The notes under the pieces are model-generated. The model saw nothing but the letters and a program-made list of their open reading frames with translations, made no database searches and had not been told where the DNA came from. Of a stretch of DNA of 64,000 nucleotides, positions 1-64,000 are shown one piece after another. Numbering within the stretch: the stretch's first letter is position 1; the number at the start of each line of letters is the position of its first letter. The DNA is from Candidatus Omnitrophota bacterium (GTDB taxonomy: Bacteria; Omnitrophota; Gorgyraeia; Zapsychrales; Zapsychraceae), in NCBI GenBank assembly GCA_015233195.1, contig JADFYE010000005.1, positions 12,122 through 76,121 of the forward strand, read 5' to 3'. The translations under genes and the position numbers were made by a program.

Positions 1-514
1 CCGTATTCCCTGCGATCAAAGCCGGTGCCATTTTCCAGGCAGTCATGATCATAGGATAATTCCAGGGAATAACTGCCGCGATCACACCGATCGGTTCACG
101 CTCGATCAAACTTCTAACCGGTGCCGGAATATCTAATTCTTTAGAACTTAGCCATTTTTCAACGCCTGCAAAAAAATCAAATGTTTCAGCTGCAGTAGGC
201 ACATCAATTAAATTAGCATGCTTAATCGTCTTACCCACATCCGCGCATTCCAAACGCGCTAATTCAAAAGCATTATCCCGAATAAGCTGGGAGATCTTTT
301 TCAAATACTCCCCACGCTGCTGGACAGATAACTTTGACCACTCCCCATTATCAAACTGCTCACGGGCACTATTAATCGCAGACTGCATATCAATCAAAGA
401 CGCAGAAGCGACTTTAGCAAACACCTCTCCGTTAGAAGGATTGATAGCATCAAACACCTTCCCGTCAGAAGCAGGAGTTAATTGACCATTAAAATATAAA
501 TTATATACTTTCAT
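1..514 (-). CDS. Aldehyde dehydrogenase family protein, N-terminal part (gene runs off the window start)
   Basis: Absent from the ORF track because truncated. Minus-strand translation from the ATG at 512-514 reads MKVYNLYFNGQLTPASDGKVFDAINPSNGEVFAKV...EREPIGVIAAVIPWNYPMIMTAWKMAPALIAGNT, carrying the ALDH-family PWNYP and K..PAL.AGN motifs. Confidence 0.8.
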   Translation of the reverse strand, partial: MKVYNLYFNGQLTPASDGKVFDAINPSNGEVFAKVASASLIDMQSAINSAREQFDNGEWSKLSVQQRGEYLKKISQLIRDNAFELARLECADVGKTIKHANLIDVPTAAETFDFFAGVEKWLSSKELDIPAPVRSLIEREPIGVIAAVIPWNYPMIMTAWKMAPALIAGNT

Positions 515-607
515 AAAAAGCCCCTCACCCTACTCTTTCCTAAAAGGTTGAAAAAGATTTTAAAAAGTTACAAGCGTTGCGCAAAACACATTAACTTTTT
601 AAAGCCA

Positions 608-1642
608 CTATTCAACCGCCACCCTCGTCCAAAGTTCAAACACCCTCGAACACGGCGCATACCATTTAGAAATCTTCGCAAAATCCCCTTTTAAGACCAT
701 CTTCTTCTGGGTCGTAGCAACGAACGGATCCAACTCCCTCTTAAACACAGCCCGCCAAACCACCTCAGGAGCTGACGTCATAAATTCCGCGTTAGCGTTA
801 TTACCGAGATTAACAATCTTCCCCTTATCAAACGTAAAACTAAAAACTTCGCCAGTCTCATCCAACTTAACTGCCAATTCCATATTCATGTTCGTCTGAC
901 TACCAAGCTGTTTCATTTTTTCATCCGCATTTACTATATCGACAATAGCCTGCATATGCTCACGCGAAAAAAATTTCTTTTTGTCATCCTGTGCCTTTGT
1001 GCAATCATCCTGAGCGTTAACGAAGGATCTCTTTTTAGATTCTTCAGGCGCTATTGCTCCTTCAGAATGACAGCCTTGCTTAAAAACTTTAGCAATAGCT
1101 TCCGTCTTAATTGCTTCTTCCAAATTCTGGATCCAGCAAAAACAATCGAATAATTCCGGGCCGACCGCTAATACACCATGATTACGCAATACAGCCAATC
1201 CCTTACCTTTTAATTCAGCCAACACAGGTGAAATATCCTGTACGGTCGGAGAATACTGCTCAATCGCCTTAACTTCACCTAAATATAATTTCGCTTCAAA
1301 TATCCGAGGCACAAAAACCGGCTGTTCAATAAAAAAACCATTAACATACGGCGTATGCGTATGAATAATAGCTTTAACATCAGGAAAATTCTTATAGATC
1401 GCAGTATGAAGCATCTTTTCAGACGTGACTTTACCAGATTCCAAAGGATTCCCGTCATTATCACAAACCAAAAGATCTTTATCAATTAATCGTCCCAAGC
1501 AAGTTTTAGTTGCAGTTAAAATAATCCGTTTATCATCAACCCGGACGCTGATATTTCCATTCAATGCGCTCGCCAAATCCTTATCCCAAAGTAATTTACC
1601 AATCTCGATAATCTCATTTTTTAATTTTTTTATATTGTCCAT
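608..1642 (-). CDS. Class II aldolase/adducin-family protein (MtnB/Ald2-like) fused to a C-terminal SCP2 sterol-carrier domain
   Basis: The N-terminal ~200 aa carry GNISVR...HTHTPY...HGVLAVG aldolase-II motifs. A low-complexity linker follows, then a ~100-aa SCP2-like fold (ELAVKLDETGEVFSFTFDKGKIVNLGN...MVLKGDFAKISKWY). The likely real start is ATG 1640-1642 (MDNIKK), with GAGG 8 nt upstream. The ORF-track start at 1660 is a TTG. Confidence 0.75.
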   Translation of the reverse strand: MDNIKKLKNEIIEIGKLLWDKDLASALNGNISVRVDDKRIILTATKTCLGRLIDKDLLVCDNDGNPLESGKVTSEKMLHTAIYKNFPDVKAIIHTHTPYVNGFFIEQPVFVPRIFEAKLYLGEVKAIEQYSPTVQDISPVLAELKGKGLAVLRNHGVLAVGPELFDCFCWIQNLEEAIKTEAIAKVFKQGCHSEGAIAPEESKKRSFVNAQDDCTKAQDDKKKFFSREHMQAIVDIVNADEKMKQLGSQTNMNMELAVKLDETGEVFSFTFDKGKIVNLGNNANAEFMTSAPEVVWRAVFKRELDPFVATTQKKMVLKGDFAKISKWYAPCSRVFELWTRVAVE

Positions 1643-1653
1643 GATTTTAACCT

Positions 1654-2130
1654 CTAACAATTTATTAAATCATAATTTGGCACAAAAGTTTTTGTTTTCG
1701 ATTGTGCAATTTGTATATTATTAAATTTTAATAAAATACTTTTATCCACGTTAACAGCCAATGGCTTCTCTCCCTCAAAAATATAAAACGGCACATTATG
1801 CTCTTTTGCTAAAATCTGCAATATCGTACCACCAACCAAAGTTTTAAGCTGATCATTTACTTTCCCATGTCCCGATACCCAAACCTCTTTTACACAACCA
1901 TGCCCAAACAAAAACCCTGCCATATTATCCGCGATAACCGTAGGTGTTATTCCATGATGCAACAACTTCCGACACGTATGCTGACACGAAGTCAGATCCG
2001 GACGACCTTCTAAAACAAACACCTCGACAGCATCTTTTTTAAAGTGATCAAAAAAATTTTTACCAAAAAACCCGTGGAGCAAAACCACGCGTTTCTGTAA
2101 TTTTTCAACTATTGGATTGGCTAATTTCAT
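1654..2130 (-). CDS. Short eIF-2B/MtnA-family paralog (Rossmann-like C-terminal half only, catalytic motif degenerate)
   Basis: 158 aa that align to the C-terminal half of the adjacent MtnA-like protein (EGRPDLTSCQ...TVIADNMAGFLF...VWVSGHGKV...NVPFYIF versus ETRPYFQG...TLIADNAVGNVM...VIVGSDRNC...NIPFYVL). The ATG overlaps the upstream stop (ATGA). Confidence 0.5.
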   Translation of the reverse strand: MKLANPIVEKLQKRVVLLHGFFGKNFFDHFKKDAVEVFVLEGRPDLTSCQHTCRKLLHHGITPTVIADNMAGFLFGHGCVKEVWVSGHGKVNDQLKTLVGGTILQILAKEHNVPFYIFEGEKPLAVNVDKSILLKFNNIQIAQSKTKTFVPNYDLINC

Positions 2131-3104
2131 TTCCGCCCCATTTCCAAAGCAATAGCTCCGCCGGTTACTAATTCATGCGGCACCACATCAAACCCGGGAT
2201 AGAATCCCCGCACGTACCCTTTAATAGCTTTCTTACCTTCATAACGCAATAATTCTTCTTCCGGTCTAATCTCAACTGGAATATCCGCAGCACTTGCCAC
2301 TTTACTTGACGGCTGAGTTAAAACATAAAACGGAATATTAAAATGTTTTGATAATACTGCGATCTGATATGTCCCGATCTTATTCGCAAAATCACCATTA
2401 GCGCAATTACGATCTGATCCGACTATCACCTTATTAACCATTTTATTCGCCATAACATTACCTACTGCATTATCTGCGATCAATGTCACATCAGCTCCTA
2501 CCTGACCTAATTCCCAAGCAGTTAATTTTGCGCCTTGAAAATACGGACGAGTTTCGGTAGCAAAAAATTTCACTTTTTTATTTTGAGCTAAACACATACC
2601 AGCAGCCATAGCTAATTCACCGCTGACATTGCAATGAGTTAAAACTGAATCGCCGTCTTTAATCACTTCAGAAATTCTTTTAACCCGATCCAAACGACTA
2701 TATCGAACCCCCTGCAAATAACTATTAATATTCTTAACCACAAACGTTTTTAAATCTTGATGCGATTCCAACGCGACCTTTGCCCAATTCACGACGATAG
2801 ATGTTACTTCAGCAAAAGGAAACGTCGGACGGCTTTTATTCAAAGCCTCAGCGATCTGCCCGATCTTTACATAAAGATCCCGATCTGAAAAATTTTTTCC
2901 TCGTTCAATCTCGACTAAAAAAATACTCAATATCACCAAAAATTGACCAAACGCGCGCGTCTTCATTTCCTTAATTACAGACACAGCTTCGTTCGTGTTT
3001 CCAACCGGAATATACTGAACTTTTTCCGGAATAGCAGTCTCGTCCAGTACATAAAGAACATCTTTATCTAAACGACAAGGCCAAAATAAAATTGAATCTT
3101 CCAT
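2127..3104 (-). CDS. mtnA: S-methyl-5-thioribose-1-phosphate isomerase-like protein (eIF-2B alpha/beta/delta family). A ribose-1,5-bisphosphate isomerase is the alternative.
   Basis: 325 aa with the family hallmarks LTHCNVSG...ATETRPYFQGAKLTAWEL...TLIADNAVG...VIVGSDRNCANGDFANKIGTYQIAV...IPFYV. Confidence 0.7.
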   Translation of the reverse strand: MEDSILFWPCRLDKDVLYVLDETAIPEKVQYIPVGNTNEAVSVIKEMKTRAFGQFLVILSIFLVEIERGKNFSDRDLYVKIGQIAEALNKSRPTFPFAEVTSIVVNWAKVALESHQDLKTFVVKNINSYLQGVRYSRLDRVKRISEVIKDGDSVLTHCNVSGELAMAAGMCLAQNKKVKFFATETRPYFQGAKLTAWELGQVGADVTLIADNAVGNVMANKMVNKVIVGSDRNCANGDFANKIGTYQIAVLSKHFNIPFYVLTQPSSKVASAADIPVEIRPEEELLRYEGKKAIKGYVRGFYPGFDVVPHELVTGGAIALEMGRK

Positions 3105-3107
3105 AAA

Positions 3108-3857
3108 TTAAATGCCTTTAATCATATTAAACGCAATATCTATCATAGCTGCTTCAGCCATGTAATAGCTTGGATTCATAAATCCCATTTCACCTGTAAT
3201 AACATTGTCGCTGACTGCCATAATCGCAACTGCCGGGATTTTATAATGATTCGCTATCGTCAAAAATGCAGAGGTAACCATATCCGCAGCAATCGCGCCT
3301 TTTGCAACTGCACCATTTATCACATCTTTAGTTTCCCGTAATAAAGCATCCGTTGTCCAGCAAGATCCCATATGAACTGCACCGACCATTGGACCAGCTT
3401 GTTTAGCAACTTCAGCTAACTTTACTGATAAATTTTTATCTGAGAACGGTATTACATCTTTACCTGCATAATACTGTGATAGACCTTCACCGCAGATAGC
3501 ACTTGTAACAACTATCAAATCACCGACTTTAATATCTTCGCGTAAAGCACCACAGCTTCCTACGCGAATCATCGCTTTGGTCGTAGCATTACAAACTATT
3601 TCAGTCGTAATACCAGTATCCGCAGAAAAACGTCCGCCATTGATGGTCGTAACTTTCTTACCATTAAATTCGCCGGTATACATGGTATATTCCATGAAAG
3701 AAAAATTCTTGACCGGATTATTAAGCTTTTTCATGACAGCTTCCATACGTTCTTTAGGACCAGGCACGATCACATATTCCCCAATATCACCCGGACGCAA
3801 TTGCACCATTCCCATTAAATCCCGACCAGTTAAATGTATTTCACGTTTCATTGTCAT
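3108..3857 (-). CDS. Purine nucleoside / 5'-methylthioadenosine phosphorylase (PNP/UDP-1 family, DeoD-like)
   Basis: 249 aa with the VIVPGPKER...RVGSCGAL...VGDLIVV pattern of hexameric PNP. GGAG lies 6 nt upstream of the ATG. Its stop is 3 nt from the mtnA-like start. Confidence 0.75.
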   Translation of the reverse strand: MTMKREIHLTGRDLMGMVQLRPGDIGEYVIVPGPKERMEAVMKKLNNPVKNFSFMEYTMYTGEFNGKKVTTINGGRFSADTGITTEIVCNATTKAMIRVGSCGALREDIKVGDLIVVTSAICGEGLSQYYAGKDVIPFSDKNLSVKLAEVAKQAGPMVGAVHMGSCWTTDALLRETKDVINGAVAKGAIAADMVTSAFLTIANHYKIPAVAIMAVSDNVITGEMGFMNPSYYMAEAAMIDIAFNMIKGI

Positions 3858-3878
3858 ATTAATCTCCTAAATGAGCAC

Positions 3879-3948
3879 ATCACTTATGGAACAACGTGAA
3901 CATAAGTGATCAGTGCGAATTTATCCCGTTTGCAAAGCAAATCGGGAT
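3879..3948 (-). promoter_or_regulatory. Two stable hairpins in the 100-nt spacer between the acyl-CoA ligase stop and the phosphorylase gene start
   Basis: A perfect 10-bp inverted repeat, ATCACTTATG (3879-3888) and CATAAGTGAT (3901-3910), with a 12-nt loop. A second hairpin, ATCCCGTTTGC-AAA-GCAAA(T)CGGGAT, lies at 3923-3948. Confidence 0.4.
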
Positions 3949-3957
3949 TTCAACTGG

Positions 3958-5451
3958 TTATAATTTTGTTTTATCAATTTTCCCCGTTCTATTCTTCGGT
4001 AATTCTTTCCTTACTTCAAAATTATGCGGCACTTTAAAATGCGCTAAATGTTCTTTCATAAATGCCCGAAGATCCTCGATCGCAACATTCTCACCTTCTT
4101 TAAATACCACAAACGCTTTAATAGTTTCTCCCCGTAATTTATCAGGAATTCCTATAACCGCGGCTTCCGCCACACTTGGATGTTTATATAACGCCGACTC
4201 CACTTCAGGCGCCATCACCAATTGACCGCCCACCTTGATCATTTCTTTTTTCCGTCCCATGATATATAAAAATCCGTTCTCATCAAAACGACCCAGATCG
4301 CCCGTATATAAACCGTCTTTTCGTTTAATCTCTGCAGTCAACTCAGGATCTTTGTAATATTCTTTCATGATATAATCGCCTGCAATCACAATCTCACCCA
4401 CAGCGCCTTGCGGCAATTCTTTTCCCTCATCGCTCACGATCCTGATCGTCGAAAAAGGCGACGGTTTCCCCACACTCGCGATATTATCGCTATTCTTCAA
4501 AGGCGTTACTGTATTAGGCGGACACGTTTCAGTCATGCCCCATCCGTTCAACAATACCGCATTCGGACAATATTGATGAAACCTTGCTAAAATTTCTGGC
4601 GAGCTTGGCGCGCCGAATACTACCACCCAGCGCAAAGACGACAAATCAAAATTTTCAATGTGTTTCAAAGTAAGAATCGCGTTATACATAGGCGGCACAA
4701 TATGAAAACATGTTACTTTAAACTGCTGAACCAATTCCAAAAACTGCATAGGATTAAAACGATCCATCAATACCAAAGTAATCCCAAATAAAAGCATATT
4801 TTGAATATAAATTAACCCAGCGATATGGCTCAAAGGTAAGGCACAAAGTTTGATATCTTTATCCGTTAGGTCAACAAAGTATTCCATTGCCTTAGGCGAG
4901 CCGTCTAAATGTTTATATGTCAATAAAATGCCTTTAGGTTTTCCAGTTGTCCCCGACGTATACATAATAAGCGCAGGATCGGAATCTTTAATTTCCACTG
5001 ATAATGCGACAGCAGAAGATTTTGCCATTAATTCGCCGTATTTCAGCGAGCCTTCAACATTTCCATCCAGCAAAATAATTTTTTTAAGTTTCGGCAATTG
5101 CTTACATACAGCATTCAAATCAACATCTGGTCGTCCCAACGCAATCAATACCTTGGCTTCCGAGTGGCTCAAACACGAAACCAGTTCATCTTCTTTCAAC
5201 ATAAAGTCCAGCGGCACGCCAACTCCACCCAAACAAAATACAGTCAGATAACTAAACACATACTGCGGACAATTAGGCAAATAAATACCAACAGCATCGC
5301 CTTTTCCAATCCCCTGTGTTCGTAACACATTGGTAAGCCTCAAAACCTGATCTTGTAACTGCGCAAAATTAATTACCTGATCTTTAAATATCAAAGCAGG
5401 TTTGGACGCGTATTTCTTTGCTTGTGCGGTTAAAATATCATTGATTTTCAT
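3958..5451 (-). CDS. AMP-dependent acyl-CoA synthetase/ligase (long-chain-fatty-acid--CoA ligase-like)
   Basis: 497 aa with the AMP-binding motif YTSGTTGKPKG and a C-terminal GRKKEMIKVGG...LPKNRTGKIDK. Confidence 0.85.
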   Translation of the reverse strand: MKINDILTAQAKKYASKPALIFKDQVINFAQLQDQVLRLTNVLRTQGIGKGDAVGIYLPNCPQYVFSYLTVFCLGGVGVPLDFMLKEDELVSCLSHSEAKVLIALGRPDVDLNAVCKQLPKLKKIILLDGNVEGSLKYGELMAKSSAVALSVEIKDSDPALIMYTSGTTGKPKGILLTYKHLDGSPKAMEYFVDLTDKDIKLCALPLSHIAGLIYIQNMLLFGITLVLMDRFNPMQFLELVQQFKVTCFHIVPPMYNAILTLKHIENFDLSSLRWVVVFGAPSSPEILARFHQYCPNAVLLNGWGMTETCPPNTVTPLKNSDNIASVGKPSPFSTIRIVSDEGKELPQGAVGEIVIAGDYIMKEYYKDPELTAEIKRKDGLYTGDLGRFDENGFLYIMGRKKEMIKVGGQLVMAPEVESALYKHPSVAEAAVIGIPDKLRGETIKAFVVFKEGENVAIEDLRAFMKEHLAHFKVPHNFEVRKELPKNRTGKIDKTKL

Positions 5452-5492
5452 ATTAAATCCATTTTTAATATCTTAATATCTGGAGACACAAA

Positions 5493-5518
5493 ACTTAATT
5501 CAAAAAACTGAATTAAGT
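5493..5518 (-). terminator. Weak hairpin plus U-rich tract in the acyl-CoA ligase leader (attenuator-like)
   Basis: The minus-strand RNA forms ACUUAAUUC-AGUUUUUU-GAAUUAAGU followed by UUUGUGUCUCC, about 45 nt upstream of the ligase ATG. The stem is 9 bp but AU-rich. Confidence 0.3.
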
Positions 5519-5759
5519 ATCATGTCCCCGCAGTTTAAAATGAACTGTTATAAAATGTGCAGATGCAAGGCATTCCCGAGAGAATGCGGAGGCGTACTTT
5601 GTATGTACGTCGCACAAACGAACGAGGGAATAACACAGCAGATGCATATTTTAGAACAGTTCAATGTAGTAAAATTTTAATAGTTAGATTTTAATGGGTA
5701 TAATTGATAAGTCAAGAAAAAATTCCAAAAGTAAGGTAATTATATATTAATATTAAACT

Positions 5760-7061
5760 TTATCTAAAACTTAGGTCAGTAGGCGCGCGGCCCAATTCCT
5801 GCAGTAAAATTTTGGCAGATTCAATCTGAGCATCTAAAGACTCATGTTGATGCGCCCTTCCAGGATAAATTTCATATAAAGGTCGTTTTTCCAAAGGTGT
5901 TACATTAAGCATCATTGAATTAGCTCCAGATAAAAACGCCAAACGGCGCGCAGTCATATCCAAAGTTTCAAGACCAGTAGTTACTAATATTTTTACATGA
6001 GGCAATAAAAAAAATCTGGCAGATGATAGAGTATGAATTATTTCATCAACTGTAGGTGCTGGATGTTTTGCTAACGGAGTATATGGATGAGGCAAAAACG
6101 GTCCCATACTTAACATTTCAACATTCAGCTCCCCTGCTAATTCTATATCACTACTTATATCAGCATGAGTCTGCCCAGGCAAACCTATCAAAGACCCAGT
6201 AATTATTAAATACCCCAATTCATTCGCAGTTTTCAGATCTTGTAATCGGTCTTCAAACTTTGAACCAGGATGCATCTTAGAATATAAATCTGAATTTGAA
6301 GTTTCAAACCGCAACAATAACCCCCTAGCACCTGCAGCGTATAAACGTTTTAAACCATCCGTACCAACTTCGCCAAAACTAATAAAAATTAAAACTCCAA
6401 AACGTTTTTTTATCTCAGCAACAAGGTCAATAAGCTCATCAATCGGACGACCACGGTCTTCACCGCTTTGCAATACCAGCGCTTTAAACCCATAAACCTC
6501 AACCGCAATTCGCACAGACTCCAATATCTCGTCTTTAGACATTCGATATCTGGTTAAACTAGTATTCAATGCCGAAATCCCACAATAATGACAAACCTGG
6601 TCACACTCATTGCCAATTTCGATTATCCCATGCACGCAGCAAGAATTACCGTGATACTGATGTCTCAAATGATGTGCCGCGTTTTTAATAAACTCACGTT
6701 CACCAGCATCTTTCGCAGATAATAAATATTCCAATTCCTCTCGCAATATCCGTCCACCTGCAGCAACTTTATCATACATATCCCGGACTTTTGTATATTT
6801 CGCTCCAGCCCAAGGCATTTGTTTTACGCTAGCATCGTCAATATCTTTTAACTCAAAAAAAAGATCTTTCCATGTCTCTAGAGTTGTTTCAGCCTCTTTC
6901 TGACTTACCCGAGTTATAACAAAACCACCTTGTGCATATACATAATCGCCCACGCTTAATCCAGTTAACTCATTAATGGCTTTCTTCTCTTCGCCAAAAT
7001 AATCAACCAAAGCAAATTTACCTTCAAATGCTTTAACTTTTCCAGGAATAGCGTAACACAT
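5760..7061 (-). CDS. Fusion protein: N-terminal HypC/HupF-like [NiFe] hydrogenase maturation domain plus radical SAM domain (HydE/BioB/PylB-like)
   Basis: The N-terminus MCYAIPGKVKAF...VGDYVYAQGGFVITRVSQKEAETTLETWKDL is HypC-like, including the essential Cys2. Then come a CxxxCxxC cluster (CDQVCHYCG), LVLQSGED, ETSNSDLYSKMHPGSKFEDRL and GSLIGLPGQT, as in HydE/BioB-type radical SAM enzymes. GGAG lies 7 nt upstream of the ATG. Confidence 0.75.
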   Translation of the reverse strand: MCYAIPGKVKAFEGKFALVDYFGEEKKAINELTGLSVGDYVYAQGGFVITRVSQKEAETTLETWKDLFFELKDIDDASVKQMPWAGAKYTKVRDMYDKVAAGGRILREELEYLLSAKDAGEREFIKNAAHHLRHQYHGNSCCVHGIIEIGNECDQVCHYCGISALNTSLTRYRMSKDEILESVRIAVEVYGFKALVLQSGEDRGRPIDELIDLVAEIKKRFGVLIFISFGEVGTDGLKRLYAAGARGLLLRFETSNSDLYSKMHPGSKFEDRLQDLKTANELGYLIITGSLIGLPGQTHADISSDIELAGELNVEMLSMGPFLPHPYTPLAKHPAPTVDEIIHTLSSARFFLLPHVKILVTTGLETLDMTARRLAFLSGANSMMLNVTPLEKRPLYEIYPGRAHQHESLDAQIESAKILLQELGRAPTDLSFR

Positions 7062-7078
7062 TTAATGCTCCAGAATTA

Positions 7079-7414
7079 TTATACGATCTCTGTGATAAAA
7101 AATTCTTTTCCAGAAGGGAGTAGCGTGCCAAGCTTACGGCACTGAGGACACTGAAGATCAGAACCTTTTTTAGGATATTGAATATTACACGTCTTGCATT
7201 CTAGCAAAGCAGGCTTGAATTTCACTTCTAAAACAGTATTAGATAACACAGTATCAGCTATCATTTGTTCCCAATATAATCTGATACATCCCTCATCAAA
7301 ACCTAGCAATTCTCCTACGATCAAAACCGCTTTTTTAGGGTGTGGAATATTTTTATCTTTGACCGCTGCTAAAGCTTCAGCTACGACTTTCTGGACTTGA
7401 TGAACCTCATGCAT
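7079..7414 (-). CDS. hypA: Hydrogenase nickel-insertion protein HypA
   Basis: Starts MHEVHQV... and has two CxxC pairs (CKTC...CPQC). The ATG overlaps the echF stop by 8 nt. Confidence 0.8.
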   Translation of the reverse strand: MHEVHQVQKVVAEALAAVKDKNIPHPKKAVLIVGELLGFDEGCIRLYWEQMIADTVLSNTVLEVKFKPALLECKTCNIQYPKKGSDLQCPQCRKLGTLLPSGKEFFITEIV

Positions 7415-7742
7415 GGAACACGTCCTTATACCGTTTTTCAGAACAAGCAGCATATTTAGTATCCAGCACTAAACATTTTTTCGGACAAATTTCTACACAA
7501 GCATTACAGGATACACAACGCAGCCGGTCGATCTCCCAGCCTTTTTGTTCTTTAGTTACTACTATCGCTGCTGTCGGACATTTACGTTGACATAAGCCGC
7601 AGAAAATACATTTATCAATCTCGATTAAAACTTTACCACGAGTGCCAACAAAATATTTTTTCTCAACAAAAGGATATCTTTCAGTAACTGGACGACTGAA
7701 AAGATTGGATAACACTGATTTTGCCATTACTAATAATTTCAT
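7407..7742 (-). CDS. echF: Ech hydrogenase subunit F (2x[4Fe-4S] ferredoxin, NuoI-like)
   Basis: 111 aa with two CxxCxxCxxxCP motifs (CIFCGLCQRKCP, CVSCNACVEICP). Confidence 0.8.
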   Translation of the reverse strand: MKLLVMAKSVLSNLFSRPVTERYPFVEKKYFVGTRGKVLIEIDKCIFCGLCQRKCPTAAIVVTKEQKGWEIDRLRCVSCNACVEICPKKCLVLDTKYAACSEKRYKDVFHA

Positions 7743-7745
7743 ATA

Positions 7746-8825
7746 TTACCTCTCCGCACAGCTGATACAAGGATCAATAGTCAATACTAATATAGGAACA
7801 TCCGCCAACTGACATCCTTTCAGAATTTCCAACAAAGGCGTAATATTAGCGAATGTCGGAGTCCTGACTCTAAGCCTTTGCAAAAATTTAGTGCCATTAG
7901 CTTTAGCATAATAAATAACTTCACCGCGCGGCTGTTCAGAACGCGCAAAAAATTCTCCGTTCGGGAAACCAGTAACCTTAGCCTCAATTACGCCTTCTTT
8001 CATTTGTTGGACACATTTTTCAATTATATCAATTGATTGCGCCAACTCACGAATACGAACTTTACAACGGCTATAACAATCTCCCTCCGTCTCAACTATA
8101 GGCGCAAACCCAATCTTGCCATAAGCAGCATAGCCCATCATACGGATATCCATTGCTACTCCGCTGGCTCTAAGCATTGGACCTACCGCACCTAACGCCT
8201 TAGCATTTTCAGTAGTTAAAATTCCAACGCCCTGGGTACGATGTTTTACTGTGGTATCATCTAAAAATACCATACCCAGATCATTAATCTTTTTTTGGTA
8301 AACCCGTAATTTTTTAACAATCTCTTCTAATTTAGCCGGCGCAATATCCCGACGCACGCCTCCGACTTTAGCCGAACCAAAAATAACCCGACCCCCAGTG
8401 GTCTCTTCAATTATATCCAAAATATATTCGCGGATTTTCCAAGATTCCATGAAAAGACTTTCAAAACCAAACCCGTCAGCAGTCAAACCTAACCAAAGTA
8501 AATGACTATGTATACGGGAAAGCTCAGACCAGATAGTACGTAAATATTGCGCGCGTTCTGGCACTTCAATCTTCATCAACTCTTCCACTGCCATACAATA
8601 AGTAAGACCATGGATAAAACTGCATATGCCGCAGATACGTTCTGCCACATATGTATATTCTTGAAAATCTTTTTTCTCAACCAATTTTTCCAACCCACGA
8701 TGAATAAATCCTATGGACGGTATAGCTTCAACCACTTTCTCATCTTCCAAAACCAAATCCAAATGTATTGGCTCTGGAAGTACTGGATGCTGAGGACCAA
8801 AAGGAATGATCGTCCGTTTACTCAT
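7746..8825 (-). CDS. echE: Group 4 [NiFe] hydrogenase large subunit (EchE, NuoD-like)
   Basis: The N-terminal RICGICSFIHGL and C-terminal DPCISCAER motifs are the Ni-Fe ligand sites. The start was taken at MSKRTIIPFGPQHP, avoiding a 70-nt overlap with echD. Confidence 0.85.
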   Translation of the reverse strand: MSKRTIIPFGPQHPVLPEPIHLDLVLEDEKVVEAIPSIGFIHRGLEKLVEKKDFQEYTYVAERICGICSFIHGLTYCMAVEELMKIEVPERAQYLRTIWSELSRIHSHLLWLGLTADGFGFESLFMESWKIREYILDIIEETTGGRVIFGSAKVGGVRRDIAPAKLEEIVKKLRVYQKKINDLGMVFLDDTTVKHRTQGVGILTTENAKALGAVGPMLRASGVAMDIRMMGYAAYGKIGFAPIVETEGDCYSRCKVRIRELAQSIDIIEKCVQQMKEGVIEAKVTGFPNGEFFARSEQPRGEVIYYAKANGTKFLQRLRVRTPTFANITPLLEILKGCQLADVPILVLTIDPCISCAER

Positions 8826-9189
8826 GGCTCGTCTCCTTTGGTTTCTCGTCTTGATTGAACGCGTGTTTGATTCCTGTACGATAAAATTCACCTTTATAAT
8901 CCACTGCTATATTCTCCACTTTAACATCAAACAAATCATGAATTTCATTTTCATAAAGAAAAGCACTCAAATATACAGCGCTGATACTTGGCACTGGAGT
9001 TGACGTATCTTTAAGAATTATTTTAAAACTTTGATACACATAATCTTTATCAAAAGAATATTGTAACTCCAAACATTCAGGCAATTTGGTGCAACAAATC
9101 TGTACTAAACGCCAGCCTTCATATTTTAATTCACGAACTTTTGCCAAAAGGCTATCCAAAGTTATCTCCACTATAGTTTGCTGTATCAT
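8818..9189 (-). CDS. echD: Ech hydrogenase subunit D (NuoC-like 30-kDa subunit)
   Basis: 123 aa similar to NuoC, placed between the small and large subunit genes with 4-8 nt overlaps. Confidence 0.7.
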   Translation of the reverse strand: MIQQTIVEITLDSLLAKVRELKYEGWRLVQICCTKLPECLELQYSFDKDYVYQSFKIILKDTSTPVPSISAVYLSAFLYENEIHDLFDVKVENIAVDYKGEFYRTGIKHAFNQDEKPKETSHE

Positions 9190-9629
9190 TTTTTCACCTC
9201 TTCAGCCAGGCTTGCCGCCTTTTTTTTCTCTAAAATTCCCAATGCTTTTACTACCGCATCAATAAGTGCTTCTGGTCTTATTGGACACGAAGGAGCATAA
9301 ACATCAACTGGAACAACTTTATCTGCCCCGCCCAAAACATTATAACATTCCCTAAATACCCCGCCTGAAGTTGCGCATATACCAACTGCTATCACTACTT
9401 TAGGATTCGGCATCTGGTTATAAATATTTTGTACTACTGGTTTGTTTTGCTCATTTATCGACCCAGTCAATAAAAGTATATCCGCATGTTTTGGGTTACC
9501 CGTATTAATTACCCCAAAACGTTCTACGTCATACCTAGGCATCAAGGATGCTAAAACTTCAATATCACAGCCATTACAACTTGATCCATCATAATGAATT
9601 ATCCACGGTGATTTTGATAAAACACTCAT
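9186..9629 (-). CDS. echC: Group 4 [NiFe] hydrogenase small subunit (EchC, NuoB-like)
   Basis: Carries the proximal-cluster motifs CNGCD, GICATSGG and APSCPIRPE. Confidence 0.85.
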   Translation of the reverse strand: MSVLSKSPWIIHYDGSSCNGCDIEVLASLMPRYDVERFGVINTGNPKHADILLLTGSINEQNKPVVQNIYNQMPNPKVVIAVGICATSGGVFRECYNVLGGADKVVPVDVYAPSCPIRPEALIDAVVKALGILEKKKAASLAEEVKK

Positions 9630-9630
9630 A

Positions 9631-10500
9631 TTAACCCCTTATCATAAGATAAATAATATTCGCTCCGCCTAAAACTAAAGCCACTAACCAAGAACTTGCA
9701 ACCAAAGCTTGCCATCTTACTCTGGCAGTAGCATTATCAATTAACATTTGAGATAAAAATACTAACAATGACACGCTTAAACCCACCCAAACATTCGAAG
9801 CAAAAAATAAATAAACAATAGCTAAAACAAAAACATTTTCATACCAATGCGCCATTTCAATAATCGCTAAAGTCTTACCTGAAAACTCAGTAGTAATCCC
9901 TTTTACTAATTCTTGGTGAGCATGATGAGAAGTGGAAAGATCAAACGGAGATTTACGAAACTTAATTGGTAAAATAAAAAAGAAAGCTAGAAAAACGCCA
10001 GGCAAAACCATAATTAAAGATTTTGGATAATGAATTATATCTGTGATTTGAAAACTTTTAGTAACCATGTACATGCCAACTGCAACCATCATTAAAGCTG
10101 GTTCATATGACATCATTTGCAAAGCTTCCCTATGCGCGCCAATAACGCTATAAGGTGAACTGGCTTTAAAACCACCTAACACAAAAAATACTCCGGCTAA
10201 AGTTAATGCAAATATGATAAGTAAAAGATCTCCGCCTGCAAAAAATAATGCTCCAGTAAATACTGTCAGAACAAAAAAGAATTCTATATACAAAGTTTGT
10301 GAAGGACGCACCACCAAAGTTTCCTTTTTAAATAATTTAAGCACATCATAAAAAGGCTGTAATATCGGAGGTCCGATCCGATTCTGCATACGTGCTGTTA
10401 CTCTTCGATCCAGACCAGCTAATAACCCGCCTACGATTGGTGCTAAAACTAAATATGAAAGTAATATCTTAATTGACATATTACGCTCCCCCCAAAACAA
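9631..10500 (-). CDS. echB: Ech hydrogenase membrane subunit B (NuoH-like)
   Basis: 289 aa, polytopic and hydrophobic, in the operon position of EchB. Confidence 0.7.
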   Translation of the reverse strand: MFWGERNMSIKILLSYLVLAPIVGGLLAGLDRRVTARMQNRIGPPILQPFYDVLKLFKKETLVVRPSQTLYIEFFFVLTVFTGALFFAGGDLLLIIFALTLAGVFFVLGGFKASSPYSVIGAHREALQMMSYEPALMMVAVGMYMVTKSFQITDIIHYPKSLIMVLPGVFLAFFFILPIKFRKSPFDLSTSHHAHQELVKGITTEFSGKTLAIIEMAHWYENVFVLAIVYLFFASNVWVGLSVSLLVFLSQMLIDNATARVRWQALVASSWLVALVLGGANIIYLMIRG

Positions 10501-12373
10501 ATAATCCCAAGACGAACAATACGCCTAAGATCACGCCCAAATACATGAGCCGTTCCTCATTAAAATAATCATTTAAATAATAATTTTTCATTTCCATATC
10601 TTTAACTTCTAAAGCAGCTTGATATTGACCCTTGTGCCCTACATTTGCCCCAGCTAAATACGGATCAGATAATTTAACCCCGCTTCCATAATCTAAAAAT
10701 GTCAATGGGAACAAACATACCATTAAAAGCATAATACCCATAATAACAATATTTCCTTTACTTAATACCATCACGTTTCCGTATATCGCTGCAACATATG
10801 GATCAATTAAATTATGTGCCACCCAGGCAAAAAATCCGCATATAAAAACCGTTAATACTGACAATGTTCCCATTGCAATCCATTGACCAGTAGGTATACC
10901 TTTTTCAATATTCTCATATGGTTTATCTACTATTAAAACTTTGCCTAACCACTTCACCCAGAAAAATAAAGTAGCTGCACTACCAAAAATCAAAAATACC
11001 GCTGAAAAAGGACTAAAATCTATCATCGCCCGTAATACTGCCCATTTACTTATAAGCATACCAAACGGCGCTAAAAACATACCTGCAATTCCAATCTGCA
11101 ACATAACTGAAACCTTTGGCATACGCACAATCAAACCTGTCATATCTTCAACCTGACGGCTTCCGGTTTCATGCTCAATACCGCCCACGCATAAAAACAA
11201 AAGCCCCTTAGCAACCGCATGGAAAATTATCAATAAAATACCTGCCCAAACCGCTTCGTATGTTCCAACGCCCGCGCATAAAATTATTAAACCTAAGTTA
11301 GCTATAGTAGAATATGCCAATATTTTTTTAGCGTCATTTTGACTAATACAAATAAATGATCCAATCAAAAATGTAATTAACCCGACCATAGCAACAAACA
11401 AACCTAAAGTTGTACCCTGTAATTGATGAGCAAAACGTAATACCAAATAAACACCCGCCTTTACCATCGTACTAGAGTGAAGCAATGCTGAAACAGGCGT
11501 AGGCGCTACCATTGCCCCGACCAGCCATGAAGAACAAGGTAATTGTGCTGATTTAGTTAACCCAGCAAAACATAACAAAGCTACAGGCAATAAAACTAAA
11601 GTACCAGGTAAACTCATCATCTCATTTAACGCAATAGTGTGATGGGTCTTAAACAGCACGATTATTCCGATCAAAAAAGCTAAACCACCCAACAAATTCC
11701 ATCGTAACGCTAAAAATGAATTTGCAATGGATTGGTCATCTTGTTTATAACCAATCAAAATAAATGAGCAAACTGTTGTTATCTCCCAGAAAAATAATAA
11801 CCACATCAAATTATTAGAGAAGCAAACCCCAAACATCGCAGAAAGGAAAATAAAAATGAGACCTAGAAACAGCGGTCTTCTATCTTTTACTTCTTCATGA
11901 TGAGCATGAAAATCTTCCATATATCCTACTGCATACATGGCTATCAAACTTCCGATCACGCCGATAATCAAGCCCATGATCACTGAAAATAGATCAATAA
12001 ACAAATTGTTCTCTACATGCGCTGAATGACCAGCCCCAAAATGGAACCATAATAAAAGTCCGGTTTGAACAGCAATTAAAATTGAAACAATCATATCTTT
12101 ACGTCTTAACGCCAAAAATAAAATATAAGCCGCAAGCAAAACCTCAATAATCAACATAAAAGGCTCAATCCAACTAAAATGAGCAGGAACAAAGATTGGT
12201 GAACCTTTAAGCCCAATAGCTAAAAGTCCAATCGACACCACAATTAAAACTATAACCCCAGGATAAATAAATTTCTTAAATAAAGACGACCAACGGTTGA
12301 CCAAAGCTAAAGCGCCTATTAATAAAGGGAAAAGCATTAAGAAATACAGCAAGAACGGAACGTGGTTTTGCAT
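10481..12373 (-). CDS. echA: Ech hydrogenase membrane subunit A (NuoL/MnhA-like antiporter subunit)
   Basis: 630 aa with about 16 predicted helices and NuoL-type motifs. First gene of the echABCDEF operon. Confidence 0.75.
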   Translation of the reverse strand: MQNHVPFLLYFLMLFPLLIGALALVNRWSSLFKKFIYPGVIVLIVVSIGLLAIGLKGSPIFVPAHFSWIEPFMLIIEVLLAAYILFLALRRKDMIVSILIAVQTGLLLWFHFGAGHSAHVENNLFIDLFSVIMGLIIGVIGSLIAMYAVGYMEDFHAHHEEVKDRRPLFLGLIFIFLSAMFGVCFSNNLMWLLFFWEITTVCSFILIGYKQDDQSIANSFLALRWNLLGGLAFLIGIIVLFKTHHTIALNEMMSLPGTLVLLPVALLCFAGLTKSAQLPCSSWLVGAMVAPTPVSALLHSSTMVKAGVYLVLRFAHQLQGTTLGLFVAMVGLITFLIGSFICISQNDAKKILAYSTIANLGLIILCAGVGTYEAVWAGILLIIFHAVAKGLLFLCVGGIEHETGSRQVEDMTGLIVRMPKVSVMLQIGIAGMFLAPFGMLISKWAVLRAMIDFSPFSAVFLIFGSAATLFFWVKWLGKVLIVDKPYENIEKGIPTGQWIAMGTLSVLTVFICGFFAWVAHNLIDPYVAAIYGNVMVLSKGNIVIMGIMLLMVCLFPLTFLDYGSGVKLSDPYLAGANVGHKGQYQAALEVKDMEMKNYYLNDYFNEERLMYLGVILGVLFVLGLFVLGGA

Positions 12374-12442
12374 TTTTTATTTGCGGTTAAAAACGCACCT
12401 TTCAAATTAATAATTCAAATTAATAAGCACTATTAAAACTCA

Positions 12443-12569
12443 AGCTTTGAAGTTTATATTCTACAAAAAATATCAAAAGACGCAATAACAAAATTGTAAA
12501 TTAATAAACTTCCTTAGTTTAACCAGAACTAACTAATTTTAACAGCAAAAAAGCTTAAACTTCAAAACT
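12443..12569. repeat. Inverted-repeat pair flanking the ech operon promoter region and overlapping the padR stop
   Basis: AAGCTTTGAAGTTTA (12442-12456) and AAGCTTAAACTTCAAAAC (12551-12568) lie about 110 bp apart. The shared core TGAAGTTTA / TAAACTTCA matches 13 of 14 positions in reverse complement. Confidence 0.4.
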
Positions 12570-13073
12570 CTTAAGTAATCTGACTAAAGAATTAATCTCC
12601 GCCTCCACCAAATCAAGATCATGTTGAAGGATTATCTGCAAATGTTGACGAACATCTAAAGCCGAACGATTTAACTTGTTTAATTCTGTTCTAATCCGCT
12701 TAAGAACCAAAATCCTGCCCCGCAATTTTCGTTTAGCAGTCTTTTTATCAATATATTGCAGAAAATATAAGGATAAATCAAAATGAAAATATGGTCGTTC
12801 AACAGTTAAAAAACTTTCAGTTGCCAAACGGTCAAAAACTTTAGCGCCTTGTGAAGTCAGGCTATAAACATATTTTTCCGGGAATTTTCCTGAACGGTCA
12901 GTTTCCTTTTCAATCAAACCGTATTTTTCCATTTGCTTCAATGGATAATAAATGGATTTGATCTTTAACCCTAATAACGGTCCAAGCTCCTCTTCAATTA
13001 TACGCTTGATTTCATAACCGTGTTTAGGTCCATCCTTTAGCAACCCTAAAAATAAAAATTCATTTTCAATCAT
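12555..13073 (-). CDS. PadR-family transcriptional regulator
   Basis: FLFLGLLKDGPKHGYEIKRIIEEELG is a PadR winged-helix signature. Confidence 0.8.
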   Translation of the reverse strand: MIENEFLFLGLLKDGPKHGYEIKRIIEEELGPLLGLKIKSIYYPLKQMEKYGLIEKETDRSGKFPEKYVYSLTSQGAKVFDRLATESFLTVERPYFHFDLSLYFLQYIDKKTAKRKLRGRILVLKRIRTELNKLNRSALDVRQHLQIILQHDLDLVEAEINSLVRLLKSFEV

Positions 13074-13075
13074 AA

Positions 13076-14110
13076 TTATAAGATCAATTGCTGAGATCGT
13101 TCCGTGTAATCAATTATTTTTGCCATCATATCAATGGTTTCAACCGGATATTTGCCAACTGCGGTCTCACCTGAAAGCATTACCGCATCCGCACCGTCTA
13201 AAATTGCATTAGCCACATCAGATACTTCAGCCCGGGTTGGTCGATTATTTTCAGTCATAGTTTCAAGCATCTGAGTCGCAACTATCACAAATTTTTTATT
13301 CCGATTACATCTGCGTATAATATATTTCTGCATAATCGGAACTTGATATATCGGCAAACTTACCCCCATATCTCCTCTTGCAACCATTATCCCGTCACAA
13401 GCATCAATAATATCATCCACATTACGGATACCATCCAAATTTTCAATCTTTGATATTATTTTACAATCAGGCAATATTGGTCTAACTTTTTTTACCACAT
13501 GCAATATGTCTGCTGCATTGCGTACAAAAGATTGAGCGATCATATCAACTTTGTTTGCAATACCAAATTTAATGTCTTTTTTATCTTTTGCAGTAAACGT
13601 CTCCTGTTTCAATTTAAGACCAGGGATGTTTATACCTTTGCGGGATTTAAGGGAACCACCTTCACAAACTAAAACTTTTATCCGCTGTGAGTCTCGTTCC
13701 TTAACTTTCAAACAAATCCGTCCATCGTCAATAAAAATATTTGATCCAACTGGTATATCTTTGGCCGAACCCGTATAATCAAAAAAAATCTCTCCGGAGT
13801 TTTTAACTTTATCATTAGTCAAATAAACAATTGCGCCCAATTTTAGCTCAATTGGTTTATCCAAATGTCCAATACGAATCCGATAACCTTCAAGGTCCTG
13901 TAATATCTTTATTTGAAATTTATATCTGCCATTGATCTTTCGTACCAAATCAATCGCACCTTGATGCTGCTCATACGAACCATGTGAAAAATTTAAACGT
14001 ACAATATTAAGTCCCTTACGCGCCATCCGTACCAAAACATCTTCTGATAATGATGCTGGTCCTAAAGTAGCTATGATATTAGTATCCCTGGTTTGAACCT
14101 TTGCTTTCAT
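13076..14110 (-). CDS. pyk: Pyruvate kinase, short form (A and B domains only, no C-terminal allosteric domain)
   Basis: [10 protein letters not shown]...RLNFSHGS...MVARGDMG motifs in 344 aa. Typical pyruvate kinases are about 470 aa. Confidence 0.8.
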
Positions 14111-14119
14111 GGTATATCC

Positions 14120-14608
14120 CTATTTTACAGACGTATATTGCTTATCCAACAAACTAAAAATCATTTGTGCAGCCTTATCCCGGGCACGAGTGCTTAATGA
14201 AGTGACTTGGATTTTTATTTCATTTGTACGCGCAAATTTTGTAAAAAACACGCCTACTTCAGTAGTGTCAACTTGCCCAGGCACATCCATAAAAACTATT
14301 ATTCCCCTTAATCTGTCATCAATAAAAACCGAATACGGTCCATAAACTTTCTTATTGGGATCACTTTTATCTTTTAATAAAGGGTTATTCGATTTCACAT
14401 CTAATTTTAATTCTTGAGCAACTTGGGTGAGTGTTAAAACCGTATCATAACAATCGTCATAATTACAAGTATACACTTTAGACAAAGCCTTAAGATGTGC
14501 AGGGGATAAATGTTCAGTTGAAGTTCCCCAAACTTTACGTCCCGATTCCTGAACAAAAGAACAACCCGCCGCAAATACACATAACCCAATTAATAATATT
14601 TTTTTCAT
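14120..14608 (-). CDS. Lipoprotein, function unknown
   Basis: Signal peptide with the lipobox LIGLCVFAAGCS. Confidence 0.6.
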   Translation of the reverse strand: MKKILLIGLCVFAAGCSFVQESGRKVWGTSTEHLSPAHLKALSKVYTCNYDDCYDTVLTLTQVAQELKLDVKSNNPLLKDKSDPNKKVYGPYSVFIDDRLRGIIVFMDVPGQVDTTEVGVFFTKFARTNEIKIQVTSLSTRARDKAAQMIFSLLDKQYTSVK

Positions 14609-14663
14609 ATCATCTCCTTTAAAAGGGCACGAAGTATCGTGCCCCTACAACCTTGTCCACTTA

Positions 14664-15131
14664 TTATCCATACACATATGTCGCATTTAAAATATCATGC
14701 CGCCCTATAACGCCTATGATTTTCCCCTCCTGCATGACCGGCAAAAAATGAATATGCCACTTTATAACAATATCCAACATTTCTCGTAAGGTAGTGGTCG
14801 GAGCTATAGTTATTATGGTCTTCGACATTATCTCTAAAATAGGTAAATTTTTTGTCTTTTCTAAATGTTCATGTAAAGATTTATTCCGCTCATCATTTAC
14901 TCCCTGTTCTACCTGACGCGCGACTTTATCCAAAAGTATAAACAGATCAGTTAATGTTACAATACCAACTAGTTCTTTGTTCTCATTCACAACCGGAACC
15001 CCGCTGACTATTGACCTTAACATCAAATGCGCGACCTGACCAATAAGCATATCCGGCTTTACTGAGATAACACTTTCACTCATTATATCTTTGGCAAGTA
15101 TTTGATCTAAATTTAATTGATCATCTGACAT
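14664..15131 (-). CDS. CBS-domain pair protein
   Basis: Two CBS repeats (VISVKPDMLIGQVAHLM and TIITIAPTTTLREMLDIVIKWHIHFLPV). Confidence 0.7.
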   Translation of the reverse strand: MSDDQLNLDQILAKDIMSESVISVKPDMLIGQVAHLMLRSIVSGVPVVNENKELVGIVTLTDLFILLDKVARQVEQGVNDERNKSLHEHLEKTKNLPILEIMSKTIITIAPTTTLREMLDIVIKWHIHFLPVMQEGKIIGVIGRHDILNATYVYG

Positions 15132-15137
15132 AAAGAG

Positions 15138-16445
15138 TTACGCCTTAATTAAAGATTCCACCTTAATACGGTAATCATTACAAATCCGTTCTAATCCTAG
15201 TATCTGTGCTCTAGCTTTTACCAATTCATAATTCAACTGACGATCACGTTCCTGAAAACGCGCATTATTTTTTTCCGTATCCTCTACTCTAACAACCAAC
15301 CCGTGATTTTCTTTTTCCAACCTTTCTAACTCTAATTTTAAAACCTTTAACCCCTGCTCTAAAACCTCAACCTGTTTACTTCGCTCAGCGACTATATTTC
15401 GATATTCATCGCGCACTTTATCAACAGCCTGATTAATTCCGCCATACACATCCTCCCGCTTATTCAAAACCGCTGATACTTCACGATTTTTTTCATCAAG
15501 TTCAAACTCCAATTTTACAATTTCAGCTTTTAAATTATCAACCTGAGCAGTACTAGATTTTCCCGCATATTCAACCTGTTTTCTAAGAGTATCAATTTCA
15601 TTTTCAGCGGATAAACATTTATTTTCCAAAACTATTTTTTGCGCTTTTATTTCCTCAAGGAACTTTGTAAGCTTTTCATATTCCTTTTCCAAAGCAACTT
15701 TGTCTGAAGAGTAATCTATCCGCTGAGCTTCCGCTATTTTAAACTGTTCATCAACCTTCTGCTTAAATTCCTTTTCCACTTCCATTTTAATCAAATCAAA
15801 CCGCAATTGTGTTTCACGGTTCTCATTACCTAATTTTTCTTTTTCAAGCTGCACTTCGTGCAATTTCTGGTCAATCTCATCATATTTTTTTAACAAATCA
15901 ATTTTTTCTTTATGAAACTGAATTATTTCCTCCCGTAACCGCTTATTTTCTTCATTAAGCTGAATATTCGCTTCCCGCATCATACGTAACTGTTCTTCTT
16001 TTTCCTTCAAAAGCTTTTTCTCTTCTTCAGCCAATATTTTCATTTCCCGCGAAGACATTTCCCTTTTTAAAGCATCTTCCAATTTTTGATTATCCATTTG
16101 TAACTGCTGAATATTCTGTTCATACGACGACTGCCGGGTTTGAAATTCCCTTTTTAAAACATCAATTTCTCTAGTAATCTCTGGTAATCTTTCATTATTA
16201 AAAACTTCTAAATGGTGAGCTAAATGATCAACAGTCTGCGACATGGATAAAGGTTTGCTACTTTTAGAAACATTCTGCCGCAATTCTTTTATCTCATTAA
16301 TATCAGATATCGGAACAGCGTCAGCCGGAAGCTGTTTAGTTGAAATCTGCTTATTCAACATCAAAATCAAAGCTATTACAACCAAACCGATGATAGCAAT
16401 AATAAAAACCCAAATCATATGTTCTCCTTTACCAACATTTACCAT
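15138..16445 (-). CDS. Membrane-anchored coiled-coil protein, function unknown
   Basis: An N-terminal transmembrane helix (IWVFIIAIIGLVVIALILML) is followed by ~380 aa of E/K/Q/L-rich heptad-like sequence. The start could be the internal Met at 16418. Confidence 0.6.
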   Translation of the reverse strand: MVNVGKGEHMIWVFIIAIIGLVVIALILMLNKQISTKQLPADAVPISDINEIKELRQNVSKSSKPLSMSQTVDHLAHHLEVFNNERLPEITREIDVLKREFQTRQSSYEQNIQQLQMDNQKLEDALKREMSSREMKILAEEEKKLLKEKEEQLRMMREANIQLNEENKRLREEIIQFHKEKIDLLKKYDEIDQKLHEVQLEKEKLGNENRETQLRFDLIKMEVEKEFKQKVDEQFKIAEAQRIDYSSDKVALEKEYEKLTKFLEEIKAQKIVLENKCLSAENEIDTLRKQVEYAGKSSTAQVDNLKAEIVKLEFELDEKNREVSAVLNKREDVYGGINQAVDKVRDEYRNIVAERSKQVEVLEQGLKVLKLELERLEKENHGLVVRVEDTEKNNARFQERDRQLNYELVKARAQILGLERICNDYRIKVESLIKA

Positions 16446-17418
16446 CTTTAAGATATTTTACATAATCAGCTACTGCATAAGTTAAAGATGTGAACGGTTT
16501 TTTGTAACCGTTCGCACGCAACTTGGTCATATCTGCTTGAGTAAAATACTGGTATTTATCATGTAATATTTCGGGCATCGGAATATATTCAATATTAGTT
16601 TTCTTACCTACCGCCTTAAATAATGCATTTGCCAAATCATTCCAAGACTTGGCTTCGCCGGTACCTACGTTAAAAATCCCGTTAACTTGCGGATTATTAA
16701 AAAAATACATGACCACGTCAACCGCATCTTTTACATAAATAAAATCGCGTTTTTGCTCACCATCAGAATAATCTTGACGATGCGACTTAAATAAAACCAT
16801 TTTTCCTTCTTCAGCCACTTTCTTATAAGCTTTATTAACCACACTTCGCATATCTTCTTTATGATATTCATTCGGACCAAAAACATTAAAAAATTTCAAA
16901 CCAACAATACGATCCAAATAATGATTCTCTAACGCCCAAATATCAAAATCCTGTTTTGACTGACCGTACAAATTCAACGGTTTACATTTTCGCACCGTAT
17001 CATCATCGTCTTTGTAGCCTTCCCCACCGTCGCCATAAGTCGCAGCAGAACTAGCGTAAATAAAACGAATTTCATTCTTTAGCGCCCAATTCGCCAAAAT
17101 ACGGGTATATTCTAAATTATTTTCCTGAAAATATTTCGCATCTTGTACAGTAGTAGAACTGCATGCGCCCATATGTATTACTACTGATATCGGAACATCC
17201 AGCTTATTGCCGGTAACCAAATCTAAAAAATCCGTTTTATCATAATATTTTATATATTTTTTGCCGATTAAATTACGGGCTTTAATATCTGTGGTTGTAT
17301 CAGGAGTTAAATTATCCTCAAAATGATCCACTATTATTAGATCATCAAATCCCAATTCATTGAGCCGGGCAACAATACAACTACCAATAAACCCAGCCCC
17401 ACCTGTAATAATTTTCAT
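16429..17418 (-). CDS. hldD: ADP-L-glycero-D-manno-heptose 6-epimerase
   Basis: MKIITGGAGFIGS...YASSAATYG...FNVFGPNEYHKEDMRSVV is typical of HldD/RfaD. Confidence 0.85.
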   Translation of the reverse strand: MKIITGGAGFIGSCIVARLNELGFDDLIIVDHFEDNLTPDTTTDIKARNLIGKKYIKYYDKTDFLDLVTGNKLDVPISVVIHMGACSSTTVQDAKYFQENNLEYTRILANWALKNEIRFIYASSAATYGDGGEGYKDDDDTVRKCKPLNLYGQSKQDFDIWALENHYLDRIVGLKFFNVFGPNEYHKEDMRSVVNKAYKKVAEEGKMVLFKSHRQDYSDGEQKRDFIYVKDAVDVVMYFFNNPQVNGIFNVGTGEAKSWNDLANALFKAVGKKTNIEYIPMPEILHDKYQYFTQADMTKLRANGYKKPFTSLTYAVADYVKYLKDGKCW

Positions 17419-17439
17419 ATATACCTTCTTTTTGAATTC

Positions 17440-18054
17440 TTACTTTATTACTTCTACTGCCCGCTGGCGTTCTTCTTCCGCCAATATCCACTTTGCCAAA
17501 TTCTGCCCCATATTCCGAGCCATTTTTGCCCAATCACCTTTTTTTATCGAAACACTTTGAGTATCTTTAAATATAAACACAGTTTTTCCAGTCTCTACTT
17601 CTTTTAATTTTCCCTCCAGAGTCAATGTCATATTCTTTCGACGTAAAATATGACGTTGAAAAAATGAAGGTGTATCCATGGCATCAATAGTACCGGAAAT
17701 ATTAAAATTCGGCTTTAAATCTTTATCCGAAAATATTAAATCTATCTTAGACTTTTCAAATTCTTTGCCTTGTGATTCATACACATCCATGAATCCGCGG
17801 ACTATCATTACAGAAACAGTATCTGACTCTGGACCAGCCGAAACTTCTGTTCCAGGTAAAAACGGCATTATCATTAAATTCCCGCCTTTACGCAGCAATT
17901 CAGTATCAATAATTTTTGTTTCTTTAAGATAAGTCGGCAAATAAGAAACTTCAACAGCAGAAACTGCCGGCTTCTTTTTTAATTTTAGAGCATGACTGCA
18001 TCCAGAAGCTGAAAACAGTACTAATATAATTAATACTAAAATATAAGATTTCAT
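17440..18054 (-). CDS. Lipoprotein, function unknown
   Basis: Signal peptide with the lipobox LFSASGCS. Confidence 0.55.
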   Translation of the reverse strand: MKSYILVLIILVLFSASGCSHALKLKKKPAVSAVEVSYLPTYLKETKIIDTELLRKGGNLMIMPFLPGTEVSAGPESDTVSVMIVRGFMDVYESQGKEFEKSKIDLIFSDKDLKPNFNISGTIDAMDTPSFFQRHILRRKNMTLTLEGKLKEVETGKTVFIFKDTQSVSIKKGDWAKMARNMGQNLAKWILAEEERQRAVEVIK

Positions 18055-18131
18055 AATGCGATGATTCTAACACACGCATTTTTACGGCTCAAGGTAATAT
18101 TTATTTTTGATATAGGCGAATGATTAAATAA

Positions 18132-19625
18132 TTATCTTTTAGCTTTTTGCGTGAGTTGTTTTAGGCGATCAGATACTGTACGGGTTAACATTTTCTTTTC
18201 AGCTCTCCAAATCCAATTACCCTCTGTAGTAGCTGGAACATTCATCCTCGCGGTCTGGTCTAAACTCAAAACATCCTGCAAAGGAAACAGCGCTATTTGA
18301 GCAGCGGAGTCCATTGCAATTTTTATCAATGCCCAATTTATTTCTTTTCTGGGAACACGTTTTCCAATATACTCAAACACATTCATCTTTTCCTGTAATG
18401 TTGCTTCTTTTTTAAACCATCCCAATACAGTATTATTATCGTGAGTACCGGTATAAACCACACATTTACGCTTAAAATTATGCGGCAAATACGGATGAGT
18501 GTCCATGTTACCATTGAACGCAAATACTAAAATTTTCATACCCGGAAAACCAAATTTATCCATGGTAGCTACCACATCATCAGTAATCACTCCTAAGTCT
18601 TCAGCAATAATCGGTAAATGTGGAAACTTCTCCTCTACTGCAGTAAAAAATTCATCAGCCGGAACCGGCTGCCATTGACCATTAATCGCTGTAGGTTCTG
18701 AAACTGGCACTTGCCAAAAACCTACTAAGCCCCTGAAATGATCAATACGCACAACATCAAATAACTTCAAATTATGTTCTATCCTCCCCAGCCACCACTT
18801 AAATCCATCTGCTTGTAAAGCATCCCAATCATATAATGGATTACCCCAACGCTGACCAGTCTTACTAAAATAATCCGGCGGAACACCTGCCACAAACATT
18901 AAACGTTTTTGTTCGTCCAATTTAAAATACTGCGGATACGTCCACACATCTGAGCTGTCTTCACCGACATAAATTGGAATATCTCCAATTATTGAAACCC
19001 CTTTTTGATTACAATATTTTTTTAACTCCATCCATTGCGAAAAAAATACATACTGTAAAAATTTAACTTCTTCTAGCTTTTGGGAATATTTCTGCGCAAA
19101 ATCTCTTAATACCCGAGGATCACGGTCACGAATTTCTGCAGGCCAAGTATTCCACAACTGCTCTCCAACAATTTGTTTCAACACCACAAATAAAGCAAAA
19201 TCATCAAGCCAAAACGCATTATCTTTACAAAATTTTACAAAATCTTTTGTTGCCCCATTTTTATTTTTAAAAAAATTAGCATACGCCAAATCAAACAATT
19301 TAGTTTTAAACACCCGCACTGCAGGAAAATCAACTTTATCTTCCGAAAAATTTATACTCTCAATATCCTTCTTTTTTAACCATCCTTTTTCTATAAGTTT
19401 ATCCGGACTTATTAATATTGTATTCGACCCAAATGCTGAAAAACTACTGTAAGGCGAATTACCAAAAACATCGCTGGTCGGATTCAAAGGCAATATCTGC
19501 CAATATTTTTGTCCGCTTTGATTTAAAAAATCCACAAACGCATAAGCTTGCGGACCCAAATCGCCTATCCCATATTCTGACGGAAGCGATGTTATATGTA
19601 ATAAAATTCCACTGCCTTTTTTCAT
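18132..19625 (-). CDS. malQ: 4-alpha-glucanotransferase (amylomaltase, GH77)
   Basis: The N-terminal GILLHITSLPSEYGIGDLG is a GH77 hallmark. 497 aa. Confidence 0.85.
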   Translation of the reverse strand: MKKGSGILLHITSLPSEYGIGDLGPQAYAFVDFLNQSGQKYWQILPLNPTSDVFGNSPYSSFSAFGSNTILISPDKLIEKGWLKKKDIESINFSEDKVDFPAVRVFKTKLFDLAYANFFKNKNGATKDFVKFCKDNAFWLDDFALFVVLKQIVGEQLWNTWPAEIRDRDPRVLRDFAQKYSQKLEEVKFLQYVFFSQWMELKKYCNQKGVSIIGDIPIYVGEDSSDVWTYPQYFKLDEQKRLMFVAGVPPDYFSKTGQRWGNPLYDWDALQADGFKWWLGRIEHNLKLFDVVRIDHFRGLVGFWQVPVSEPTAINGQWQPVPADEFFTAVEEKFPHLPIIAEDLGVITDDVVATMDKFGFPGMKILVFAFNGNMDTHPYLPHNFKRKCVVYTGTHDNNTVLGWFKKEATLQEKMNVFEYIGKRVPRKEINWALIKIAMDSAAQIALFPLQDVLSLDQTARMNVPATTEGNWIWRAEKKMLTRTVSDRLKQLTQKAKR

Positions 19626-19626
19626 A

Positions 19627-22065
19627 TTATCTCCTCAATTTCACTTGTAAAACTTTCCCCAACTTATCAAAAGACTCGATCCAAAATTTCGCAGCCACAT
19701 CGTTCTTAACTGCTTTCTCATATTTCAAATGATAAACTGCTTTACCAATTTTAAAATATATATTCTGCGCCCTCCAAATATCCAAAGTAAATGATAGCCG
19801 ATTCAGCAATCTAATGATAGATTCAATATTTCCAATCAACAAAGTGTCTTCCGGATTTTCTTTCATTTTCTCCATTAAAATCGATATACGTTTACTCGCC
19901 TTCAATGAAATGGTTTCTTTATCCCGCATAAATCCCCAGCGCAGCATCTCATTAACCAGCCTCTCTAATTTAGAGACATCAATGTTATCATCCTCGATAG
20001 TATCCATTAAATCACGGTTCAAAATAAACTCAACTGTCATAGCTAAAGGCTTAGGTAAAGGAACACGGATACGATCCCGCAGCTGCATCAGAGGATAATA
20101 TTGATCATATATCTGACGGAAATTAGCTTCAATCAGCTCAACCGTCTCCTCAAATATTTTATTAAGGGCTAATCCTTGCTCATGCTGGAATAAATCCCAC
20201 AAAGTATACGTATGCGCGCCAAAAGAACTATTTATCAATTTTATCAACTCTGGCACATCATTATTTTTAAAAACTTTAGTTATCTGAGAACACATATTAT
20301 CAAAGTAGACCTGATCCACATGTTCCCTTAATCCGCAGGTAATATTATGATCACCTAAATGCAAAACTGCGAATTCTATCATTTTCCCCTCTGTAGTCAT
20401 TTCAGAACGAATAAAAGCCTGACCTATCAACAGAATTTGTTTACCCTGCGTTTCTCTTTGATATTTTTGCGGATCAGCAGTAAACGCATAAATCCGGATT
20501 TTTTTTGAATGATCTCCAAACAAAGAACAGATCGCGTAATGAGCACCGACTTTTAACAGATCGATCACCGCAGGTTTAACTTTTTTTAAATATATATTCT
20601 TTCCATCGCGAAACTGCGGAATATTGCTGTTTGCATATTTGATTTTATCCAAAAACATTGGTTCTAAGTCTATCTCTGCAACGTCATTCGCTAATTGCAT
20701 AGCCCGTGCAGCATACTGCATTATCTGTACTGGTTCTAGACCAGAAATATCGTCGAAAAACCAGCCACAGCTGGTGAACATCAATAAAGCATAACGCTGC
20801 ATTTCAAGCAATTTCAGAATTTTTACCCGTTCAATTGCATTTATACTTTCTTTAAAATTAGTCTGAAAAAATTTTTCTATATTTTCTGTAGACCTATCCA
20901 AAACTACATCAATATATTTATTGCGTATTAACCACGGATTATTTGTAAATACAGTCATTTCCTTGTCGAATACTCTAACCAGTTCATCCCTCAGCCAATT
21001 CATAGTATCCCGCAAAACGGAACGCCACTTTTGATTCCATCCAGCTTTTTTTGCAATACAGCAACCACAATCTTTCTCCCAGCGTCCTACTCCATGGCTG
21101 CAACTCCAAGCTGATCTTTCAATAATTTTAACTTCAAATTTCGGAGGACATTTTTCTAAAAATTCACCATACACAGTTATCTTTGCCAAATTATTCCGCT
21201 CAACATGATCAAACAAATACGATAAAGCCATATTCCCAAATTTTTGATGATGACCATATGTCTCTCCGTCAGTAGCAATATGCGACAACAACGGCATATC
21301 ACTATGGTCAGGAAATACAGATAACAGTCGATGAGCAAAACCCTCACCATTTTTTAATACATCTCCAAAAGCCACATCTTGAGATATTGGACCATCATAA
21401 AAAAATATAATTATGTTTTTCCCCGAAGGTAATTTACATAAATAAGGTATTTTAGGATCAATTTTTGCTCCGACAATATCTTTCCACTGGTCGTCAAAAC
21501 CTAGAGGTTTTATTTGCGCTGCCTGATAAGGACTTAAAATCGTATACTTAATGCCCATCTCTACCAAAAGATCCAAAGTTTGCAAATCAACTGCAGTTTC
21601 AGCTAGCCACATCCCTTCAGGCTTTCTAGCGAATCTATACTCAAAATCTTTAATACCCCAAAGTATCTGAGTATATTTATCGTTAGTATTAGCCAAAGGC
21701 ATAATTATATGATTATAGACTTGAGCAATCGCAGAACCATGTCCATTAAAACGCTTCAAACTTTCTTTATCAGCGTCCAATATAGCCTGATAAACTTTAG
21801 GTGAATTATGCTGCATCCAGGAAAGCAAGGTAGGTCCAAAATTAAAACTCATTTTGGAATAATTATTGACTATATCAACGATACGCTCTTCAGTATCAAG
21901 AATACGTGAAGCAGAATTTGGCTCATAACATTCAGCAGTAATTCTTTCATTCCAATCCCGATATGGATGCGCAGAATCCTGAATCTCAATAGCATCGAGC
22001 CACGAGTTTTCCCGTGGAGGCTGATAAAAATGTCCATGAATACAAATATATTTTTCCATGAGCAC
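19627..22065 (-). CDS. Glycoside hydrolase family 57 enzyme (alpha-amylase, amylopullulanase or glucanotransferase type) with an extended C-terminal region
   Basis: The N-terminal HGHFYQPPREN is the GH57 signature. 812 aa. Confidence 0.8.
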   Translation of the reverse strand: MLMEKYICIHGHFYQPPRENSWLDAIEIQDSAHPYRDWNERITAECYEPNSASRILDTEERIVDIVNNYSKMSFNFGPTLLSWMQHNSPKVYQAILDADKESLKRFNGHGSAIAQVYNHIIMPLANTNDKYTQILWGIKDFEYRFARKPEGMWLAETAVDLQTLDLLVEMGIKYTILSPYQAAQIKPLGFDDQWKDIVGAKIDPKIPYLCKLPSGKNIIIFFYDGPISQDVAFGDVLKNGEGFAHRLLSVFPDHSDMPLLSHIATDGETYGHHQKFGNMALSYLFDHVERNNLAKITVYGEFLEKCPPKFEVKIIERSAWSCSHGVGRWEKDCGCCIAKKAGWNQKWRSVLRDTMNWLRDELVRVFDKEMTVFTNNPWLIRNKYIDVVLDRSTENIEKFFQTNFKESINAIERVKILKLLEMQRYALLMFTSCGWFFDDISGLEPVQIMQYAARAMQLANDVAEIDLEPMFLDKIKYANSNIPQFRDGKNIYLKKVKPAVIDLLKVGAHYAICSLFGDHSKKIRIYAFTADPQKYQRETQGKQILLIGQAFIRSEMTTEGKMIEFAVLHLGDHNITCGLREHVDQVYFDNMCSQITKVFKNNDVPELIKLINSSFGAHTYTLWDLFQHEQGLALNKIFEETVELIEANFRQIYDQYYPLMQLRDRIRVPLPKPLAMTVEFILNRDLMDTIEDDNIDVSKLERLVNEMLRWGFMRDKETISLKASKRISILMEKMKENPEDTLLIGNIESIIRLLNRLSFTLDIWRAQNIYFKIGKAVYHLKYEKAVKNDVAAKFWIESFDKLGKVLQVKLRR

Positions 22066-22070
22066 CTGAA

Positions 22071-24164
22071 TTATTGACTATTTGAAGGCGGCTGTTCCGG
22101 CAATATCCAATCAACCGGTCCACCTATAGAAGAAGGCGCATCAAACGAATACTTATTTTTTCCATCAGTCCCATCTTGTATTCCCCGAGCAAACATTACA
22201 TCTTCAACTTGTTGCTTTCGGCTTTTAGGAGGAGTTTCTGGAATGCGGCGCTTAAAATAAAGCACGCCTAAAGGCGGTATGGTCAATTGAATACTATGTT
22301 TCCGTCCATGATGAGGTATCGGCTTAGATTGAACCCCTCCCAAATTACCCATACCAGCACCCCAATATTCTTTTGCATCAGAATTTAATATCTCTTGCCA
22401 AAACCCTGAAGCTGGAACACCTATCCGATAATTTGTATGCGGAGAAGGCGTAAAATTGCAGACCACTAAAATCACATCACGTTTATTTTTTCCCTTACGC
22501 AAAAAACTTATAATACTTCGTTCCCAATCTCCAGCGTCGATCCACTCAAATCCGTTAAAAGTAAAGTCATCTTCATACAAGGCTGGTTCAGACCGGTAAA
22601 TTTTATTAATTTCTTTCATCAACAAATGGACCCCTTGGTGCGATTCATGCTGCAATAAATGCCAATCTAGTTGAGCATTATTGTTCCACTCATTCCGCTG
22701 AGCCAATTCTACTCCCATAAATAAAAGTTTCTTACCCGGATGACCGTACATATATGCTAATAATGCACGTAGATTCGCAAATTTTTGCCAATCATCACAA
22801 GGCATCTTACTTAACAATGAACCCTTACCATGCACGACTTCGTCATGAGATAAAGAAAGTAAAAAATTCTCCGTATACGCATAAAGCATACTAAAAGTAA
22901 GTTCATTCTGATGAAATTTACGATAAATCGAATCTTTCTTAAAATATTCCAAAGTGTCGTGCATCCATCCCATATTCCATTTCATGCCAAACCCCAAACC
23001 TCCACAAGAAGTCGGGCGCGAAACATTCCCCCAAGCTGTTGACTCTTCTGCGATCATTTGAACATCAGGATAAAATTTATAAACATTTTCATTTAACGCC
23101 CTTAAAAATACTATTGATTCTAAATTCTCATTTCCGCCATAAATATTCGGCGACCAGCCTCCATGCTGCCGGGAATAATCCAAATACAACATCGAAGCTA
23201 CTGCGTCAACCCGCAATCCATCAGCATGATATTTATCAAACCAAAACAAAGCGCTGGAAATCAAAAATTCTTTTACCTCGTTACGACCATTATTAAAAAC
23301 ACAACAATTCCAATCCGGATGAACGCCTTTACGCGGATCACTATGTTCAAATACATGCGACCCATCAAAAAAATATAACCCATGCGCGTCAAAAGGAAAA
23401 TGTGACGGAACCCAGTCTAATAAAACGCCAATATTATTCTGGTGCAATTTATCTATCAATAACATTAACTCTTGTGGAGTGCCAAAAAAAGGAGTGGGAC
23501 CAAAATATCCTAGAACTTGATACCCCCAAGAATTAAAAAATGGATGATCCATGATAGGCATAAATTCAACATGGGTATAACCCATTTCTAAAATATATGG
23601 AACAAATTCTTCAGCTAATTCGGTGTAAGTTAAATACCGGTTATTATCATCAGTTTTCCTGCGCCAAGATCCAACATGCATTTCATAAATTGAAAATGGA
23701 GCATTAAGCGCGTTTTTTTTCGCTCGAGTCTGCATCCATTCTTGATCACCCCAGGTATAACTAAGATCCCATACTTTTGAAGCGGTTTGCGGCGGTTTTT
23801 CACTAAATGATCCAAACGGATCCTTTTTCTCAGTCTTAAAATTATGCTCTCTTGACTCCATAAAAAATTTATATATATCACCTACTTTGACACCAGGGAT
23901 AAATCCCTCCCAAATCCCAGAGTAATCCCAACGCACAAATAATGGATGTTCACCTCTATTCCAACCATTAAAATTACCCACTACTGAAACAAATTTAGCG
24001 CTTGGAGCCCAAACCGCAAAAAATACCCCATCCTGACCATTAACATTCATGGCATGAGCGCCTAAATGATCATAAAGTCGAAAATGACTACCTTCTTTAA
24101 AAAGATAGATATCTTGATCTGTTAATAGACTATGTGGTATTACAGTACCCATGGATTCCCCCAA
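22071..24164 (-). CDS. glgB: 1,4-alpha-glucan branching enzyme (GH13)
   Basis: 697 aa with a CBM48-like N-terminus (FAVWAPSA...VGNFNGWN) and GH13 catalytic motifs (GLRVDAVASM, DWVPSHF). Confidence 0.85.
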   Translation of the reverse strand: MGESMGTVIPHSLLTDQDIYLFKEGSHFRLYDHLGAHAMNVNGQDGVFFAVWAPSAKFVSVVGNFNGWNRGEHPLFVRWDYSGIWEGFIPGVKVGDIYKFFMESREHNFKTEKKDPFGSFSEKPPQTASKVWDLSYTWGDQEWMQTRAKKNALNAPFSIYEMHVGSWRRKTDDNNRYLTYTELAEEFVPYILEMGYTHVEFMPIMDHPFFNSWGYQVLGYFGPTPFFGTPQELMLLIDKLHQNNIGVLLDWVPSHFPFDAHGLYFFDGSHVFEHSDPRKGVHPDWNCCVFNNGRNEVKEFLISSALFWFDKYHADGLRVDAVASMLYLDYSRQHGGWSPNIYGGNENLESIVFLRALNENVYKFYPDVQMIAEESTAWGNVSRPTSCGGLGFGMKWNMGWMHDTLEYFKKDSIYRKFHQNELTFSMLYAYTENFLLSLSHDEVVHGKGSLLSKMPCDDWQKFANLRALLAYMYGHPGKKLLFMGVELAQRNEWNNNAQLDWHLLQHESHQGVHLLMKEINKIYRSEPALYEDDFTFNGFEWIDAGDWERSIISFLRKGKNKRDVILVVCNFTPSPHTNYRIGVPASGFWQEILNSDAKEYWGAGMGNLGGVQSKPIPHHGRKHSIQLTIPPLGVLYFKRRIPETPPKSRKQQVEDVMFARGIQDGTDGKNKYSFDAPSSIGGPVDWILPEQPPSNSQ

Positions 24165-24285
24165 AAAATTTCAACCTAAATTTCGATAACCCCTGAAATT
24201 ACAATATCTTAAAAACGTTCAATTGTATCATAAGAATTTTAAAAAATGAATTATTTTTTATTTTATAAACAAAACTTTTAATTAC

Positions 24286-25470
24286 TTACGCAGCTTCTAG
24301 GCGGGCAAATATTGCAGTATCCATACTCTCCATGTCAATAACCGGAACAGGTCTGGATAAGAAATATCCTTGAACAGCATCAACTCCTAATTGTTTTACT
24401 GCTTCCAATTCTTCTTTCTTTTCAATCCCTTCAGCAATAGACAAAATTTTGTTCTCCTGACAAAAACGTACAATAAACCTTACAATACTCATTTTTATTG
24501 TGTCTTTATGAATATTAGTAACTATATGTCTATCAATCTTTAATACTTCTGGACGCGTTCTTACTATTGATTCCAAACTTGCATATCCGCTGCCTACATC
24601 ATCTACCGCAAATCTAAAACCATTCTGGCGATAAATAGCCAAATGCTCAAAAAAACGGTCGTCATTTGATATAGCGGAACGCTCAGTAATTTCCAATACC
24701 ACTTCATCTGGAGTTATACCTGAATCTTTAAATATCGAATTTACTTCAATAAAACGTGCATCTTCTACCCAAAATGGGTTACAATTCAAAAAAAGTTTTT
24801 TGCCCTTCAACTTCGAACTAGCACTTTTTACAGCTTTTTGCCAGGATAACAATTCCAGATCAGAATAAAAACCATATTGTATACCCCATTTAAATAATAT
24901 TTCAGGGTTAGAAAGTAAGCCTGTAACTTGTGGACGAGCTAAAGCTTCGAATCCATACACTTTTGAAGTTTTTAATAAAAATATCGGCTGAAATGCGGGT
25001 ATCATTAATTCATTATCAACTATATGCCTTAACTGTTTTATTATTGACTCACTTTGTACTGCAGGATCAGCTTCAGAATAACTGTGGGAACGCCGCATAA
25101 CTGATTCGATACGAGCTAAAAGTTCTTCAAATTTAAATGGCTTGGTAAGATAATCATCTGCTCCTGAATAAAGAGCATCAGTTATATCATTAGGAGCTGA
25201 TTTAGCACTTAATATTACAACCGGTAAAGTTTGTGTCTTTGCATCCGCTCTTATCTTTTTTAATACCTCTAATCCGTTTTCATCCGGAAGAATAATATCC
25301 ATTATTATAAGATCGGTTTTAGCTGGGGATATTTTTTCAAACATCTCTTCACTGGAATTAGCCACTGAAACATCATATTCCCTCGATACTAGCAGCATCT
25401 TAAGCATTGATGCAACGGCAATATTGTCATCAACAATTAGAATATGCCTTCTTGATCTCGGAATATTCAT
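24286..25470 (-). CDS. Response regulator receiver domain fused to an EAL domain (c-di-GMP phosphodiesterase)
   Basis: The receiver domain has HILIVDDN...DLIIMDIILPDENG...KP. The EAL domain has EALAR, the core EITE and DDVGSGYASL. The start was taken at MNIPRS. Confidence 0.8.
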   Translation of the reverse strand: MNIPRSRRHILIVDDNIAVASMLKMLLVSREYDVSVANSSEEMFEKISPAKTDLIIMDIILPDENGLEVLKKIRADAKTQTLPVVILSAKSAPNDITDALYSGADDYLTKPFKFEELLARIESVMRRSHSYSEADPAVQSESIIKQLRHIVDNELMIPAFQPIFLLKTSKVYGFEALARPQVTGLLSNPEILFKWGIQYGFYSDLELLSWQKAVKSASSKLKGKKLFLNCNPFWVEDARFIEVNSIFKDSGITPDEVVLEITERSAISNDDRFFEHLAIYRQNGFRFAVDDVGSGYASLESIVRTRPEVLKIDRHIVTNIHKDTIKMSIVRFIVRFCQENKILSIAEGIEKKEELEAVKQLGVDAVQGYFLSRPVPVIDMESMDTAIFARLEAA

Positions 25471-25711
25471 ATACACCTCAACATGTTTTTCTGTATTTAG
25501 TATAAAACATTATTGAAAGAATTAACAGCCAAATTTAAAGCTATTATTGATTTAATAGAAAAGTTGTTTTTATAAATCATTTATTTTCAATATGTTATAA
25601 AACTGGTCTTGCCTAAAGTAAGCGATTACTTATTTTCAAAAATCACCTACATACGACTAAAGCATTACTAATTCGAAAATATGGAAATGAAAGATAATAA
25701 GCATAAAAACA

Positions 25712-26242
25712 TTAGTTAGAACATTTCTTATATATCAAAAACTTAAAAGAAATATCTGCGGATTTTATTTGTGGGGATTCTAATACAAGATAAAACCTAT
25801 CATCAAATTTAGGGAAATGCGCGTCACAATCAAAAGTTTGATCTATACGAGTAATATATAATTTTTCACAAGCCTTGTGTTCTATCGCCTGTTCATAGAC
25901 TTGCTGACCGCCAATAACAAAAATATTATCTACTCCTTTATTCTCTAAAATCTTCAAAGCTTCGTCTAAACCATTAGCGTTTAAAACATCTTTAGGTAAT
26001 TTTAAATTATTATTTCTGGTAAGAACCACATTAATCCTATCTTTTAATGGCTGAAAATTTTTAGGAATAGATTCCCACGTCTTACGTCCCATAATAACCG
26101 CGTTACTTGCCCCCTTATTCAAAACAAAAGTGGTAACTTGTTTAAAATATTTCAAATCAGCAGAAATATGCCAAGGCAAGTGTCCGCTCTTACCAATCCC
26201 ATTATTTTTATCAATCGCGACAACAATATTAAATTTTTTCAT
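25712..26242 (-). CDS. folA: Dihydrofolate reductase
   Basis: IVVAIDKNNGIGKSGHLPWH...VIMGRKTWESIP. Confidence 0.85.
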   Translation of the reverse strand: MKKFNIVVAIDKNNGIGKSGHLPWHISADLKYFKQVTTFVLNKGASNAVIMGRKTWESIPKNFQPLKDRINVVLTRNNNLKLPKDVLNANGLDEALKILENKGVDNIFVIGGQQVYEQAIEHKACEKLYITRIDQTFDCDAHFPKFDDRFYLVLESPQIKSADISFKFLIYKKCSN

Positions 26243-26248
26243 AATATC

Positions 26249-27064
26249 CTAAACAGCTATTGGAAATTTTATAAATGGATCATGCTCATACCCGATTAAT
26301 TCTATATCTTCAAACTTCATATCCAAAACTTTTTTATCTGCAATCTTAACCTGCGGTAATTTTTTAGGAGCACGTTTCATTTGCTCTTTAAGCCCGTCAA
26401 TATGATTTAAATAAATGTGCGCGTCACCTAAAGTATGTACAAAAACCCCAGGAGTTAATCTGCATTCCTGGGCTACCATTGCCAACAATAAAGCATAACT
26501 GGAAATATTAAATGGTACGCCAAGCGCGATATCCGCAGAACGCTGATAAAGCTGGCAATCTAACCTGCCGTTAACTACATAAAATTGAAAAAACGCGTGA
26601 CAAGGCGGTAAAGCCATTCTCTCAATGTCAGCCACATTCCACGCGCTCACAATAAGTCGTCGGGAATCTGGAGTTTTTTTGATCATATCGATAACTTGAG
26701 TTATCTGATCAACGTGTGATTTAATATAATTTTTAGTTTTGTCATCTTGAGTAAATTTTTCCCACTTTCGCCATTGATATCCGTATATAGGACCAAGCTC
26801 ACCATTTTCTTTAGCCCACGCGTCCCAAATAGGAGTATGTTGTTTCAAATCATCATTTATATTAGTCGATCCTCTTAAAAACCAAACTAATTCTCTTACT
26901 ACAGCAGAAAACAAAACTTTTTTAGTAGTTACAATCGGGAAGCCTTCACGCAGATCAAAACGCATTTGATATCCAAACACCGAGATGGTTCCCACGCCAG
27001 TACGGTCTTCTTTTCTCTCACCATTTTCAATAACATATTTAACCAAATCTAAATATTGTTTCAT
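26249..27064 (-). CDS. thyA: Thymidylate synthase
   Basis: EDRTGVGT...IVSAWNV...[11 protein letters not shown]...[15 protein letters not shown]. Confidence 0.9.
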
Positions 27065-27075
27065 TTAATAACCTT

Positions 27076-27945
27076 TCAAGTCCCTTTTTTAAATAAAATA
27101 GCGTTCCAGTCTTTGCCTTTTTTAACACTTACTGGCTTTAATGATTGCGCAAAAACCATTTTAACTTTCTTAAAATTATCGTGTGAAATTCCTGAAACAG
27201 CCAAATATCCGCCAATTTTAACACACTTAATAATCTTATCCGCCATAGCTAATAGTTCTAAAGAAACCAAATTAGCCGCTACCAAATCAAATTTTTTATT
27301 AATTTTACTTCCCCCAAAATCTCCAGTAAGTAAAACATAATCATTATATCCGTTAAACCGTAAATTTTCATCCGCATTTTTTATACAATCTTCACTAATA
27401 TCCAAAGCCATCATATCCGTAGCTCCGCAATTTAAAGCAACTAAAGCTAAAATTCCTGTACCAGTACCAATGTCCAAAAAAGAATTAAATTTTCCCTTTA
27501 AAGATTCAATTAACTCCGACATAAAACGGGTAGTTTCATGCATGCCTGTGCCAAATGCCAAATTACTATCAATATAAATAATCTTTTTAGATTTTTTATG
27601 ACAATATGTGGATTTTAACCAGGCAGGAACTACTACAATATCAGACGTTAAAGCAAAAGGCTTAAAATCTTCTTTCCATTTATTCTGCCAATACTCATTA
27701 TCCATTTCAGAATATCGCGCGATTACATGCTTCAAATTTAATTTTTTAAACTTATCCAAAATATTCTTTGATCTCGAGGAAGAAGAGGAAAAAACCATTA
27801 AAGAAATATTTTTTTTAGTAACCCTTTCAATAATCGCATATCGATCAATTTTTAAATCCAAAACTAAAACATCCCGTAAAATATCAGCAGCGCCTAATAA
27901 ATCCGCAGTTTTTATTAAAAAAGTTATTTGAAAAGTTTTTGACAT
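27076..27945 (-). CDS. prmA: Ribosomal protein L11 methyltransferase
   Basis: AFGTGMHETT...LDIGTGTGILAL. Confidence 0.8.
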   Translation of the reverse strand: MSKTFQITFLIKTADLLGAADILRDVLVLDLKIDRYAIIERVTKKNISLMVFSSSSSRSKNILDKFKKLNLKHVIARYSEMDNEYWQNKWKEDFKPFALTSDIVVVPAWLKSTYCHKKSKKIIYIDSNLAFGTGMHETTRFMSELIESLKGKFNSFLDIGTGTGILALVALNCGATDMMALDISEDCIKNADENLRFNGYNDYVLLTGDFGGSKINKKFDLVAANLVSLELLAMADKIIKCVKIGGYLAVSGISHDNFKKVKMVFAQSLKPVSVKKGKDWNAILFKKGT

Positions 27946-27951
27946 TACAAG

Positions 27952-28971
27952 TTATATTAAAGATACCTTATTCTTTCCAGTTTTTTTAGCCTCATACATG
28001 CCCTTGTCAATCTTAGTGATCAGATCTTTAGCAGTTTCCACATCAGTATCTGGTCTGCCTCCTACCCCTATACTCAAAGTACAAAAAGGCATACGTATAG
28101 ATTCGTCATGCACCAGTTCAAAAAAAAGTTTCTGAATACGTTCAGCCGCAGTAATAGCATTTACTTTATTAGTTTCCGGTAAAATAACCATAAATTCATC
28201 TCCGCCATAACGCCCGACAATATCTACTTCACGTAAATGACTTTTTATTAATGCTGCGGTTTTTTTCAAAACTGCATCACCTTTTTGATGACCGTATTTA
28301 TCATTTACCTGCTTAAAATTATCCATATCGATCATCATACACGACAGATCCAAACGATAACGCTTTGCACGCGCAACCTCTTCTTCTAAACGATAACGAA
28401 TTGCAGAATGGTTCAAGACATTTGTCAATCCGTCAGTTTGAGCCAGTTGTTTCAAATGGCGCTCATAGCGTTTTTGAACCGATATATCCTGTAAAGTCAC
28501 AATTACTCTTTTCCAAGAATTCTTGTATACTTCAGGTACAGATACTTTAAGCCGCACATCATACAATCGTCCAGTCAGCGTCCGACTTTTAAATTCCGTT
28601 TCAAATGTATCGTTACCATTAAGTAATGCTGAAAACTCCTCAACCAAAGTGTTCAGAGCAGACTTATGCACCACTTTCCCCAAATTATCAATTAGTTGTG
28701 CTTTAGTTTTTGCGCCGTACAATTTAACTGCAGCCAAATTAACATCTACAATTTTTAATTTCCGAAAAGTATCTTTTACCAATTTAGGATGATCGAATAA
28801 ATATTTCCGGTAATCTTCAACCTTATATTTTTCTAAATAAGATTTAAGATTTGCTAACGCTGAAAAATCCTCTTCCCAAATCGCAATCGGTGAATAATCA
28901 AAAATTAACTTTAACCGGTCATAATCATAATTATCTTTTACAGTTGAAATCTTTTGTGAAGAGCTCGCCAT
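27952..28971 (-). CDS. PAS-domain diguanylate cyclase (GGDEF)
   Basis: An N-terminal PAS-like region is followed by the DGLTNVLNH, RYGGDEF and Y.AKK motifs. Confidence 0.8.
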   Translation of the reverse strand: MASSSQKISTVKDNYDYDRLKLIFDYSPIAIWEEDFSALANLKSYLEKYKVEDYRKYLFDHPKLVKDTFRKLKIVDVNLAAVKLYGAKTKAQLIDNLGKVVHKSALNTLVEEFSALLNGNDTFETEFKSRTLTGRLYDVRLKVSVPEVYKNSWKRVIVTLQDISVQKRYERHLKQLAQTDGLTNVLNHSAIRYRLEEEVARAKRYRLDLSCMMIDMDNFKQVNDKYGHQKGDAVLKKTAALIKSHLREVDIVGRYGGDEFMVILPETNKVNAITAAERIQKLFFELVHDESIRMPFCTLSIGVGGRPDTDVETAKDLITKIDKGMYEAKKTGKNKVSLI

Positions 28972-28981
28972 AATAAATCCT

Positions 28982-30613
28982 TTATAAATTAAATTTTATT
29001 AAAGATGGTTCATAATCCGCTGGCTTTTCAAAACCTAATAAATTCATTGTGGTCGCAGCAATATTGGCTAACCCCCGATGTGAAAGCTCAGCCATTACAT
29101 ATTCGCCATTACAATTTTTATCCACAATAAAAAATGGTACTGGATTCAAAGAATGAGCAGTACTTACTGTCTTAACCCCTTTTTTAACCGTAAACATTTC
29201 ATCCGCATTGCCATGGTCTGCAGTTACCAGTGTGATACCGTTCAAATCATTAACCACATCAACCAATTTTCCCACACATTCATCCACAGTGCTGACTGCA
29301 GTTATAATGGCTTCAGGTATTCCAGTATGTCCGACCATATCACCATTAGCAAAATTCAACCTGCCGAATTTATATTTACCAGAACGCAGCAATTCAGTGG
29401 TACGTGCAGTTATCTCATAGGCTTTCATTTTAGGAGCCTTATCAAATCGGACTTTATCTGACGGTATTTCTTCATAATATTCCATTTTTGGATTAATGTA
29501 TCCGGTTTTATTGCCGTTCCAAAAATAAGTAACATGCCCATATTTCTGGGTTTCAGAAATAGCAAATGAAGTTACTCCATTAGCGCACAAGTAATCTCCC
29601 AAAGTCCGTTCAATTACCGGAGGATTAACTAAATAATTATTCGGCAAATGCATATCTCCATCATATTGCATCATCCCTGCGAACAAAACCTGCGGCACCC
29701 GCTCTCGGTCAATTTTATCAAATGACGCATCGCCTTCAAAAGCCTGAGTTATCTCGATCGCGCGATCTCCTCTAAAATTAAAAAATACTACTGAATCTCC
29801 GTCGTTTATTGTCCCAATTGGTTTGCCGTCCTTAGCAATAACGAAAGCCGGCAAATATTGATCAGTTATCTTGGGATCCTCTTTATAATAAATTTGAACA
29901 GCTTCAGACGCTGAATTAAAATATCGACCTTTACCAAGCACATGCGCATCCCAGCCGCGTTTTACTATGCTCCAATCCGCGTTATAACGATCCATAGTAG
30001 TGACCATGCGTCCGCCGCCTGAAGCAATAGCATAATTAAAACCTTTTACATTTATTTCTTTTAAAACCATTTCCAACTGGTCTATATACTTACCCGCGCT
30101 TTTTTCATATACATCACGACCGTCTAAAAGCACATGCACTCTTACATTTTTTACGTCTTGCTTAGCGCATTCCTGTAACATTGCTAACAAATGATTAATA
30201 TGTGAATGAACATTCCCGTCTGAAAGTAATCCCATAAAATGAAACGTTTTATTTTCGCGAATTACATTAGAAGTGAGTTTCGCCCATATGTCAGTTTTAA
30301 AAATACTGCCATCATCTATGGAAACCTGCACCAGCTTTGCTCCTTGCGCGAATACTCGTCCAGCACCGAGCGCATTATGCCCAACCTCACTGTTACCCAT
30401 GTCTTCATCTGAAGGCATACCTACTGCTTTTCCATGCGCCTGAAGCTGGCAATATAATTTACTTTGCATATACTTATTCAACGTTTCCGGCTTAGCCATA
30501 AACACGCCGTCGCTCTCATCGTGTTTTCCAATACCCACCCCATCCATAACAATCAAAAGTAAAGGTCCAGGTCGACCGGAAAAATTTTGCAATTTATTCA
30601 GACTAAGATTCAT
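28982..30613 (-). CDS. gpmI: 2,3-bisphosphoglycerate-independent phosphoglycerate mutase
   Basis: LLIVMDGVGIG...MGNSEVGHNALGAGR, 543 aa. Confidence 0.85.
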   Translation of the reverse strand: MNLSLNKLQNFSGRPGPLLLIVMDGVGIGKHDESDGVFMAKPETLNKYMQSKLYCQLQAHGKAVGMPSDEDMGNSEVGHNALGAGRVFAQGAKLVQVSIDDGSIFKTDIWAKLTSNVIRENKTFHFMGLLSDGNVHSHINHLLAMLQECAKQDVKNVRVHVLLDGRDVYEKSAGKYIDQLEMVLKEINVKGFNYAIASGGGRMVTTMDRYNADWSIVKRGWDAHVLGKGRYFNSASEAVQIYYKEDPKITDQYLPAFVIAKDGKPIGTINDGDSVVFFNFRGDRAIEITQAFEGDASFDKIDRERVPQVLFAGMMQYDGDMHLPNNYLVNPPVIERTLGDYLCANGVTSFAISETQKYGHVTYFWNGNKTGYINPKMEYYEEIPSDKVRFDKAPKMKAYEITARTTELLRSGKYKFGRLNFANGDMVGHTGIPEAIITAVSTVDECVGKLVDVVNDLNGITLVTADHGNADEMFTVKKGVKTVSTAHSLNPVPFFIVDKNCNGEYVMAELSHRGLANIAATTMNLLGFEKPADYEPSLIKFNL

Positions 30614-30750
30614 TTATATCTCCTTATAAAATTCTATAACAACAAAATACCTATACATTTTACATTAAAACCTACCATTTTAAAAAAATAATTTAAATAT
30701 AGGCGGGAATACAACACAAGAGTTTTTGAATATATGCAAACTTTAATAAA

Positions 30751-30939
30751 CTATTTTTTCTTTTTAGGTGAATAATGGTAATTCATCCAATCACTTGAGA
30801 ATTTCTCCAACCAATCTGCTGCAGCTGAATCAAATCCGATATCCCGTCCAGCCTTCTCGCTTTCTATCCACAGATGCCGATTGATCTCCTCGACCACTTG
30901 GCGGTCTTTCAATAAATCAGTTTTATCTTTAGTATTCAT
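30751..30939 (-). CDS. Small conserved hypothetical protein (62 aa)
   Basis: Intact ORF with a conserved-looking core EINRHLWIESEKAGRDIGFDSAAADWL. The family name was not recalled. Confidence 0.45.
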   Translation of the reverse strand: MNTKDKTDLLKDRQVVEEINRHLWIESEKAGRDIGFDSAAADWLEKFSSDWMNYHYSPKKKK

Positions 30940-31007
30940 GCGGTCATATCCTCCGTAAATAATAGTAAAACTGACTTAACCTGTTGTCAATAAAATAGTT
31001 AAAATAT

Positions 31008-31364
31008 TCACTTTTTATATTCAGTATATTTTTTGATTGAACCTTTAACCAATTTAACTGGATATCTTTTCTCCGTCTTTTTTAATTTATTCAAAATTAT
31101 CTTCTCAAAATCAATCCCGTACAAATTGCAAAAATCTAATAAATATATCGCGATATCCGCCAGCTCATCTTCAATCTCCACACGTTTAGTTTTATCTTTT
31201 AAAAGTTTTTTCGCCTGATCCACAGTATCCAACCATTGAAAATGCTCCATCAACTCTGCGGCTTCAATAGCAATAGACATACTTAAATTTTTAGGCGAGT
31301 GAAACTTTTCCCAGCATCTTTCTTTTACAAATCTTCTTATTTCCATTTTTATATTTTTCATCAC
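31008..31364 (-). CDS. MazG-like nucleoside triphosphate pyrophosphohydrolase (all-alpha NTP-PPase)
   Basis: RFVKERCWEKFHSPKNLSMSIAIEAAELMEHFQW...EDELADIAIYLL is typical of MazG/YpjD-type house-cleaning NTPases. Confidence 0.65.
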   Translation of the reverse strand: MMKNIKMEIRRFVKERCWEKFHSPKNLSMSIAIEAAELMEHFQWLDTVDQAKKLLKDKTKRVEIEDELADIAIYLLDFCNLYGIDFEKIILNKLKKTEKRYPVKLVKGSIKKYTEYKK

Positions 31365-31434
31365 TAATCCATCCCAATACTCAAAAAATTATATTTTCTT
31401 TCTTAAACCCGAATTGTCCATTGAAAAATGCAGG

Positions 31435-32472
31435 TTAAACTAAAATTAGTTCACCTTGATCAACCACAGAATCAACTTTTAAAAGACATACAATATCTTT
31501 CTTTATCTGCTTTGCTATAGCAAGCGCAAAATTAACTGGCACTGCATTTCCAACCATTTTATATCCATCCGCCAAACCTTTATATTTGAAAATAAAGCTA
31601 TCCGGAAAAGTTTGGACTCTAGCGCATTCTCTTATGGACAGCCGCCTATACAATTTTTCTTTTCCAGGCACAAAAATACGCTTATCTTGTTCCACAAAAA
31701 GCATCTTAGGTGCCTGCGGATGAATAGGCGCATGCCGCCCCCCTGCTTGAATAGTATACGAAGGCTCATCCCAACCCCTGACCCGATTCCTCGACATAAA
31801 AATTGTTGAAAAACTTCCAGTCATATATTCATGATTAGGAACTTTTAAAAAATTTTCCTTGGTCCTATTAAATTCAGCTGCTGGAACAGCGGAATCTTTT
31901 AAATCCCAAATTGCATCCCTCAAATTAAGCGGAGCTTTAGGCGAAGGGAATTGATACGATATTCCCAAATCTTTTCGATAACCTACAAAAATAACTCTCC
32001 AACGCTCCTGCGGAACATCATAGTAATTTACATTAAGCAGGTCATACTTGACATTATAACCCGCATCACTAAATTGCTCTAAAATACTATTAAAAGCTTT
32101 GCCATGTTTTTGATGTAACATGCCTGAAACATTTTCAGCTAAAAAAAACAATGGTTTCTTATCCCGAAGAATTCTGATATATTCCCAAAAGACTTTACCT
32201 CTTTTATCATTTATACCTCTACCCGCTCCTGCTTCACTCCAACTTTGGCACGGTGGTCCGCCGATAATGCCATCAGTATCTGGTATAGCCGAAGATGGAA
32301 CATCTAAAATACTCCGCTGGTCCAACTCTACTCTTGGGAAATTATATTTAAATGTTTCCCAAATTGTTGGATCATATTCATTCGCCCATTTAATTAAAAA
32401 ACCGGCTTTTTCAAATCCCAAGTCTAGCCCACCTGCGCCAGCGAATAAAGATACAACCTGCAACTTCTTCAT
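31435..32472 (-). CDS. DNA (cytosine-5)-methyltransferase
   Basis: The m5C-MTase motifs occur in canonical order: FAGAGG (I), GGPPCQSWS (IV), ENV (VI), QERWRV (VIII) and GNAVP (X). Confidence 0.85.
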   Translation of the reverse strand: MKKLQVVSLFAGAGGLDLGFEKAGFLIKWANEYDPTIWETFKYNFPRVELDQRSILDVPSSAIPDTDGIIGGPPCQSWSEAGAGRGINDKRGKVFWEYIRILRDKKPLFFLAENVSGMLHQKHGKAFNSILEQFSDAGYNVKYDLLNVNYYDVPQERWRVIFVGYRKDLGISYQFPSPKAPLNLRDAIWDLKDSAVPAAEFNRTKENFLKVPNHEYMTGSFSTIFMSRNRVRGWDEPSYTIQAGGRHAPIHPQAPKMLFVEQDKRIFVPGKEKLYRRLSIRECARVQTFPDSFIFKYKGLADGYKMVGNAVPVNFALAIAKQIKKDIVCLLKVDSVVDQGELILV

Positions 32473-32490
32473 TTTTTAATCCTTATAAAG

Positions 32491-33351
32491 TTAATTCATT
32501 ACAAATTTTACTAATTTCGCATCAATAAATTTAGCCGGATTATCTGGATTCTTAATCTTAACATCTGCTATAGAAAAAATATCTCTTCCAGCTTTTTCGA
32601 ATTCATCACGATCAACTTTTGGAAAACTTTGATATTTAGAATTTCTCATCAATGCAAATAAAGTGAATTTATTATTCTTATTACATTCGGTTATATAATC
32701 AAAAACTTTAACCGGATTTTCTATAGCCCACATACCTCTAATACGAAGGTTTGTTATCCCCATGGGATCAACTTGGTTTACCCTACCTAATTCTTTAGTT
32801 TCCGATAATTCTACATCATTTATATCCTTAACGCCTTCTACAATTTTATTTTTAATTCGTTCATAAACCTTATTGTTTGCCGCATAACAATCGCCATAAA
32901 TCATCCACAGCGTCTTGAGTTTAGTTTTATCTGACGCATCCAATACACCTATTGAATAAATAATATCCTTAATATCCCATTTTTCACATTTTTTACATGC
33001 CAGGGTAAGCATGTCACTATCAGAGTAAAGTTTCGACTTTGGATACGAGCTATTAAGCGCAATCTCATTTTTTAATCCTTCAATTTTTTTTACTTCAACC
33101 GCGTCCCCACCTGAAACAATAAAATCAGGCGGATTATTTTGATTACCAATATACGACAAAAATTCTCCATAAATTTTATCTTTGTTATTAATGGATGACA
33201 CATTTAGTGAATTGCAAAAAATATCTTTTAAAAAATATTCCAAAGCAATCCCCATACTATTAATTCTATTAGAACTAGAATAAACCTGCATTAAATCATT
33301 TCTATTAAAAGTCACAAGATTTAAAATGGCTTTTAGTATATTGGTTGACAT
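32491..33351 (-). CDS. Type II restriction endonuclease (PD-(D/E)xK fold), partner of the adjacent m5C methyltransferase
   Basis: PPDFIVSGGDAVEVKK fits PD...(D/E)xK. The gene is 18 nt downstream of the MTase on the same strand. The start was taken at MSTNILK. Confidence 0.55.
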   Translation of the reverse strand: MSTNILKAILNLVTFNRNDLMQVYSSSNRINSMGIALEYFLKDIFCNSLNVSSINNKDKIYGEFLSYIGNQNNPPDFIVSGGDAVEVKKIEGLKNEIALNSSYPKSKLYSDSDMLTLACKKCEKWDIKDIIYSIGVLDASDKTKLKTLWMIYGDCYAANNKVYERIKNKIVEGVKDINDVELSETKELGRVNQVDPMGITNLRIRGMWAIENPVKVFDYITECNKNNKFTLFALMRNSKYQSFPKVDRDEFEKAGRDIFSIADVKIKNPDNPAKFIDAKLVKFVMN

Positions 33352-33508
33352 CTTAAATCTCCTGGAAATTCTTATATTTTTATATTTAATAACCAAAAAA
33401 ACCATTTAAACAATATTTACATTATCTACAATTGATATTATATTGCCAATCACAAAAATTTATATCGAAAATTTAATTACTACGATATCATTAACTGGCA
33501 AAATCAAA

Positions 33509-34273
33509 TTATTTCTTTTCAGGCAAACAACCCCAGCTTTCATCCTCCAGTATTGCATTTATTGCCGCAATACTAGCCTGAAAAAATGACTGTCCTTCTC
33601 TGATTTCGCCGCGAAAAGCTTCACCGGTAAATTTTGATAACTGTGATAAAAGTGCTTTGCGTTCAGTTGCAGTTATTCCTAACGCATATAATGAACCAAA
33701 TTTATCTAGCTTATTGCTAATTAAAACTTTACTCGCCAATACTGAAGCTCCTAATATTTGCGATAATCCGTCTCTACGCTGAGCAGCTAACTGCGACATT
33801 TTCAACATGAAATCAGCAGGGTCGATATCCGCTTTTTTCTTTTTCTGTATTTCCGCCTGATAGATCTTATCCACCAATAAACGCTCTTGATTATTATTCT
33901 CAATTAAAACATCGCAAGCTTTCTTAAAATCATATACAATTTTTAATATCAGCCCATTTTCACTTTTTTCATACCGAGCCAGATAATTTCGTGCCACCCG
34001 CAAATTAGCATTGGCGTTTATTAACGCATCCAAATATGTTTTTACTTTCTCAGGTTTTGCAGTCAAAAGATTTAATTCCACAAACTGCTTATTCAATTTT
34101 TCATTTAATTCAAAATATGATAAGGTATCAATATATCGACGCATAAAATCATATTTTTTACCGTCAGGATTATTTTTAGCAAACTCATTAACATCTCCGG
34201 TAAAATCAACTACAGCCCCGCCTATACTCACTGATAAGAAAAAAATAACAATTAAAGAAAAAAACTTTTTCAT
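33509..34273 (-). CDS. Secreted hypothetical protein
   Basis: N-terminal signal peptide (FFSLIVIFFLSVSIGGA). Mostly helical and charged. Confidence 0.5.
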   Translation of the reverse strand: MKKFFSLIVIFFLSVSIGGAVVDFTGDVNEFAKNNPDGKKYDFMRRYIDTLSYFELNEKLNKQFVELNLLTAKPEKVKTYLDALINANANLRVARNYLARYEKSENGLILKIVYDFKKACDVLIENNNQERLLVDKIYQAEIQKKKKADIDPADFMLKMSQLAAQRRDGLSQILGASVLASKVLISNKLDKFGSLYALGITATERKALLSQLSKFTGEAFRGEIREGQSFFQASIAAINAILEDESWGCLPEKK

Positions 34274-34274
34274 A

Positions 34275-35894
34275 TTATTCTCCTATATTTTTTTGGGCGC
34301 CAAACATCGACTTAGGCAATTCATACTTTTTTATCAAATCCTGATTAACCCAATTCCGCTTTAATAAAATTAGCGTATACCCGTCTACAAATACCGGCGC
34401 CCATTGCGGATCATTAATGCGTTTAATCAAAAATGGCTGTCCCCAAGGCGTAAGATCATGTCTATAAAAAAATATTACATTAAAATGATATTTTGAATCT
34501 ATTTCGCGCCATTTATTTTCATCTTCCTGCATCGGCACGAATAGATCCTGAAAAAATTCTACACTGTATGCTTCAGGTCGGTTATCCACGAACACCCGCT
34601 CCGGAAATAAATGATATATCAAATATCCACCTATGTCATAATTGTTAAATATTGGACCTTGCAACCGGTTATTTTTAAAAAAGTCTGCTGCCAGATCAGC
34701 GCCTGGAACAGTGCCAGGTAAAATACCAAATTTAGCAATAACTTTAGGAAACCACCAACCCTGAACTGATTCTGGAACCAAAACACTTAAAAAACTACGA
34801 TTATACGGCGAATAAATTGTCTCTCGAGTTATTGAACCAACTGCTAGACCAGTTACACCTAAAACAGCCATGAAAGTCAAAACTACTCGGATAATTTTCA
34901 TTTTTTGGCATAAAAGCCAGTCATAGGTAATAGCACTTAATATTGGAATGGCTATCAATCCCCAAACATGTATACCCCGTATCATTTTCCACGCAATTAG
35001 AGAGAAAAATAAAAATATAACAAATAACGCAATATACTTTTTAAAAAATTTTGAAATTACAGATAAGAGCCATATAAAAACTGCTATCCCAAATACGATC
35101 TCAAAATATAGATAAGTTCCGATTTGCGGAAAACGTTTTTGCATAAACAACACTGTTTGATTCTCGACCAGCATATATCCATATTCACGAAAAATATTAA
35201 ATGGTTCAATTGCGCCTTTAAGACCATATGGATTAATCAAACAAGCAAACATAACTGCCAACAATAAATATATATGGGCAGGTGCTCCTCGCCAATCCCG
35301 ATCAATAAATTTATTAATTAAAAAAGCGCCAACTAATACTGGTCCAAAAATAAAATAAATATGAAAATTAACCCACAGCACTTGCAGCAACACTATGATC
35401 CATATCCAGCCGGATGGTAATTTCTTTTTATAGTCAAACCACAACAGCGAGAACATAATAGTTAAAAATAAAAAACTAAACCCTTCTGGACGGATTTCAA
35501 GACGAGTAACTATTAATGGCATGCATAAAACCGAATAGAATAAAACTACCCAAAAATTTGAAAAACGTACTGCAGAAAAAAATACAATTCCAAACGCTAA
35601 CAATAATATCATCATATAAAATAATGATAAACCATAAAACCCTGCGCACTTCCACATCAAATAAAATACTGCACCTGACGCCCAATGATGATTAATCGCG
35701 CTATATTGAGGTTCAGTATAAGAATAAAAATTGGTGGAAACCAACTTATGCTGAGTAAATAATATCTCACCATTTTTTATATGCCGTCCCAAGTCTGCAG
35801 TATGCAGTTGAATCCTAGGACAATAAAATACCGCTAACAAAAGCGTTAGCCAGATAAATAAAATGCACTTTATCCACCCAAAACTTTTAAACAC
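34275..35894 (-). CDS. Polytopic membrane protein with a C-terminal periplasmic domain, possibly a GT-C-type glycosyltransferase
   Basis: 539 aa with about 12 predicted helices followed by a soluble ~180-aa tail. Sits 1 nt upstream of the secreted protein gene. Confidence 0.45.
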   Translation of the reverse strand: MFKSFGWIKCILFIWLTLLLAVFYCPRIQLHTADLGRHIKNGEILFTQHKLVSTNFYSYTEPQYSAINHHWASGAVFYLMWKCAGFYGLSLFYMMILLLAFGIVFFSAVRFSNFWVVLFYSVLCMPLIVTRLEIRPEGFSFLFLTIMFSLLWFDYKKKLPSGWIWIIVLLQVLWVNFHIYFIFGPVLVGAFLINKFIDRDWRGAPAHIYLLLAVMFACLINPYGLKGAIEPFNIFREYGYMLVENQTVLFMQKRFPQIGTYLYFEIVFGIAVFIWLLSVISKFFKKYIALFVIFLFFSLIAWKMIRGIHVWGLIAIPILSAITYDWLLCQKMKIIRVVLTFMAVLGVTGLAVGSITRETIYSPYNRSFLSVLVPESVQGWWFPKVIAKFGILPGTVPGADLAADFFKNNRLQGPIFNNYDIGGYLIYHLFPERVFVDNRPEAYSVEFFQDLFVPMQEDENKWREIDSKYHFNVIFFYRHDLTPWGQPFLIKRINDPQWAPVFVDGYTLILLKRNWVNQDLIKKYELPKSMFGAQKNIGE

Positions 35895-35912
35895 TTTTCA
35901 CCTAAAAAATAA

Positions 35913-36920
35913 TTAAGCTTTGCCTGCAGAACCCAGAACATTAACATTCTTAGATTTATACATTTGGACTAAAGCAGTCCGAGCTGGTCCCAAATATTTC
36001 CGAGGATCGAACTCTGCCGGATTCTCTGCAAAATATTTACGGATAGCAGCAGTCATAGCCAGACGACCGTCAGAATCAATATTTACTTTACATACTGCTG
36101 AAGTTGCTGCTCTGCGCAATTGTTCTTCCGGTATACCAATAGTATCTTTCATTTTTCCACCGAATTGATTAATAATCTTAACATCTTCGACAGATACTGA
36201 TGAAGACCCGTGTAAAACAATTGGAAAACCTGGTATACGCTTTTCAATTTGCTCAAGAATATCAAAACGTAAAGGCGGCGGAATCAAAACCCCGTCGGCA
36301 TTACGAGTACATTGCTCCGGCTTAAATTTATTAGCGCCATGCGATGTCCCGATCGAAATTGCCAATGAATCAACTCCGGTTTTCTTAACAAAATCTTCAA
36401 CTTCTTCCGGATGAGTATAAGTTGAATGCGCGGCGGAAACCTCATCTTCAATGCCAGCTAAAACTCCTAATTCACCTTCTACCGTAACATCAAACTGATG
36501 AGCATATTCAACAACTTTTTTTGTCAACGCCACGTTATCTTCATATGAATGATGTGAACCATCGATCATAACCGACGAGAAACCGGTCTCAATACATGAT
36601 TTGCATAATTCAAAAGTATCACCATGGTCTAAATGCAGCGCAATTGGGATCTCTTTTAAATTTTTTTCTTTTGCCATACGTCGCATCATTTCAACTGCAC
36701 CTTGACCCATAAATTGAAGCATGGTCTGATCCGCGTATTTACGCGCTCCACTTGAAACCTGTAAAATTACCGGAGATTGCGATTCAACACAAGCAGTAAT
36801 TATCGCCTGCAATTGTTCCATATTATTAAAATTATATGCCGGAACAGCATATTTACCTGCCATAGCTTTTTGAAACATTTCCCGAGTATTTACTAACCCT
36901 AATTGCTTGTATGAAACCAT
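35913..36920 (-). CDS. fba: Fructose-bisphosphate aldolase, class II
   Basis: ALHLDHG...HGSSS and other class II FBA motifs in 335 aa. Confidence 0.85.
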   Translation of the reverse strand: MVSYKQLGLVNTREMFQKAMAGKYAVPAYNFNNMEQLQAIITACVESQSPVILQVSSGARKYADQTMLQFMGQGAVEMMRRMAKEKNLKEIPIALHLDHGDTFELCKSCIETGFSSVMIDGSHHSYEDNVALTKKVVEYAHQFDVTVEGELGVLAGIEDEVSAAHSTYTHPEEVEDFVKKTGVDSLAISIGTSHGANKFKPEQCTRNADGVLIPPPLRFDILEQIEKRIPGFPIVLHGSSSVSVEDVKIINQFGGKMKDTIGIPEEQLRRAATSAVCKVNIDSDGRLAMTAAIRKYFAENPAEFDPRKYLGPARTALVQMYKSKNVNVLGSAGKA

Positions 36921-36964
36921 ATCAACCCCTTTTCTATATAATTATTAAAATTTCGCTTTAACCT

Positions 36965-37525
36965 TTAACCCGTTACCTTTGACCTATTATTGCCGCTATT
37001 ATATTTGTTTAAAAAATAAAGTCCAGTATAAATTCGAGGACCAACCAATCTTCCCGCCTTACGTTTTTTAGCCAACCATTCTTCAGCTTGATCCAACGGA
37101 ACTTCAAAATGTTCAATAACTTCACCATCAACTCCTCCGCCAACTCCAACTTTTTTCAAACCTATAGCCTGAACCATTACTACCATATCTGAACTTATCC
37201 CACACGAAGCTGGACCATCTAAAACTTTTATAATTTTTTTAGCGGTATACCCGGTTTCTTCTAATAACTCTCGGCGTGCCGCAGCAATAAAACTTTCTTT
37301 TTTACCAAACTTACTATCGCCTATAAGACCTGCAGGAAATTCAATTACTTTTTTCTGTACTGGAGGTCTAAACTGTTCAATAAAAATCACCTTATTCTCA
37401 TCAGTCATAGCTAAAATAATAACTGCCCCAGAGGAATGGGGACGTTCAACATATTCCCACTCACCAACACACACAAAATGAAGATGCTTTCCTTTATGAA
37501 TTGTAATTTTTTTATGCTTTGTCAT
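36965..37525 (-). CDS. NUDIX hydrolase (ADP-ribose pyrophosphatase-like)
   Basis: Nudix box GLIGDSKFGKKESFIAAARRELLEETGY. Confidence 0.75.
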   Translation of the reverse strand: MTKHKKITIHKGKHLHFVCVGEWEYVERPHSSGAVIILAMTDENKVIFIEQFRPPVQKKVIEFPAGLIGDSKFGKKESFIAAARRELLEETGYTAKKIIKVLDGPASCGISSDMVVMVQAIGLKKVGVGGGVDGEVIEHFEVPLDQAEEWLAKKRKAGRLVGPRIYTGLYFLNKYNSGNNRSKVTG

Positions 37526-37588
37526 TATTTAACCTTATAAAAAAGGCACATCAAACGATGCGCCTTATTTACATTACCCAATATAAAA

Positions 37589-38251
37589 TTATTTAGCTGG
37601 AGCTGCAGCTTCAGGCTGAACTGCAGGCTTTACTTCAGGCACAACCGCAGGTGGCACTACAGGCGCGGGAGTTTGATTAGTAGTTGAAGTTTTAACACTA
37701 CTCAAAACTCCGCTATTTAAAAGCTGATCCATCTTTTTTCCCTTCCAAGAGCGCAGAGTACATACATTCTCAAATGTTAGCTTTAATTCCGCGTAATGAT
37801 AATACGACATTTCACCGTCGCCTGAAGATTCTTCGATTAAAGTTGGAGTTTTATAATCTTTATACAAACGTTCAATCGGATATTCAACACCAATTATCTG
37901 ACCACCTTCAAGATTAGTCCGAAGTTTATTAACATCCTTACTCCAGCCAGATGGTTGTGAAAAATCATATTCCCATTTACGAAAAAGTACTTGCTTATCA
38001 AACTCTAAAATTAAATCAGTATATTCAAAAGTCACCTTTTTCTTAGAATCAGTTATAATCGCAGGTTCCCCGTAACGCGACCTAATATCTTTTAACCTTG
38101 AAATATCAACCTTTAGATTTTCATCCAACAAATCTCTCTTCAGTTGCAATATATCTTCATTAGTAGCGATACGTTTATCCATCGCTAAAGCTAAATTAGA
38201 AAAAAAAGTGATCCCAATAAAAAACGCTATCCAAATTTTAACAGATCTCAT
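37589..38251 (-). CDS. Secreted protein with a Pro/Ala/Val-rich C-terminal tail
   Basis: Signal peptide, with the C-terminus PAPVVPPAVVPEVKPAVQPEAAAPAK. Confidence 0.5.
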   Translation of the reverse strand: MRSVKIWIAFFIGITFFSNLALAMDKRIATNEDILQLKRDLLDENLKVDISRLKDIRSRYGEPAIITDSKKKVTFEYTDLILEFDKQVLFRKWEYDFSQPSGWSKDVNKLRTNLEGGQIIGVEYPIERLYKDYKTPTLIEESSGDGEMSYYHYAELKLTFENVCTLRSWKGKKMDQLLNSGVLSSVKTSTTNQTPAPVVPPAVVPEVKPAVQPEAAAPAK

Positions 38252-38253
38252 AA

Positions 38254-38460
38254 TTACCGCCCTTTCGGTTTATTAATATCCGCATACAAAAACTCAATAT
38301 CATCATTTTGCTGTCGAGAAGCGTAAGAACTGCGAATTTTTAGATCTTTATTTTTATCAACTCTAAAAAATGATTTAACGAAAAAAACCGGAGCAAACAA
38401 ACCAAAAACAAAAGCTGTCAACAAAAACCATGACAGATTAATTTTTTTCTTCTTCTGCAT
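38254..38460 (-). CDS. Small membrane protein (68 aa)
   Basis: Single transmembrane helix (WFLLTAFVFGLFAPVFFV). Sits 2 nt upstream of the preceding gene. Confidence 0.4.
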   Translation of the reverse strand: MQKKKKINLSWFLLTAFVFGLFAPVFFVKSFFRVDKNKDLKIRSSYASRQQNDDIEFLYADINKPKGR

Positions 38461-38582
38461 TTCTCCCCCCAGATCAATTCAGAAATTTTTATGATAATTT
38501 ATGCATCCCTGTATAAATATATTTTAACATAACAAACCTAAGCCCCAATAAAAATATAAAAAATAATAACTCTGCTTCCAAA

Positions 38583-40307
38583 CTAAAAAATTTCTTTATC
38601 GACGGCATTTAACAACGGTCTAATCGTAATATCACTAAAATCAAACTTTATATCCGCAGCCGCGAATAATTCCATTAAAGAACAGCTTCCACCCAAAGCC
38701 AAAGCCTGCTTATAACACTGCACTGCCAATTTAAAATCTTTCCTGAAATTTAACCATATCTGCAACGCTCCTAATTGCGCGATCCCATATTCAATATAAT
38801 AAAATGGAACTTCAAAAATATGCAGTTGCCTATGCCATAAATAAGTCTGCTCTTCGTCCAGACCAGACCAATCAACTGCCTGAGAACCAAAACGCGATCT
38901 AATCTCTATCCATTTTTTCCGTCGATCTTCGCTAGTATGCCCTGGATTTTCATACATCCAATGCTGAAAACTATCAACTACCGCAACCCAAACTAAAATA
39001 AAAACTACATCTTCCCAATGTTCGATTTTAGAACGCAAAAACTCATCCGCGCTATAAAACTCAGACAAAAATTCCCCGCCTAATAATTCCATGCCCATCG
39101 AAGCAACCTCGCAAAATTCCATCGGCGCATGACGATAATCAAGCAAAGGATCTACGCTGCAAGCAAAAGCATGAAACGCGTGCCCGCCCTCGTGCAATAA
39201 AGTCCGCACATCCGAATCCAATCCCACCGCATTCATAAAAATAAATGGTTTACGCGTTTCATTTAATGTCGACTGATAACCACCAGGCGCTTTACCTTTT
39301 CGACTTGCCAAATCCAGCAAACCGTGTTCACGCATCTGTTTAAATTGCCCACCCAATTCCGGATCTACTTGCGCGAAAATTTGGTTACAGCCTGCAATCA
39401 ATCTATCAATCTCAGTAAAAGGTTTTAATGCCTCCCTCCCTAACGGATCAACTGCAGTATCCCACGGACGTAAAACATTTAGCTTCATTTGATTTCTACG
39501 GCGTTCTAAAATTTTTATCCAAACCGGCACTACAAATTTTTCAATTGCCTCATGATATTTTTTACAATCTTCCGGTAAATAATCAAACCTATGCAAAGCT
39601 TTAAATTTATAATCACGGTAATTATCAAAACCGCAATTTTTCGCAATTTGGTTACGCAAATAAAACATCCGGTCAAAAATAGAATTTAATTTATCTTTAT
39701 CCTTCAACCGCCTTTGACTGATCGCGCGCCAAGCAGTTTCTCGCTTAACCCGGTCAGTTTCATGCAAATATTTTTCCATCTGCGGCAAAGTATGTTCTGT
39801 ACCATTAAACTCAACCGTCATCTTCCCGCATATCGCCTGATATTCCTGACTTAAAAGATCCACTTCAGTTTCAAGCGCAATATTTTCTTCTCTGAACAAT
39901 TTAACATCCTGTTCAATTTTACGTAAATATATCCCATACCGTTTTTCGTTTACCGGATATGTTCTAACTTTATCCAACAAAAATAAATCCAATTTTTGTT
40001 CATAAGGTTTCATCGCCGGAATAACATTTTCAATGAACGCGCTATACGCTTTTGCTCTTTGCTCATCGTCAGTCTGGCAAGTCATTAAAATATATAAAAC
40101 CGAACTATGCTGATCAACTGCTGCCTCAAACTCAGATCTATCAAATATCCACTGTTCCAAATCATTAGAACTGTTAATCACCTTATCCAATAACAACTTG
40201 TAATATTTTTCAATAATCGCCCAATCTCCCAAATTATCATCAACGCCTAAAAATTTACGTTCTACAAATGGCTTAAAACCCTTTAAATTTTCGCCTGTTA
40301 TATCCAT
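38583..40307 (-). CDS. pepF: Oligoendopeptidase F (peptidase M3B)
   Basis: Contains HEGGHAFH (HExxH) in the M3 fold. 574 aa. Confidence 0.8.
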   Translation of the reverse strand: MDITGENLKGFKPFVERKFLGVDDNLGDWAIIEKYYKLLLDKVINSSNDLEQWIFDRSEFEAAVDQHSSVLYILMTCQTDDEQRAKAYSAFIENVIPAMKPYEQKLDLFLLDKVRTYPVNEKRYGIYLRKIEQDVKLFREENIALETEVDLLSQEYQAICGKMTVEFNGTEHTLPQMEKYLHETDRVKRETAWRAISQRRLKDKDKLNSIFDRMFYLRNQIAKNCGFDNYRDYKFKALHRFDYLPEDCKKYHEAIEKFVVPVWIKILERRRNQMKLNVLRPWDTAVDPLGREALKPFTEIDRLIAGCNQIFAQVDPELGGQFKQMREHGLLDLASRKGKAPGGYQSTLNETRKPFIFMNAVGLDSDVRTLLHEGGHAFHAFACSVDPLLDYRHAPMEFCEVASMGMELLGGEFLSEFYSADEFLRSKIEHWEDVVFILVWVAVVDSFQHWMYENPGHTSEDRRKKWIEIRSRFGSQAVDWSGLDEEQTYLWHRQLHIFEVPFYYIEYGIAQLGALQIWLNFRKDFKLAVQCYKQALALGGSCSLMELFAAADIKFDFSDITIRPLLNAVDKEIF

Positions 40308-40322
40308 ACTGCCCTTTCTTAC

Positions 40323-40350
40323 TTGACAAATTGCAAAACATTAGTATACT
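40323..40350 (+). promoter_or_regulatory. Sigma70-type promoter of rpmB
   Basis: TTGACA at 40323-40328, a 16-nt spacer, then TATACT at 40345-40350. AAGGAA lies 7 nt before the ATG at 40408. Confidence 0.6.
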
Positions 40351-40407
40351 TTTACTCTCAAGTTCGAAATCTGTCTAATCATTTTAAATAAATTATAAGG
40401 AATCTTT

Positions 40408-40632
40408 ATGAAAGAATGTATTATTTGCAAAAAAACCACTCAGCCAGGCGCTAAATATAAAAGACGCGGTATGGTTAAAAGTAAAGGTGGTGCTGGTTCT
40501 AAAATCGTTGGAAAAACTTTCCGTACTTTTGAGCCAAATTTACAAAAAATTAAAGTAAATATAAATGGGACTGTTAAACGTGTTGACGTTTGCACCAGCT
40601 GTATTCAAAAAGGTAAAATTACAAAAGCTTAA
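40408..40632 (+). CDS. rpmB: 50S ribosomal protein L28
   Basis: 74 aa with FEPNLQKIKV...RVDVCTSCIQKGKI. It is the only plus-strand gene in the window. Confidence 0.8.
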   Translation: MKECIICKKTTQPGAKYKRRGMVKSKGGAGSKIVGKTFRTFEPNLQKIKVNINGTVKRVDVCTSCIQKGKITKA

Positions 40633-40654
40633 ATTTAAATATTAGAGTTTTAAT

Positions 40655-40688
40655 AAAAAAGACCATGAGTAACTATGGTCTTTTTTAA
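40655..40688. terminator. Bidirectional rho-independent terminator between rpmB (+) and recJ (-)
   Basis: AAAAAA-GACCAT-gagtaact-ATGGTC-TTTTTT is a perfect hairpin flanked by an A-run and a T-run. Confidence 0.75.
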
Positions 40689-40705
40689 TTTATAATTTTA
40701 AAATC

Positions 40706-42388
40706 CTAAACCGCCAACCTAATATCCTTAAGTTTTAATTGTGCTACCGGCGCTTTATTCCAATCATCAATCCCAATATTAAAAGCCAAATCAACTTTAT
40801 TCCCCACGTCTATCATATTCGCAAAACTTCCCATTCCAAAACCAACCGCAGATATTGAAGAATCCCCGTCACTTACCCAAAACTTAATAGTTTCTTTCCC
40901 CATAACTTGCGGACGACTTTTTACTGTAACACCTAAAACACAAAACACCGGCTCAGGATTTCCTTCACCAAACGGCTCCATGGTATCAATAGTATTAGCC
41001 AATTCTAAACCAACATCATCCAAACTCACTTCACAATCAATATTTATGTTAGGTATCAGCCGCTTTAATTCCAAATCTGTATGAGCAATTTTATTTATAG
41101 CCTTTTTAAACGCTTCAATATGTTCAACTTTTATAGTAAGACCAGCAGCCCCTTCATGCCCGCCAAATCGTTCTAACAAATCTGAACATTCCAATAAAGC
41201 GTCATGTAAATGAAACCCGTCAATAGAACGAGCTGAAGCAGTACCAATTCCGTCCTCAACTGATATAACAATAGCCGGACGATAATATTTATCAGTTATA
41301 CGGGAAGCGACTATTCCCAAAACTCCTTTATGCCATCCCTCTTTGCACAAAACAATTACTTTATCCTCTATAAAATTAACTTCGCGCTCAACTAATGCCA
41401 ATGCCTCGTCTATAACTTCCCTTTGCATTTTCTGACGAAGATTATTGTGTTTTTCCAACTCAGCAGCAAAACCTTGAGCTTTAACATCATCCTGCGCAAG
41501 AAATAGATCTAAGGAATCATGCGCTGAATCCATACGACCTGCAGCATTTATCCTCGGTCCTAAAATAAACCCAATGTGAAACGGTCTTATGGTTTTTCCT
41601 AAGATCTTCGCGTTTTCTAAAAGCGCCCGCAATCCTTTATTCCTGGTCTGATTAAGCCGCTTTAAACCGCTTTTTACCAGTATCCGATTCTCGCCCAACA
41701 ATGGCACAATATCTGCCACAGTTCCAATCGCCGCAAAATCCAAAGCTTCATCTGTAATCTGCCCTATAAGCGCCTGGGATATTTTTGCAGCCAGACCAAC
41801 CCCGGCTAAATGTTTAAATGGATAAGGGCAACCTTTTTGTTTTGGATTAACTATTGCAACTGCATCCGGTAATTCTTCCGACGGCTCATGATGATCAATA
41901 ATAATAACTTCCAGACCTAATTTATTTACTGCATCAACCGCTGCACACGCATTGATACCGCAATCAACTGTTACGATCAAACTTATCCCATTACTCTTAG
42001 CTATCTCGCCGATATCCATGCTTAGACCATAGCCGTGCAACATCCGGTGCGGAATATGATTATCAACCACAATCCCATATTGTTGAAATGTATCATGAAG
42101 TAAAGCTGAAGCAGTTACACCATCAACATCATAATCGCCGTATATCAAAACTTTTTCTTTACGGTCTCGGGCTAATTTAATCCGCTCCACTGCTTCTTTC
42201 ATCCCCTTCATAATAAATGGATCTAAAAGATCGCTCATGGTAGAAGATAAAAATTGTCGAGCATCTTCTGGAAGTTTAATGTCGCGATTTATCAAAAGCT
42301 GGGCTACAACTGGATGAATACTTAACGCAGAAACTAATTTAGCCTTGCACTTAGGATGTGCCGGCAAAATATTCCAAATTTTATCCAT
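40706..42388 (-). CDS. recJ: Single-stranded-DNA-specific exonuclease RecJ
   Basis: DHH/DHHA1 motifs (VLIYGDYDVDGVTASALL, IIIDHH) in 560 aa. Confidence 0.85.
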   Translation of the reverse strand: MDKIWNILPAHPKCKAKLVSALSIHPVVAQLLINRDIKLPEDARQFLSSTMSDLLDPFIMKGMKEAVERIKLARDRKEKVLIYGDYDVDGVTASALLHDTFQQYGIVVDNHIPHRMLHGYGLSMDIGEIAKSNGISLIVTVDCGINACAAVDAVNKLGLEVIIIDHHEPSEELPDAVAIVNPKQKGCPYPFKHLAGVGLAAKISQALIGQITDEALDFAAIGTVADIVPLLGENRILVKSGLKRLNQTRNKGLRALLENAKILGKTIRPFHIGFILGPRINAAGRMDSAHDSLDLFLAQDDVKAQGFAAELEKHNNLRQKMQREVIDEALALVEREVNFIEDKVIVLCKEGWHKGVLGIVASRITDKYYRPAIVISVEDGIGTASARSIDGFHLHDALLECSDLLERFGGHEGAAGLTIKVEHIEAFKKAINKIAHTDLELKRLIPNINIDCEVSLDDVGLELANTIDTMEPFGEGNPEPVFCVLGVTVKSRPQVMGKETIKFWVSDGDSSISAVGFGMGSFANMIDVGNKVDLAFNIGIDDWNKAPVAQLKLKDIRLAV

Positions 42389-42412
42389 TATCTCTCCTTG
42401 GGAAGAAGGAGA

Positions 42413-44086
42413 TCACATTTTAGAAGGCGCACTAACCCCGATTAAGCGCAACCCATTGGCAAGGGTAGTCCGTGCCGCGTTCGCCAAAGCCAACCGCTCC
42501 GACGAAAGATCCTGGTCTTCAGTAATTACCCGATGCCGGTCGTAGAACTTATGGAACGCTGTAGCCAATTCAAGCATATAGCTCGCCAAAGGATACGGAT
42601 CCATTTGTTTGTAACAAACCAACAACGCTGATGAAAAACCATTTATCTTTTTTATGAGATTTATCTCTTCTTCCTCGTTAAGTAAACGGAATCCAGCACC
42701 TTTAGCTGAAATACCGCAAGCAGCTGCTTTTTCATTTATGCTATGTACCCGAGCATGAGCGTATTGAATGTAATAAACCGGGTTCTCAGCAGTCTGCTTT
42801 TTTGCAACTTCTAGGTCAAACTCCAGCTGCGCTTTTATATGGCGCATTAAAAAGAAATATCTTGAAGCGTCTTTTCCGACCTCTTCAAGCACTTCCCTCA
42901 AAGTAATATATTGTCCTTTACGGGTAGACATTGATAAAACCTGCCCGTCTCTAAATATAGTAGCTAATTGTACTATCAACACTTCAATATCATCTTTATT
43001 ACGACCTAAAGCCTGTGCTGCTGCTTTTAAACGCGGTATGTAACCATGATGATCCGGACCTAAAATATCAAAAACACGACTGAAACCGCGATCAAATTTA
43101 TTTTTATGATAAACAATATCCGGCGCCAAATATGTATAACTGCCGTCACTCTTACGCACTACCCGGTCTTTATCATCGCCCAGATCAGTAGTCTTAAACC
43201 ACAATGCCCCGTCTTTTTCATATATAAGACCTTTTCGAGCGATCTCTTCCAAAACCTTTTTAATATTTTCCGCACCCGCAACTTTTGACTCAAACGACCA
43301 GCAATCATACTGCACGCCAAAATCTTCCAATTCTTTGCGATTAACCTCCAGCAAATACCCTCCAGCAAAATCTTTAAATTCCTGCTCAGTCAACGCATCC
43401 AATTGCTCTAAATTTTTGATCGAGTGCTTATCCAAAAAAAGCTGAGCCATATCCCGAATATAATCACCTTGATAATGATCTTCAGGATACTCAACTACTC
43501 GTCCTAATATTTCATTCGCGCGCAAACGCACTGAATTTCCTAATATCCGGATCTGATTTCCGCCGTCATTTACATAATATTCTTTTTTAGCATCAAATCC
43601 TATATGCCGCAAAATATTCACCAACGCGTCCCCTACTGCTGCTTGACGCGCATGTGCCACACTTAAAGGTCCAGTCGGATTAGCACTAACAAACTCGATC
43701 ATTAATTTTTCATTTTTGCCATAATCCAATTTACCAAAAGCCTGGTCAGCTTTCAAAATGCCCTCTAAAATATCCCGAAAAAACTGAGTACTAAAAAAGA
43801 AATTAATAAAACCCGGATTTTTGACTTCAACTTTAGCGATCTTAGATTTTATTTTTGATTTCTCGAGCAAGGCGTTTATTTTAATTACCAACTCTTGAGC
43901 TATAACCATAGGCGGCTTACGTAAGATCTTGGCAGATTTTAAGGCTAGCGTAGTGGAAATATCACCAAATTCCTTCTCGATCGGAATCTCCCACTCAATC
44001 AAAGGCAGATCAGTCCCAGCAGGCAAAGAATCTTTTATAGATCCTATTAATATATCCGCTAATTGTTCTTCAATATTTTGAGACAT
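42413..44086 (-). CDS. argS: Arginine--tRNA ligase
   Basis: SANPTGPLSVAHARQAAVGDAL, KSDGSYTY and a DALR anticodon-binding C-terminus. 557 aa. Confidence 0.85.
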   Translation of the reverse strand: MSQNIEEQLADILIGSIKDSLPAGTDLPLIEWEIPIEKEFGDISTTLALKSAKILRKPPMVIAQELVIKINALLEKSKIKSKIAKVEVKNPGFINFFFSTQFFRDILEGILKADQAFGKLDYGKNEKLMIEFVSANPTGPLSVAHARQAAVGDALVNILRHIGFDAKKEYYVNDGGNQIRILGNSVRLRANEILGRVVEYPEDHYQGDYIRDMAQLFLDKHSIKNLEQLDALTEQEFKDFAGGYLLEVNRKELEDFGVQYDCWSFESKVAGAENIKKVLEEIARKGLIYEKDGALWFKTTDLGDDKDRVVRKSDGSYTYLAPDIVYHKNKFDRGFSRVFDILGPDHHGYIPRLKAAAQALGRNKDDIEVLIVQLATIFRDGQVLSMSTRKGQYITLREVLEEVGKDASRYFFLMRHIKAQLEFDLEVAKKQTAENPVYYIQYAHARVHSINEKAAACGISAKGAGFRLLNEEEEINLIKKINGFSSALLVCYKQMDPYPLASYMLELATAFHKFYDRHRVITEDQDLSSERLALANAARTTLANGLRLIGVSAPSKM

Positions 44087-44094
44087 AATTATTC

Positions 44095-44152
44095 TAAAAA
44101 ATAGACCATATTACAAAGAAAAATCAGTTCAAACATCTTTGCAATATGGTCT
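44095..44152 (-). terminator. Long hairpin plus U-run between rsfS and argS (terminator or attenuator-like)
   Basis: On the minus-strand RNA, AGACCAUAUUGCAAAG, an 18-nt loop and CUUUGUAAUAUGGUCU form a 16-bp stem with one G-U pair. AUUUUUUAG follows, and the hairpin ends 16 nt before the argS ATG. Confidence 0.55.
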
Positions 44153-44154
44153 AG

Positions 44155-44523
44155 TTAATTTACTTTTCTTTGAGGTATTTCTTCAACCCAATCGATCTTC
44201 TTAGCATCGCGCCACAAATACTCTAATTGATAGAACTCACGGGTATCTTTTTCAAACACATGCACCACAACATCACCAATATCAAAAACCACCCAATCGT
44301 TTTTACCAGTGCGTTGTTTTGATGAAATCTTCATCCCAGTTTTAGCGAGTTCGTCTTGAATATTATCCGCAATAGCTTTCACATGACGATCAGTGTTCCC
44401 GGTACAAATAACAAAATAATCGCAAAAATTAACAATTTCTTTCATTTCCAGGATCGCAATATTTTCCGCTTTCTTATCCGAAGCAAATTGTGCGATTTTA
44501 CTTACCAGATCGTTAGGTATCAA
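44155..44523 (-). CDS. rsfS: Ribosomal silencing factor RsfS (Iojap)
   Basis: SDKKAENIAILEM...CDYFVICTGNTDRHVKAIADNI...DWVVFDIGDVVVHVF. The apparent start is a TTG. Confidence 0.75.
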   Translation of the reverse strand: MIPNDLVSKIAQFASDKKAENIAILEMKEIVNFCDYFVICTGNTDRHVKAIADNIQDELAKTGMKISSKQRTGKNDWVVFDIGDVVVHVFEKDTREFYQLEYLWRDAKKIDWVEEIPQRKVN

Positions 44524-44585
44524 AGATGTAGACCGTGCGATAGTTTGAATTTCCCTTTTAAATTAATAAAGTTATTTATTAATAC

Positions 44586-44756
44586 TTATTTTTTAAGTTT
44601 AGCTGCTTGATCTTTTCCCAAAACTCTCCAGCATTCATGCGTTCCTACTTGCGATTTAGTAACCGCGAAAAATCTGCCATTCTTTTCACGAACTTCATAA
44701 GCATCAGAATCAAACTTCTTCTTTGATTTTACATCATAAAAAGACAACTTCTCCAT
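44586..44756 (-). CDS. Small hypothetical protein (56 aa), below the ORF-track size cutoff
   Basis: ATG 44754-44756 has GGAGG 5 nt upstream. The translation is MEKLSFYDVKSKKKFDSDAYEVREKNGRFFAVTKSQVGTHECWRVLGKDQAAKLKK, ending at a TAA at 44586-44588. Confidence 0.45.
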   Translation of the reverse strand: MEKLSFYDVKSKKKFDSDAYEVREKNGRFFAVTKSQVGTHECWRVLGKDQAAKLKK

Positions 44757-44821
44757 GCGTGCCTCCTAGTTATAAGTTTAAAATTGTTTTTGATTTTAAC
44801 TGATACCAATACAAAAGTCAA

Positions 44822-46090
44822 CTATATCCCCAAAATTTCTCTTATATCGCGCTCTTGAGCATGACTTACTTGACCTACCAACGCAAGATTAAATTTCTTC
44901 TCATCAATTATTTGTTGAGCTAAAATCTGAATATCACCCTTCGTAATCTTTGCGAATTCAGCTAACACTTCCTTTATAGTCTTTACCTTGTTCTGCTGTA
45001 ATACCCACTCAGTCATCCACAACATATGATCCATAGTATCTTCCAAACCTAAAAGCAACTGACCCACTAAATAATCCTTGGCTCTTTGAAATTCATCCTG
45101 CGATATGCCATTCTTTTTTACTTTACGTAATTCCGTAATAATAAGATCAAATGCTTGTACTAATTTCTTATTGTCTACACCGGCACGTACTGCAAACAAA
45201 CCTGTATCAGATAAATATTTAGCACTGCAGCCAATCGAATATGCCAGCCCCCGCTTTTCTCTAACTTCACTAAACAGCCGGCTCGACATATTTCCGCCTA
45301 AAATAGTAGTTAAAATACTCATTTTATAACGATCTTTATGTCCCTCTGCCAAACCAGGCATACCTAAAAGCATATGTATTTGCTCTGTTTTTTTATCCGA
45401 AATTTTATATCTGGCAATTTTTTGTTCTAAATTCGAAGGTATACACCCTGGAGCTTTTCGAACTGATAAACCAGATAATTTCTTTTTTATTAAAGCCAAA
45501 ATTCTATTATTTTCAATCTCACCAGCAATACCAATAACCGCATTTGAAGGTGCATAATGTGCCTGATGAAATTTGCAGAGATCCTGCCTACTCATACCCA
45601 TAACCGTATCGGCTGTACCAGCCAAACCTTGACCTAATGGATGCTCTCCCCACATTAGTTTCTCTAAAACATCAACCACATGATGAGCCGGCTGATCCGC
45701 GTACATTTTTATTTCTTCTACAATAACAGTTTTTTCTTTTGCAACATCTTTAGCATTTATATTCGGGAAGAAAGCTATATCAGCCAAAATATCAAAAGTC
45801 CGGTCAAAATGTTGAGATGGGATCTTGGCATAAAAACAGGTTTGTTCTTCAGCAGTAAAAGCATTCAAAGCACCGCCCACACCTTCAATCATTTCTTTTA
45901 TTTCTGCGCATTTATAATTACGACTTCCTTTAAAAACTATATGCTCCAAAAAATGCGCGGCACCCTTTATAATTTTTTGCTCATAACGACCACCAGCACC
46001 TACCATAATCCCCAAAGCGATACTATTCCGCTGACTCATATTATGAGTAACAACCCTCAAACCATTATTTAGTTTCTGTTGTTTATACAT
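44822..46090 (-). CDS. M16-family zinc peptidase (insulinase/PqqL-like)
   Basis: Inverted zinc-binding motif HFLEH...E near the N-terminus. 422 aa. Confidence 0.75.
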   Translation of the reverse strand: MYKQQKLNNGLRVVTHNMSQRNSIALGIMVGAGGRYEQKIIKGAAHFLEHIVFKGSRNYKCAEIKEMIEGVGGALNAFTAEEQTCFYAKIPSQHFDRTFDILADIAFFPNINAKDVAKEKTVIVEEIKMYADQPAHHVVDVLEKLMWGEHPLGQGLAGTADTVMGMSRQDLCKFHQAHYAPSNAVIGIAGEIENNRILALIKKKLSGLSVRKAPGCIPSNLEQKIARYKISDKKTEQIHMLLGMPGLAEGHKDRYKMSILTTILGGNMSSRLFSEVREKRGLAYSIGCSAKYLSDTGLFAVRAGVDNKKLVQAFDLIITELRKVKKNGISQDEFQRAKDYLVGQLLLGLEDTMDHMLWMTEWVLQQNKVKTIKEVLAEFAKITKGDIQILAQQIIDEKKFNLALVGQVSHAQERDIREILGI

Positions 46091-46096
46091 AAGCTC

Positions 46097-48118
46097 CTAA
46101 AAAATTACAGTTATAAGTAAACCAATAAAAATCAAAAACACTGCCCAATAAAATTTAATGTCATAAATATGACTTTTATATCGTTCTTCTTTTGTTCTGA
46201 TCTCGCAAGTTTCGATATATGGCACTGGGTCCCTTCGATACCAACCAAATATCTCAACATCCTGATCAATAAAATTCTTGGTCTTTAAGACTCCCCAACT
46301 ATTGCTAATTGCCAACGGACTTTCCCGATCCAAAAAAATCATACCAGTTTCATCTTTAAAAATAATATCATCCGTTAATATCGATACCGCACTTCCTCGT
46401 CCGATAATTTTTCCTTTAACCTGACAAGCTACTGGTCTAATTTCAGAAACTTTAATTTTTTTCAACAAAGCATGCACATTCATCGGAGCAAATTCACCCG
46501 AAGGATAAGCCATGAATAATTTTAAAAAATAACCTAAACCTAAAGCAGCGACCAGCATGCCTAACTGATGAAAACCTGAACGTTCCAACCCTAAAAATAC
46601 GACCAGCAAAGTTATTATAACAAAAACTACCGGCGCTAAATTTATAGACACTTCAAATAAAAAATTTACCCAAAATGATTCGGGTCGTTTTTCATCAAAT
46701 GTTACATAGGATTCCCTGCCTAAATATTCAGAAAAGTTATTTAACATGCTAATGCGTTTAGCCAACAATGGATGGGTTGATCTAACTTCGTAATATAGCG
46801 CCCACGGACTCCACATATCCCACTTTGCCGCATCTTTTATTGTATCACACGCAGGTTCATTGCCAGCCTCAATAACCATGCTCAAAGCTTGCTCCTCATC
46901 AAATATTCCAAAAGCCTTGATAGCCTTAAAACCATCTTGGCGCTCATTCTGTTCTTTAATGTTTACATTTTTTCCAGCTAAACTGTATCCAATTTTTACT
47001 AAAGCAGAACATAATTTTTCCGGATGCCCAGTAACTTCTCCTGAAAAACGATCCGCGTAATATTCCCTTACTCTCGAGAACCATACAAAGGTCATCTCAT
47101 GCATAATATAAAAAATGTATGCGATCCTCGATATAACATAGCGAGCGGCTTCATTGGGGATTTTTTCTGACCTGCGGCAAGTATGATATATGTAATTCCA
47201 AAATAATGGTAAAGGTTGAAATAATGTTATCAATAACATATCCCACCTGGATATATGCCCAATTTCATGCGCAGTAACCGCCCTAAGTTCTTCCTCGTCT
47301 AACAAATCCAACAAACCTTCAGAAACCACCAAACGACTGCTATTAGCATGATATCCATAAGTAAAAGACTGGGGAGCTCCGTCGGGTATTATCCCTATCA
47401 AAGGCATTGCAATATTTTTATCTTTACATGTTTCGCGTATAAAATTTACCAGTTTTGAATATTTATTTTCTAGAACTGAAAAATCCAGCCAATCCACCTG
47501 ATAAAATCCTTTTAACAATAAATCCATAAATATTGGTCCGGTTAAAAACAACGTGACCATTATCAAAACGCTGAGCATAGGCACTAAAAGTAACGGCAAT
47601 TTAAAACATAAAACCAATATCGATAAAACCAATGATATTAAAACATAATATCCAGCTACCCCTGCTACTGAACTTAAAATCAAATTCGGCAAAGGCAATA
47701 ATCCGATCCGTACATTTGGCATGTAAGAATCATAAGTAGTGCCGTCCAATTTTCCATCAAATGAAAATTCCTGATCAACATTAATTCTCAATCTATCGAT
47801 TGGGAACTTTTTTATCTCATCCCGGTCTAACCATATCCCGCCGCTATAAGGACAATAATCTATCACCACTTCACCATCAAACATGTTAAACTCAACCATA
47901 AGTTTATCTGAAACTGGAGATACGCGATTTGATGGGCGTTGTTTTAAAATCGCTTCATTAAATTTTTTCTCAATATAATTTGGAAACTTTGTGAAAAAAT
48001 AAATCTCGTCTTTGTCCAGCCAGATTCCTTCACACTGCGGGCAAAGATCTACTTCAACGCCTTGGCGAGTCAATACTGAACTCAAGTCCATATTTTCACA
48101 AACCGGACAGCGTTTCAT
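46097..48118 (-). CDS. Membrane M48-family metalloprotease (HtpX-like) with two N-terminal zinc-ribbon domains
   Basis: Two CPxC...CPQCEGIWLD / CPYSGGIWLD ribbons of the zf-TFIIB-like type are followed by multiple transmembrane segments and a HEIGH...E..AD M48 active site. Confidence 0.7.
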   Translation of the reverse strand: MKRCPVCENMDLSSVLTRQGVEVDLCPQCEGIWLDKDEIYFFTKFPNYIEKKFNEAILKQRPSNRVSPVSDKLMVEFNMFDGEVVIDYCPYSGGIWLDRDEIKKFPIDRLRINVDQEFSFDGKLDGTTYDSYMPNVRIGLLPLPNLILSSVAGVAGYYVLISLVLSILVLCFKLPLLLVPMLSVLIMVTLFLTGPIFMDLLLKGFYQVDWLDFSVLENKYSKLVNFIRETCKDKNIAMPLIGIIPDGAPQSFTYGYHANSSRLVVSEGLLDLLDEEELRAVTAHEIGHISRWDMLLITLFQPLPLFWNYIYHTCRRSEKIPNEAARYVISRIAYIFYIMHEMTFVWFSRVREYYADRFSGEVTGHPEKLCSALVKIGYSLAGKNVNIKEQNERQDGFKAIKAFGIFDEEQALSMVIEAGNEPACDTIKDAAKWDMWSPWALYYEVRSTHPLLAKRISMLNNFSEYLGRESYVTFDEKRPESFWVNFLFEVSINLAPVVFVIITLLVVFLGLERSGFHQLGMLVAALGLGYFLKLFMAYPSGEFAPMNVHALLKKIKVSEIRPVACQVKGKIIGRGSAVSILTDDIIFKDETGMIFLDRESPLAISNSWGVLKTKNFIDQDVEIFGWYRRDPVPYIETCEIRTKEERYKSHIYDIKFYWAVFLIFIGLLITVIF

Positions 48119-48849
48119 TTATTATTCTCCAAGCATGAACTTTCACAATATTTTTTAAACTCCATAACTGCACTGATAGCGCCTAAAGCGCCATTGATCT
48201 TTAAAGGTATACGTTTTTTATCATCACTAAACCAGAAACCAAAATTTTTCGGGTCACCGCTCATAAATACAGCCTTATAGCGTTGTTTATTTATTTTTAT
48301 GTTATTAATTTTGGATATTATAAATTTTACTTCTTTCGTCGGCAACTCTGAATTTATTTTAGCGCCTAATTCAGCATTCCCATTCATTCTAAACCTATAT
48401 ATGATCCCATACACGTTATCTATCGGACCATTCTTTTTAATTTCTAATTTATCCGTCGCATCTTTACTCAAATCAATAATCTCAACTTTACGCTGGTCTT
48501 GAAAATAAGTTTCTTCAATTTTTTGTTTATTACCAAATATATTCAAATCGCGGAAATTTTTAAGCGGATAAAACGTCTGTGGATCAAAATACAAATTCTC
48601 TTCGTCATAAAACCCGGTAGCTTTTGCCCTAAAAACAATATGTTGCGCCTGCTTACCGTTTATTTCAGTCAAGCCTTTATATTCTAAAGCTGCTTCGCCA
48701 ATAGTAATCTTTAATTTTTTTATATCAAAAATTATGGTCTCTCCTACGGTAAAAGGCAGGGGCTGCGATACTGCAGTTTGCGCGGACGCATAACCCGCAC
48801 TAAAAATTGAAACACAACTAAAAATTAACAACACATATCGTAAAATCAT
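48115..48849 (-). CDS. Secreted hypothetical protein (DUF3108-like beta-rich protein)
   Basis: Has a signal peptide. Its stop overlaps the M48 protease start. Confidence 0.45.
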   Translation of the reverse strand: MILRYVLLIFSCVSIFSAGYASAQTAVSQPLPFTVGETIIFDIKKLKITIGEAALEYKGLTEINGKQAQHIVFRAKATGFYDEENLYFDPQTFYPLKNFRDLNIFGNKQKIEETYFQDQRKVEIIDLSKDATDKLEIKKNGPIDNVYGIIYRFRMNGNAELGAKINSELPTKEVKFIISKINNIKINKQRYKAVFMSGDPKNFGFWFSDDKKRIPLKINGALGAISAVMEFKKYCESSCLENNK

Positions 48850-49985
48850 ATCCTGTCGTATTCTTTCACAAATCCTTCTAATAGTTTAGTGCCTTTTATT
48901 AAAGTCGAGATGTTCAAATATTCGTCAGTCGTATGCGCTGTACCTTTTGCTCCCACACCTGTAGCAAAAGCCGGAATCTTATGTTTCCGAAAAAATGATA
49001 TAACAGTAGCGCCTTCACTTCCTTTTAATATGACAGGGATTTTCTCTTTTTGGGCTGACCTGACATAAGCTTTCACAAATGGATGTTCTTTACTAATCTC
49101 ATACGGTCTTTGATGATCATCAATTATAAATTCAAATTTTTTAGTTTCTGATCCAATTACTTTCTTAATTTGATTTATGACATCTTCACCAACCATACCC
49201 GGCAAATAACGTATATCGACTGAAAATTCACAAAAATCAGCCACCATATTAACTTTATCCCCGCCTTTAATCGTCCCGATATTAATAGTCGGTTCGCGTA
49301 AAAACTGGTGCTTCACATATGGCAATTTTAATGCTTTTAATTTTGCTATCACCAGAGCGGCAATCTCAATTGCGTTCACTCCCAGCCAATTATACGCACC
49401 ATGCGCTTTTTTACCAAAAATCTGCACCCTGCAGTGTATCAAACCTTTTTGGGCTATGACTGCGTGATTGTCGTCTGAATCAAGCACCAAAGCCAATCCG
49501 GGTTTTAAAACTTTTTTATCTACCAAAGGTAATATACCAGCTTTACTTCCAGTCTCCTCGTCTACAGTTGCAGCCATGACAACATCTTTACGCAACTTTA
49601 CTCCATCCTCGACTAGACTGCGCATGATCTCCATTGAAGCAGCTAAATTTCCTTTGTCATCTGACGATCCACGACCATAAATTTTATTACCTACAACCTG
49701 TCCTAATGGATTATATTTCCAGCCAGTACCGATCGGCACAGTATCAAAATGCGGGGTCAAAAGAATTGATTGTTTTTGCGCTTGCGCCCGAGGTAAAGAA
49801 CCCTTTAAAGTAGCGATTATATTTGGTCGGTTCTTAGCATAAGTCACCAGTTTCACTTCCAGACCTAAAGACCGCATATCGTTCTCGATAAACTTAGCTA
49901 AAGCTAACTCATTACCTGGAGGATTTTCCGAATTAAAAGATAAAACTTTTTTAGTTAAAGCAATCAAGCGTAGTTTATTTATCAC
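48846..49985 (-). CDS. M20-family metallopeptidase/deacylase (ArgE/DapE-like)
   Basis: GRGSSDDKGNLAASMEIM and other M20 motifs. The probable start is GTG at 49983-49985, with AGGAG 6 nt upstream and an 8-nt overlap with the upstream stop. It was chosen over the ORF-track ATG at 50069, which overlaps the upstream gene by 95 nt. Confidence 0.7.
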   Translation of the reverse strand: MINKLRLIALTKKVLSFNSENPPGNELALAKFIENDMRSLGLEVKLVTYAKNRPNIIATLKGSLPRAQAQKQSILLTPHFDTVPIGTGWKYNPLGQVVGNKIYGRGSSDDKGNLAASMEIMRSLVEDGVKLRKDVVMAATVDEETGSKAGILPLVDKKVLKPGLALVLDSDDNHAVIAQKGLIHCRVQIFGKKAHGAYNWLGVNAIEIAALVIAKLKALKLPYVKHQFLREPTINIGTIKGGDKVNMVADFCEFSVDIRYLPGMVGEDVINQIKKVIGSETKKFEFIIDDHQRPYEISKEHPFVKAYVRSAQKEKIPVILKGSEGATVISFFRKHKIPAFATGVGAKGTAHTTDEYLNISTLIKGTKLLEGFVKEYDRI

Positions 49986-50289
49986 CGAACAACTCCTGAG
50001 CTTTGGAAGCCCCGATGTGCCGCTTATAATCATCGTGGTCAATAATTTGCAGACTGGGACGCTGTTCAACGATTTTATGCAATTTAGGCATGTTAGTTAT
50101 CACGTTGCGGAATGCTATATATTTAAATTCGGCTTTGCAATGCGGGCATTGATGCATATCCAACTTAACGTTCAATTCGCTGCAGTTAGCACATTGAGCA
50201 GCTAAGTCACCATAGATCATCAAATGAGCTTTGACCTCTTGAATATCATACTTCTTATAGGTTCGAATTAAACCCTGATTATGCGACAT
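49975..50289 (-). CDS. Hypothetical protein with a putative zinc ribbon (CxxC...CxxC)
   Basis: 104 aa containing CANC...CPHC. Confidence 0.45.
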   Translation of the reverse strand: MSHNQGLIRTYKKYDIQEVKAHLMIYGDLAAQCANCSELNVKLDMHQCPHCKAEFKYIAFRNVITNMPKLHKIVEQRPSLQIIDHDDYKRHIGASKAQELFGDK

Positions 50290-50488
50290 AGTTTATATCT
50301 CGACTAATATGTTCCCATAAAAAAGTGTATTGCAAACAAGGCAGCCTTCTAAAATGTTATATTCAAGAAAAGGCTGGGGTTCAAGCCGCATTTCAATTTA
50401 TATTGCAAGATGCGGGTTAAATGCTGACTCATGTTTGCGATTATAACACAGCAGACTATTTGTAGAGCAGAAAAAAATTAAATATATT

Positions 50489-50764
50489 CTACATCTTTTT
50501 ATACGCGCATCTGCGGTCGCCGGGCCAGAATTCATTCAAAATATCCCGTATCGGCACACAGGTAAATTTCCTGCCATTTATAGTTTTATGCGGACCAAAT
50601 CGATTAGCATAATCAGAGCAAAAAAACTTTCCATATTTTCCTGCTCTTAAATTCTCACACGGATCACCTTCTGCTTTACCACAGCATGCTCCGCAATTTT
50701 TACAAATTGCCTCCCACTCTTCAGCTTGTTTTTTCTGTAAAGCGTAATAATTGTGCTCGTCCAT
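50489..50764 (-). CDS. Cys-rich small protein, YkgJ/UPF0153-like putative Fe-S or zinc-binding protein
   Basis: 91 aa with the CKNCGACCG...C...C...C...C pattern. Confidence 0.5.
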   Translation of the reverse strand: MDEHNYYALQKKQAEEWEAICKNCGACCGKAEGDPCENLRAGKYGKFFCSDYANRFGPHKTINGRKFTCVPIRDILNEFWPGDRRCAYKKM

Positions 50765-50772
50765 ATTCTGAT

Positions 50773-51825
50773 TTATTTTTTCCTAATATATTCCGCAACT
50801 TCATAAATCAATTTTTCTGAATCTTCCCAGCCTAAACATGGATCAGTAATCGATTGCCCATAAACATTTTTTCCGACAGGCTTTGCGCCTTCAACCAAAT
50901 AACTTTCTATCATTAACCCGCGAACCATATCTTTTAAGACCAGAGATTCCATACGGCTCCACATTACCTCATGCGTAATACGGATCTGCTGTTTGAACTG
51001 TTTATTAGAATTAGAATGGTTGGTATCCACAATTATAGAAGGATTCGGATAGCCGCGTTCTTTGTATAACTCCGCGACTCTAATCATATCCTCAAAATGA
51101 TAATTAGGTATCGACCTGCCTGCTAAATCAACTGCACCCCTTAAAATACAATGAGTAAGCGGATTACCTGAAGTTTTAACTTCAAATCCGTTATAAATAT
51201 ATACATGCGGCAACAATGCGGCATGAACCGCATTCATCATTACAGTTATATCGCCGCTGGTTGGATTTTTCATGCCTACTGGAACATCAAATCCACTTGA
51301 AGTAAGACGATGGTTCTGATTTTCAACTGAGCGCGCGCCAACTGCAACATAACTCAAAAGATCAGCTAAATATGGATAATTACTTGGATAAAGCATTTCA
51401 TCAGCTGCTGATAATCCAGTTTCTTCAAGCACACGAATATGCATGCGACGAATAGCTTTTATACCCTCAACAATATTAGGATCTTCAGTTGGATCAGGTT
51501 GATGTGCCATGCCTTTATAACCTTCCCCTGTTGTGCGGGGTTTATTAGTATAAATCCGCGGCACAAGCACCACCGCATCCCTAACCTTTTCCTGAACCTT
51601 AGCCAAACGATTTACATATTCACATACAGAATTTTCATCATCTGCAGAACATGGTCCAATAATCAAAAGAAATTTATTATCCACTCTAGTAAATACATTC
51701 TGGATAGCCCGATCCCGTTTAGCTTTCAAAGCTTTAAGCTGTAAACTCATAGGTATTTCCCGAATAATCTCCTCAGGAGATGGTATTTTACGAATATATT
51801 GAAAACTCATAATTAATCCTTTCAA
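50773..51825 (-). CDS. 3-deoxy-7-phosphoheptulonate (DAHP) synthase, class I (AroG/F/H type)
   Basis: LLIIGPCSADDE...KPRT and other class I alpha motifs in 350 aa. The start may be the internal Met at 51810. Confidence 0.8.
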   Translation of the reverse strand: MKGLIMSFQYIRKIPSPEEIIREIPMSLQLKALKAKRDRAIQNVFTRVDNKFLLIIGPCSADDENSVCEYVNRLAKVQEKVRDAVVLVPRIYTNKPRTTGEGYKGMAHQPDPTEDPNIVEGIKAIRRMHIRVLEETGLSAADEMLYPSNYPYLADLLSYVAVGARSVENQNHRLTSSGFDVPVGMKNPTSGDITVMMNAVHAALLPHVYIYNGFEVKTSGNPLTHCILRGAVDLAGRSIPNYHFEDMIRVAELYKERGYPNPSIIVDTNHSNSNKQFKQQIRITHEVMWSRMESLVLKDMVRGLMIESYLVEGAKPVGKNVYGQSITDPCLGWEDSEKLIYEVAEYIRKK

Positions 51826-51914
51826 AAATATCTTTATTTGTCCGTCTTACTTTTGCTATTTTATAAGGTTTGAAACATTTGGCAAGTATTAAAATTTTGA
51901 ATAAAAATAAAAAA

Positions 51915-52184
51915 GCCGATAAAGCAAGGAGCCTACACAGGAGACTCACATGGCGACGGTTCCGCATCACAAGTATGCTTTCAACATCGCAGGAAACAAC
52001 CGGGCGGTCATTCCCTCACTTCGGCAACTCAGCCACCATATTGTCTATTAACCTAACCATTCTTAATCTACGTGCCTCGGGCGATCCAGTCGCCTCCGCC
52101 AGGCCTCTTCGGTCCTTGACAACTTAGGTCTGAAGTTTTGCGTCCCCGGATTTCCCCGGGTTTGCCTTTATCGGCTAAGTAAAA
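51915..52184 (-). ncRNA. GC-rich structured RNA of about 270 nt with terminal long-range helix and U-run terminator, containing a c-di-GMP-I aptamer-like 5' domain
   Basis: The minus-strand transcript starts GCCGAUAAAG and ends CUUUAUCGGC-UUUUUUAUUUUU. The two ends form a perfect 10-bp helix. The region is clearly GC-richer than its flanks. No ORF on the minus strand exceeds 14 aa. Confidence 0.55.
52085..52178 (-). promoter_or_regulatory. c-di-GMP-I (GEMM) riboswitch aptamer-like element
   Basis: The minus-strand RNA reads GGCAAACC-CGGGGAAAUCCGGGG-ACGCAAAAC-UUCAGACCUAAGUUGUCAAGGACCGAAG-AGGCCU. This matches the GEMM-I core (GCAAACC, a GAAA tetraloop hairpin, GGACGCAAAGC, then a CCUAAG-type tetraloop-receptor hairpin) and closely parallels the Vibrio cholerae Vc2 aptamer. 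Confidence 0.6.
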
Positions 52185-52238
52185 TATACCATACCGAATA
52201 AACAAAACAAGACCAAAATAATACCGTCAAGATAACGT

Positions 52239-52862
52239 TTACTTCCGCTTAGACGCTATAAGTCCGGCAATCTTGTCACCCCAAATATCCAAAATAAGAC
52301 CTAAAGATTTTTGATCCAAATCATTATTAAATGGATCAGCATACATTTTTAAAGCTAAAGGCTGCACATCTGACATTGATAAAATGATCTGCTTAGTTGA
52401 CGCATCTCTAACCTCAACTTCTATAATCAAGTCTGAAGGGTCATAAACTTGATTGGAATTAGCATTTATCATCCGCATTAAAGCGCGCTGCGGCTGTGAT
52501 CTAAAAGAACCTTTTAATGCAATATTTACTATCAAAGCTTTTGATTTATCTTTAAACATTTTTTCATCTTCAACTACGTCCATCATAGCTAATTTTAATT
52601 TTGCGCTTATATGATGATTTACTACCTGCGCCACTAATTCAAATACTTCTGGTCGGAGCGTATCTTTTTCAAAATCATTAGTTTCATCATTCTGAGTCGA
52701 GATCTCTATACCTCTAAGGTCAATCATTGCTACAGAAATTTCCTTATATGATGCCAAATTCACATCCGAGTTTTTACAATCCGCTTTAAAATTATCAGCG
52801 TGAACTAAAGGAGCATACAATAGCGCAAACACAATAAAAAAATATCGAATCCATATATTCAT
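52239..52862 (-). CDS. Secreted hypothetical protein
   Basis: Signal peptide (IWIRYFFIVFALLYAPLVHA). The start was taken at MNIWIRY to avoid an overlap with trpF. Confidence 0.5.
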   Translation of the reverse strand: MNIWIRYFFIVFALLYAPLVHADNFKADCKNSDVNLASYKEISVAMIDLRGIEISTQNDETNDFEKDTLRPEVFELVAQVVNHHISAKLKLAMMDVVEDEKMFKDKSKALIVNIALKGSFRSQPQRALMRMINANSNQVYDPSDLIIEVEVRDASTKQIILSMSDVQPLALKMYADPFNNDLDQKSLGLILDIWGDKIAGLIASKRK

Positions 52863-52869
52863 AATGCCT

Positions 52870-53511
52870 CTATTTCTCGTCGATTTCACTTTGACTTGGA
52901 GAACGAAAATTCAAAACATCAAAAAATGCTCGGATCTTACGCGCGTCTTTTATACCAGGAGATTTTTCAAGACTGCTGGACACGTCGATTGCGTAAGGAT
53001 TTACAGCTTCAACAGCTTGGCGCACATTCTCTACAGTTATACCTCCGGATAATATTATCGGCTTATCAAACTTCTGCCCTTTTAACATTTCCCAATTGAA
53101 TGCTGTGCCAGTACCGCCTTCAATCCCTTCCTTAAAAGTATCAAATAGGTAAGCATCAACCATATATTCTTTTATCTGACCAAAATCAAATTGAGGAGCA
53201 ATCTTAAACGCTTTTATAATCTTACAATCTTTAAACCTTTTGCAATATTGAGCAGTTTCTTTACCATGAAATTGTACAGTCTTGATACGAGTAAAATTAC
53301 AAACTTCACGCACAGCTCTTTCACTCAAATCAACAAAAACACCGACTGGTGTTATAAAAGGCGGTAAAGCTTCGATCAATTTGCGCGCCTTACTTGGACT
53401 TATGTAACGCGGACTTTTTTTATGAAATATGAATCCAACTGCCCATGCGCCGTAATACGCAGCCTTTTGCGCGTCCTCGTGATTAGTGATACCACAAACT
53501 TTTACTCGCAT
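52870..53511 (-). CDS. trpF: Phosphoribosylanthranilate isomerase
   Basis: MRVKVCGIT...AVGFIF...FLDT-like motifs in 213 aa. Confidence 0.8.
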   Translation of the reverse strand: MRVKVCGITNHEDAQKAAYYGAWAVGFIFHKKSPRYISPSKARKLIEALPPFITPVGVFVDLSERAVREVCNFTRIKTVQFHGKETAQYCKRFKDCKIIKAFKIAPQFDFGQIKEYMVDAYLFDTFKEGIEGGTGTAFNWEMLKGQKFDKPIILSGGITVENVRQAVEAVNPYAIDVSSSLEKSPGIKDARKIRAFFDVLNFRSPSQSEIDEK

Positions 53512-53529
53512 ATGATTCCTTTTGTATAG

Positions 53530-54306
53530 TTAAAATAATTCTTTAATTTTCGCCCCAATATCGTCCGAACGCATAAAGACTTCTCCCATTAATACTGCAT
53601 GAGCCCCTGCCTGTTTAACCCTTAAAATATCTTCTCTGGTCTTAAGTCCACTTTCTGCAACAATAACCTTATCTTTTGGTATCAACGGTATGAGTTTTTC
53701 ACATACAGCTAAATCAACATTAAAAGTTTTAAGATCGCGATTATTAATACCAATGATTTCTGCTCCGCATTTCAAGGCGCGATTCAACTCCGCCTCGTCG
53801 TGTACTTCAACCAAACAATCCAAGTCTAATTGAGATGCCACAGTTATAAAATTTTTTATTTGAATATCAGTCAAAATAGCGACGATCAAAAGAACAGCGC
53901 TAGCACCCAAATATTGCGTTTCGTAGATCTGCCCTTCATCTATAATAAAATCTTTTCGCAAGATTGGCATTTTAAACTGATCTGCCACTTGTCGCATGTA
54001 AGCAGGTTTACCTAAAAAATATTTTTCTTCAGTCAATATAGAAAACGCTGCCGCGCCATTGTTAGCATATGCTTCAGCAATTTTTAACACATCAAATTTT
54101 TCTCTAATTAGCCCTAAAGACGGTGAAGCTTTTTTTATTTCTGCAATTAAATTAATTTTACCAGGCTGAGAAATTTGTTTTTTAAATATTGAATACCGCT
54201 TATATTCAGCCAGATCTATTCGCGCTTTTATACGAGCGTAAAATTCTTTACTGCGCGCAACTTCAAATTTCTTATATTCAACAATATCTTTTAAGAAATC
54301 ATTCAT
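53530..54306 (-). CDS. trpC: Indole-3-glycerol phosphate synthase
   Basis: IAEIKKASPS...ILTEEKYF...GINNRDL...ESG. The start was taken at MNDFLKDIVEYKK. Confidence 0.8.
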   Translation of the reverse strand: MNDFLKDIVEYKKFEVARSKEFYARIKARIDLAEYKRYSIFKKQISQPGKINLIAEIKKASPSLGLIREKFDVLKIAEAYANNGAAAFSILTEEKYFLGKPAYMRQVADQFKMPILRKDFIIDEGQIYETQYLGASAVLLIVAILTDIQIKNFITVASQLDLDCLVEVHDEAELNRALKCGAEIIGINNRDLKTFNVDLAVCEKLIPLIPKDKVIVAESGLKTREDILRVKQAGAHAVLMGEVFMRSDDIGAKIKELF

Positions 54307-55574
54307 TATTTCTCTTTCTCTCTCCACACCTTTGCTCCAACCTTCAACAATTTATCTTCTAAATCTTCATATCCACGTTCCAAATGATAAATACGATGTA
54401 TTTCGGTCGTACCTTTTGCCATTAAACCAGCTATAAGCAAAGCCGCTGAAGCGCGTAAGTCAGACGCCATTACCGGAGCGCCATGTAATTTTTTAACACC
54501 CTGCACGATCGCGGCAGTCCCTTCTCGACGAATATCCGCGCCCATCCGATTCATTTCCGCGATATGAATAAACCGATCTGGATAAACCTTATCTGAAATA
54601 ATACTAACCCCTTCAATGGTTGCCATAAAAGCCATGAACTGAGCTTGCAGATCCGTCGGAAAACCTGGATATGGATACGTAGTAACACTTACCGGCTTAA
54701 ATTTTTTACTGGTACTTACTTTTATATCACCATTTTTTTCAGCATAAACTTTTACACCTGCCTGGTTCAGACGATCTACCAAAGCAAATAAATGTTTTAA
54801 GTTTGCATTTTTAATGGTCAGATCACTCCTGGTAGCTGCAGCTAATAAAATATACGTGCCAGCCTCAATGCGGTCAGGTATGATCTCATACGTAATGCCT
54901 TTTAATTTTTTTACACCCTTTATCTTAAGACGAGGACTGCCTTTACCTTCAATATTTGCGCCCATCTCAATGAGAAATTCAGTAAGATCCTCAATTTCAG
55001 GTTCGCAAGCAGCAAATTCAATTACAGTTTCACCTTCAGCTAAAACCGCAGCCATCAATACATTCGCAGTCGCTAAAACTGAAGAACCAAATACTCCGCC
55101 TAAAAATATTTCATTACCAATTAATTTTGGAGCCGTAGCCAAAACATAACCGCCGTCTACTGATATTTTCGCGCCCAACGCTTCCACACCTTTAATATGT
55201 AAATCTACTGGACGAATACCAATAACACATCCACCAGGTAAAGAAACTTTGGCTTTTTTTAATTTCCCTAATAATGGGCCAAGCACGCAAAATGATCCAC
55301 GCATCGTCGAAACTAAATCATAATCCGCTATATATCCGGCTTTCTTACCAGCCTTTACAGTCAAAGTATTATCTTTATAATCAACTTCCTTACCCAATGA
55401 CTGAAGTAATTTAATCATGGTGCGCGTATCCCGTAAATTCGGGACTCGTTTCAACACTACCGTGTCGTCGGTCAAAAGTGTTGCAGCCATGATCGGCAGA
55501 CTCGAATTTTTTGAACCGCTGATATTTACATCACCTTTAAGTGATGCCCCCCCTTTTAACATTAAAACATCCAT
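54306..55574 (-). CDS. murA: UDP-N-acetylglucosamine 1-carboxyvinyltransferase
   Basis: LKGDVNISGSKNSSLPIMAATLL...GGCVIGIRPVDLHIKGVEALGA carries the MurA catalytic Cys loop. 422 aa. Confidence 0.85.
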   Translation of the reverse strand: MDVLMLKGGASLKGDVNISGSKNSSLPIMAATLLTDDTVVLKRVPNLRDTRTMIKLLQSLGKEVDYKDNTLTVKAGKKAGYIADYDLVSTMRGSFCVLGPLLGKLKKAKVSLPGGCVIGIRPVDLHIKGVEALGAKISVDGGYVLATAPKLIGNEIFLGGVFGSSVLATANVLMAAVLAEGETVIEFAACEPEIEDLTEFLIEMGANIEGKGSPRLKIKGVKKLKGITYEIIPDRIEAGTYILLAAATRSDLTIKNANLKHLFALVDRLNQAGVKVYAEKNGDIKVSTSKKFKPVSVTTYPYPGFPTDLQAQFMAFMATIEGVSIISDKVYPDRFIHIAEMNRMGADIRREGTAAIVQGVKKLHGAPVMASDLRASAALLIAGLMAKGTTEIHRIYHLERGYEDLEDKLLKVGAKVWREKEK

Positions 55575-55607
55575 TGAATAACTCCTTTATGAGAAATATA
55601 TATAATT

Positions 55608-56405
55608 CTATTGTTTGTCTGCAAAAATAATCCGTTTAATTCCAACATAATCCAAAATAAATTCTGGTTTTGAAAAACATCCTTTAGCTTTAATCATATC
55701 CGCGACCAGGTCAAACTGATCATCACCTAATTCCATTATCAAACGTCCAGACCCTATTAAAAATTTATGCGCGTGCTCGACGATAATTCTATAATAATCC
55801 AAACCATCTATGCCGCCATTTAAAGCCAAATCCGGCTCTTGTCTGACATCCTTAGGCAGATTTTTTAATTGATCTGTTGGAATATAAGGCGGATTACTAA
55901 TTATCATATCAAAAAAATTTTCCCGCCGCCATGTTGTTGATAAAAATTCCAACATATCCTTTTGAATAAAATCTATTCTATCCATTACCCCATTCAATTG
56001 AGCGTTCTTACGCGCCACGTCTAACGTCTCAGCAGAAATGTCAATTGAAACAACTTTTACTTTAAAACATTGTTTAGCTAAAGTAATAGCAATGTTACCT
56101 GAACCAGTACCCAAATCTAAAACATTATTCTCATCGCCTGTACACCCTTTTAAAAAATGTATCGCAGTTTCAACCATTATTTCAGTTTCAGGACGAGGAA
56201 TTAATACATGTTTATTAACTAATAACCGTGTTCCCATAAAATCACATGAACCCAAAATATACTGCAGCGGCTCACCTGAAGCCAAACGGGCAGTCATTTC
56301 ATCATATATTTTTTGCTGAGAAATATTTAGCTTAGGCGGGGAAAGGTAAAGGTCTTTTCTGCTGCATTTTAAAATGAACGTTAGGATTTGTTCATTTGCG
56401 TTCAT
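55608..56405 (-). CDS. prmC: Release factor glutamine N5-methyltransferase PrmC (HemK)
   Basis: LDLGTGSGNIAI and NPPY motifs. Sits immediately downstream of prfA with a 14-nt overlap. Confidence 0.8.
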   Translation of the reverse strand: MNANEQILTFILKCSRKDLYLSPPKLNISQQKIYDEMTARLASGEPLQYILGSCDFMGTRLLVNKHVLIPRPETEIMVETAIHFLKGCTGDENNVLDLGTGSGNIAITLAKQCFKVKVVSIDISAETLDVARKNAQLNGVMDRIDFIQKDMLEFLSTTWRRENFFDMIISNPPYIPTDQLKNLPKDVRQEPDLALNGGIDGLDYYRIIVEHAHKFLIGSGRLIMELGDDQFDLVADMIKAKGCFSKPEFILDYVGIKRIIFADKQ

Positions 56406-57459
56406 TGAGCGAATCCTCTGCGTCCGCTTGAATTAAAGCATTCGTCAATTCATCTAAATCACCGTCGAGAATAGTATCCAAACGATGACTGGTAAAACCA
56501 ATTCGATGATCAGTTACCCGATGATCTGAAAAATTATAAGTTCGGATTTTATCGCTCCGGTCACCAGTACCGATCTTAAGCCTGCGTTCCTTAGTCTCTT
56601 TAGCCAATTGATCGCTTTGATATTTATCCAATAGCCGAGCACGTAAAACCCGCATCGCTTTATTCTTATTTTTTAATTGAGAACGCTCGTCCTGACAAAT
56701 TACTACCAGCCCGGTCGGGATATGGGTTAAACGTACCGCAGAATCAGTAGTATTAACACTTTGACCACCTGGACCTGAAGAACGGAAAATATCAATGCGA
56801 AGATCAGCTGGATTAATTTGTACGTCGATTTCTTCAGCTTCAGCCATAACCGCAACTGTAGCCGCCGACGTATGGATACGACCGGAAGCTTCAGTAGCTG
56901 GCACGCGTTGAACGCGATGCGCACCGCTTTCCCACTTTAAATGTTTTTCCGCGCCTTTACCGCTGATACTAAAAATAACTTCTTTAAATCCTCCCGTATC
57001 TGATTCGTGCGATTCCATCATCTCAACCTTCCAACCTTTTCGGTCAGCAAAACGGGTGTACATCCTAAAAAGATCAGCAGCAAATAAACTCGCTTCCTGC
57101 CCGCCTGTACCAGCACGAATTTCAATAATCATGTTCCGATTTTTTTCCGCAGCTTTAGGATTTAAAATCTCATCAATCCGCAGCCGGATCTTTTCCTGCT
57201 TTTGGCGCAGCTCTTTTAATTCTTCTTGGGCTAAAGACTCAAAGTCAGGATCTTGCTTCTCTTTAAGCAAAAGTTCCAGATCTTGCTCTTGACGAAGCAT
57301 GGTCTGGAACTCTTTACCTAACACCACTAATGGCGTTAAGTCGGAATATTCTTTAGCTAATTTTTGATACTGCTCTTTATCATTAATAATAGCAGGATCA
57401 GCAAGGAACTGCTCGAGCTCAAGATAACGTTGTTCGGCTTTCTTAAGCTTATCTAACAT
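56392..57459 (-). CDS. prfA: Peptide chain release factor 1
   Basis: Has the RF1-specific PAT tripeptide (RVPATEASGR) and the GGQ motif (SGPGGQSVNTT). Confidence 0.9.
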   Translation of the reverse strand: MLDKLKKAEQRYLELEQFLADPAIINDKEQYQKLAKEYSDLTPLVVLGKEFQTMLRQEQDLELLLKEKQDPDFESLAQEELKELRQKQEKIRLRIDEILNPKAAEKNRNMIIEIRAGTGGQEASLFAADLFRMYTRFADRKGWKVEMMESHESDTGGFKEVIFSISGKGAEKHLKWESGAHRVQRVPATEASGRIHTSAATVAVMAEAEEIDVQINPADLRIDIFRSSGPGGQSVNTTDSAVRLTHIPTGLVVICQDERSQLKNKNKAMRVLRARLLDKYQSDQLAKETKERRLKIGTGDRSDKIRTYNFSDHRVTDHRIGFTSHRLDTILDGDLDELTNALIQADAEDSLNERK

Positions 57460-57464
57460 AAAAA

Positions 57465-57671
57465 TTATTTTTTACCTTTAGCGAACTTCTTCTGGAATTT
57501 CTCAATACGACCTGCAGTATCAAGCAACTTCTTTTCCCCGGTGAAGAACGGATGGCAATTTGCACAAATCTCAACACGAATGCTGGGTTTCGTCGAATGA
57601 ATATGGGCGATGTTCCCGCAAGCGCATGCGATAGTGGTTTCCTTATAATCCGGATGAATTGCACTCTTCAT
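57465..57671 (-). CDS. rpmE: 50S ribosomal protein L31
   Basis: MKSAIHPDYKET...CACGN...CANCHPFFTG. GGAGG lies upstream. Confidence 0.85.
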   Translation of the reverse strand: MKSAIHPDYKETTIACACGNIAHIHSTKPSIRVEICANCHPFFTGEKKLLDTAGRIEKFQKKFAKGKK

Positions 57672-57784
57672 TTTGTACCAACCTCCTATAACTTATGGTA
57701 TTTCTTAAACTATTTACACATTGATTAAATTACTCTTTTAAAGCGCACAAGTATACAATAACTTGTTTTAAATGCCAATACTTT

Positions 57785-59113
57785 TTATTCTCTACTAAGA
57801 TTCGCCAAGAAATCAGCGTTGGTTTTGTATTTACTTAGACGATCAATTAACAATTCCATTGCTTCTGCGGAATTCAGATCATTCATGGCTTTACGCAATA
57901 ACCATGCGCGTTGCAAATCAGCATCCGGCATAAGTTTCTCTTCATGACGAGTATTAGAGCGTTTAATGTCAATTGCAGGATAAATACGACGCTGGAATAA
58001 ATTGCGATCTAATTGTAATTCCATGTTACCCGTACCTTTGAACTCTTCAAAAATAACTTCATCCATACGGCTTCCAGTATCGACTAAGGCTGTAGCGATA
58101 ACCGTTAAACTTCCGCCTTCTTCCAGAGCCCGGGCAGCACCAAAAAAGCGTTTCGGACGATGTAAAGCATTAGCGTCCACACCACCGCTTAATATCTTGC
58201 CGCTATGCGGAACTACCGTGTTATAAGCGCGTGCTAAACGAGTAATACTGTCGAGGAGAATTACAACATCCCGTTTATGTTCAACCAAACGTTTAGCTTT
58301 TTCTAAAACAATTTCCGCGACTTGGACGTGACGATCTGCAGGTTCATCAAAGGTTGAAGCAATTACTTCACCTTTTACACTGCGCTGCATATCAGTAACT
58401 TCTTCCGGACGCTCGTCGATAAGAAGCACCATTAAATGTATTTCCGGATGATTGGTGGTCATGGCATTCGCGATCTTTTGCAATAAAACAGTTTTACCGC
58501 TGTATGGAGGAGCAACTATCAAAGCCCGCTGTCCTTTTCCAACCGGAATCAATAAATCAATTACTCTGGTCGAAACTTCTTTTTGATCATTTTCCAGCTT
58601 AATCCGTTCAAACGGATACAGCGGAGTTAAGTTATCAAAAAATATTTTATCTTTGCAGTCTTCAGGATTCTCAAAATTAACTGCTTCGACTTTAAGTAAA
58701 GCAAAATATTTTTCACCTTCTTTAGGCGGACGGATATGCCCGCTGACTGTATCACCAGTCTTAAGATCAAACCTGCGGATTTGCGACGGAGAAACATAAA
58801 TATCATCCGGACATGGCAGATAATTATAATTCATGCTTCTTAAAAAACCAAAACCTTCAGGCAAGATTTCCAAAGTGCCTTCACCGAACATCATGCCGGC
58901 TTTTTCAGCCTGGGCTTGAAGCACCTTGAATATCAAATCCTGTTTACGGATGCCGCTAACGCCATTTAATCCCAAGCCGCGCGCGAATTCCGTTAACTCC
59001 GACATTTTCATATTTTTGAGTTTAGTAATATCCATTTGATTAGCACCGTCCGGGATAATATCTTTCTCCCGAGCCGGACGCTCCGGTCTTTCTCTGACAG
59101 GTCTTTCAGCCAT
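57785..59113 (-). CDS. rho: Transcription termination factor Rho
   Basis: Has an N-terminal RNA-binding domain, a Walker A motif ([12 protein letters not shown]) and a RecA-like core. The start was taken at MAERPVRER (ATG 59111-59113), which has AGAGGGAG upstream. The longer ORF-track start at 59191 would overlap coaE by 34 nt. Confidence 0.85.
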
Positions 59114-59157
59114 GCTATTTTCTCCCTCTTTCGATGGTTTTTTATTCTCGTCTTTAA

Positions 59158-59760
59158 CTACACGCTTAACTCTGGTTGTATCTTTTTCCATAATTTTTCT
59201 ACTTGTACTCTCAATTGGTTTAATGTTTTATTATTATCTATTTGAACGTCTGCTCGACGGATTTTTTCCATTAACGGCATTTGAGCTGCTATTCGATTTT
59301 TCGCTTCGAGTTCGGAAAGTCCTAAATTTTTTCCAGAACGTTTGATCTGTTCATTAACCTTTGCGGTAACCACCACAACCAGATCACAAACCTTATCCAA
59401 CTTAGCTTCAAATAAAAGCGGCACATCCAGCACGATAACGCTATTTGTTTTATTTGCAGCTTTAAGCACTGCTCTTATTTCTTGATCCACTACTGGATGA
59501 ACTATTTTTTCCAAAGCCTTTAATTTTTTAGGATCAACGAAAACTATTTTCGCTAATTTTTTACGATCTATACTTCCTGCACTTAATATGCCTTTGCCAA
59601 ATAATTTAACCACTCCTGAAAAACTTTTACCATTCTTAGACAAAGAACGCCGCGCTATCTGGTCAGCATTAAGGTTAATACCTTTAGCTTTATGCGCCAA
59701 CATCGAAGCTACTGTAGATTTTCCAGTACTTAGACTACCTGTGATACCGATAACAAACAT
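59158..59760 (-). CDS. coaE: Dephospho-CoA kinase
   Basis: [17 protein letters not shown] is a P-loop at the N-terminus. 200 aa. Confidence 0.8.
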
Positions 59761-61154
59761 TTATATATCTCTACATATTGTTTAGCTGAACTATCCCAAG
59801 CAAATTCTGAGCGGAAAGCATTCGCCACTAACTTTTCAAAATGTTCCTTTTGATGAAAAAGATCAACTGCCTGACGCAAATTCCAAACAAATGAACCTTT
59901 ATTATTCCGCTCGAACAAGAAACCATTACCTAAGCCTGTTTCCTTATTATAATGAGTCACCGTATCAACCAACCCGCCGGTATAACTTACTAAAGGGATA
60001 GTGCCGTATTTTAACGCTATCATCTGACTTAAACCGCACGGTTCGAACAAAGAAGGCATCAAAAACATATCGCAACCTGCATATATCTTATGTGCCAGAT
60101 CTTCAGCAAACTCAATTGCTACCGCGAATTTATTATTATAACGACCAGCTTCCCACTTCAAACGATTCACCAAATCCTGCTGACCTAAGCCTTGAATTAC
60201 CAGCTGAATATCCATGCTCATCAATTCGTGCAAACTTTGCAAGATCAAATCAAAACCCTTTTGATGAGAAAGACGGCTGACTACCCCAAAAAGCGGAACT
60301 TCAGGTCGCTGCGGTAAATGCAAACGTTGCTGCAACGCTAATTTATTAAGCGCTTTACCTTCCTTATAATTATCAACCGAATATTTATGCTCTAAATATT
60401 TATCTTCAGTCGGATTCCAAACTTGATAATCTAAACCATTCAAAACTCCCATTACCTTCTGACGATTATGCCGCAACACATTATCTAAATTATTACCAAA
60501 TTCTTTAGTCTGGATTTCTTTCGCGTATTGTGGACTTACTGTAGTAATTTCATGCGAACAAATGATGCCGGCTTTCAGCAGATTAATACTTCCGTAGAAC
60601 TCCAATAAATTCGGATGAAACAACTCTGGACCCAAATGCAACTTACCAAAAAAATGTTTTGGAAAAACTCCTTGATAGGCAATATTGTGGATCGTTAAAA
60701 GGGTCTTAGTTTGCGCATAAAATGTATCATAATTATACCAATGTTTCAAGTACACTGGTATTAAAGCGGTTTGCCAGTCATGGCAGTGAATTATATCGAC
60801 GGGGGTTTCAAAATCCCGCAAAGTGTCTAAAACTTTTTGACAAAAATATTGGTAACGATCAAGGTTATCACCGTAATCTCCACGCCCATCCGCGTAAATA
60901 CCATCCCGCATAAAATATTGGTCATGGATTAAAAAATAAACATCAACTTTATCACCTAACGTGGTATGCAAAATATCCGGTCGGATTTTTTCTAACGGTA
61001 AATTCTTATTCGCAACTTCTTTATAAAACGGCATGAATATGCTTACATTATGTCCTAATTTTTCCAAAGCCAAAGGCAAACTGCCGCATACGTCCGCTAA
61101 CCCGCCGGTCTTAGCAAATGGATAAACTTCAGAAGCACAAAAAACAATATTCAT
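59730..61154 (-). CDS. glgA: Glycogen synthase (GT5, ADP/UDP-glucose type)
   Basis: MNIVFCASEVYPFAKTGGLADV and the C-terminal GT-B motifs (MPSLFEPCGLSQM). 474 aa. Confidence 0.85.
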   Translation of the reverse strand: MNIVFCASEVYPFAKTGGLADVCGSLPLALEKLGHNVSIFMPFYKEVANKNLPLEKIRPDILHTTLGDKVDVYFLIHDQYFMRDGIYADGRGDYGDNLDRYQYFCQKVLDTLRDFETPVDIIHCHDWQTALIPVYLKHWYNYDTFYAQTKTLLTIHNIAYQGVFPKHFFGKLHLGPELFHPNLLEFYGSINLLKAGIICSHEITTVSPQYAKEIQTKEFGNNLDNVLRHNRQKVMGVLNGLDYQVWNPTEDKYLEHKYSVDNYKEGKALNKLALQQRLHLPQRPEVPLFGVVSRLSHQKGFDLILQSLHELMSMDIQLVIQGLGQQDLVNRLKWEAGRYNNKFAVAIEFAEDLAHKIYAGCDMFLMPSLFEPCGLSQMIALKYGTIPLVSYTGGLVDTVTHYNKETGLGNGFLFERNNKGSFVWNLRQAVDLFHQKEHFEKLVANAFRSEFAWDSSAKQYVEIYKCLLSVSQVV

Positions 61155-61157
61155 AAT

Positions 61158-63743
61158 TTATTCCATTTCCGCCCAATTTTTTCCTGACTTAACTGTTACG
61201 ACAATCGGCACGGATAATTTTAACGGATTTTCCATAAGCTTTTTTACAAGTTTTTCTACTTCTTCTTTTTCAGATTTAACAACATCAAACACTAACTCGT
61301 CGTGAACTGTAATAATCATTTTAGACTCTAATCCGCGCGCATTCAACTCCTGATAAATTTGTACCATTGCCATTTTTATAAGATCAGCAGCGCTGCCTTG
61401 CACCGGAGTATTGATCGCCTGACGCTGGGCGAATTGACGCATAGAATTATTATCATTGTGGATCTCAGGAATATATCTACGGCGATTTAGTAAAGTGAGC
61501 ACATAACCTTTCTCCTCGCATTCTTTTATAGTTTTATCCATATATTCTTTTACTTTTGGATAAGTAGCAAAATATCGTTCGATAAATTCCTGAGCTTCTT
61601 TATTAGTCACATTAAGATCCCGAGCCAAACCATAGGCGCTCATCCCATAAACTATTCCAAAATTAACTCTTTTCGCAGCATAACGCATTTCCCGGGTCAC
61701 CGAGTCTTGTTCAACCCCAAACATTAATGCTGCAGTGCGCTGATGAATATCTAATCCAGCTTTAAAAGAACGGATCAATTCATCGTCTTGAGATAAATGC
61801 GCTAATATCCTAAGTTCGATCTGAGAATAATCAGCTGCAACTAAAATACGGTCTTTATCAGATGGAATAAATGCTTTACGGATTTCCCGTCCCATTTCAG
61901 TACGAATCGGAATATTCTGCAAATTCGGATTGCGAGAGCTGAACCGTCCGGTTTCTGCTCCAGTTTGAAAAAATTCTCCATGCACCCGTCCAGTAGTATT
62001 ATTCACGAGTTTGGGTAAAGCATCTATGTAAGTTGACTTTAATTTAGCTATCTGACGGTATTCCAATATCAAAGCGGGAAACTCATTATCTTTTGATAAT
62101 TTCTGTAAAACTTCTTCATCAGTCGATAAACCGGTCTTAGTTTTTTTACCTGCCGGTAATTTTAATTTCTCAAATAAAATACGGCTCAATTGTTTAGGCG
62201 AATTTAAATTGAATTCTTCACCAGCTAATTCATATAATTTTTTCTGAAGCACATCAATATTTTTTTCACATTCAACTGAAAAATTATTTAAAAATCCCAC
62301 ATCAATACAAATACCTTCTTTCTCCATATCTGCCAGCACTTCAGCCAAAGGCAGTTCAATAGCATTAAATAATTGCAGCAATGAATGCTGGTCTAACTCT
62401 GATTTAAGTAAAGCATATAATTCAAATATTGCCTGCGCCATGGACGCAAATATATTTTCCCCATCCAACGACCGTTTCAAATATCTAGCAGCTAGCTGGT
62501 CGATAGCTTGAACACTTTGCGTCGGAGATAGCAGATAAGCAGCTAACAAAACATCAAAACATTCGCCTTTCATCTTAAAATTATTAGCGAAACACAGCCG
62601 ATGGAATTTTTTTATATCAAAAAATATTTTAATAACAGACTCGTCTTCTAACATATCAGCCAAAAGTCCAAACCGCTCTACCGGAATATTAAAAACTTTT
62701 TCACCGCCAATAGATATAAATAAATTTTTTACATATGAAACATCTGATCCTTCTTCTGAACTTGATAACAATAAAACAACTTTACCCGCAGCTTTAACTT
62801 TTACAATTAAAGACTGTATCTCACTTTTTCCAGCCAGATCAATAATTTGCATTTTTGATGCAGGATTACTGTTTTCATCTTCACCCACTGCAAAACTTTC
62901 TGCAAATTTCTTAAATTCTAATTCTTTAAATATTGAATAAAGCTCACTTTTATTTGGAGGTTCAACTTTCATGTTCGACATATCAAAATGAAACGGCACT
63001 TCAGTATTTAAAACTGCTAACTTACGACTCAATTCAGCCATATCTTTTTGCGCTAAAAGTTTTTCCCGTAATTTATCACTCTTAACTTCAGTAATTGAGG
63101 AATACACACCATCCAGCGAACCAAACTGAGTTAACAAATTAACTGCAGTAACTTTTCCTACACCATTAACCCCTGGGATATTATCTGAACTATCTCCAGC
63201 AAAACCTATATAATCCGCAATTGCTTCAGGATAAATTCCCATTTTTTCTTTTACTTCTTCCCGGCTAAACATCACTTCCCTGCGCGGACTAAAAACTTTT
63301 ACTTTATCATCCACTAATTGGAACATGTCTTTATCATCTGAAACAATAACCGTTTCAACATTCTGTTGGGATGCTTCTTTAGCCAAAGTAGCTATAATAT
63401 CATCTGCTTCAAATCCAGCTAATTCAAATGACGGAATATTAAAAGCAGCTACTACTTTTTTTATAACTGGTATCTGTTCAATTAACTTTTCAGGCATAGG
63501 CGGGCGCTGGATTTTATAATCAGCAAACAGCTCTTTCCTTAAAGTCTTTTTCTTGGAATCAAAACAGATTGCCATATATTCAGGCTTAAAATCCTTTAAT
63601 ATCTTATTTAAGATATTAACAAACCCAAATACAGCATTAGTCGCCTGACCAGAACTGGTCGCCAATTCCGCGATCGCGTAAAACGAACGGTAACATAAAG
63701 CATGTCCGTCTATCAAATATACTTTTTTTTGTGGTTTACTCAT
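61158..63743 (-). CDS. polA: DNA polymerase I
   Basis: 861 aa with a 5'-3' exonuclease N-terminus, a central 3'-5' exonuclease-like domain, and polymerase motifs A and B (DYSQIELR, RRYAAKRVNFGIVYG). Confidence 0.9.
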   Translation of the reverse strand: MSKPQKKVYLIDGHALCYRSFYAIAELATSSGQATNAVFGFVNILNKILKDFKPEYMAICFDSKKKTLRKELFADYKIQRPPMPEKLIEQIPVIKKVVAAFNIPSFELAGFEADDIIATLAKEASQQNVETVIVSDDKDMFQLVDDKVKVFSPRREVMFSREEVKEKMGIYPEAIADYIGFAGDSSDNIPGVNGVGKVTAVNLLTQFGSLDGVYSSITEVKSDKLREKLLAQKDMAELSRKLAVLNTEVPFHFDMSNMKVEPPNKSELYSIFKELEFKKFAESFAVGEDENSNPASKMQIIDLAGKSEIQSLIVKVKAAGKVVLLLSSSEEGSDVSYVKNLFISIGGEKVFNIPVERFGLLADMLEDESVIKIFFDIKKFHRLCFANNFKMKGECFDVLLAAYLLSPTQSVQAIDQLAARYLKRSLDGENIFASMAQAIFELYALLKSELDQHSLLQLFNAIELPLAEVLADMEKEGICIDVGFLNNFSVECEKNIDVLQKKLYELAGEEFNLNSPKQLSRILFEKLKLPAGKKTKTGLSTDEEVLQKLSKDNEFPALILEYRQIAKLKSTYIDALPKLVNNTTGRVHGEFFQTGAETGRFSSRNPNLQNIPIRTEMGREIRKAFIPSDKDRILVAADYSQIELRILAHLSQDDELIRSFKAGLDIHQRTAALMFGVEQDSVTREMRYAAKRVNFGIVYGMSAYGLARDLNVTNKEAQEFIERYFATYPKVKEYMDKTIKECEEKGYVLTLLNRRRYIPEIHNDNNSMRQFAQRQAINTPVQGSAADLIKMAMVQIYQELNARGLESKMIITVHDELVFDVVKSEKEEVEKLVKKLMENPLKLSVPIVVTVKSGKNWAEME

Positions 63744-63764
63744 GACCTAGCTTGGGAATTAATT

Positions 63765-64000
63765 CTATTTAGATAACGTGGAAAGTAGATCCTCTAACTC
63801 TTTCTTTGCTGAATCCGGATCACCTGACTCTAATTTTTTGACTGCCTGTTCTGAGTATGCTTGCACGGTTTGATTTGCTTTGGCTGCCTCAGCCTGCTTT
63901 AATTGCTGGCTGCTTTTTGTATCACTGGGAATAAGTTTTAGAGCCCACGTGAACTCATCAATCGCTTTTTTATAATCTTCCTGCTCCAACGCTTTTTTAC
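63765..64000 (-). CDS. Hypothetical helical protein, possibly partial (the frame stays open to the window end)
   Basis: The ORF-track start at 63989 is a TTG. The reading frame continues upstream as ...KKALEQEDYKK, so the real start may lie beyond the window. Confidence 0.35.
   Translation of the reverse strand, partial: KKALEQEDYKKAIDEFTWALKLIPSDTKSSQQLKQAEAAKANQTVQAYSEQAVKKLESGDPDSAKKELEDLLSTLSK

Follow-up and report, generated by a model that had tools for sequence, protein, structure and literature searches.

The window, a 64,000-nucleotide stretch of DNA from a Candidatus Omnitrophota bacterium, carries on its minus strand a non-coding island between a 216-amino-acid open reading frame and a gene encoding DAHP synthase. 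The proteins encoded around this island assign it to a Candidatus Omnitrophica metagenome-assembled genome. The product of the upstream reading frame, whose stop codon lies at 52239, has a hydrophobic signal-like N-terminus and no Pfam match. The downstream gene, assigned to DAHP synthase in a preliminary description of the region and confirmed as such by its PF00793 domain, starts with an ATG at 51810, and a gap of 104 nt on the same strand separates it from the RNA described below. The same description had listed a GGDEF gene and a response-regulator gene with an EAL domain, and both are present in the window (GGDEF, 27955-28971; REC-EAL, 24289-25476). The island is indeed GC-rich (49-52%, compared with 31-39% in its flanks) and without an open reading frame: a hidden coding sequence was rejected, since indels of 1, 2, 2 and 1 nt relative to the homologous locus of a sister genome (L082) break every reading frame.

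Organization of the RNA

The sequence strings quoted in the preliminary description were all recovered on the minus strand where it had placed them. Read on this strand (Table 1), GCCGAUAAAG is followed by GGCAAACC, the P1a hairpin and then GACGCAAAAC. The complementarity that had been noted between the two 10-nt ends, GCCGAUAAAG and CUUUAUCGGC, is perfect as described, and a run of six uridines follows the 3' strand. We refer to the helix formed by these ends as P0. With its ends paired and a U-run closing it, the element is predicted to be a discrete RNA of about 270 nt. A promoter-like site lies directly before it, which in the window falls below the threshold of a consensus scan.

Table 1. 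Features of the RNA and its surroundings, in window coordinates
Feature	Position	Strand	Basis or remarks
Promoter-like site of the RNA	52183..52210	-	TTGTTT, 16 nt, TATATT; -10 ends 6 nt before A52176; read from the sequence, putative function
c-di-GMP-I aptamer, complete	52020..52176	-	RF01051, 72.1 bits, and covariation
P0 5' strand, GCCGAUAAAG	52166..52175	-	Model positions 2-11; invariant in 10 homologues
P1a hairpin, CCCGGG-GAAA-UCCGGG	52145..52160	-	GNRA tetraloop; Rfam alignment and compensatory changes
P1b 5' strand with CCUAAG receptor half	52118..52137	-	Rfam alignment
Structured insertion in the distal P1b loop, holding GGCGA-CUGGA-UCGCC	52046..52117	-	73 nt unaligned in Rfam
P1b 3' strand with UAUGG receptor half	52026..52045	-	Rfam alignment
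Aptamer 3' tail, GCCGAAGU; C92 equivalent at 52024; candidate 3' strand of a local P1	52018..52025	-	Rfam alignment
Linker hairpin H1	51991..52016	-	Fold and comparison with L082
Linker hairpin H2, GCGAUG...CGUCGC, inner GCAU/AUGC	51953..51990	-	Window and L082 only
Linker hairpin H3, GAGUCU-CCUGUGU-AGGCUC	51929..51947	-	Window and L082 only; nearly invariant between them
P0 3' strand, CUUUAUCGGC	51915..51924	-	Conserved in 10 homologues; one A>G change keeps a U.G pair
U-run, U6AU5AUU, directly 3' of P0; with P0, terminator-like T1	51900..51914	-	Sequence; termination predicted
Promoter-like site between RNA and DAHP synthase gene, TTGCCA-16 nt-TAAAAT	51858..51885	-	10/12 matches
DAHP synthase gene (aroG-type), first downstream same-strand gene	50773..51810	-	PF00793, E = 6.5e-47

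The division of the element into an aptamer of about 90 nt and some 170 nt of further sequence had to be redrawn. The aptamer continues well past 52100 and is 157 nt long, including a 73-nt insertion within P1b, and the part outside it amounts to about 93 nt (52016..51929), folded into three hairpins, H1-H3. Two local helices had been assigned to this outer part; GCGAUG...CGUCGC does lie there, as H2, whereas GGCGA-CUGGA-UCGCC belongs to the P1b insertion. MAFFT and RNAalifold did not yield a consensus fold for the interior of that insertion across the family. A second aptamer or a ribozyme in the 3' domain was considered and rejected, as Rfam is empty there at E <= 10 and the domain is missing in 8 of 10 homologues. 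The full RNA folds with z-scores that are no more than modest (-1.7 and -2.3), and fold energy alone was not counted as evidence.

Aptamer class and architecture

The whole-window Rfam scan returned a single match, to the c-di-GMP-I family RF01051, at 52176..52020 on the minus strand, with 72.1 bits and E = 3.5e-12 over all 87 positions of the model. The curated gathering score of this family is 35 bits, so that the assignment to class I, as originally proposed, rests on a full-length match at twice that score; the sister locus L082 scores 72.3 bits. A permissive Rfam scan of 51750-52350 on both strands at E <= 10 yielded no credible family beyond RF01051, and the 6S, RNase P, tmRNA, SRP and c-di-GMP-II models, which had been expected to be negative, gave no match within the same interval and threshold.

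Both partners of the characteristic tertiary contact are present in the sequence and in the Rfam alignment, the GAAA tetraloop on P1a and the 11-nt receptor CCUAAG...UAUGG in P1b; the UAUGG half, the P1b 3' strand and the C92-bearing tail UGCCGAA together occupy 52045-52018. The equivalents of G20, A47 and C92 are G 52166, the A-run after GACGC and C 52024, each aligned with the consensus position. The presence of G, and not A, at position 20 is a feature that we take to favour c-di-GMP over cGAMP. In Vc2 one guanine of the ligand is contacted by G20 while the second forms a pair with C92, and P1 consists of G14-C93, C13-G94, A12-U96 and G11-C97 (PMC11705072). The element thus shares with Vc2 and the GEMM-I type the tetraloop, the receptor and all three of these residues. 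A candidate local P1 can be drawn between the aptamer tail and residues 52172-52175 (G-C, C-G, an AA bulge, C-G and G.U). Across the family the conserved tail CCGAAG(U/C) fits such a short P1 with GCCG, and the bulge coincides in position with A95 of Vc2. At position 98' both U and C occur, either of which pairs with G2, and an A at position 94' in one homologue (L099) introduces a single mismatch.

The helices of the aptamer are supported by covariation among eight homologues. Eight pairs of P1a and P1b show double-sided changes and 99.6% of cells in the alignment remain paired; none of 500 shuffles scored as high, and slid controls were paired in only 29-46% of cells. Compensatory changes affect three of the six pairs of P1a. 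Judged by its sequence and its relatives, the element is a true and complete class I c-di-GMP riboswitch aptamer, for which ligand binding is predicted.

Homologues in the Omnitrophota

Ten distinct sequences of this family were assembled, the one in the window and nine others, and every named organism among them belongs to the Omnitrophota. The closest lies in the sister genome GCA_015233115.1 (L082:9454-9713), where the RNA is likewise found between trpF and a DAHP synthase gene. The two RNAs are 90% identical, while the flanking intergenic DNA cannot be aligned, and all 80 pairs of the combined structure are kept paired in both. Four pairs differ by double-sided changes, one each in P1a, the P1b insertion (a compensatory change from GCCU/AGGC to GCCC/GGGC), H1 (a compensatory pair accompanied by two one-sided changes) and H2 (an inner G-C pair replaced by A-U).

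More distant members were found by three routes. A metagenome pattern that specified both halves of the receptor, a long gap in P1b and the aptamer tail, but placed no constraint on 5' tail, closing helix or linker, produced six matches; three were new aptamers (L084, L086 and L087), and L083, L085 and L088, which have no Rfam match, were dismissed as chance. A synteny search by way of Zn-ribbon loci contributed L093, L099, L102 and L103. Species-representative genomes searched with the DAHP synthase provided 80 loci of at most 68% identity; a first aptamer regular expression found nothing in them, and a later, family-specific one recovered a single locus, L006, from the Omnitrophota isolate OFTM38, with the RNA directly upstream of the DAHP synthase gene. 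The RNA is absent from L008, another Omnitrophota locus; since it is missing from this and other DAHP synthase loci, its association is not general to this DAHP synthase clade. Nor was an aptamer found within 4 kb of the Zn-ribbon loci L089-L092, L095-L098 and L101, among which L090 and L098 were judged by a gene layout shared with the scanned loci. A relative of the upstream 216-amino-acid protein resides at an unrelated locus, where the RNA is absent. Searches for exact matches to the proteins encoded in the window retrieved no record.

The ends of the RNA are its most uniform parts. All ten sequences start with AGCCGAUAAAGG, and CUUU(A/G)UCGGC followed by a U-rich run is present in 10 of 10, the U-run being weakest in L103. 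The interior is far more variable in length. The linker from the aptamer tail to the 3' strand of P0 measures 6 nt in L084 and L086, contains one small hairpin in L087, L093, L099 and L006, and reaches about 93 nt only in the window and L082. H1 is absent from L084, L086, L087, L093, L099, L103, L102 and L006, and the 93-nt domain with its three hairpins is lacking in 7-8 of the 10 homologues. By this distribution the 3' domain is a lineage-specific linker and not a core feature. The P1b insertion, by comparison, is 58-83 nt long in all seven sequences detected with RF01051, and such a structured insertion sets every RF01051-detected Omnitrophota homologue apart from other class I aptamers. 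L006 and L102 bear further insertions around P1a and score below the RF01051 gathering score.

Most of the ten RNAs are preceded by a sigma-70-like promoter-like sequence of the form TTGnnn, 16-18 nt and usually TGnTATATT, located 6-7 nt before AGCCG; the extended -10 element is usually TGCTATATT. Because this site ends 6-7 nt before A1, the 5' end of the RNA would coincide with the first residue of the helix.

In all ten loci the RNA lies within a cluster of aromatic amino-acid (trp/aro) genes. The usual order is trpD-C-F, a PolB-exonuclease-like gene, the RNA, a Zn-ribbon gene, an M20 peptidase, DUF3108 and trpB-A. On the same strand the RNA is followed by aroG in three loci and by the Zn-ribbon protein gene in six. 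The Zn-ribbon protein encoded downstream in L084, L086 and L087 has 100 amino acids, is homologous to the window reading frame at 49975-50289, and belongs to a family that occurs almost only in Omnitrophota. A module of RNA, aroG and Cys-rich protein recurs in different surroundings in the window, L082 and L006, and it is exactly these three aroG-linked loci that lack a second terminator. As far as sequence comparison reaches, the RNAs constitute a riboswitch subfamily so far seen only in Omnitrophota. The class itself is known; what is distinctive is the phylum-wide platform, the large peripheral expansions and the unexpected gene context.

The closing helix and the ligand pocket

P0 is a 10-bp helix with a duplex energy of -13.7 kcal/mol and a U-run directly behind it, and the 10 bp followed by U6AU5 reproduce the stem-then-U-run layout of an intrinsic terminator; termination is predicted. 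The loop that it encloses is about 240 nt in the window, and a standard terminator scan does not list it. P0 is part of the unconstrained minimum-energy fold of each of the nine sequences that were folded, with pair probabilities near 1. Before its 3' strand is made, only a 3-bp hairpin is predicted to hold the 5' tail, and no alternative partner is predicted for the 3' strand. The P0 fold is more stable than the ligand-bound secondary structure by 14-26 kcal/mol.

The covariation that had been suggested as a check on this helix was not found. Its strands are invariant in the ten homologues except for a single A>G substitution, which leaves a U.G pair in place, while the other helices covary and the linker ranges from 6 to 93 nt; the pairing of P0 is thus backed by conservation and not by covariation. 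Frozen strands are what would be expected where one sequence serves two exclusive pairings. The alignment suggests what the second of these would be. RF01051 pairs GC 12-13 of the model with GC 36-37, corresponding to G21-C46 and C22-G45 of Vc2, and we infer that the 5' strand of P0 (positions 2-11) is equivalent to Vc2 G11-G20, with positions 5-11 equivalent to G14-G20. P0 and the ligand-bound fold would then be mutually exclusive, because both use the same residues of P1, J1/2 and G20.

This relationship changes the meaning of the helix. The preliminary description had likened it to the closing helices of 6S RNA or RNase P; its 5' strand is, however, the P1 and J1/2 strand of the aptamer together with the G20 equivalent, which would place it in competition with the ligand. 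Taking P0 as an ordinary P1 was also rejected, since 14-100 nt separate the C92-bearing tail from the 3' strand, and junction residues are used by six of the P0 pairs. On this structural model, a terminator stem built from the aptamer's own ligand-pocket strand should exclude the ligand-bound fold. The arrangement differs from that of other class I members in that the 5' strand of the terminator is the aptamer's own 5' tail, so that the entire aptamer is enclosed.

A model for transcriptional control

Both functional options offered in the preliminary description, a stand-alone RNA and a riboswitch whose atypical platform precedes the DAHP synthase gene, survive the present analysis. We favour the second and give it about an even chance of being correct: the element would be a transcriptional ON-type class I riboswitch, in which c-di-GMP blocks a terminator upstream of the DAHP synthase gene. 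The RNA would have its own promoter, with transcription starting near 52176. In the ligand-bound fold the initial 11 nt, AGCCGAUAAAG, would be indispensable, supplying J1/2, the G20 equivalent and the 5' side of P1. When c-di-GMP is absent, this tail would remain free and pair with the emerging CUUUAUCGGC as P0, and the helix, enclosing the whole aptamer, would together with the U-run terminate transcription near 51907. When c-di-GMP is bound, the tail would be locked in P1 and the pocket, P0 would form too late, and polymerase would read through into the DAHP synthase gene and those that follow.

The direction of the switch follows from its default state: if P0 and the U-run terminate transcription, the ligand can only oppose termination. 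Because the ligand-bound fold is weaker by the energy difference given above, the switch would have to be kinetic and be decided while the linker is transcribed; the most plausible effect of the 93-nt linker in the window would be to give the ligand longer to bind before the decision is made. A role in cis at this locus is favoured by the persistence of the RNA-aroG module in differing neighbourhoods and by the lack of a second terminator in the aroG-linked loci.

Several observations weigh against such an attenuator. Second terminators in homologues would mask any read-through, and downstream genes with promoter-like sites of their own may not depend on it. The local P1 has only 4 bp and a 2-nt bulge, and a terminator stem formed around 160-240 nt is atypical.

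Alternative roles of the RNA

Several of these features would be at home in a stand-alone c-di-GMP-sensing small RNA, with its own promoter and one or more terminators and no role in cis, which we hold to be a less probable explanation that nevertheless deserves serious weight. c-di-GMP would toggle such an RNA between the closed, P0-containing form and an open form and might thereby affect how stable it is, which sequences it exposes or whether it ends at T1 or T2; a variant would have it buffer c-di-GMP, as proposed for the merRNA of Bdellovibrio. The conserved promoter-like site, which sets the 5' end exactly at P0, is consistent with this, as is the high identity with L082 between flanks that share nothing alignable. 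A canonical second terminator, T2, follows 10-90 nt past the U-run in L084, L086, L093, L099 and L103, and weaker ones can be recognized by eye in L102 and L087 (5-7 of the 10 homologues overall). Promoter-like sites precede the next gene in the window, L082, L084, L087, L093 and L103, and some of these genes look leaderless; the TTGCCA-16-TAAAAT site of the window recurs in L082 at another distance from the RNA. In L099, two other genes stand between the RNA and its usual neighbour. Precedents exist in merRNA (PMC3627812), in Bc1 (PMC11218506) and in the small RNAs stabilised by Vc2 (10.1101/617340). Against a stand-alone RNA, a same-strand gene is always found downstream, within trp/aro clusters, and the three aroG-linked loci have no T2. 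The spacer between T1 and T2 varies in length and sequence and offers no evident effector region, and for an RNA acting as a c-di-GMP sponge there would be no benefit in a helix that hides G20 and J1/2.

We consider it improbable that the RNA serves chiefly as a 3'-end element of the upstream operon, in which P0 and the U-run would terminate and stabilise the transcripts of trpC-trpF and the 216-amino-acid gene and the stability of the 3' end would be tuned by the aptamer, as it is at Vc2 (10.1101/617340). No terminator lies between the stop codon of the upstream reading frame and the RNA, which in several loci comes after trpF or the exonuclease-like gene; a promoter-like site stands directly before the RNA in most homologues, however, and the gene upstream of it in L006 and L102 lies on the opposite strand. 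Very improbable, finally, is an OFF switch in which the ligand compacts the aptamer, draws the distal strand to the 5' tail and so favours P0 and termination: most class I members do have a ligand-stabilised P1 linking their 5' and 3' ends, and in principle its place could be taken by the four outermost P0 pairs (GCCG/CGGC), but P0 is the default in every ligand-free prediction with no anti-terminator predicted, its six inner pairs occupy the equivalents of Vc2 C15-G20 that must be free for the pocket, and the conserved tail already fits a local P1 bulged as at Vc2 A95.

A broader statement on the whole family is put tentatively, at somewhat short of an even chance: a conserved c-di-GMP-responsive RNA of the Omnitrophota would employ a previously undescribed platform, a terminator or closing helix made from the pocket-forming 5' tail, in trp/aro clusters, gating aromatic amino-acid genes or, in the two-terminator relatives, acting as a small RNA that switches between closed and open forms.

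Relation to known riboswitches

The default terminator in the proposed model has a parallel in the pbuE adenine riboswitch, where a ligand-stabilised P1 takes up one strand of the terminator and the decision is kinetic. The two-state ON logic would be the same. In pbuE, however, a local hairpin serves as the terminator and shares the 3' side of P1, whereas here the 5' side and residues of the pocket are shared.

Bc1, of the Bacillus cereus group, combines a class I aptamer with tandem terminators; c-di-GMP unfolds T1, and T2 stays intact and masks the effect (PMC11218506). In this it resembles the five Omnitrophota homologues with a canonical T2. Both Bc1 terminators are local hairpins on a long platform, in contrast to the long-range helix with the 5' tail that forms T1 here, and the window locus is without T2. 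The merRNA of Bdellovibrio bacteriovorus is massively expressed, has no conserved downstream open reading frame and has been found nowhere outside Bdellovibrio (PMC3627812). Like the present RNA it is a discrete non-coding transcript, some hundreds of nucleotides long, that contains a c-di-GMP-I aptamer, and it is proposed not to regulate a downstream gene. Only the aptamer class is shared, with no further sequence relationship, and unlike merRNA the Omnitrophota RNAs are followed by conserved genes on the same strand, aroG in three loci and the Zn-ribbon gene in six.

The rarity of the platform was gauged on 67 class I aptamers from viral contigs, a pattern-selected and biased sample that gives an indication and not a census. 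A tail helix of at least 7 bp with a U-run occurred in 19% of them, compared with 14% for shuffled tails (n = 67), and a 10-bp tail helix occurred in 0 of 67, whereas all members of the Omnitrophota family score 10 of 10.

The known targets of c-di-GMP riboswitches are genes for motility, adhesion, pili and signalling. The present RNA departs from this pattern through its context of aromatic amino-acid biosynthesis, and its conservation in an uncultivated phylum, within clusters for tryptophan synthesis and DAHP synthase, would extend the c-di-GMP regulon to core metabolism. Our literature search found no paper tying c-di-GMP riboswitches to Omnitrophota RNA elements or to DAHP synthase; whether the RNA acts in cis or alone, it would be the first connection of such a riboswitch to core amino-acid biosynthesis. 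The two-terminator variants bear on a question raised by merRNA and Bc1, namely what purpose is served by riboswitches that are unable to regulate a downstream gene. The platform would also be unusually economical, a single 10-nt tail supplying both the ligand pocket and half of the terminator, and the linker, at 6-93 nt across the family, offers a natural series relating the length of the decision window to the kinetic tuning of a riboswitch.

Genomic context of the riboswitch

The gene neighbourhood around the RNA is conserved in Omnitrophota, being found in the window and in loci L084, L087, L093 and L103. It is ordered trpD-C-F, a PolB-exonuclease-like gene (PF10108), the RNA, a Zn-ribbon gene, an M20 peptidase gene, a small membrane protein gene, DUF3108 and trpB-A. 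The Zn-ribbon gene encodes a protein of 100 aa and overlaps the M20 peptidase gene; its family comprises 131 homologues, almost all from Omnitrophota, and receives no Pfam assignment above cutoff. In L087 and L093 the start codon (ATG) of this gene lies 7-10 nt beyond the end of an extended -10 element, TGGTATAAT, which suggests that its mRNA is leaderless there.

The preliminary description had placed a GGDEF cyclase and an EAL response regulator in the same window. Pfam confirmed both the GGDEF and the REC-EAL gene, and c-di-GMP turnover enzymes are therefore encoded approximately 25 kb from the riboswitch.

Coordinates of features in the window and in homologous loci
Feature	Locus	Position	Strand
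REC-EAL gene	window	24289-25476	(-)
GGDEF gene	window	27955-28971	(-)
Conserved neighbourhood	window	48115-55574	(-)
Box AAGTAAACGYTATCTT	window	52223-52238	(-)
Rho ORF	window	57785-59191	(-)
Divergent RNA homologue	L006	3606-3920	
Box AAGTAAACGYTATCTT	L082	9376-9391	
Intergenic flanks with direct repeats	L082	9240-9380, 9740-9990	
Extended -10	L087	2960-2985	
Extended -10	L093	3980-4003	
Divergent RNA homologue	L102	2753-2933	

Divergent homologues and flanking sequences

The homologue of Omnitrophota isolate OFTM38 (L006), located immediately upstream of aroG, scores below the RF01051 gathering score. Approximately 130 extra nt separate its aptamer hairpin P1a from the GAC(A)AAA junction, and it retains the invariant 5' tail, the P0 helix and the U-run. 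The L102 homologue carries a larger branched insert in place of the GNRA hairpin P1a and has the tail UGCUGA; its sole match is a weak one (29 bits), to the c-di-GMP-I-GGC variant model.

The RNA start is preceded, at a distance of approximately 50-60 nt, by the AAGTAAACGYTATCTT box, which is kept in both sister genomes (the window and L082), whereas the adjoining DNA is not conserved. The window copy overlaps the stop codon of the upstream 216-aa ORF. Short direct repeats in the L082 flanks, consisting of gtcagaagtcagacgtcagaag and ggtcacaa-type units, are not present in the window. Elsewhere in the window, the Rho ORF encodes 468 aa, compared with 417 aa in the sister genome, a difference that may stem from additional residues at the N-terminus or from a start codon having been called at another position.
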